A stretch of DNA of 32,277 nt from a virus (taxonomy: Duplodnaviria; Caudoviricetes): IMG/VR virus record IMGVR_UViG_3300024355_000623, positions 1 to 32,277 of that record. The stretch is one strand, 5' to 3'. A program made the translations under genes and the position numbers. Shown piece by piece: positions 1 through 32,277 of the stretch. The notes below the pieces were generated by a model. The model made no database searches, was not told the DNA's origin, and saw nothing but the letters and a program-made list of their open reading frames with translations. How positions within the stretch are numbered: position 1 is the stretch's first letter; each line of letters starts with the position of its first letter.

Positions 1-987
1 GAAGATGCTGCCGTTGCTTGCCCCCGATAAATCGCCGCCGGTTCCCCCGTACCCCAGAGGAATAGCAGTAGCATTCCACACCCCCGTGGTGATGGTGCCG
101 AGCGTGGTGATAGATGATTGCCCGACATAGGAGGTGTGAACCCGAAGTTGATTCAAGCCGTTCACCGAAATAGTGCTGCCGTCCGTTTGCACATTGAGCG
201 TAGTGCTGGAAAAAGATAAAGCTGTGCCAGCGGTAATAGAGCCAGAATCTGAAAACTGAGTAAACGCCAACGCCGTAGTGCCCAGCGTGATCGGGTTGTT
301 AGTGGTTAAGACATAGCCTCGGCCTGCGTTGGTTGTGCCTTCCTCGACAAACACAAAAAGACCACTGGTTACTTCGGAGGAAACATCCGCATCCGTTGCC
401 CGAATCCAACTTCCGCTAGCTGCGGTGTAAATGCCGTTGTCTGCTCCCGAAGTTTGATTTTTTACCAAAACTCGGTCACCTTGCGACAAGGAAACACCAT
501 CAATCGTAGACAGGCCAGAAAGCGTGATATTAGACAAGGTAGCTGCTCGTACAGACTCCTTGGCATCTAGACCGCTTCTGGCTGCATCCACATAAGCCTT
601 GTTGGCAGCATCATTGGGATTAACAGGGTCAGCCAATCCGGTAATGCGGTTGCTTCCCAAGGCCAGATTTGTGTTTGGGGTGGCAAACTGATCTAGACGA
701 AAAGCCGTGACATAAGTGCTGATGCCAGTGCCGGTGATAGTGCCGTTTAAAGTAGTTGTGCCCGAAAAAGTGTTATTGCCTGTGATGGTGGAATTGGACG
801 CAAGCCCTAAAAAAGCACCAGTCCCTGCTATGGGGACAATCGAAGTGGCTTGGCCGGAACCATTATCTCCAAATCCATAGTACAGGACATTTCCCGGCTC
901 ATTGTAGGCCAGTTCGGCGTTGTATAAGCTGCTTGGGGCACCTGTTTGCCCTGTGGTGCGCCTGCGAATGCGTAGAATATTAGCCAT
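1..987 (-). CDS. Tail fibre/receptor-binding-type virion protein, 3'-truncated by the window edge
   Basis: Not in ORF track. Read manually from ATG at 987 with a GGAGG RBS: MANILRIRRRTTGQTGAPSSLYNAELAYNE...RITGLADPVNPNDAANKAYVD...GDRVLVKNQTSGADNGIY. These are typical phage fibre motifs; the protein is Gly/Thr/Ser-rich and the frame is open to position 1. Confidence 0.8.
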   Translation of the reverse strand, partial: MANILRIRRRTTGQTGAPSSLYNAELAYNEPGNVLYYGFGDNGSGQATSIVPIAGTGAFLGLASNSTITGNNTFSGTTTLNGTITGTGISTYVTAFRLDQFATPNTNLALGSNRITGLADPVNPNDAANKAYVDAARSGLDAKESVRAATLSNITLSGLSTIDGVSLSQGDRVLVKNQTSGADNGIYTAASGSWIRATDADVSSEVTSGLFVFVEEGTTNAGRGYVLTTNNPITLGTTALAFTQFSDSGSITAGTALSFSSTTLNVQTDGSTISVNGLNQLRVHTSYVGQSSITTLGTITTGVWNATAIPLGYGGTGGDLSGASNGSIF

Positions 988-996
988 GATTGCCTC

Positions 997-1389
997 CTAG
1001 AAGTTCCCGCCATCGGTGACGGAACTGTTTTGCCAAACTCGTAAAACTGGATTGTACCGCAGGGTCTGATCCCCCTGCAAATTGACCAGAATCACATCAT
1101 TTAAGTCGTCCAGAATGGCAATGGGGCCTCCAGCGGGACCTCGTTCTCCCTGTTCGCCGCGTGGTCCCTGGATGCCTGGAATAGCCATGCGGATTTCAAG
1201 CGGTTGTTCAATGATTTCCACCTTGTTTCCATCACCGCTTACCGTGATGGAATTCTGCACATCATTGATCGTTAGGCTTTCACCATCACCCGTCAGGTTA
1301 ATGTCCTGGTCGGTCTGGCTAACAGCCACCTGAAATGGTCGCTGAATTTGGGCTTGTGGGTTTGAGTCGGAATAATCGATCCTGTTCAT
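997..1389 (-). CDS. Small tail-associated protein with a short collagen-like segment
   Basis: GIQGPRGEQGERGPAGGP Gly-X-Y triplets; LDDLNDV and DGGNF motifs common in phage fibre proteins; ATGA overlap with the upstream gene. Confidence 0.7.
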   Translation of the reverse strand: MNRIDYSDSNPQAQIQRPFQVAVSQTDQDINLTGDGESLTINDVQNSITVSGDGNKVEIIEQPLEIRMAIPGIQGPRGEQGERGPAGGPIAILDDLNDVILVNLQGDQTLRYNPVLRVWQNSSVTDGGNF

Positions 1390-1736
1390 CGTGTAACCTC
1401 GGGTTTCACCTTGAATTTACCTTCCACCAGGCGACGTACCACTCCATTAGGCGAGGTGAGCTCCAAATCATACACAAAGTCACCTGGAGCCAGTGTTGCT
1501 GTGGTGGTTGCCGGAACATTAAGAGTAATGGTTCCAGCCTGGCCTCCAAGGACGATCCGATTATTCAAGGTGGAAAGCTCCAAGGTGACGGTGGAAGAAG
1601 TCACCGTTGGTCGAACTTGCATTTGTGCCGAAAAACCAGTTAAATTAACCAGCAAACCGTTTCCATCTCGGAATGTCAGGTTTCTCTCCAGGGTGGCTCC
1701 CTGTTCGCAGATGATGTTGTAAATTGACGCTGGCAT
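1386..1736 (-). CDS. BppU-N-like beta-sandwich tail/baseplate protein
   Basis: True start likely MPASIYNIICEQGAT at 1736 (TGATG overlap); NLTGFSAQMQVR...YDLEL...RLVEGKF pattern. Confidence 0.7.
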   Translation of the reverse strand: MPASIYNIICEQGATLERNLTFRDGNGLLVNLTGFSAQMQVRPTVTSSTVTLELSTLNNRIVLGGQAGTITLNVPATTTATLAPGDFVYDLELTSPNGVVRRLVEGKFKVKPEVTR

Positions 1737-2740
1737 CACGAGGCCCTCGGATTGAAAAGCAGATTGAACCCGGAACCAGCCCCGGATTGAGCGACATCCG
1801 CATCGTACAGGTAAATGCCCCTGGTCGTATCCTTTGTCTCCTGGAGCTTGTCCCAAAAAGCTCTGTCTGGTCTGTATATCCTGTTCCAGCCAACAAATGC
1901 CAATTCTGTCTGCGATGCAGTAGTTATTTTGGTCTTGTTGTTGGCATCCACCACTTCTTTTGTCTTTGCCACTTTGTCATAAATAGGCATGATGGAAAAT
2001 TTGTAAGTGATGTCAAAGAATTTGAAGCCATCCGTGGTAATTTTCTGTTGAACTGAAGCCCCATCAAAGCGAAGTGTTTCAGCAGGCCATACCGCCACTC
2101 CAAGGTTGAAAGATGATTTGTTTATTCTGCCAAGCAAGGAAGTGATGGCACTTATTGGCCTTCGTGCCACATAATGCCGCTGCAAGGTGTAATCAATGCG
2201 AGGGATGACCTTGGTTGAGTTAACATTTGCCAACAGTGCTGTGTTTGTATTGTATCCGTACTTAAATTCAAAATGATTCATCGGCAAGGTTAATTGCTGG
2301 GCTGAAAAATCAAAACTTTGAGATGCCAGTTCTATTTCTGATTTTTCGCTAGAATTGTCTCCGCTGGCATTTTCTTGTTCTTGCGGGGTGGATGCTTCTG
2401 GTGTTTTGTAAGTTACCGTCAACCGTGCCAATTCGTAATAGTTCAAGCTGGCCAGCATATATGAAGCATTGTTTTCTGTTTTCCCTGCTCCGTGAAACTT
2501 CCCCATCCCCTCCGTGTCTATGGATTCACAAAAGCACTGGGGCAGCCACGGGTCACGCTCAGGAAGCCTGCGGATGATTCTGCCGTTAATATATCTAGGG
2601 CCACCCAACATTTCATAGGACAAAGGCCCAACGGCTGCATACGGATACACATCGAGAACACGGGTCACCGTTAAGCCGTTTCGGGTGTAATTGGCTTTCC
2701 GACTAACCTCTGTGATAGTGCATTGGGTCGTTACTGCCAT
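1736..2740 (-). CDS. Distal tail/hub-like protein
   Basis: 334 aa; immediately downstream of and coupled to the tape measure gene; function assigned by position. Confidence 0.55.
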   Translation of the reverse strand: MAVTTQCTITEVSRKANYTRNGLTVTRVLDVYPYAAVGPLSYEMLGGPRYINGRIIRRLPERDPWLPQCFCESIDTEGMGKFHGAGKTENNASYMLASLNYYELARLTVTYKTPEASTPQEQENASGDNSSEKSEIELASQSFDFSAQQLTLPMNHFEFKYGYNTNTALLANVNSTKVIPRIDYTLQRHYVARRPISAITSLLGRINKSSFNLGVAVWPAETLRFDGASVQQKITTDGFKFFDITYKFSIMPIYDKVAKTKEVVDANNKTKITTASQTELAFVGWNRIYRPDRAFWDKLQETKDTTRGIYLYDADVAQSGAGSGFNLLFNPRAS

Positions 2741-4926
2741 TATCTCACCGCCGGGATTTTGTCTTTGATTTGGACCAATGCCCCTGCCGCCACTTGAAGA
2801 TTTTGATTCATTGCTTTCATTTCCCCAAGCTGGGCCTGCTCCACATTTTGCCCAGTATTAGAGGCAAACGCTTGTTGCAACCTGTCAAAAGTGTTTTGGA
2901 ATCCTTCAAACGCCACTGTGCCTTTGATTTTGAATCCATCCCCTTTGCCTTGGTCTTTGATGCCAGTAAACATCCCGACCACGGCTTTGGCCAAACCTCT
3001 GGCCTTGATTGCGTTTTCTTCCACCTTCTTTTGAATCTCAGGCCCAGCAGCGGCTCCCACAAAATTGGCAATTTCCTTTCCAATCTCTTTGGCTTTTTGC
3101 TTGTTGTCTTCCAGTTTCATGGTCAAACGATCAAGCATTCCATCCATCTTTTTTTGCATAGCATCGGTATCAAAAATATCTGTATTTCCTTTCCCTAACT
3201 CTTTCATTTTCTTGGCGGTTTCTTCGTTAATGATTCCAAGTTTTTCCAGTACCCATGCAGCAGCTTTGGCCAGCTTGTTAATCATGCCCCACCACAACTC
3301 GCTGATCTTGTTTACTCCCACGGCAAACGCTTTAACAATCTGAAACACTAACGAAACAACTACAGCGACAAAATTTTTCCAACTGGAAAACATCCACTTG
3401 ATGGCTCCACCCACGCTTTCCATAATCCCGCCCGTTGCGTCATTGAATGAGCCAAAAATGCCCTCGGCCACTTGCTTGATGTATCCCCAGACGGTTTTAA
3501 ATCCTGTTAAAATCAAGTCTATGACCGGTTTCACGGCGTTGTCGTAGATAAACATAAACCCTTCAGATAATGCCTCTATGACCGTTTCCGCAGCAACCTG
3601 CAAATCCAGCCAAGCTTCCACCACGGCTGTCATCACACCTTGGAAAGTGGAGGCATCCTCAATGCTGGTGCCAAAAAACCCTGCGATCAATTCCCCCACA
3701 TACGACACCGCATCGCTGATCGCATCCTTGGCCTCAGTCCAAAGGTCAATCAAACTTTCCACCAACGGTGCCATGTAAGTGTCGTAAGCTTCTTGAATGG
3801 CTGTCATCGCTTTTTCAAAGATACTGACGGCTTGATCCCAAGTGTCCATGAAGAAGGCAATAAAGTTAGCCAGTACATCTTCCCACGACTTGGTACCGTC
3901 AAATGCCCCAGCCAGATAGGCTCCAAGTCCGATAATCGCAGCCCCCACCAATCCAATTGGGCTGGTGATTGCGGCAATGGCTGCACCCAGAGTCGTGATT
4001 GCTGTGACTGCCACTGGGATTAAACCGACAAATGCGGTCAGGGCTGCGATAACAATACCCCACCTGGCAACCGAATCCTTCAATTCCCCTGATAGGCTGT
4101 TCCAGTAGCTGGTAAGCTTGTTCACCAGTTCCGTCGCCATGCGCACATAAGGGGCAAACATGTCACCCACGGTCCTGCTCAGGACCTCAAATGCCTTGCT
4201 AAGATGTTCCCCCTCGACAGTTCCTGACGAAGCAGACCGTACAAGCATGCCAACGGCCCCGCTAACCGCAGCCCCGGCAATCAAGGCGGTGGCCCCAACT
4301 TTTTTCATGCGTTCCGAAAACTTGTCCACAGCTCCACCAGCGCCCAGAAATGATTCTTTTATGTTTTTCAGACCGCCTATCACGGTGCCATACTTGGCGA
4401 CATTGAAGGCCTTTTGCTCGGCCTTGGCCAGTCGGTTCTGTTCCCTCTCCAAGGCAATCTGCGCTCGCATCAACTGAGAAGTGGCTCCGCTGGCCAGTTG
4501 CATTTTGCTAACCTGCAAATCCATGGATTTGGCGGCTTGGTTGACTTTTTCATTTAAAGTGCTTTCAGAAGCGGCCAGACTTATGAATTCCCTGCTTCCG
4601 GCCTGAACTTTCTGAATCTGAAGCTGAAGCTGCTTATTGATGGTGTCGTTGAGTTTTTCGGACACCTTGGATTTTTCAATAAACTTGGAAAGACCTTCGT
4701 TTTTCCTAAACAAGTCGTCCATTTTTTTCTGGTTCTGAAACAGGGTATCTGCCGTAGCAATCCCCTTTTTCAAGACACTGTCATAAAGTTCCTTGAATTT
4801 TCCGGAGAGAACCATGACCGCCTTGTGGGCGTGTTCGCTGTTGGCAGCGGTTTCCTTGGTTTGCCGTTCGACTTCTTCCAGTCCCTTGGCGAAAAATTCG
4901 ACATAGGATTCAGCCAGCTTTCCCAT
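2740..4926 (-). CDS. Tail tape measure protein
   Basis: 728 aa, helical, Ala/Gly/Lys-rich, with periodic W/F residues and a hydrophobic segment; follows the tail chaperones. Confidence 0.88.
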   Translation of the reverse strand: MGKLAESYVEFFAKGLEEVERQTKETAANSEHAHKAVMVLSGKFKELYDSVLKKGIATADTLFQNQKKMDDLFRKNEGLSKFIEKSKVSEKLNDTINKQLQLQIQKVQAGSREFISLAASESTLNEKVNQAAKSMDLQVSKMQLASGATSQLMRAQIALEREQNRLAKAEQKAFNVAKYGTVIGGLKNIKESFLGAGGAVDKFSERMKKVGATALIAGAAVSGAVGMLVRSASSGTVEGEHLSKAFEVLSRTVGDMFAPYVRMATELVNKLTSYWNSLSGELKDSVARWGIVIAALTAFVGLIPVAVTAITTLGAAIAAITSPIGLVGAAIIGLGAYLAGAFDGTKSWEDVLANFIAFFMDTWDQAVSIFEKAMTAIQEAYDTYMAPLVESLIDLWTEAKDAISDAVSYVGELIAGFFGTSIEDASTFQGVMTAVVEAWLDLQVAAETVIEALSEGFMFIYDNAVKPVIDLILTGFKTVWGYIKQVAEGIFGSFNDATGGIMESVGGAIKWMFSSWKNFVAVVVSLVFQIVKAFAVGVNKISELWWGMINKLAKAAAWVLEKLGIINEETAKKMKELGKGNTDIFDTDAMQKKMDGMLDRLTMKLEDNKQKAKEIGKEIANFVGAAAGPEIQKKVEENAIKARGLAKAVVGMFTGIKDQGKGDGFKIKGTVAFEGFQNTFDRLQQAFASNTGQNVEQAQLGEMKAMNQNLQVAAGALVQIKDKIPAVR

Positions 4927-5577
4927 GCTTTCGCTCCTTTACCCGTTGAATTGCTTCAGCCAGCGTTAGTTCTTCCCGGTAAGTGGACAAAGCAGCTAAC
5001 TGAGGCAAGGGCAGTTTGGAAATATCTTCGGCGGTATAACGGCCTTCTGATTTTTCCAGCAAATCTCGATACCATTTTGGCCTGTCTTGCTCTGCCCATG
5101 ATTGCAAGAAGTCAGGCCAATCTAGTTTCCCTTGTTAGTCAGTTGCTCCATTCCACAAGCCACGGACAATTCTTCCATTACCGAAACAATGCTTTCTTGC
5201 TGATTCACTAATTCGTAACATTTCTCCAGTGTTAGTTCTGGATGGTTCTTTCGGGCTAACATCCAAAACAAAAATCCGCAACCATTTGCGGAAAGCATCT
5301 GGTCACGGAAAAAGATGGCATTGCCTTCTACCCCGCCATTGGCTTGCAACTTAACCGCTTCCGAAATTGCAGATTTTTGCAGTTCCTCTGGCATCCCCTT
5401 CAGGGATTCCATAATAGAAGCCAGCGGGCTTTTAAGCGTTTTGCGAAGGTGCTTGTGCAGGGTCGCAATCGTCTGATCGGTCACTTGATCAATCAGATAA
5501 GTTTTGCCAGCAATTGCAAAAGAACCCTGTGCCCCTGCCACCGCTTCGTTGGTTTTAGCGTTCTCGTCTTTGCTCAT
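4910..5577 (-). CDS. Tail assembly chaperone, long (G-T-like) form made by a -1 programmed frameshift
   Basis: Slippery heptamer G GGA AAC (5131-5125) directly before TAG; the -1 frame is open (LDWPDFLQSWAEQDRPKW...) to the stop at 4910. Confidence 0.8.
5122..5577 (-). CDS. Tail assembly chaperone, short (gpG-like) form
   Basis: 151 aa between the tail tube and tape measure genes; GGGAG RBS. Confidence 0.8.
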   Translation of the reverse strand: MSKDENAKTNEAVAGAQGSFAIAGKTYLIDQVTDQTIATLHKHLRKTLKSPLASIMESLKGMPEELQKSAISEAVKLQANGGVEGNAIFFRDQMLSANGCGFLFWMLARKNHPELTLEKCYELVNQQESIVSVMEELSVACGMEQLTNKGN

Positions 5578-5598
5578 GATGTACTCCCTTTGGTATTA

Positions 5599-6036
5599 CT
5601 AAGTCGGATCGGTTATTTGGCCGGTGCTTTTGAAGGTGCAGGCAAACTTGACCACATCCGCCACCGTGTTGGTCACGCTAACGCTTTCAATGCGAGCGTC
5701 CATGGAATAGAATTTGCCCGAATCGCCCACATAAAGCTTAAGAGTGACTTTTTTGCCGACCTCTATGGTTCCAGCCGTGTCAGCCCCGCTGTCTTGTGCG
5801 TTAGAAGAATTCAGCGTGGTTCCGTTATCAGGGATGTTGGCGGAATCCCACAAAGCGTTAAAAGTTCCGCTTCCTTCCGTGACGCTTGGAAAATATTCAG
5901 CGTAACCGTTGCTTCCAGAATTAGTGACTTCCACCAAGCGACTGGTCTTGGTCAGGTTCCAATCCAGAACAGCATAATCTGTAGACCCGGCAGTTACTTT
6001 TCCACCAGTTCCACGGACAAAAGTAGGTGTTGGCAT
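5599..6036 (-). CDS. Major tail tube protein
   Basis: 145 aa, beta-rich; W-x-L...VEVTNS...GSGTFNALWD...F-x-STG pattern; position; AGGAG RBS. Confidence 0.8.
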   Translation of the reverse strand: MPTPTFVRGTGGKVTAGSTDYAVLDWNLTKTSRLVEVTNSGSNGYAEYFPSVTEGSGTFNALWDSANIPDNGTTLNSSNAQDSGADTAGTIEVGKKVTLKLYVGDSGKFYSMDARIESVSVTNTVADVVKFACTFKSTGQITDPT

Positions 6037-6054
6037 GATTATCTCCTTTGCGAA

Positions 6055-6576
6055 TTAATTGCCCAAAATCCAGAGAATATAGCTTAACGAAGAGTCTCCG
6101 GGATTCATAATTGGCAGAACATCCCCGGTACCCGGGGTAACCGTCCATCCAGGACCCAGGGCATCCAGCCAGAGTAGCCAGTTCCTTGTTTCCTGGTACA
6201 CTTCCGCTCCGGTTCCACCAAATGGTCCCTGCCATGCGTTGGCTATCCCCTGGGGGCCAACCCGCAGTTTTTTGGTTGCATCTGCATCGACAATTGAAAT
6301 CAGCAGAGCCTTAATGGTTCCAAAACTGGCGTTTCCTCCAAATGGATCGGTAAGAGAACCAGCCAGATCAAAGGTCTGGGTTGCCCCAGCAGCAATGTTC
6401 TGGTGCATGCGATGCCACCTGCTTGCTTGGCCGGGATTCGTTCCGTTGACAAAAGATGCTGACATGGATGGGAAAGACTGGTTCCCGGAGGAAAGGCTGT
6501 CCGTCACTACGGCCAGAGTGTCGTCCCGGGTCAATACACCTGATGCGGTCAGTGAAAAAGATGCGGCTAGGTTCAT
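6055..6576 (-). CDS. Virion structural protein of unknown function
   Basis: 173 aa, beta-rich, in the structural operon between the tail terminator and tube genes. Confidence 0.55.
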   Translation of the reverse strand: MNLAASFSLTASGVLTRDDTLAVVTDSLSSGNQSFPSMSASFVNGTNPGQASRWHRMHQNIAAGATQTFDLAGSLTDPFGGNASFGTIKALLISIVDADATKKLRVGPQGIANAWQGPFGGTGAEVYQETRNWLLWLDALGPGWTVTPGTGDVLPIMNPGDSSLSYILWILGN

Positions 6577-7013
6577 ATGCTGGTTCTCCCTTGAGCCATT
6601 ACATCCCAGCTATTTTTTGTCAGAAGAACATCTTCTGAATCCCTAAGGATATCCTGGAGTTCCAGATGGCTGGTGCTTGGCATAAATTCGAGCAATCTAC
6701 CACTTTCAAAGGCGATGTCACCCTGGCAAAAGTCAAACGCCTCTCCCACCAGAGTGGCAATATTTTTGGCATTGGGTGCCCCTGGACCTCCTGCCGTGTA
6801 AATCGAAACTCGCACCTTGAAACGCATCAAAAAATCACCACTGGAAACAAAGGTTCTTGTTCCTTCTTCCACCTGGACGATGCCGTATGGGATGGCAGTG
6901 TCCTGGGGAGCCCTAGCAAACCAAAGGCCACCTGGAACCAAGGTTGCAACATTGGTCTGGGTACTCCATACGGCCTGCATGCCTTCCAAGGTCTGATGGA
7001 TTAGTGTGTTCAC
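6573..7013 (-). CDS. Tail terminator/completion protein
   Basis: GGLWFARAPQDTAIPYGIV motif typical of gp17/DUF3168-like proteins; position. Confidence 0.65.
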   Translation of the reverse strand: MNTLIHQTLEGMQAVWSTQTNVATLVPGGLWFARAPQDTAIPYGIVQVEEGTRTFVSSGDFLMRFKVRVSIYTAGGPGAPNAKNIATLVGEAFDFCQGDIAFESGRLLEFMPSTSHLELQDILRDSEDVLLTKNSWDVMAQGRTSI

Positions 7014-7393
7014 GGGCTGTTCACCAGATCCCCGCCTGCCAGGGCTCCAAGTTGAGGTTCCAGATCGGTCAGGGTTTTCCGGAGGCCAAGCCGCTGTTTC
7101 TGGAATTCCAGGATCGGTCCATAAAAAGCGTTGGCCAGGTAACCCGCGCGGATCCTAAGGGTCTGTTCCACTTCGATGGGGCTGATGGGATCCCAGAGCA
7201 CGCTGGCCTGCAGGAATCCTGTGCGTTTGGCGGGATATTCACCGGGCCTGGATGCGGGAGGAGCTGTCTTGGCTCCCAGTCTCTGCTGGTGCTGGTTTGC
7301 GAAGAATACCGCGGCTGCCAGCAAATTTTTGGCGATAGCCTTGCGGGCCTGATCGGTCACCTGCGCCGCGTTGTTACGGAACATGGCGGGCAT
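7010..7393 (-). CDS. Neck protein, HK97 gp10-like
   Basis: SRPGEYPAKRTGFLQASV...YGPILEF motif. Confidence 0.7.
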   Translation of the reverse strand: MPAMFRNNAAQVTDQARKAIAKNLLAAAVFFANQHQQRLGAKTAPPASRPGEYPAKRTGFLQASVLWDPISPIEVEQTLRIRAGYLANAFYGPILEFQKQRLGLRKTLTDLEPQLGALAGGDLVNSP

Positions 7394-8067
7394 CAGGCAA
7401 TCCTTTCTAGGCTAAGCACCTGAAGGACATCCATGACATCCGGTGCAGTCCCGGAAACAATCTGGTAGGTGACCCCGTCCTGGTCGATGATGCGGTCGGT
7501 GGATTTCCACGCCAACCGTTTTCCGCAGTGGCATTCATAACGGGTTTTCACCTGTTTCTTGCCAAGCAAGTCCATGGATTCGGTACCGGTTTCCTGAATT
7601 CTCGCCGGCACGTGGCCAAGGACCAGAGAATAATTGCTGGCCACCCTCCCTCCGGCTGGGTCACGGGTGTTGGCAGGCCGGTAGAGACCGATATTCTGGC
7701 GCAGGTTCTCAGCCAGCACCAGATCCCGGCAGTTCAGGCGCCAGGTGGATCGGAGGTTGTTAAACTGGGTGTCCAGCACGGTCCATGTCCTTCCCGAGGA
7801 GTCCGTGATGAAATCGCTGGGGTTCGGAGTCACGCCCTCTGGCAATACCGCCTGAGGAATCAACCAGACCAAATCATGGCCCGTGAAAATCCCGGTGCGC
7901 TGGGTTGGAATGTCCTGGGCGGTGATGTTTCGCCGCTTGGCATCGGCAATCGGGTGGGTTTCCTCGTAGCCGCCGCTGTCCAGGATCAAGCCGTGGACCG
8001 TGTAGCTGATGGCTTCCCGGTTATCCCATATTTTGTAGTCCTCAGAATGATCCAGAGTGAAAGTCAT
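7393..8067 (-). CDS. Head closure/head-tail joining protein, apparently two tandem domains
   Basis: Two halves, with PSDFITDSSGRTWTV and STDRIIDQDGVTYQI respectively; position after the adaptor. Confidence 0.6.
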   Translation of the reverse strand: MTFTLDHSEDYKIWDNREAISYTVHGLILDSGGYEETHPIADAKRRNITAQDIPTQRTGIFTGHDLVWLIPQAVLPEGVTPNPSDFITDSSGRTWTVLDTQFNNLRSTWRLNCRDLVLAENLRQNIGLYRPANTRDPAGGRVASNYSLVLGHVPARIQETGTESMDLLGKKQVKTRYECHCGKRLAWKSTDRIIDQDGVTYQIVSGTAPDVMDVLQVLSLERIA

Positions 8068-8075
8068 TCATGCAC

Positions 8076-8396
8076 CTATGCCACAGATTCAATCAAAACC
8101 AAATGCCCTGTTAAATTTCCAGCACTACTGGTTTCTATAATTAAGTCTTCATTAAAATTAGTTTGCAAATTTCCGATTAAACCTAAAGGTGAAATAGGAC
8201 CAAAAGGAACGACAATAGATCCACTTGCTGCAATAGACATAGCACCAGAAATATCATTTGTTCCCGATTTCCATTTAAAAGTCATCGCTGTATCGGAAGT
8301 CAGCGTGTAACTTAAAACCCTAAAAAATCTACCCGCAACAAAAGGGTAAATTGTGGTATCACCAGATGTACTAATATCAATTGAAATATATCTCAT
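8076..8396 (-). CDS. AT-rich small beta-sandwich protein, probably structural
   Basis: 106 aa ORF with ATGA overlap to the upstream gene; visibly AT-rich relative to its flanks. Confidence 0.6.
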   Translation of the reverse strand: MRYISIDISTSGDTTIYPFVAGRFFRVLSYTLTSDTAMTFKWKSGTNDISGAMSIAASGSIVVPFGPISPLGLIGNLQTNFNEDLIIETSSAGNLTGHLVLIESVA

Positions 8397-8611
8397 GTCT
8401 TCATCCTCGTCACCTTCTGGAAAGGACCAGTGAGGGTTTGCTGCGCTCGTTGCAGGCCCTCCAAATTCTGGTTTAAGGCGGTCAGGTACGACTCGTGGGA
8501 ATAGCTTTCACCATCCACGGTGTACGTGGGCTTGTAGCTGGAGGTCACCTCGACGATGCGCTGGGTGACCTGTTCGATGGCTATACGGATGTTTTCTGCT
8601 GGCGTTGGCAT
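8393..8611 (-). CDS. Head-tail adaptor, gpW-like
   Basis: MPTPAENIRIAIEQV...KPTYTVDGESYS...YLTALNQNL helix-hairpin-helix pattern. Confidence 0.65.
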   Translation of the reverse strand: MPTPAENIRIAIEQVTQRIVEVTSSYKPTYTVDGESYSHESYLTALNQNLEGLQRAQQTLTGPFQKVTRMKT

Positions 8612-8775
8612 GGCGCAAGCTCCATCCATTCGATGTCTGGAGTCAGGATCTGGAACCGTTCCCGATACCTAGCCTCTGCCTCCGACTTGGTACTGGCCTC
8701 AACAAGCAAGCGGGGAAGCCCGTTGGCACGGACCTCCCACACTTGGCGAATTTCCGGTGGAACTCCCTTTTTCAT
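8581..8775 (-). CDS. Hypothetical protein
   Basis: MKKGVPPEIRQVWEV... start at 8775 with an AGGAG RBS just after the capsid stop. Confidence 0.6.
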   Translation of the reverse strand: MKKGVPPEIRQVWEVRANGLPRLLVEASTKSEAEARYRERFQILTPDIEWMELAPCQRQQKTSV

Positions 8776-8783
8776 GCCAACTC

Positions 8784-10133
8784 CTAGTTCTTGTTGCGGA
8801 CAATGTGCCATGGGCTCCAAACGCTTGGGATGCCCCTTTCGTTGGCGAAATAGCTGGCCACGATTCCCTTGTCCAGCATCTCGTACTGGTTGGGGGCTGC
8901 CTGCTGCACATTGAGAGGGTAGTTCTGCATGTAGCGGAAGGATTTTCCACCCTGCATGATCCACCAGTAATCATCCGCATTTGCCTGGGACAGGTTCAAC
9001 CCATCCGTATCCACACATCGCTGTTCAATCAGCGGGCTGGAAAGGATGGTGAACTGGCCGCTGTAGGGATTGCCCGGGGTTTGGCGAATCTGCAGGGTGC
9101 CTGCGGTTGCCTGGGTTGCCCCGGCTGCCACGCGGGTTTCGGTCAGGTTGGCCCCCAGGATCAACTGGGCCGTGGCCAGTCGGGCGGGGTTGACCAGGAT
9201 CAAATTGGGCTGGATCAGCACACGTTTTCCAGTGCCAGGGTCCTTCATGCGTGCAAAACGCAGCATCGAGGCCTGGATGGAGGTCCAATCTACCATCGGG
9301 TTGCTGTGGTCATTCAGGTAACCAAGCGTTTCCGAGGTCTGGTAGGTGTTGTACGCCGTTCCATTGTATTTGAAGGAGTTGTTGACACCGATGATCGTGT
9401 CAATGACTTCCAGCTCTTTGCGATATGCCAGTTCCTCGCCCACACTGGCGGCAACATTCAGGATGTCGCCTGTCAGGTCGAAAAACACGGATTCCTTGAG
9501 CACGTCCACCGCGAGGGCGTTCTCCCGGGTTTCCGGGGTCTCAATCCATCGTTCGTTGAACTGCGCCCTAGTGTGGGGTTCTCCAGGGTTCCGCTTGCGC
9601 CCCTTGTCGCCAATGCGGTTGACGCCAATGACCTTCTGGCCGTTCAGCTTGGTGGCTTCCGCGGGGCAAATCTGGTCGGCAATCAGGGCTGGATTCTGGA
9701 AGGCTTCCAAAATCTTCACCTCGATCAGGCCGCCCACCACGCTGGTGAAGGCGTTGATGTTTGCAAAGGCAGTTGGGTCGATGCCGATGCCAGTGGCTTC
9801 CAGCAGGGCCCTGCTGTCATTGGGAAACCCGGATTCCACCAGGCTGCGTGCCGCAGTATAGCGGGACATGGCTGCGCCGTTGGCCGGGTCAAAGTGGTTG
9901 CGCCACTGTGGCCCGATGATGCCTTCGGCCAGTTCCTGGATGGAAAACTGTTCTGGCTTGAGCTTCTGCTCAGTCAGCTTGTGGTTGCCAGCAGGATCCC
10001 GGTTGGGATTGCCGGATTTATCGGTGAGCCCAAGGCCGTGCTTGATATCGTTGAGGAAAGCAAGCTTGCCCGCTGGGCTGTTTTTTCTGGACTCGTACAG
10101 GTCACGGATCTTTAAAATGTTTACCCGACTCAT
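8784..10133 (-). CDS. Major capsid protein (HK97 fold, Mu gpT-like)
   Basis: 449 aa after the protease-scaffold and decoration genes; ESVFFDLTG...QPNLILVNP motifs; AGGAG RBS. Confidence 0.85.
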   Translation of the reverse strand: MSRVNILKIRDLYESRKNSPAGKLAFLNDIKHGLGLTDKSGNPNRDPAGNHKLTEQKLKPEQFSIQELAEGIIGPQWRNHFDPANGAAMSRYTAARSLVESGFPNDSRALLEATGIGIDPTAFANINAFTSVVGGLIEVKILEAFQNPALIADQICPAEATKLNGQKVIGVNRIGDKGRKRNPGEPHTRAQFNERWIETPETRENALAVDVLKESVFFDLTGDILNVAASVGEELAYRKELEVIDTIIGVNNSFKYNGTAYNTYQTSETLGYLNDHSNPMVDWTSIQASMLRFARMKDPGTGKRVLIQPNLILVNPARLATAQLILGANLTETRVAAGATQATAGTLQIRQTPGNPYSGQFTILSSPLIEQRCVDTDGLNLSQANADDYWWIMQGGKSFRYMQNYPLNVQQAAPNQYEMLDKGIVASYFANERGIPSVWSPWHIVRNKN

Positions 10134-10151
10134 GTTCGGAATCTCCTTAAA

Positions 10152-10646
10152 TTAGAATTTTTGACGTCCTGCCAGCCCGTAGAGCCGGCACAGCACTCTG
10201 GTCGTTGCCGCGGAATAGTACCCGACCACCACGCCGATGGCCTTGGCCGCGTCGGCCACCTCGACCACCTTTTTGTCCTCAATTGCACCGGCAGCGGAGG
10301 CACCGCTGGAAACCGCTCCCACCATGTCCCCGGGAAGGAAACTGGAGGACGAGGCGCAATCGGCCTCATAGATGCAGTCTGTGATGACCTCGACGTGCCC
10401 AGCGGCTGTCTGAACTGCCAGCCGGCTTTGGGTCGCCACGCCCACAAAGGCGTCATGCACCGTGGCCTGGTCCGTTGCAGCCGTGCCGGATCCGGTCATG
10501 GCAGACAGTGGTTTTACGGTGGAGGTGTTGGAATCCCAGTACAGGAAATCCCCCACGGAGATGACAGTCCCACCCGCCACTGGGTAGCGAACAAGTCTGA
10601 AATCTGCTGGTTTCGAAAAGTTTCCGCCGCCAAAAGTTGTACTCAT
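10152..10646 (-). CDS. Head decoration/cement protein
   Basis: 164 aa, Ala/Gly/Val-rich (ISVGDFLYWD...FVGVA...AIGVV), between the scaffold and capsid genes. Confidence 0.7.
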   Translation of the reverse strand: MSTTFGGGNFSKPADFRLVRYPVAGGTVISVGDFLYWDSNTSTVKPLSAMTGSGTAATDQATVHDAFVGVATQSRLAVQTAAGHVEVITDCIYEADCASSSSFLPGDMVGAVSSGASAAGAIEDKKVVEVADAAKAIGVVVGYYSAATTRVLCRLYGLAGRQKF

Positions 10647-10662
10647 TTTTGTGTCTCCTATC

Positions 10663-11781
10663 CTAGTTTTGCAGCCAGTTGTACAGGTCGGATTGCGCCG
10701 GGATCCTTGAGGATTTCCCCTCCGTCACCGGCACGCCCGAGCGAGGCTTGGAAGCCTTGCTGGCCTGGGCCAGCCTGCGGGCATGGCGTTCGATGGAGAC
10801 CTTTCCAAGTCCCATCAGGTCGGTGAGCAGGTTTTTAGAAAGGGGTAATTGCAGGGATTCGCACAGCCTGCGGATCCAGGCTTCCTTCTTCATGCGCTGG
10901 ATCTCTTCCTGAAGTTGGGCCACGCCCGGATTTTTGTGAACCTGGCGGGATTCCTTGACTTCCTTGTCATCCTCGTCCTTATCCTCTTCTTCCTCGTAGG
11001 AGTCGTCTTCCTCCTTGGTGACGTCGCTGGCGCTGCCTTCCTCGGCCTCGGAGGTTTCCTCCTCTTCCTGGGTAAAGTCGCCTTCCTCCATGGCTTCCTT
11101 GACCAGCTTGACGATGGCTTGCGCCTTTTCCTCGTCGGACAATTCGCCTTCCTTGAGGGCATCCAGAACCTTGGAGGCCAGGGAGTCTTTTTCCTCGTCC
11201 CCCTCCTCCTCGTTTTCGACCTTGTCATGGTCTTCCATGGATTTCTTTTCCTCTTCCTCACGAAGCTTGCGCTTGATGCCCTTGTTCATTTTTCCCTCCG
11301 ATAAACTTGAAGTGGTTGCCGGGTCGGCAACCAGGTCCACATGTCGAACTTCCGTCACGCGATGCACCACGAATGTATCGCCGTCTTTTTCACCCTCGCC
11401 CTGTGCATTGTGGGAAAGGCCGAATGCCTCTGGCATCCGTTCTGCCGCCTCGGTCACCCTGGAGGCCATGGGATGGCTCTTGAGGTAAACCATGTCCCCG
11501 TACAACCCCTTGCCCTCGACGTAGCGGATGTTTTGCAGCTTCCCGAAACGGTCGTAGGCGGAGCGTTGTCCGGCCGGGTCATCCTCGGGGTGGTCGATGT
11601 TGACCTTGATGCCCTCGTAAAGTTTCTTGGCGGATTTGAGGGCCTCGGGTAAATATTTCCTGCCGTTGTCACTGTCAAAGCCAATGATTTTCACGCCGTA
11701 GATGATGCCGGCGGATTTGTCCACGCGGAGCGGATTGGCCCCGAGGGATGCTTCCAGTGCGAACAGACGATTTAACCTCAT
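10663..11781 (-). CDS. Prohead protease-scaffold fusion
   Basis: N-terminal NGRKY...NIDHP...FGLSHNA...VDLVADPAT protease motifs followed by a very acidic coiled-coil region; start likely ATG 11781. Confidence 0.85.
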   Translation of the reverse strand: MRLNRLFALEASLGANPLRVDKSAGIIYGVKIIGFDSDNGRKYLPEALKSAKKLYEGIKVNIDHPEDDPAGQRSAYDRFGKLQNIRYVEGKGLYGDMVYLKSHPMASRVTEAAERMPEAFGLSHNAQGEGEKDGDTFVVHRVTEVRHVDLVADPATTSSLSEGKMNKGIKRKLREEEEKKSMEDHDKVENEEEGDEEKDSLASKVLDALKEGELSDEEKAQAIVKLVKEAMEEGDFTQEEEETSEAEEGSASDVTKEEDDSYEEEEDKDEDDKEVKESRQVHKNPGVAQLQEEIQRMKKEAWIRRLCESLQLPLSKNLLTDLMGLGKVSIERHARRLAQASKASKPRSGVPVTEGKSSRIPAQSDLYNWLQN

Positions 11782-11817
11782 AAGCCGAGTATCAGAAATG
11801 ACCCGGCAAAGTGTCAA
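11782..11817 (-). promoter_or_regulatory. Sigma70-like promoter, probably producing a leaderless mRNA
   Basis: TTGACA (11817-11812), 18 nt, GATACT (11793-11788), 6 nt, ATG; no SD sequence. Confidence 0.55.
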
Positions 11818-11844
11818 ACTGGCGCGTGATTATTTTTTGGACTT

Positions 11845-12405
11845 TTACTTTTTCTTTTTGGATTTTGGCGGGTCGGGAGGGAATCCATCCACATAACCGG
11901 CGGCCCTAAGGGTTTTGCGGAACTCTTTGGGAAGGTGATCCCATTGATCCTTCTCCAGGATCGATCTTGTGCGAATTAAAAGGTTCACATAATCGGGTGG
12001 ATAAACCGGGTCCGGGTTAATGCCGTCCCGCCATCCCAGGGCTTCCAGCCGATCCTGGGATGCCTGGGATAACTGGCACCACCCTACCAGACCCATATGC
12101 GGGCACTGGTCCGATGGAGAGATTCCATCCACATAACCGGCTGCCTTGAGAGCAACCCTGAACTCCTCGGGAAGGTGATCCCATTGATCCTTCTCCATGG
12201 ACGCACCGGATTGGGTCAGGCGTTCAATGTAGTCAGGCGGATAAACCGGGTCTGGGCGAATGCCATCGCGCCAGCCCAAAGCCGACAACCGCTCCCTTGC
12301 CTCTTGAGGAATCAAATCCCAGGTTGCTTTTCCCATATGCGGGGAGGTGCAAATCATGTCGCCTTCCTCCGCAACAAATCTGTTTTTTTTGGGTTTCCTT
12401 GTCAT
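11845..12405 (-). CDS. Tandem-repeat protein, putative immunity protein for the MuF-ART toxin
   Basis: ATGA overlap with the MuF stop; two 80-aa repeats, each with two W-x2-[LI]-x7-L-x-A-x-G-[WY]-x-DG sub-repeats. Confidence 0.65.
   Translation of the reverse strand: MTRKPKKNRFVAEEGDMICTSPHMGKATWDLIPQEARERLSALGWRDGIRPDPVYPPDYIERLTQSGASMEKDQWDHLPEEFRVALKAAGYVDGISPSDQCPHMGLVGWCQLSQASQDRLEALGWRDGINPDPVYPPDYVNLLIRTRSILEKDQWDHLPKEFRKTLRAAGYVDGFPPDPPKSKKKK
11881..12340. repeat. Imperfect 240-bp tandem duplication within the repeat gene
   Basis: ccatccacataaccgg...gggaaggtgatcccattgatccttctcca...ggataaaccgggtc...cccatatgcggg recur at an offset of 240. Confidence 0.9.
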
Positions 12406-14249
12406 AAAAACGCTTCCCATGTTCCGTCAGGAAATTGAACCCCGGTAACTTTTAATTTCATTCCTCTTTGCAACAAAATTTCCTCTTCGCGGATATTGTT
12501 GTGTCCAGAGTTAATCCCTTTTTGCAAGCGCATTAATGCCGGAATGTAAATGCCTTTGACAGGGCTCACAATAGTTATTCTATACACCTTTTTGGATTTT
12601 CCTCCGAATTTACTGGCTACTTTTCGAGAAAGGGATGTGCTCATGAATCCCTTGTCTTTATCCGCCGGATTTACGCTGGCTGGAACAGATCTGAACAGCA
12701 CTGTTCCGAGAGGTATTTCCATGGCGTGTTTTTTGTGAACTTTATCCAGTGCGTGTACTACCCTCAAGACAGCAGGGTTGTTTTTTTTATGACGAACCAC
12801 ATCATTCATGATTTCATGGTAGGGGCCGATGTACTTGCGAAGCGGCGGGGTTCCCTTAGAAGTGGATTTCAGCAACTGGTCCGATAATTTACTACTGTAA
12901 ACAAAGTGCTGTGCGGCCGTTTTTACCGTGAGGGGCGGTTTGATTGCAGGGGTTTGGTTCCATCCTGGCTGGGGTAAAGAGGGCGGCACTGGCTGGGGCG
13001 GTGCTGGGAAATCCGGTGGTTTCTGTCCTCCTGCAGAGGGCGGAAGATAGCCATAGTTAGCCACCTGGCGTGTCAGTTCCTTCCTCTTGGAAATCAGCGC
13101 GGCGAATTTGTCCAGGCGCTGCTTGCGCTCGTCCGGAGTCTCCCGGTAAAGCTCGCGTTCGTCCAGCAGCCTGCCGGTGTCCGGCTCGACAAAATGCCCC
13201 CAGGTGATCTTGTGGTTGGGAAGAAGGGCGCGCATCATATTCATGCGCCTGGCTCCCACCACGCGTTTCTGGTCGTGTTCCGGGGCGCGCTCGAACCAGT
13301 CCGTGTAGACCGCCGGATTGGGAATGAGTTCATTCCGGGCGTTGGTGAATACCGCCTTGGCGGCAGGATCCTCCTCGATGTGCTTCTGGACTTCCAGCAC
13401 TGGCGTAAGCCAGCAGCGGCAGTTATGCGCAACGGTGCCGTCTTCCTCCAGGGGAGGCCTGGGCATCTTTTCGAGGCCAAGCTGTCCTGGTCCAGGTTTC
13501 TTGTAGTAGATGGTTCCGGATCGCGCGGCATGGTGGGGTCGTACCCTGGCATCCATGGTGGCGTGGATCTGGTAGCCAACCACCATGTCCCCCAGTTGCT
13601 CGTAGGCCTGCATCCGTGTCTCATGGGCGATGCGCATGGACTCATTGCGGGCGACCCGCCGGGCAGTGCTGGAGATACCCTGGACAAAAGGCCGGATCTG
13701 TCGGGATAATTCGGCGGGCGTGGCACCCGCGCTGAATCCGCTTGTCACCAGAGACGCCAGTTGTTCGGGGCTGGCCCTGCGAGTCTGCTGCTCCAGTCTT
13801 CCATCCCAGCTCATGCCATTGGTGGTTCCACGGACAATGGAGGCGACCTTGTCCTGGGGAATCTTCTTGAAGAGCGCATCCTGGATCTGGCTGCGCTCCT
13901 TGTTCTTGTTTTCCAGAACCGGCTTACGCTCAGTAAGGAGACCCAAGTACGCCACTGGAATGGTTTTCCCCAGCACGGTGGCCGCATCCTGGTAGGAGCT
14001 GGTGACCATGTCTTCCAGTCCGTCCGCCAGGCCGGAGCGGGCGTGATGCATCACTTGGGTCAGCAGGTGGTACAGTCGGTAGCGCTTGATCGTCAGGCTA
14101 TCCTTGGACTTCAGGACGCTCTGGATCTGTACCCAGAGGGTTTCCAGCTTGCGATCTATACGCAATGTCACGTTATCGGCCACGGAAAGCTGTTTTTCCT
14201 GGTGGAGATTGAACTTGGCCGCAAGGGTGGAATTGAGCGCGGAGCGCAT
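12402..14249 (-). CDS. MuF (SPP1 gp7-like) minor head protein with a C-terminal ADP-ribosyltransferase toxin domain
   Basis: MuF motifs ARRVARNE, ATMDARVRPHH, HNCRC; Pro-rich linker; C-terminal VLFR...GFMSTSLS...REEEILL (R-STS-ExE). Confidence 0.85.
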   Translation of the reverse strand: MRSALNSTLAAKFNLHQEKQLSVADNVTLRIDRKLETLWVQIQSVLKSKDSLTIKRYRLYHLLTQVMHHARSGLADGLEDMVTSSYQDAATVLGKTIPVAYLGLLTERKPVLENKNKERSQIQDALFKKIPQDKVASIVRGTTNGMSWDGRLEQQTRRASPEQLASLVTSGFSAGATPAELSRQIRPFVQGISSTARRVARNESMRIAHETRMQAYEQLGDMVVGYQIHATMDARVRPHHAARSGTIYYKKPGPGQLGLEKMPRPPLEEDGTVAHNCRCWLTPVLEVQKHIEEDPAAKAVFTNARNELIPNPAVYTDWFERAPEHDQKRVVGARRMNMMRALLPNHKITWGHFVEPDTGRLLDERELYRETPDERKQRLDKFAALISKRKELTRQVANYGYLPPSAGGQKPPDFPAPPQPVPPSLPQPGWNQTPAIKPPLTVKTAAQHFVYSSKLSDQLLKSTSKGTPPLRKYIGPYHEIMNDVVRHKKNNPAVLRVVHALDKVHKKHAMEIPLGTVLFRSVPASVNPADKDKGFMSTSLSRKVASKFGGKSKKVYRITIVSPVKGIYIPALMRLQKGINSGHNNIREEEILLQRGMKLKVTGVQFPDGTWEAFL

Positions 14250-15841
14250 CAGAATCCCAAGCCTCCGTCGGGTTCCTTGTCCTGTTCCTGATTGTCTGTG
14301 GCTTCATCTGGAAGCTGCAGGATGCCATCGCCCTGAGAAGAGGCAAGCTCCTGCTGGTTGGCTTCTTCTTGGTCCCAGTCCAGTCCCAGTTCCTGGGCGA
14401 TAGTCTGCCTGCTCTTGATGCCGAGGGTGGAGTAAATCTGGTTGGCGGAGGCCTCAGCGGACTTGTCCCGAGTTTCGACCGAGGGTGCCTGTGCCTGGAT
14501 GTCCAGAAGGTTGAGTACATTTGGGGGAAGCACCCCGGCGCTGGAGGCAGCTTCCACGGCGGAGCGGATCACGCGCAGGAAATGGTTTTTGTAAAACTCC
14601 TGCAAGCGGACACAGTGACGGGTGAAGGGGGCTTCCGCCGTGAGGCTGGATGCATAGTTCCCGTTGCTGGAGTCGCTGGACACAAGCCATTCCGGGGCAT
14701 TGTGCCTGTTGCCAGCCGAACGCAGGAGCCCCTGCATGACCTCGAGGTGAGCGGCGCTGTTGGCTGCGGCCGGTGGCGGGATGTAATTCATGCCTTTGGG
14801 AATATCGAGAAAGCTGCCCGGCTCGATGCGCTGGAAATCGGTCTGCCTGCCGGTGGCCATGTTGGGTGCGGAGTAGTCCACGCCGCTCTGGATGAAATCC
14901 TGAACCTGGTCCACGGTGGTGCTTTCGTGCTGGCGGACTGCAGCAATAGCGGCCTGGACTGCGGCACCCTCGCCCAAGTTGCGCCGCAACTTGCCAGCCT
15001 GCGTGAAGGCATCAAGCGTGTCGTAGGCAAAATCACTCATGCCCCGTTTGATGGAGCGTTTCACGTTGCACTTGATGTGGACGATGTTTTTTGTGTCCAC
15101 TATTTCGCCAACGGTGGGCTCGGGGTCCTTCTGGCCACCAGCAGCCCGGTAGTCGACATGGTAGGCCTTGATGGCGAAAACATCGTCCGGGTCGGTCTGG
15201 ATGCCATAGGACCACTCCAGGATGTCGGCACCGGGGGGCTGGTATATTTGCTCGGGCTCCACGGTGCGGATCACCAGGCGCCCGTCCTCCTGGGCAAACA
15301 GGCGCACAAAGGCCTCTCCGTCCTCCCTGCTGCGCCAGAACAGTTCCTGCTCCATTTCGCTCCAGCAGTTTTCCTCGCGGAAGATGTCGATAACCTGCTG
15401 CACGGCGGCCACAAGGGCGTCTTCCGCGCCGGAGGAGGGCTTGGCGGCAACCCGATAGGTGTAGCCGGTGCCAATGACGTAGGAGCAGAGTCCGTTGAGG
15501 AGTCCCTGGGCATTCGGGTTGGTGGTGACGCAGAAACGTGCCTGGGCGCGCAGGATGGCAAGCTGGGACTCGCTGACCCAGAAGGGGTAGTTGGAGCCAT
15601 AGCGGCGGTCGGTGGGCTGGGTGACCGGATAGGTGCCGCTGAAGCCGTCGCGGTAGCGGTCGAGTAGGTCGCCATAGCCAGTCATCCAGAAATCCTGGGA
15701 TACGGAATTTTCGACCAGTTTTTTGGCCCGTTCGAGGCGACGCAGCTTGATCTGCTCCTCCAGTTCCTCGCGCTGCTGCCGGGTGGTCTGTCTGGGTGCT
15801 GGGAAGCCAAAAAGGTTCCACCAGCGTTTCTGGTTGCTCAT
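14249..15841 (-). CDS. Portal protein (lambda-like)
   Basis: Follows TerL with ATGA overlap; DGEAFVR, IVHIK...KRGMSD and SNGNYASS motifs. Confidence 0.85.
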   Translation of the reverse strand: MSNQKRWWNLFGFPAPRQTTRQQREELEEQIKLRRLERAKKLVENSVSQDFWMTGYGDLLDRYRDGFSGTYPVTQPTDRRYGSNYPFWVSESQLAILRAQARFCVTTNPNAQGLLNGLCSYVIGTGYTYRVAAKPSSGAEDALVAAVQQVIDIFREENCWSEMEQELFWRSREDGEAFVRLFAQEDGRLVIRTVEPEQIYQPPGADILEWSYGIQTDPDDVFAIKAYHVDYRAAGGQKDPEPTVGEIVDTKNIVHIKCNVKRSIKRGMSDFAYDTLDAFTQAGKLRRNLGEGAAVQAAIAAVRQHESTTVDQVQDFIQSGVDYSAPNMATGRQTDFQRIEPGSFLDIPKGMNYIPPPAAANSAAHLEVMQGLLRSAGNRHNAPEWLVSSDSSNGNYASSLTAEAPFTRHCVRLQEFYKNHFLRVIRSAVEAASSAGVLPPNVLNLLDIQAQAPSVETRDKSAEASANQIYSTLGIKSRQTIAQELGLDWDQEEANQQELASSQGDGILQLPDEATDNQEQDKEPDGGLGF

Positions 15842-17328
15842 GTTATGATTCTCCTGAAAGCCTGTGTCTTGCGTCCATTCCACATGTCGATCATAACCCT
15901 GAGGGCCATTTCGAGCGAATCGGGGCCGTCATCGTGCGCGGCAACGGGGAAGTCGCGCAATTGCTCGACAAGCAGCTTGGTGCCAGGGGAGGCGGCCTTG
16001 AATCGAAAAAGTTTCTGGCCGAGGTAGGGTCCCAACCTGCGGATACGCACGGCCTTGTTGATGGTGTTGTGAACCTGTACCACCGGGACGGGAAAACCGG
16101 CCTCGATGGCTTTTTTCTGGAGCTGCACCGCCAGAAGCTCTTGAAACTGGTTGCTTTCAAAGGCGATGGCATCGGCGCGAAAGTCCCCCTGTGCCTCCAG
16201 GGTGGAGTCCACGATGGCCTCGGAGGATCTGCGGGCGAGGTCGGCCTCGACAAACAGTTTGCCATCGGTGGCCCGTCCGAGTCGGACAATGGCGGAATAG
16301 TCGCCATGCCTTGACGAGGAACCCTTGGAGGGATCGACTCCGATGACCCTGGTCTGGATGGAGGCGGGCCATTCGTCAAACCAGATATCTTCGGCAAAGT
16401 AGCTTTCGGGCCATTCAACACCGCCGCCGGCGCGCGGGCGCTGCTGGTACAGTGCGGCCCACTCGTAATCGCCAATGCTGGCGCGCATCTGCTCCAGCTT
16501 GCGGATGGGAAAAAGATCCTCCCAGAGGGCTTCTCCCTCGCTGCGCGGGTCGTAGGCTGGTCGGTGGTGCTCGGCGATTGCTGGCAGCTCAATGACCTGC
16601 CACTGGTCTGCCCTGGTGTCATCCCTTGCCAGGGTAATGAGTTTGCCCGCAAGGTCCTCAGCGTGCCAGCGGGTCATGACGACAAGGATGCGGGCATCCT
16701 GCTGCTGGCGGGTGTAGAGGGTCGAGGTGTACCAGTCCCAGATGTTCTGGCGGATGGTGGGGGAGTCGGCCTCCTCGCGGTTCTTGATGGGATCGTCGAT
16801 GATGAGCCAGTGTGCGCCCATGCCGGTGATGCCACCTCCGACACCCGAGCTGCGGTAGCACCCCTTGTGCCCGACGACCTCGAAGACATCGGAGTTGCGC
16901 AGGTAAGACCCGGCCACGGTGCGGGAGTTGGAATCGTTGAGGCGTGTGTCCGGAAACAGCTTCTGGTAGGCCTCGGAGTCGATGATGCGCTGGACATCCC
17001 GGTTAAGGCGGCTGGCCAAATCGGCGGAGTAACTGGTGGCGATGATGGAAGTGTCGGGGAGATTGCCCAGGATCCAGGCGGGTAGCCTGCGGGAAACCAG
17101 CTCGGACTTGCCGTGGCGGGGTGGCACGCTGATGATGAGACGGCGGCTGTCGGCGTGGACCATGTCGTGGATGGCCCGCGCAATGACCTGGTGGTGCCAG
17201 GAGGGGCGGTAGTCTGGCATGGTGTAGGAGGTGAAGTCAATCAGGCTGGATCGGGCCCGGCGACGGAGGGTGATTTCCCTGGCCGCCTGGGCTGCGTTCA
17301 GCGGCAATGATGGCTGCAAGCTCGTCAT
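15838..17328 (-). CDS. terL: Terminase large subunit
   Basis: Walker A PPRHGKS, Walker B LIIDDP, MTRWH, YQQRP, nuclease motifs GVDPS and HDDGPD. Confidence 0.95.
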   Translation of the reverse strand: MTSLQPSLPLNAAQAAREITLRRRARSSLIDFTSYTMPDYRPSWHHQVIARAIHDMVHADSRRLIISVPPRHGKSELVSRRLPAWILGNLPDTSIIATSYSADLASRLNRDVQRIIDSEAYQKLFPDTRLNDSNSRTVAGSYLRNSDVFEVVGHKGCYRSSGVGGGITGMGAHWLIIDDPIKNREEADSPTIRQNIWDWYTSTLYTRQQQDARILVVMTRWHAEDLAGKLITLARDDTRADQWQVIELPAIAEHHRPAYDPRSEGEALWEDLFPIRKLEQMRASIGDYEWAALYQQRPRAGGGVEWPESYFAEDIWFDEWPASIQTRVIGVDPSKGSSSRHGDYSAIVRLGRATDGKLFVEADLARRSSEAIVDSTLEAQGDFRADAIAFESNQFQELLAVQLQKKAIEAGFPVPVVQVHNTINKAVRIRRLGPYLGQKLFRFKAASPGTKLLVEQLRDFPVAAHDDGPDSLEMALRVMIDMWNGRKTQAFRRIIT

Positions 17329-17716
17329 CGCTGAGGTCCTCCGCCCGGTGGTTCGTGGTGACATCGTGTTTCTGAGGGGCTTCCAGCCCCAGCAGTTTGT
17401 CAATGCGCTCCTGGGCGTGCAGGATGTCGCGGACGCTGGAGCCATCGCCGGCCACGATGGATTCGTAGAGCCTCAAGGATTCGATCCGGTGCTGCTCGCG
17501 GGTTCTTCCGGTGTCCTCCAGGAGGATTTTCCGCGCGCGAGCAAGATAATCCTCGCAGGCCCGGAATTCGACGTTGTAGCGTTTTTTGAGGATGCGCTTG
17601 ATGTCGCACTTGTATAGGCGGCGGGAGAGTAGAAAGACGGTGAACTCGACGCGATCCCTCAGTTCCTCGGCGGAGGGCTTGACCGGCTTTTTTTTGGAGG
17701 GTCTTGGGCTGGTCAT
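17237..17716 (-). CDS. terS: Terminase small subunit (probable)
   Basis: Helical protein directly upstream of TerL; RIDKLLGLEAP...DLSDDEL motifs. Confidence 0.7.
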   Translation of the reverse strand: MTSPRPSKKKPVKPSAEELRDRVEFTVFLLSRRLYKCDIKRILKKRYNVEFRACEDYLARARKILLEDTGRTREQHRIESLRLYESIVAGDGSSVRDILHAQERIDKLLGLEAPQKHDVTTNHRAEDLSDDELAAIIAAERSPGGQGNHPPSPGPIQPD

Positions 17717-18006
17717 TTTCTGGCCCCAGTGCGGTGGTTGGGAACCCAATCCTCGGTCATAAAAATGGACTCGCCCCTTGAATGGCGCTGGATGTAGACC
17801 TCAAGGCGTTCCTGCGTGCCAGGCTGGGCGGTGGTGGGCTGCCCCTTGCGCCCTGGGCCACGGTACCATTCGGGCAACATGACGGAGCAGAGCCTGGCCC
17901 ATTGGATGGCGTCCAGCTTCAGCTTGTCCGGGATGGACTCAAGTCGTTTCATCAGGGTCTTGACCGGTACGACCCGGCGGCGGCTGACAGTCATAGCGCA
18001 CTCCAT
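17713..18006 (-). CDS. Hypothetical protein with a PT-x-A-x-PG motif
   Basis: PTTAQPGTQERLEVYIQRHSRGESIF resembles a motif I recall from planctomycete proteins; start uncertain. Confidence 0.5.
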   Translation of the reverse strand: MECAMTVSRRRVVPVKTLMKRLESIPDKLKLDAIQWARLCSVMLPEWYRGPGRKGQPTTAQPGTQERLEVYIQRHSRGESIFMTEDWVPNHRTGARK

Positions 18007-18508
18007 TGTTGCCTCCCATGTTTTCCCCGTCCGTGGGGATGGTATGCACCCGCACCTCAACGGTGGCGGGCTGGTCTTTGACTCTGGCTGTCAGGGCAGC
18101 CAGGCTGATTTGGCGCACGATGCGCGTGCTGTCATCCTCGATCAGGCCCAGTTGACAGAGAAGGTCCAGGATTGGCTTGGCGATGTTGTCCAAGTCGCGG
18201 TTGGTTCTCCAGCCTTTGCCTTCGGTGAGACGAATGTGAATGGCAACGGGTGGCAGTACGGTGCCCTGAAAGGGGATGGTGAGGGAGTGGCTTTCGATCC
18301 AGGCGAGGTATTTGGGGGCACGATGGACCCTACCCCTGGAGGATCTCCAGATGGCGTTGGCGGATGGTGGAGGATCCACGCAGATGGATGCGGAGTTGAT
18401 GGACGCGCTGGGTTCGATGACGTGAGCCCGGTTGGCTGTGGGGCGCCGGTTAGATATTCTCGTCTCCGAGGATACCGCAGTATATATGCAAATAGCCCGC
18501 AATATCAA
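17939..18508 (-). CDS. rusA: RusA-family Holliday junction resolvase (start uncertain)
   Basis: PPPSAN...RDLDNIAKPILDLL...IEDD catalytic motifs. Confidence 0.85.
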   Translation of the reverse strand: MILRAICIYTAVSSETRISNRRPTANRAHVIEPSASINSASICVDPPPSANAIWRSSRGRVHRAPKYLAWIESHSLTIPFQGTVLPPVAIHIRLTEGKGWRTNRDLDNIAKPILDLLCQLGLIEDDSTRIVRQISLAALTARVKDQPATVEVRVHTIPTDGENMGGNNGVRYDCQPPPGRTGQDPDETT

Positions 18509-18710
18509 CCAGATTATCGCGTTTGTGGGAGGCGGTCTCGCGGGCGAGTTTGAGGGCGATCATGCACAGGGCCACTTGTTGCGGCGTTATCTCCCTGCCC
18601 AGGAGGATACCCCACAGGGAGGAGATTTTGTCGAGGTTGTCGGCGGGATGGCCGTAGGATCGAGCCCGTTCGGCCACCAGGTGTTCGGCTTCGGTGAAGA
18701 TCGTGTTCAT
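18450..18710 (-). CDS. DUF6378-family phage protein
   Basis: ERARSYGHP...ISSLW...QVALCMIALKLAR...HKRDNLVDIAGY. Confidence 0.8.
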   Translation of the reverse strand: MNTIFTEAEHLVAERARSYGHPADNLDKISSLWGILLGREITPQQVALCMIALKLARETASHKRDNLVDIAGYLHIYCGILGDENI

Positions 18711-18817
18711 GCGGTTCCCCTGGGGTAATGGTAAAGTGCCTACCAATTACTAACCAATTACTAAAACTTTTACAAATTAGTAGTTGGCGGGATTTTGCTG
18801 GATTATAGTTGAAAGGA

Positions 18818-19309
18818 CTAATCCGGACGATGGGAGTGCACTCCTTCGTCGGGTTTAAGAAACGGGCCTTCAATATCTTGCGAATTTAATGATTCAACCA
18901 CTTTTTTCCCGAATTCCTTGATTTGTTTTTTTGAGACCAGGCAATTGTCATACGAGATCCTGTTGATTTCTGGAAGGACGCCATGTGCAAAGGGTATTCC
19001 AAAATAATCGTCAAGCTGGTCCGGTGTTGTTTTCAATTGCAAATCAGGAAACCCTGCGTCCAAAGCGATGGTTTTTAGAAAGTCGAATCTTAACAGGGCG
19101 ATTCGAAAGCGTTCTTCGGGCTGTTCCGGCCGATAAGCAGCCCATATTTTTGTGCGAAATCCGCCTTGGATGACGGAAAGTCCATCCTTGTCCTGGCTGG
19201 ATGGAAGGAAAGCCGCTGAGTGGAGGATTGGTGTTCGATTTGGTTCATAATAGATTGGGTTGCCGCCATTTTTTATTTGTCGATAAAGTGTTTGGCTTGC
19301 GTCTGTCAT
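18818..19309 (-). CDS. Putative toxin with ADP-ribosyltransferase-like motifs
   Basis: LYR...SAAFLP-x3-DKDGLSV...TPD...AHG pattern; last gene of the AT-richer three-gene cassette. Confidence 0.45.
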   Translation of the reverse strand: MTDASQTLYRQIKNGGNPIYYEPNRTPILHSAAFLPSSQDKDGLSVIQGGFRTKIWAAYRPEQPEERFRIALLRFDFLKTIALDAGFPDLQLKTTPDQLDDYFGIPFAHGVLPEINRISYDNCLVSKKQIKEFGKKVVESLNSQDIEGPFLKPDEGVHSHRPD

Positions 19310-19336
19310 AGTGCATTGATGGCTAAAAGATTGTGG

Positions 19337-19795
19337 TTAAGCCCAGACGGCCGCAAGGTTGTGTTCCTGGGGATACTTGGATACCGGTACGATTTTCAAA
19401 ACCTTTCCGTTCAGGTAGGATGTCCATTCCGCTTTGTCATTGTTGTAAAAAGTCAGTTCATAGAGGCGTTTGTCGCCATTTTTTAACCTGATTTGCCTTT
19501 CCATGATGATGCCCCCGTTTGGTTCCGGAATAATGCAGGTGGGGGGAAAGGCTGGAAACTGTTTTTTCAATTCAGCGGCCCACTCCATGGCTAATCGGAT
19601 TGCTTTTTTGTTGGGAGGGGTTTCCCCAAGCCCGCAAGGTTCATTCCATGCTTTCAACAAAGCATCAATGCACTTGCCCCATTCAGGATTTTCAAAAGTT
19701 TGTGATTCGGTTGCGATTCCATTTTGAGATGAAAAATCATCCTCGAATCGGCAAGTTTCATCCCAGGTGGAACTTTTGCTAGGTGATGTTATCAT
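19337..19795 (-). CDS. Hypothetical protein, middle gene of the TIGR04255 cassette
   Basis: 152 aa overlapping the upstream gene; W...PP...AI..A...P-x-IIPEPNGGI pattern. Confidence 0.6.
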   Translation of the reverse strand: MITSPSKSSTWDETCRFEDDFSSQNGIATESQTFENPEWGKCIDALLKAWNEPCGLGETPPNKKAIRLAMEWAAELKKQFPAFPPTCIIPEPNGGIIMERQIRLKNGDKRLYELTFYNNDKAEWTSYLNGKVLKIVPVSKYPQEHNLAAVWA

Positions 19796-20630
19796 TGCGT
19801 TTCCATTCTTGCTTTGCGGTGCCTGATGCTATTTTATCAAATGCGGCCACAATCCATTGGTGCCCAAATTCCATTTCGGCTTGTACTTTGTTCAGCGAGG
19901 GATTGGTGGGGTCGGAATTCGGTTCACAAGCACCCCTGGCGGTCAGGTTTAACAATAGCACTTCCTGGTTTGCTGCGTCATTGGATCGCCCTGGTCGGGG
20001 TTCGATATAGAGCCGGGCTGGTGGTTGGGTGGATTCCCAAACCCATTGGCCATGGCATCCCCGCAGGTCGGTTCCTGGCAAGGAGGCGATTTCACCACCC
20101 CACAATCCTGGAAAAATCGTTGGCCAATCCTGGGTGTTCTGCCAAAGACCGCCCCTTGGGATTCGGTTGACATAGGTAAGTTCCCAGAGGTGTGGCACTG
20201 GTAGGGGTAATTTTACCTCCTCAAGAAAGTTCAGCCACTTAATCCAGGTTTCCTCGAATTGGTTCCAAGTTTCTTTGAAACGGGGATAATCGTCGCTTCG
20301 TTTTCTCCAATTCACAACGAATCGGTTGCGTTGCACTTGCCACATCCACTGATCATCGGGACATGTCATTTGCAATCGGCAATCCGGTTCATTGGTCAAA
20401 GCCAATTGCAAGGAGGGTGGGATCCAGGGAAGTTCCGTGCCGAAGGATTCATTGGCCATGGGGATGGGTTGGGTGGTTTTAACGCCAGGCATGGAAGATT
20501 GGTGCTTGTACCAGAATGCGCCAAGATACGCCAAATTTATGCCTTTGGGTGGATCAAATTGAACCGAAATCGCCACTTCGACAATTGGGGGGGAATCAAA
20601 GGAAATCAAGGAATTATGCCGGGGATCCAA
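19779..20630 (-). CDS. TIGR04255-family protein
   Basis: PPIVEVAISVQF, QVQRNRFVVNWRK, YPRF and ELTYVNRI motifs; likely TTG start at 20630 after GGGAG (ORF track starts at 20651). Confidence 0.75.
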   Translation of the reverse strand: MDPRHNSLISFDSPPIVEVAISVQFDPPKGINLAYLGAFWYKHQSSMPGVKTTQPIPMANESFGTELPWIPPSLQLALTNEPDCRLQMTCPDDQWMWQVQRNRFVVNWRKRSDDYPRFKETWNQFEETWIKWLNFLEEVKLPLPVPHLWELTYVNRIPRGGLWQNTQDWPTIFPGLWGGEIASLPGTDLRGCHGQWVWESTQPPARLYIEPRPGRSNDAANQEVLLLNLTARGACEPNSDPTNPSLNKVQAEMEFGHQWIVAAFDKIASGTAKQEWKRNDNIT

Positions 20631-20742
20631 AGGACGCTCCCATTTTCCCAAATAATACTATACAAAATCGTACCCACCCAAAACCCGCATTGAACTATTG
20701 CTGGCCAAGAGGCGAGCCGGGTTTGTTCATGAAACTATCGGA

Positions 20743-21021
20743 CTATCCGGCACTTAGGTCAAGTCTAATTTTCCCGGCAAACTGGCCCGCGTAGCATTCC
20801 TCCCATTCGCGGATTTCCGCGCGGGCGGCCGCCAGTTCCTCTTGCAGCCTGCGGATCTCGCTGGTGGCTTTCAGGGATACATGGCGCAGGTGGTCGATTT
20901 CCGATTCATGGTGTTTCCTGTTTCTGTCCGACTGGTTGTGGCAGCGCACGCACTTCCCCCAAAACAGGGTGATTCCTCGCCGCTGGCACCCCTGACAGGG
21001 TTGCTTGATCCGGGTTCTCAT
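20743..21021 (-). CDS. Zinc-ribbon plus coiled-coil hypothetical protein
   Basis: CQGC...CVRC followed by a heptad region; ATGA overlap. Confidence 0.55.
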   Translation of the reverse strand: MRTRIKQPCQGCQRRGITLFWGKCVRCHNQSDRNRKHHESEIDHLRHVSLKATSEIRRLQEELAAARAEIREWEECYAGQFAGKIRLDLSAG

Positions 21022-21215
21022 GGTTGGGATCCCCTGGCCAGGGCAAACAGGTGGGCGGTGTCCTCCAGTTTTCCCGGGTTTTGCTCCCGGTGCACGGCAG
21101 CCCAGGACTGGGCAAAGGTCAGTTGCCTGCCGGATCCCTCCCTGGGCTGAAAGAAGAATTGACCGTTGAAGGCAAAATGGATGCCCGCGCCATTCTCATG
21201 CAAGACGATCAGCAT
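21018..21215 (-). CDS. Hypothetical protein
   Basis: 65 aa; overlapping start/stop with both neighbours; GGAG RBS. Confidence 0.55.
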   Translation of the reverse strand: MLIVLHENGAGIHFAFNGQFFFQPREGSGRQLTFAQSWAAVHREQNPGKLEDTAHLFALARGSQP

Positions 21216-21574
21216 GGTCCGTTCTCCTTGTGGTTTTCCCTGGCCTTGGCCTCGACGCGGTAGACGCGGGTCATGCGGGCGTGGCTTTTAGAGTCCCGCA
21301 TGCTGCGCCACTCGCCGGTCTCGGCCAGGTGTCCCTGGCGTTTCAGGGACAGGATGAGAGCTCCCCAGGCGTTGGCGTGGTGGGGTCGGATGTCCTCGCG
21401 CTCGCAGGCCAGGCGAAAATCCTCGCCCGTCCCCTCGCGGCCAGCCCAGACCCTCAGGATGCAATCCACGGCCTTGCGCTGGAACTCCTCGCCGGAGTTT
21501 TCCAGGACGATCCCGGTGGCGAGATCACGCATTGCCCTGCCAAGGTCGGGGTTGTGCATGGTGGTGTCGTTCAT
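21209..21574 (-). CDS. Hypothetical protein (winged-helix-like)
   Basis: Start MNDTTM at 21574 (ATGA overlap); PHHANAWGAL...SHAR...VY motif seen in phage early proteins. Confidence 0.6.
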   Translation of the reverse strand: MNDTTMHNPDLGRAMRDLATGIVLENSGEEFQRKAVDCILRVWAGREGTGEDFRLACEREDIRPHHANAWGALILSLKRQGHLAETGEWRSMRDSKSHARMTRVYRVEAKARENHKENGPC

Positions 21575-21762
21575 CGGGAGCCCTCCCCGGATCGTTCCCG
21601 GAGGTGGGCGTTTTTCATCTCTCCGTAGAGGTTTTCCCACTCCTGCAGGCGGTCCTTGAGGTCGGCATTCTGGGTGCGCAAGCGATCCACCTCAAGGGAA
21701 AGATTGCGTATTTTAGCCATGTAGAATCGCGGCGACCGCCGCGTGCTGTTTTTCTCAGCCAT
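21571..21762 (-). CDS. Coiled-coil hypothetical protein
   Basis: 63 aa; GGGAG RBS; heptad repeat. Confidence 0.55.
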   Translation of the reverse strand: MAEKNSTRRSPRFYMAKIRNLSLEVDRLRTQNADLKDRLQEWENLYGEMKNAHLRERSGEGSR

Positions 21763-21789
21763 GATAAGACTCCCTTCGTGTGGAAAGAA

Positions 21790-22224
21790 CTAGAACGGAA
21801 GATCATCCACCTCGGCCGGGGTGGGTTCCCTGTCCGGGGCGCTGTTGTAGTCGCGGATGCGTGGGTAGTTTTTGCCCTGGTAGGTCTCGTTGTAGGTGAG
21901 GACCTTGATCCGCAGTCCGAGCAGGTCGGCGCTGCCCTTTGGCTTGGCGCGGGTGGCCTCGCAGATGCGCTGCAAGGTTCCCCTGGCCTTGGCCATTGCA
22001 CTGACCGAGGGGTTGCGCAGGTTGAGACGGTCCACCAGTTGCATCCCGGTGTACTCGCCCTCGTCGATGGTGAAGGTCAGTTGCAGGTACTCGCCATCAC
22101 CGCGCTTGGTGGGTTTGGTCACCTCGGCGCTGATCCGGGCAACATACGCTCCCGGGGGGATGTCCTGAATCATGGCCCTGTCCTCCGTGTTTTGCCTGGC
22201 GAAATCCTCTCTGGTGAAATCCAT
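21790..22224 (-). CDS. DUF669-family single-stranded DNA-binding protein
   Basis: IPPGAY...GEYLQLTFTIDEGEYTG...DRLNL and an SSB-type acidic C-terminus DDLPF; start ATG 22224. Confidence 0.8.
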   Translation of the reverse strand: MDFTREDFARQNTEDRAMIQDIPPGAYVARISAEVTKPTKRGDGEYLQLTFTIDEGEYTGMQLVDRLNLRNPSVSAMAKARGTLQRICEATRAKPKGSADLLGLRIKVLTYNETYQGKNYPRIRDYNSAPDREPTPAEVDDLPF

Positions 22225-22226
22225 GG

Positions 22227-23084
22227 TCAATTTCCTTTCTTGGGGTTGGTTTGTCCCTGTTTGGGGGGTCGTCCGTTGCGGGAGAATTCCTTGTCCCAGC
22301 TCGTGCTGGAACGCTGTTCCTTCTGCCAGGGTCCTGCGCGCTCGAAGGCGTCCCGGGCCGCAGTGTGGTCGATTCCCTTTTTCGCGCCATCCCCAGGCAT
22401 GCTGGGCCGGGCAGGGGCCTCTTTGGATAGCATGCCCCAGCGCACCATGACCCGGTCCCTGAGGAGGTCGAAGTTGCTTTTGGCACTGCCAGCCGCCTCC
22501 ACCGCCTCGGTGCGCAGCAGGTCCGCCTCCGCGTCCAGGGTGCGTGCCGTTTCCACCTGGCGGCGCCAGAGGGGATTGCGGTGGGTGTATTCGGTGAGCC
22601 CCATCATCGCCTCGCCCCGGGCGTTGCGGGTGGCGTGAAACTGCCGGCCGGCCCAGCAGGTGCACCAGACCGCGCAGGTGCGCCGGGTCGTCCAGGTGCC
22701 TTGCGCCACGTCGCGCAAGAGTGGCACGGACACCGCCCCGGTCTCGCCGCAGTGCACGCAGGTTCCACGCTGGTCGTTTTCAGTGGCGTGTACGGGCTGG
22801 CGCAGAAGGTTCTGCTGGCGCAGGCTGTACAGGTGCGTCTGCAGCATGGCGAGGTGGTCCTCGCGCTTGTAGGTCTTTTCGGTGTGGCGGGCGATCTGGT
22901 CGGTGGCCTGCTGCAGCTCGGTGGCCTGGTAGCCGGACCTCTTGAAAAAGCCGATCCAGGTCGCCAGCATCGGGGCGTCGTTGGGACCTCCCCAGCCAAA
23001 CAAATTGCGGTGGTAGTTCGCCCACTCCAGCCACTCGCGCTGGTCTTCCGGCAGGGTGGCCACCGCGGTGTTATTTCCAGCCAT
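22227..23084 (-). CDS. Replication accessory protein (helicase-loader-like) with a Zn ribbon
   Basis: Follows the replication initiator; CVHC...WCTC; start MAGNNT at 23084. Confidence 0.5.
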   Translation of the reverse strand: MAGNNTAVATLPEDQREWLEWANYHRNLFGWGGPNDAPMLATWIGFFKRSGYQATELQQATDQIARHTEKTYKREDHLAMLQTHLYSLRQQNLLRQPVHATENDQRGTCVHCGETGAVSVPLLRDVAQGTWTTRRTCAVWCTCWAGRQFHATRNARGEAMMGLTEYTHRNPLWRRQVETARTLDAEADLLRTEAVEAAGSAKSNFDLLRDRVMVRWGMLSKEAPARPSMPGDGAKKGIDHTAARDAFERAGPWQKEQRSSTSWDKEFSRNGRPPKQGQTNPKKGN

Positions 23085-23958
23085 GGAATGCGATCTCCAA
23101 AGAACGTTTTTGGATCGGATCCTCGAGCATCGCGGCCATCGCGTCCTCGACCGTCGTGATGCGGTTTTGCGGGGCGTGCACCGGGCTTTCCAGCTCGCGC
23201 CGGCTGAACTGCCAAAGCTTCTCCGTGCGGTCCCGGGTGGGGCTGTCAATCGCGGCGCGGATGGTGTGGGGATTTTTCCCCACCCGCAATTTTTCGCGGA
23301 AAAAAACCAGCAGCTCGGGGTAGGTCTCGCCAGCGGGCACCCGCCAGCCAACCCCGGCCCGTGACGCTGTCCAGGCGTGGGCCAGCTCCCCCTCGGGGCT
23401 CAGGTCGGCCTCGGCCGGGATGAGGTCCATGCCCGGCTCCGGGTCGGAGGACTCCTCGACGGCTGCCTGGGTGGGGTCTGGATTTGGGATGGGTGGGGGC
23501 ATACCCCCCTTGGGGGTAGGGGGTGTATTTATGTCTTTATCTTTATCTCTCTCTATCTCTGGTAACGGGTTTGTCACACTTTTTTTGTGACAACTTTGTG
23601 ACACTTTCTTCTTGGCTTCCCGATGTTCTTTTTGACGTAACTGATCTTCGGCTCTTGCTTTAGCGCTCTGGCTCATGTGCTTGTCAAAGTTGATAACACG
23701 CAAAAAACCGCCTTCAAAAGTGATCCAGCCCACATCCATCATAGCTTCAGCAAAACGGTTTTGTCCGAGCACTTTATTTAGCATTTTGGGTGTGATATTT
23801 TCGACCTCACCATCAAGCAAATGCGTGTCGCACCACATCCAGAAGCGAATGCAAAGCCCAAAGGCATGATCCTGTGTTACCTTCAGCAACTCGGCAATGA
23901 CCAGCACCTCGGGTTTGCGCTGGGTGATTTTTTCCACCTTGATCCAATCGGCACTCAT
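23071..23958 (-). CDS. Phage replication initiator protein
   Basis: MSADWIKVEK...KPEV..IA..L...RFWMWCD...F..AMMDVGWI...NFDKH, then an ERDKDKD linker and a Pro-rich region. Confidence 0.7.
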   Translation of the reverse strand: MSADWIKVEKITQRKPEVLVIAELLKVTQDHAFGLCIRFWMWCDTHLLDGEVENITPKMLNKVLGQNRFAEAMMDVGWITFEGGFLRVINFDKHMSQSAKARAEDQLRQKEHREAKKKVSQSCHKKSVTNPLPEIERDKDKDINTPPTPKGGMPPPIPNPDPTQAAVEESSDPEPGMDLIPAEADLSPEGELAHAWTASRAGVGWRVPAGETYPELLVFFREKLRVGKNPHTIRAAIDSPTRDRTEKLWQFSRRELESPVHAPQNRITTVEDAMAAMLEDPIQKRSLEIAFHGWK

Positions 23959-24167
23959 GACTTGCCTCCCACCTGGTTCTGGTTGATCCAATCCTGAAGG
24001 GCGGTCGTAGAATAACGCACCGTCACCTTTTTGCTGGTGCTGCCCAGGCGCACGCAGGGAATGACCCCGTCATGGGTCATCTGCCACAGGGTCCGCGTGC
24101 TGATGGCCAAAACGGCGGCCGCCTCCCGCGATGTCAACAACATCCTGGGATGGTTCGGTTCATGCAT
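23955..24167 (-). CDS. HTH_17/excisionase-like DNA-binding protein
   Basis: LLTSREAAAVLAISTRTLW...IPCVRLG...VRYS...LQDWI. Confidence 0.85.
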   Translation of the reverse strand: MHEPNHPRMLLTSREAAAVLAISTRTLWQMTHDGVIPCVRLGSTSKKVTVRYSTTALQDWINQNQVGGKS

Positions 24168-24594
24168 GGTGCACCCCCATTGCAATGGGCAACCCCTCAA
24201 CGCTATCCAAAACGCCGCAATTCTCCAAACTGGCCGCCATCTTTTTGGCAGACCATTCCGCCTCCAGGCTGCCCAGCAGTTTCCAGAAGCTAATAACCGC
24301 CTCCTGGTAGTCCGTCACATCCTCATCCGCGGGGTCGCGCAGGTCCAGGAATCCGCTCATGGTCTGGGCATGCTGTGCGGCCTCGTAGAGGCGCCTTCCG
24401 GCGTCCGTGACCCGAAAAGCTCCCAGGGTCAAATAAATGTCCCTTAGGGTGGGCAATGGGTTGGGTGCGCTCCATCCGTCGCCAGCGTGATTCTGGGACA
24501 GATAGACCACGCCACCCTCAACCCACACCCGCATGGCAACCTCATAGGTGTAGTGCCAGCCCTGCCGCCAGGAAAAGTTGACGAGATCACACAT
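24160..24594 (-). CDS. Hypothetical protein
   Basis: 144 aa; overlaps both neighbours; GGAGG RBS. Confidence 0.6.
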   Translation of the reverse strand: MCDLVNFSWRQGWHYTYEVAMRVWVEGGVVYLSQNHAGDGWSAPNPLPTLRDIYLTLGAFRVTDAGRRLYEAAQHAQTMSGFLDLRDPADEDVTDYQEAVISFWKLLGSLEAEWSAKKMAASLENCGVLDSVEGLPIAMGVHHA

Positions 24595-25453
24595 GGGCGT
24601 TTTCCTCCTCAGGCTGGTATTCCGCGCTGGCTGACTCCAGGCTCGCCACCACCTCTGCCGCCTGCAATCGGGTCAACTGTTTGGGCGAATGGATCCCGTA
24701 GCGGCTTTTGATCGCCTCCCCCCACTTTTTCTTTTCCGCCGTGCTATACTCCATCACCCGCAACAAGTGGTTCATAAGCGCCAACTGCGCCTCACTCACC
24801 ATCTCCTCCGGAGCTGCCCCAGAAGCCGTATCCGGGGCTGGGAACCCCTCCAGGTGAGCCTCAGGCACTGTCGTAGATGCCGACTTCGCCGTGGTAATTT
24901 CCGCCTGCTCCATCTCCTCCTGGGTGTACAGGCCGGAAAGATCGGCAGGGAACGCCTTGCGCAGGGCGGCCGCTTCGGCACACTTGGCCAGCATGACGTG
25001 CGGCATGCGATCCCACAAAGGACCCGGGAAAGAAGGCCGATATTCGCTCATCAGAGCCGAGGCCGTGAAGGAACAGCAGACCCCCTGCACCAGCTTGCCC
25101 ACCGTCACCGTCGCCCGCATCACCCGCCCATGGTCGTCGTATTGGTAGACAGCGTCGGAATTCCCGGCGTAACGGCCGGTGCGGTCAGCAATCAAACGGT
25201 ACCCGTCAATCCCGGTCTGGATCACCATCCGGGCCCCTCCAGGCGCCTTTTTGTCCGGGCGCCTGATCGCGTAAATCTGCCGGGAAAAGGGATCCAATCC
25301 CGTGCGCTCGCAGACTCCGATGAACAGGGCCAGCTCCGCATCCGTGCACTCCCTGGCAATCTGCGTCTTGATCAGGTCAATCTGGCTGGCATTGAACACC
25401 AGCTTCTCCGCCACTGCCCCGGCACCAGTGGTCGTTATTACATTTGCGGACAT
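24587..25453 (-). CDS. bet: Phage single-strand annealing recombinase Bet (RecT/Red-beta family)
   Basis: GLDPFSRQIYAI...QTGIDGYRLIADRTG...WDRMPHVMLAKCAEAAALRKAFP..LSGLYTQEEM. Confidence 0.92.
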   Translation of the reverse strand: MSANVITTTGAGAVAEKLVFNASQIDLIKTQIARECTDAELALFIGVCERTGLDPFSRQIYAIRRPDKKAPGGARMVIQTGIDGYRLIADRTGRYAGNSDAVYQYDDHGRVMRATVTVGKLVQGVCCSFTASALMSEYRPSFPGPLWDRMPHVMLAKCAEAAALRKAFPADLSGLYTQEEMEQAEITTAKSASTTVPEAHLEGFPAPDTASGAAPEEMVSEAQLALMNHLLRVMEYSTAEKKKWGEAIKSRYGIHSPKQLTRLQAAEVVASLESASAEYQPEEENAHV

Positions 25454-25659
25454 TGCATTGCTCCTTGTAGTAGTTGCTCCCTGAAAATCCCCACTTCCTT
25501 CGGGCCATCGAACACCAGGCTCACCTGGTTGCGGTCATACGACTGCACCCCCACCCACACACTGTGATCTCCCAACTGGATGAGGACCCGGTCCCCCAGC
25601 TTCACGCTCAGCACCAGCCCCTTGAGTTTCCGGCGATTCATGTCAGCCTGTCGTTTCAT
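25438..25659 (-). CDS. csrA: CsrA/RsmA-like RNA-binding regulator (copy 1)
   Basis: LVLSVKLGDRVLI...V..V...NQVSLVFDGPKEVGIFREQL aligns by eye to the CsrA consensus; GGAGG RBS. Confidence 0.75.
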   Translation of the reverse strand: MKRQADMNRRKLKGLVLSVKLGDRVLIQLGDHSVWVGVQSYDRNQVSLVFDGPKEVGIFREQLLQGAMQCPQM

Positions 25660-25675
25660 GTCAGCCTCCTGCCTT

Positions 25676-25720
25676 AAAAAACCCCCGGGTCGAAGCACAC
25701 GCCCCGCAACCCCGGGGGCC
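25676..25720 (-). terminator. Rho-independent terminator
   Basis: CCCCCGGG...CCCGGGGG stem with an inner hairpin, followed by a U6 tract on the minus strand. Confidence 0.7.
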
Positions 25721-25733
25721 CCTCAAACATGGT

Positions 25734-26120
25734 TCAAAATGTCTCCGGCAGTGGGTGGCTGCCTGCGTCCACCGCCCCGGCAATGGCCTCCTCGTGACTG
25801 GGTGCGTACGCCCAAGTCGAGCCGTTCCAGTAGCGCCACTCAAACGAAATGGATTTGATGATGATTTCCACCCGGGTCAGCCGGATGGTAATTGCCTCCA
25901 GTTGGAGGATGACCTCATAGCCGCCAATGGCGCCCCAGGTGCCGTGCGAGCGGATGCAGGAATGCATCCAAGACGGGATCTGGCTCAAACAATCCGCTAA
26001 AGCCTCCTGCCGCTGCCGTTCGCGGTATGCCTGGCGTTCCGCCTCGCGCTGGCGGGCCACGGCGCAAGCCTCTCGGATCAGGTCGTCTAGGGTGCGTTGT
26101 TTGGTAGCTTCCAAAATCAT
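25734..26120 (-). CDS. Hypothetical protein, first gene of the leftward early operon
   Basis: 128 aa; AGGAG RBS; adjacent to the AT-rich divergent promoter region. Confidence 0.65.
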   Translation of the reverse strand: MILEATKQRTLDDLIREACAVARQREAERQAYRERQRQEALADCLSQIPSWMHSCIRSHGTWGAIGGYEVILQLEAITIRLTRVEIIIKSISFEWRYWNGSTWAYAPSHEEAIAGAVDAGSHPLPETF

Positions 26121-26139
26121 GATGGGTCTCCTTGGGGTT

Positions 26140-26280
26140 GATAATCAAACTCTAATCTATATTAATGTGTTAACAAGTTATTTTAAATACTATTTTTAAT
26201 ATTAATTAGTTAATTTGTAACCTATAATGTGTAATATTAACTGTATAAAGGATTTGCGTCTTGCTAAAAAAAAGGGAGAA
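26140..26280. promoter_or_regulatory. Divergent AT-rich promoter/operator region
   Basis: Very AT-rich; TATAAT at 26223-26228; ATATTAA at 26159, 26199 and 26234. Confidence 0.6.
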
Positions 26281-26286
26281 ATTAAA

Positions 26287-26484
26287 ATGAGTACTATGGC
26301 GCGACCGAAAAAACCAAATCACGAAAGCATTCAAGTCGGTTGGCGGATTGACGGGAAAGATAAGCATCTGCTTGATCTTCTGGACGATTTTGCCAGCCAG
26401 CACCGCTATTCCAGAAACACTGTGGTTACCATTGCGGTCGAAAAGTTTTTGACCGAATGGAAGAAGCAACACAAGCAGTCCTAA
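26287..26484 (+). CDS. Ribbon-helix-helix (Arc/CopG-like) regulator
   Basis: MARPKK...IQVGWRID...LLDLLDDFASQHRYSRNTVVTIAVEKFL; GGGAG RBS. Confidence 0.75.
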   Translation: MSTMARPKKPNHESIQVGWRIDGKDKHLLDLLDDFASQHRYSRNTVVTIAVEKFLTEWKKQHKQS

Positions 26485-26498
26485 ATCAGGGCGTCGAA

Positions 26499-26672
26499 CT
26501 AGCATTTTCGTGATTCCTCCCGAATCAGGGTGGAGTCAGTCCGGAGTTCCGGTAGCCCGCCCTCCCGCTCAATGGTCAACGTCACCTGTTTTCCCCGCAG
26601 AAACACCCGCACCAACACATCCCCGATCCATACCGACTGACCGCTTTTTCTGGTCACCATCGCCCCTGCCAT
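26499..26672 (-). CDS. CsrA-like protein (copy 2; 57 aa, absent from ORF track)
   Basis: Manual translation MAGAMVTRKSGQSVWIGDVLVRVFLRGKQVTLTIEREGGLPELRTDSTLIREESRKC; TRKxGxSxxIGD, GxQV and IREE match CsrA. Confidence 0.62.
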   Translation of the reverse strand: MAGAMVTRKSGQSVWIGDVLVRVFLRGKQVTLTIEREGGLPELRTDSTLIREESRKC

Positions 26673-26689
26673 GCCTTGCCCCCCGTCTT

Positions 26690-26960
26690 AGGACAACCCG
26701 GGAGCCTGGAACTGCTCCAGTCCCCACCTCTACCGCCCCCGGGCCACCCAGGCGCACGCCGGGGACTTGAACCCCGGACCCGGATCCCACCATCCAGGCT
26801 GCCCCCGCAGACAACAAGCCTGCCTGGCACCTGCGACCCCATCACGACGAACCCCATAAGCTCCCGGTCCACCGCGATGTTCCTGTGGTGTTTTGGGGCG
26901 CATGGCCATTTCCTGTCACCATCCGCCCCTGGCACATCCTGCGCCAAAGCACCATCCATG
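26690..26960 (-). ncRNA. Candidate structured GGA-repeat RNA (CsrB/RsmZ-like sRNA or leader)
   Basis: 11 GGA motifs including CAGGATG, 2x ACAGGA, ATGGATG and GCGGATG; hairpin GGCGC-AGGAT-GTGCC; further stems and a tRNA T-arm-like hairpin. Confidence 0.4.
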
Positions 26961-26965
26961 CACCC

Positions 26966-27021
26966 ACTGTAACCCGGATCCAAAAAGTGCCAATACTATA
27001 GCGTTGGAATAGCTATAGTAT
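26966..27021 (-). promoter_or_regulatory. Putative promoter plus inverted-repeat operator
   Basis: TTGGCA (26993-26988), 16 nt, TACAGT (26971-26966); ATACTATAGC-N9-GCTATAGTAT inverted repeat at 26993-27021. Confidence 0.45.
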
Positions 27022-27195
27022 AGCTTTAGGCCACCCCAAGAGATCCGCAATAGGTGTGTTAAAAGCTTGTTTTACAGGTGTTTTCGGCGATACGGATGGC
27101 GATTTCGGATGCAAATACCGGATGAGACAGGGAGAATTATGGGGCGGAAAGGCGGGGCAGATATTATGTTTGCCGTTTGCTGGCAGGGATCGCTT

Positions 27196-27690
27196 TTAAT
27201 TGATGATTTTGGACACAAGCAGATGCACGTCGGTCATGGGCGGGTGGTTCCGCCCTTGGGCATTGCCGACCGCTAAAGCAAATTGCTCCAGGGAAATCCC
27301 CTGGTGGGAAAGGTTCAGGTTTCCCAATACCTTGAAGACGATGGCATCCGCTGAGGAAATCAGGAACTCCTCCCTGGACTCCACCAGGAACGCTAGGGAT
27401 TCCGCTTCTCCGGGGTCCAGTCTTTCCAGGTAATTGCGGTCAAACTGTTTCTGAAATGCCAGCAGGCTGGAAACAGGCATATCAAAAATCCGCAGGCGTT
27501 TGCCGTTGATATCGGCGGTCAATTCAATCGGGATCTGCTCCTGGCAGTCCAGGTAAAAGATTGCTTCCTGAAAGGCCACCACACTGGAAAGGTGGACCTC
27601 CCATTTGGCCAGGATGGAATGCCACAGGCCGGCTTCAAAAAGGTGGATGACGATGTTGGCGTCAAGAATGAGCAATTTCGACTTCGGCAT
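27196..27690 (-). CDS. PIN-domain (VapC-like) nuclease
   Basis: LILDANIVI...E...LDPGEAESLAF...SSAD acidic PIN motifs; overlaps the upstream XRE-peptidase gene. Confidence 0.8.
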   Translation of the reverse strand: MPKSKLLILDANIVIHLFEAGLWHSILAKWEVHLSSVVAFQEAIFYLDCQEQIPIELTADINGKRLRIFDMPVSSLLAFQKQFDRNYLERLDPGEAESLAFLVESREEFLISSADAIVFKVLGNLNLSHQGISLEQFALAVGNAQGRNHPPMTDVHLLVSKIIN

Positions 27691-28771
27691 TTTCCTGGGT
27701 GTCCTGCTCGACAACCTGCATGGCCTCGCGCCTGGAAACGCCCAGGTATTCCGCGTATTTGCCGGCGGCCATCAAACCCCGGCGCAGGGCCTGGCGTGCC
27801 AGGGCGCAAAAGCGGGCGGGTCTTTCCGGCGGTTTTTCCTGATCCCGCTTTTCCAAAAATCCCATGCCGTCGCGGCAAAGTTCAATGTTGCGCTGGGAGT
27901 TTTCCCGGGAAATGTTGTAAAGGAATCCTATCTGCCACAGCATGGCCTCCACGGAGACATCAAACTGCCTGGCAATTTCAAACAGTGAATCCACCTGGAT
28001 TTTCCCTGAATCCGCCAGATGCCTGTCCACGGTGATCCGCAGGATTTCCATGGGCATCAGCAGGTTTCTGGCGAAGCAGGTCGCCAGCTTTTCCTCGGTC
28101 TCGGAGGCTTCCACCACATTTTCAGGGGCATTGGAACGGTACATTTTCCAGGTCAGCAGGTGGAAGAGTTCGTGGGCCAGGTCAAAATTCCTTCGCCAGC
28201 GGGTATTGCGGCTGTTTAGGAGGATGGCCGCGCCAAAGGAACCGCTCAGGGTGCAGGCCGCGCTTCCCGCGGGTTCGAAATCCTTGTGGAAAACCTTGAC
28301 CTTGCACACCTCCTCCAGGACGCGCAACAGGATCTGGCCCGGGCGGTCGCCCAGACCAAGGTCGTTGCGAACGCGCAAGGCCAGGGCTTCCGCCTCCGCG
28401 TAATGAAACCGTTCCGGATTGCCATTGGCGAAGGGGATTTGCAGGGGGTGGTTTTGGTCACACCAGGTTTCCAGATTGTGGTATTGCGTGCCCAGGGTCA
28501 CCAATTCCAATTCCAGCTTCAGGGCTTGGGAGGATTCCGGCTTCTGGCGCCAAAGGACCACTTCCGGGCAGTCCTCTCCCTCTTCCAGGAAAAAACTCCA
28601 GGGCCGTTGGTAGGTGTCGGCCAGCACCTTCAACTGGGGAATCCTTGGCTCCCTTTTCCCGTTTTCAAATTCGGACAGGGTGGATTCGCCAATCCCGGTG
28701 GCGGTGGCGACTGCGCCCAGGGTGTACCCCAGTGCTGTCCTGGCTTTTTTCAATCGTTCTGGAAAACCCAT
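27662..28771 (-). CDS. XRE HTH fused to an ImmA/IrrE (peptidase M78, DUF955) metallopeptidase
   Basis: RLKKAR...STLSEFENGKREP HTH; RRNFDLAHELFHLL HExxH; E..A..FARNLLMP. Confidence 0.92.
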   Translation of the reverse strand: MGFPERLKKARTALGYTLGAVATATGIGESTLSEFENGKREPRIPQLKVLADTYQRPWSFFLEEGEDCPEVVLWRQKPESSQALKLELELVTLGTQYHNLETWCDQNHPLQIPFANGNPERFHYAEAEALALRVRNDLGLGDRPGQILLRVLEEVCKVKVFHKDFEPAGSAACTLSGSFGAAILLNSRNTRWRRNFDLAHELFHLLTWKMYRSNAPENVVEASETEEKLATCFARNLLMPMEILRITVDRHLADSGKIQVDSLFEIARQFDVSVEAMLWQIGFLYNISRENSQRNIELCRDGMGFLEKRDQEKPPERPARFCALARQALRRGLMAAGKYAEYLGVSRREAMQVVEQDTQENAEVEIAHS

Positions 28772-29225
28772 GGCTCACTCCGATTTCTGATATATAGAAC
28801 TTCTATTACATTATTCGGGTTTTATCCATGCCATTGTTCTTGGAATGCGAAAATAAAATTTCATGACCAATGCGATTTTAGCGCAATTCTCATGAGAAAT
28901 CTTTGGTTGCAATTGGTTGATAATTATAACCAACCTCCAAAAGTTGGGACTTTTGGGATAATTGGGACTATGACCCAACCCAAGGGGGTGCCAGGGCGGG
29001 ATGTGTTATTGCTGCACCCCGACGGAACGGTTCCTGGCCAACGGGGGCTTTCTGCCAGGCATTGCCCAGATAATTAGTTTGATTTTGTTGCGTTTATTTC
29101 GAATATGGAGGCCAGAAAAGAAAAAGGAAGTATGGTACTAATTGCATTTGAAAGGATTCAAATTACAGTATCTATCAATGACTTATTGGTGATAACCCAA
29201 ACTGGCATTTTACAAAGGCAAAAAC

Positions 29226-30026
29226 ATGAATGATTTTACAGTGCTTGTAAATGATTTTTCCGAAAAACTAAGTGCAGACATTATTTTTTATCAAGACTAC
29301 ATTCATGCCAAGGGTGTAAAACAAGTAAGTCAGATTACTAAAAACACTTCCAAGAAAAATGTGTTGTTGATCATAAAGACTTTGGGTGGCGATCCAAATT
29401 CAGCATTCAAAATCGCCAGACTTCTCCAGGCAAAGTATTCCAAGTTTATGGTGCTGGTCTTTGATGTTTGCAAAAGTGCTGGGACTTTGCTGGCATTAGG
29501 ATCAGACGAAATCATCATGAGTGAGATTGGCGAGTTTGGCCCCTTGGATATTCAATTGCATTACGCAGATGAAATTCGGACGAGTTCTGGCCTGAACATT
29601 ACCGAGGCTCTAGATACTTTTAAAATAGAAACAAAATCCTTGTTTTGGGAATTATTGCAAGAGGCCACTCGGGGAACGAAAATTTCCATCAAAACTGCTG
29701 CCGAAATTGCTTCAAAATTAGCACTTGGATTTTACAACCCTATCGTTGGGCAAATAGATCCAGTAACAATGGGTGAAACAAATCGTACGATAAAAATTGC
29801 CATGGCATACGGGGAACGATTAATTGAAGATCCTGCGCGTGGAAATAGCACCTACGCCCAAATTGTCAGAATGATTCAAGATTATCCCAACCATGAATTT
29901 GTTATTGACTTTAAGGAATCTTTAAAATTATTCAAATGCGTTCGAAAGTGGAATGACCTGGAAGAAAAATTGGTTGAAAACATGATACAATGCCATGGTG
30001 ACAACCCTGTTATTGTCAAATATTAA
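29226..30026 (+). CDS. ClpP-class serine protease (SDH_sah/SppA-like)
   Basis: TLGGDPNSAFKIAR...KSAGTLLALGSDEIIM...FGPLDIQ...YPNHEFVID; AT-rich. Confidence 0.85.
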   Translation: MNDFTVLVNDFSEKLSADIIFYQDYIHAKGVKQVSQITKNTSKKNVLLIIKTLGGDPNSAFKIARLLQAKYSKFMVLVFDVCKSAGTLLALGSDEIIMSEIGEFGPLDIQLHYADEIRTSSGLNITEALDTFKIETKSLFWELLQEATRGTKISIKTAAEIASKLALGFYNPIVGQIDPVTMGETNRTIKIAMAYGERLIEDPARGNSTYAQIVRMIQDYPNHEFVIDFKESLKLFKCVRKWNDLEEKLVENMIQCHGDNPVIVKY

Positions 30027-30043
30027 ACTTGTGGGGATTTGCA

Positions 30044-30211
30044 ATGAGCCTTTCCAAGCAGGATTTATCAGATGCAATGGCTAAGATTCGCGCAAATCAA
30101 TTTCAGAAAACCAAAAATATTGTTGAACACCTTCACCTTTCCAGAAAACATTTGAATGATCTCTTAAACAGAAAACAGGATCCAAAAATAACTGGTCGCA
30201 AAAAAACCTAA
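30044..30211 (+). CDS. Small basic hypothetical protein
   Basis: MSLSKQDLSDAMAKIR... starts 17 nt after the protease stop; same AT-rich composition. Confidence 0.45.
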   Translation: MSLSKQDLSDAMAKIRANQFQKTKNIVEHLHLSRKHLNDLLNRKQDPKITGRKKT

Positions 30212-30416
30212 AACATTTGATTTTTTTTATTCCCTTAACAATGGTCACTGGTTGCCGGTAGGTTGCCGGTAGTGAACAGTGAACCATGGGCGGTAACCTT
30301 GCGGAATTAAGGCATTGTCAACCCCCATAATTATTCCACCTCCAAATTCTTTTCCCTGCTTTTCCCGGAAAATTCTCACTTTTCACAACAAATCTTGTGG
30401 AATAATTGCCTCATAA

Positions 30417-30581
30417 TTATTCCGCTTTCCATTTCGTCATGATGGATTTCCATCCATTAACAATTGTTGCATAGTTTTCCAGCTGTGATACACTTTGCGC
30501 CAGCTGCGGGAGCCGCTTTCGCCGATCCCGTAGCACCAGCACGGATTTTCCCGCTGCTACCCTTTTCGCATGGCGCGCCAT
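30417..30581 (-). CDS. Small hypothetical protein
   Basis: MARHAKRVAAGKSVLVLRD... 54 aa, divergent from the wHTH gene; weak support. Confidence 0.3.
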   Translation of the reverse strand: MARHAKRVAAGKSVLVLRDRRKRLPQLAQSVSQLENYATIVNGWKSIMTKWKAE

Positions 30582-30633
30582 CGGTATGGTAAGGACACTA
30601 AACAAATGAACACCGTTGTTAAGGATGCCTGCC

Positions 30634-30846
30634 ATGGACCCATTGGCCTTTTCACCCCGGTGGATGTTCTTCTCGGAATTTGAGGCTGATTTAATAACGG
30701 CGGTCGCGGAGCGTCCTGGAAGTGCCTCGGAACTTGCATACCGCCTGGGAATACCCCTGTCGGGCAACTTGCGCTATGTGCTGGCCAACCTGGTGTCCCG
30801 CAAGGTGCTTTCCATCGGAAACGATGGGTACCAGATCAGCCATTAG
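30634..30846 (+). CDS. Small winged-helix DNA-binding protein
   Basis: FSEFEADLITAV...SASELAYRLGI...LRYVLANLVSRKVL...GY; AAGGA RBS; directly upstream of int. Confidence 0.6.
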   Translation: MDPLAFSPRWMFFSEFEADLITAVAERPGSASELAYRLGIPLSGNLRYVLANLVSRKVLSIGNDGYQISH

Positions 30847-30894
30847 TTGATGCGTTTTCGGACTTTTCCATTTCACACCCAAGGGAGTAACACC

Positions 30895-32277
30895 ATGGCT
30901 AGCGTAGCAAGCGATCCGGACGGCAAGAAGCGCGTCCTGTTTGTGGCCCAGGATGGAAGACGGAAAACCATCCGCCTGGGCAAGTTCACCCTGCAGGATG
31001 CCCGGGCCGTGGCCCGCTACATCCAGGGACTGGTGGATGCTCGGATTGGCGGGGTCACTCCAGCACGGGATGTGGTCTCCTGGCTGGCGGGAGTGGGGCC
31101 CAAACTGTGGGAGAAAATGGTCCGTGCCGGTCTGGTGGAGGCAAGGCCGGGGGATGTGGCCTCCGTCACCCTGAAGCATCACTTGGACAATTACATGGCC
31201 AGGAGGGGCGATGTGAAGCCTGGCACCCAGATACACTGGGGCCAGACCTGCAACTGCCTGCTAACCTACTTCGGGCCGCTGCGTTACCTGGCGAACATCA
31301 CCGTGGGAGATGCGGAGGACTGGCAGCGCTGGCTGCGTACCGGGGAAGGCCGCAAGATGCGTTATGAAGGCCGGGAAGTCGGGGAGGGGCTGGCACCTGC
31401 GACCGTGGGCAAGCGCACCCGCAACGCCATCCAGTTTTTCAAGGATGCCGTGAAGCGGAACCTGATCCCCAAAAACCCCTTTGAGGGGCTGAAGTGCGAC
31501 AAGGGGACCAACAAGCAGCGCATCTTCTTCGTCACCCGGGAAATGGCTTCCAGGGTGCTGGATGCCTTGCCAGATTCCGAATGGCGCCTGATCTTCGCCC
31601 TGAGCCGGTTTGGGGGCTTGCGCTGTCCCAGTGAAACCCTGAGTCTTCGTTGGCAGGACATCAACTGGTCAACCGGGAAAATGCTGGTGCATGTGCCCAA
31701 GCTGGAGCGCATAGCGGGGAAAGGGACTAGGCTGGTGCCCATCTTCCCGGAGCTGAAGCCCTACCTTAACGCGGTCTGGGAGGAGGCGAAGCCAGGGTCC
31801 CCATTTGTGATTCGCCGCTATCGCTCCAGAAATGCCAACTTGCGAACCCAGTTGCTGCGTTACCTGGCCCTGGCGGGGCTTCCGAAATGGCCAAAACCCT
31901 TCACCAACCTCAGGGCAAGCATGGCGACCGAACTGGCGGCTAGGTTCCCGGCCCATGTGGAGGCGGAGTGGGTGGGCCATTCCGAGAAGATTGCCCGGGA
32001 GCACTACCTGCAGGTGACCGAGGCTGATTTTGCCAGAGCCCTGGCAGGGGACGAAAAAGCGGCGCAGAATCCGGCGCAGCAAAATGAGGAACCTGGCGGA
32101 AATGAGGGGAACAGTGTTTTGGAAATTGCCAAAAATCGACAAAAAAACGACGATTTTCGGGGTAATTCTGGCGGGTGCGATGGGATGCAGGGTAAGAGAG
32201 TGGGCGTACTTGGATTCGAACCAAGGACCTCAGCTTTATCAGAGCTGCGCTCTAGCCAACTGAGCTATACGCCCTAA
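30895..32277 (+). CDS. int: Tyrosine recombinase (phage integrase)
   Basis: GGLRCPSE, VPK, NLRAS, WVGHS and HY catalytic set; N-terminal RKTIRLGK arm-binding-like region; GGGAG RBS before ATG 30895. Confidence 0.93.
   Translation: MASVASDPDGKKRVLFVAQDGRRKTIRLGKFTLQDARAVARYIQGLVDARIGGVTPARDVVSWLAGVGPKLWEKMVRAGLVEARPGDVASVTLKHHLDNYMARRGDVKPGTQIHWGQTCNCLLTYFGPLRYLANITVGDAEDWQRWLRTGEGRKMRYEGREVGEGLAPATVGKRTRNAIQFFKDAVKRNLIPKNPFEGLKCDKGTNKQRIFFVTREMASRVLDALPDSEWRLIFALSRFGGLRCPSETLSLRWQDINWSTGKMLVHVPKLERIAGKGTRLVPIFPELKPYLNAVWEEAKPGSPFVIRRYRSRNANLRTQLLRYLALAGLPKWPKPFTNLRASMATELAARFPAHVEAEWVGHSEKIAREHYLQVTEADFARALAGDEKAAQNPAQQNEEPGGNEGNSVLEIAKNRQKNDDFRGNSGGCDGMQGKRVGVLGFEPRTSALSELRSSQLSYTP
32201..32274 (-). 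tRNA. trnI: tRNA-Ile (anticodon GAT), CCA not encoded
   Basis: GGGCGTATAGCTCAGTTGGCTAGAGCGCAGCTCTGATAAAGCTGAGGTCCTTGGTTCGAATCCAAGTACGCCCA folds into a canonical cloverleaf. Confidence 0.96.

Follow-up and report, generated by a model that had tools for sequence, protein, structure and literature searches.

A predicted leader RNA, folded and non-coding, whose 5' end resembles CsrB, beside a csrA-derived gene in a planctomycete prophage

The regulatory RNA CsrB carries repeats of the form CAGGA(U/A/C)G, with CAGGA as the core (PMC7652899), and 18 nt is given as the optimal site distance for one CsrA dimer (PMC4894983). Genes of the CsrA family are also found on mobile elements, with reports of CsrA homologues on 30 of 2517 phage genomes and of CsrT of Legionella on a mobile element (PMC7366521), as well as of a plasmid-encoded protein, RsmQ, which binds the host RNAs RsmY/Z and heterodimerises (PMC9928087). 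In the excerpts consulted, an RNA antagonist carried on the element itself is undescribed for CsrT, RsmQ or phage csrA (PMC7366521, PMC9928087). The csrA-tldR loci are reported not to be phage-encoded (bioRxiv 10.1101/2025.07.22.666180), CsrA is described as common in Planctomycetota (PMC13443453), and FliW has been suggested for Planctomycetes (PMC4682653). A preliminary description of the locus considered here knew of no described prophage module of a CsrA pair plus sponge and no planctomycete Csr sRNA, and this agrees with a literature search of limited depth that yielded neither a phage-encoded Csr decoy RNA nor a planctomycete Csr sRNA. The analysis below supports a leader that is folded and non-coding, that has a short CsrB-like domain at its 5' end and that adjoins a csrA-derived gene. 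That this stretch is a repressor-controlled leader binding a CsrA-family protein is a tentative reading, to which we give somewhat less than an even chance.

All positions refer to the window, which is the whole of the record IMGVR_UViG_3300024355_000623 (32,277 nt). This 32-kb record is a provirus, estimated to be 75% complete, and contains terminase, portal, tail, RecT and integrase genes. The integrase matches Rhodopirellula and has matches at E<=1e-60 in 17 of 251 Planctomycetota genomes; of the 16 genomes searched among these 17, three contain a tRNA-Ile 96% identical to the terminal one of the prophage. Because of the integrase matches and the tRNA-Ile identity, the host is assigned, on sequence grounds, to the planctomycetes. 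Reading along the minus strand, one meets first an HTH-IrrE gene and a PIN-like gene (together 27196-28771), next 520 nt in which no gene is credible, and then csrA2. A small repressor-like gene on the plus strand faces csrA2, and the early operon, to which csrA1 and recT belong, is found past an AT-rich gap. The PIN label comes from reading of the sequence, the C-terminus of this gene looks cut short, and searches for a family match and for relatives both came up empty. Elsewhere in the window, the integrase frame (30847-32277, plus strand) crosses the opposite-strand tRNA-Ile gene (32201-32274, minus strand) and stops at the last base of the window. The gene at 12402-14249 on the minus strand joins a MuF-like head protein to an ADP-ribosyltransferase domain, the layout of phage MuF polymorphic toxins, and a ClpP-like SDH-type serine protease gene (29226-30026, plus strand), which is probably cargo, lies in AT-rich DNA near the integrase.

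A sigma-70-like promoter match, TTGGCA-16-TACAGT, is present on the minus strand at 26966..26993, where a putative promoter had been proposed; it agrees with 9 of 12 consensus positions and is not significant alone, with 2 such sites in 1.9 kb versus 1.3 expected. Two strandless candidate operators lie beside it, a perfect 13-nt palindrome (27012..27024, 0 mismatches) and, 22 nt away, a copy with 2 mismatches (26990..27002) that overlaps the -35 hexamer. At up to 3 mismatches this palindrome has 7 matches in the window versus 3.1 expected, the best two being these neighbours. In addition, a 20-nt repeat at 27055..27074 (minus strand), a candidate shared regulator site, is identical at 16 of 20 positions to 26166-26185, which lies upstream of the csrA1-containing early operon; both minus-strand csrA units are thus preceded by the repeat. 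Since the palindromes flank or overlap the promoter match and the 20-nt repeat is shared with the upstream region of the early operon, these sites suggest repressor control of the leader. In a simple scan, no terminator-like site was found between 26960 and csrA2 or between csrA2 and the convergent repressor-like gene, and the simplest transcription unit would therefore consist of promoter, leader and csrA2. Contigs from the RNA runs X15 and X16 span the 5' domain of the leader, none from X17 or X18 does so among the matches listed, and contigs of both X17 and X18 end at 26307; as these contigs carry neither strand nor level and may stem from DNA, they neither show nor exclude a distinct RNA.

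The stretch of about 290 nt between the promoter match and csrA2 is non-coding and folded. Judged by a 3-periodic model, for which 15 of the phage's GC-rich genes served as the training set, all three minus-strand frames of the leader lack 3-base periodicity and score as shuffles do (-5.5, -7.7 and -7.5), whereas true genes average +6.5; csrA2 scores in frame (+1.2 versus -13.7 and -11.0), as do the neighbouring genes. The doubt originally expressed about the overlapping open reading frames is thus borne out. It is highly improbable, and largely refuted, that the stretch codes for a small protein coupled to csrA2 (ORF 26959-26654, 101 aa) and that its GGAs are codon junctions. Such a protein would fit the open frame, which begins at the first ATG past the promoter and closes with a stop codon that overlaps the start of csrA2, and 7 of the 11 GGAs have the codon phase that predominates in the phage's genes (255 of 411). 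However, the coding score of this ORF is no higher than that of shuffles, the ORF has no Pfam or PHROG match, and the frame is broken in a near strain (run X16), in which a one-base deletion turns the 101-codon ORF into one of 129 codons reaching deep into csrA2.

The region was chosen after its motifs had been noticed, and the GGA motifs listed at that time occur at the positions then given. The count of 11 GGAs between promoter and csrA2 is also correct, while the range 26690..26993 holds 12, because one falls in the promoter spacer. The suspected overall enrichment of GGA, on the other hand, proved marginal in 3000 shuffles (11 versus 7.48 expected, p 0.048). At least 11 GGAs are found in 22% of 304-nt minus-strand windows, and the GC-rich genes of this phage contain 8.6 GGAs per 300 nt. 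With marginal shuffles and similar numbers in windows and genes, the whole-region count was dropped as evidence. The three CAGGAs of the 5' domain, one of which fits the full CAGGA(U/A/C)G, are not equalled in any of 3000 shuffles; in the real background, 0.74% of 125-nt minus-strand windows carry three CAGGAs (3 clusters) and 1.0% carry four CA(N)GGAs (4 clusters). Shuffles therefore understate the background, and windows of real sequence reach similar motif numbers more often. This bears on the explanation nearly as likely as a decoy leader, which also falls short of an even chance, namely that the GGA cluster arose by chance in a G-rich, structured, CsrA-independent leader before a decaying csrA. 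The minus strand is 43% G and about 1% of its windows show such clusters, both of which speak for chance.

The predicted fold distinguishes the two ends of the leader. The first 125 nt (26836..26960, minus strand) are predicted to form a GGA-loop domain of three hairpins. Hairpin 1 (26930..26946, minus strand) presents CAGGAUG and includes the stem-loop GGCGC-AGGAT-GTGCC proposed earlier at 26945-26931, with a pair probability of 0.91. Hairpin 2 (26895..26929, minus strand) has ACAGGAAA in its loop at pair probabilities of 0.99-1.00, and the proposed stem ATGGT...GCCAT around ACAGGAA is likewise predicted (0.99). Hairpin 3 (26840..26879, minus strand; 14 pairs, pair probability 0.98) has a loop with GGGAG, which is not an A(N)GGA. 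Other parts of the earlier folding proposal do not hold: the hairpin GGGACT-GGAGC-AGTTCC offers no free GGA, the first G being paired in the local fold, and is missing from the full-length fold, GCGGATG is predicted to be paired, and so is GTGGA in the full-length fold. Of the seven GGAs in the domain, those at 26957, 26939, 26913, 26883 and 26864 are predicted to be unpaired (spacing 18, 26, 30 and 19 nt), and the remaining two, at 26924 and 26870, to be paired. The 18 nt between the first two unpaired sites equal the distance given as optimal for one CsrA dimer.

Four of these seven GGAs belong to A(N)GGA motifs, and all four are predicted to be unpaired, compared with 0.40 expected and none of 300 shuffles reaching this number. 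The folding energy of the domain is better than that of shuffles (p 0.003), and the 301-nt leader as a whole folds at z -3.29, with none of 100 shuffles as stable. When 6432 windows on the two strands of the prophage were scanned, 7 were found to have four unpaired sites; two of these are the 5' domain and the other five lie in the ORF 10663-11817. Outside long ORFs, the 5' domain is therefore alone in the 32 kb in reaching this number, and it adjoins a csrA-like gene. One coding window folds equally well (z -2.4 versus -2.0). The complete predicted exposure of its A(N)GGAs, its stable folding, this singular position and the operator-like palindromes over the promoter match all argue against a chance cluster.

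The 3' part of the leader (26673..26835, minus strand; 163 nt, GC-rich) contains neither an A(N)GGA nor an unpaired GGA and is predicted to form a long rod pairing with the csrA2 start region. It includes a match to the variable loop and T-arm of tRNA (26760..26780, minus strand; 18.7 bits, E 0.001), aligned to positions 45-65 of 73 in a model built from 12 planctomycete-type tRNAs. A T-arm with a TTCRANY loop is present. A separate tRNA-likeness value of p 0.027 is biased because its tRNA set was picked by the T-loop pattern. A decayed tRNA-Leu and a hand-fitted full cloverleaf were both considered and are unsupported. It was also considered whether the tRNA-like fragment acts as a processing signal, at which the transcript is cut and the 5' GGA domain freed as a stand-alone sponge sRNA. 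A T-arm with an intact loop, a weak match to the mascRNA model at 26813-26753 (21.4 bits, E 0.27, gathering cut-off 42.5) and a boundary near 26835 that parts the GGA domain from the remainder are consistent with such processing, which is nevertheless very doubtful, given that a complete cloverleaf reaches -22.5 versus -40.3 kcal/mol for the best fold, that the T-arm is formed with a probability of 0.22 in the full leader and that the tRNA match is so short. The fragment also fits the chance explanation, in which the leader was perhaps patched together from decayed pieces, namely a tRNA 3' fragment and an imperfect copy, 37 nt long, of the start of csrA2: 26945-26909 resembles 26682-26647 at the csrA2 start (minus strand) as an imperfect direct repeat (p 0.011, post hoc).

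The csrA2 gene (26499..26672, minus strand) is a degenerate CsrA-derived ORF of 57 aa, or 53 aa from the ATG at 26660. Its earlier designation as a second csrA copy is right as to descent (hhalign E 8e-5) and too generous as to preservation, the match to Pfam PF02599 amounting to 15.2 bits (E 0.021) where the cut-off is 27 bits. The DNA is 80% identical over 50 nt to a planctomycete csrA. The protein retains arginines aligned to R6 and R44, the latter invariant in 16 aligned sequences, and shows substitutions around R44 and in the first strand (AGAM in place of LVL, LPELRTDS in place of VPVHRREV). CsrA is an intertwined dimer with five strands and a helix, of which the N-terminal strand and strand 5 are hydrophobic. 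A monomer model of csrA2 (pLDDT 72.5), to be read with the intertwined dimer fold of CsrA in mind, has three central strands, no helix and residues 46-57 below 50, and its matches among solved structures include no CsrA. The degeneracy and the variable C-terminus of csrA2 are in line with chance. R44 is described as essential for RNA binding (PMC7366521), and it is also kept in csrA1 (25438..25659, minus strand), a divergent CsrA whose gene immediately precedes recT in the early operon and in which the N-terminal arginine has become V. This protein exceeds the PF02599 cut-off (33 versus 27 bits), and its best solved-structure matches are CsrA. The start region of recT (25453-25490, minus strand), inside the 3' end of csrA1, contains two ANGGAs about 16 nt apart, possibly a CsrA target or merely a ribosome-binding site. 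About half of the natural CsrA homologues tested were inactive in one assay (PMC13443453), and the divergent phage copies may therefore not bind GGA.

The small repressor-like gene (26299..26484, plus strand; start at 26290 or 26299) is convergent with csrA2 and 14 nt from it, and the ORF 26227-26484 matches the PHROG 876 transcriptional repressor family (E 4.4e-5). Phage RNAs such as C4 of P1 and the CI RNA of P4 act by base pairing or attenuation. The transcript could likewise be an immunity-control RNA, acting by base pairing or attenuation or as an antisense run-on that lowers expression of the convergent repressor gene. The operator-like sites, the long structured leader with its 3' rod covering the csrA2 start, the close convergent gene with no terminator-like site in between and the threefold occurrence of GGATGGTG would all suit this explanation. 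It is unlikely, in that none of the 7 matches to Rfam models at E<=10 is to a C4-type family and a search for long complementary targets came up empty.

Under the reading of a CsrA-binding leader, the stretch is likely transcribed as a repressor-controlled leader of the degenerate csrA2, and its first 125 nt, with four or five GGA loops predicted to be exposed, would be bound by a CsrA-family protein in the form of one or two dimers. Once the promoter is released, the leader may act in trans as a small decoy, by analogy with the flaA and fim leaders. As its partner, CsrA2 would be less probable than the better-preserved CsrA1 or any of the numerous paralogues of the host. The csrA2 start region is without GGA; binding would not directly block the start there, which makes direct autoregulation by occlusion unlikely. 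Of the sRNA or long leader originally proposed to titrate CsrA, the leader, with its CsrB-like 5' domain and its non-coding, folded character, is thus supported by computation, and a 300-nt sRNA with 11 sites is not. An RNA of the CsrB/RsmZ type is at odds with the four to five exposed sites, with the missing terminator-like site and with the lack of Csr/Rsm models among the Rfam matches at the same threshold. The self-contained Csr circuit is the least supported part of the preliminary description, as csrA2 is degenerate, its start lacks GGA and the module does not recur at the other phage csrA loci examined. A bolder version is a two-pronged anti-CsrA operon in which a single repressor-controlled transcript provides both a GGA decoy RNA, released by cutting at the tRNA-like arm, and a degenerate CsrA that poisons CsrA dimers of host or phage. 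It is quite improbable; if true, the prophage would reset Csr control of its planctomycete host at induction.

Homologues of the leader were sought in several collections. Outside its own population, 301 genomes of the family and 401 of the phylum (overlapping samples) gave only 22-50-nt matches, and no homologue was found in 50,697 phage records. The 120 loci that pattern searches picked out in viral contigs likewise included none, and they are without csrA. A diverged homologue was absent from the viral and metagenome contigs searched, and a metagenome scan (26 of 64 parts) returned two identical copies. With csrA2 as the query, a single close relative (P0001, 89-91%) was returned, together with P0004, a tandem CsrA of 111 aa with two CsrA-like units. 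Viral contigs were also scanned with csrA2, the repressor, RecT, an alignment of csrA1 and the PIN-like gene; the loci obtained were all spurious or distant, and PF02599 was found in none of their 17 records. Scans with 17-nt and triple-GGA patterns gave unrelated matches; in a pattern scan over 35 of 64 parts, 84 of 103 unique matches lay in frames of at least 150 codons. Triple CAGGA occurs in 287 of 301 planctomycete genomes, where the listed matches look like coding DNA. The element is a single-locus candidate, known from the sequence of one population.

A total of 341 csrA relatives were found in viral contigs, at canonical phage csrA loci. GGA was examined upstream of the best 80 of these, 79 of which were used (one had no upstream DNA), and no excess was found (490 versus 473 expected; 5 of 79 at p<0.05). 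No second separate csrA occurs within 3 kb at these loci, and the 9 of 6330 non-coding-like windows at other loci that reach four unpaired sites are all A/G-rich and weakly folded. With no GGA excess, no second csrA and no stably folded site windows, the combination of leader and csrA does not recur at phage csrA genes, and its absence from the 79 other loci is again what chance would predict.

Planctomycete chromosomes offer a further comparison. Among 13 mraZ-family spacers taken from 9 planctomycete genomes, with two duplicate loci excluded, CANGGANG occurs 34 times versus 1.5 expected and is present in 12 of the 13, while CAGGANG occurs once versus 1.3 expected. In these spacers (L299-L313), which lie behind both kinds of mraZ-family gene, CANGGANG stands mostly before a hairpin and U-run, and one spacer (L313) has 6 copies. 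The mraZ spacers are stronger CsrA-decoy candidates than the phage element. The phage 5' domain has one CANGGANG (p 0.17) and three CAGGAs, and no alignment of the leader to the mraZ spacers was significant, which indicates that the domain neither stems from these spacers nor mimics them closely. CsrA-like genes were found in all 301 genomes of the planctomycete family placed near the host by tRNA-Ile (3-18 matches each). Together with the excess of CANGGANG, these many genes raise the odds that planctomycete CsrAs have RNA ligands. The setting is a phylum with many CsrA paralogues, and FliW, although suggested for this phylum (PMC4682653), was found in none of the five genomes searched in the family of genome G174. 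If the 5' domain binds CsrA, phages would manipulate Csr control by RNA as well as by protein.

Among known systems, the phage leader resembles CsrB/CsrC of E. coli and RsmX/Y/Z of Pseudomonas in having several predicted exposed A(N)GGAs and CAGGA cores. CsrB and CsrC were fetched as controls, and their first 125 nt contain 5 (versus 1.16 expected) and 7 (versus 2.17 expected) unpaired A(N)GGAs, respectively, so that the site density of the phage 5' domain is near that of the beginning of CsrB. Over their full lengths, however, CsrB has 19 and CsrC 13 A(N)GGAs, compared with 4 in the phage leader, which, unlike the Csr/Rsm sRNAs, has no terminator-like site, runs into a gene, belongs to a planctomycete prophage and has no Rfam match to them. 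Control would differ as well, with a candidate repressor for the phage leader and activation by BarA-UvrY/Gac for the Csr/Rsm sRNAs. The 5'UTR of Campylobacter flaA and the leader of Salmonella fimAICDHF (PMC4894983) are similar in that GGA hairpins are predicted in a 5' leader, and the fim leader also in that its sites are distant from the start codon; the present leader differs from both in being phage-borne, in preceding a csrA-derived gene and in having a transcript deduced here from sequence. The planctomycete mraZ RNAs share the phylum and candidate CsrA ligands in hairpins with the phage leader, and differ in their CANGGANG loops and in that most end in a hairpin and U-run. As with CsrT, RsmQ and phage csrA, a csrA-family gene is found on a mobile element, which is known and, for phages, also common in the viral contigs searched here, whereas two divergent copies about 0.8 kb apart, one of them degenerate, set this prophage apart from those cases. 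Phage csrA genes being known already, what may be new here is a phage-borne candidate Csr decoy leader.
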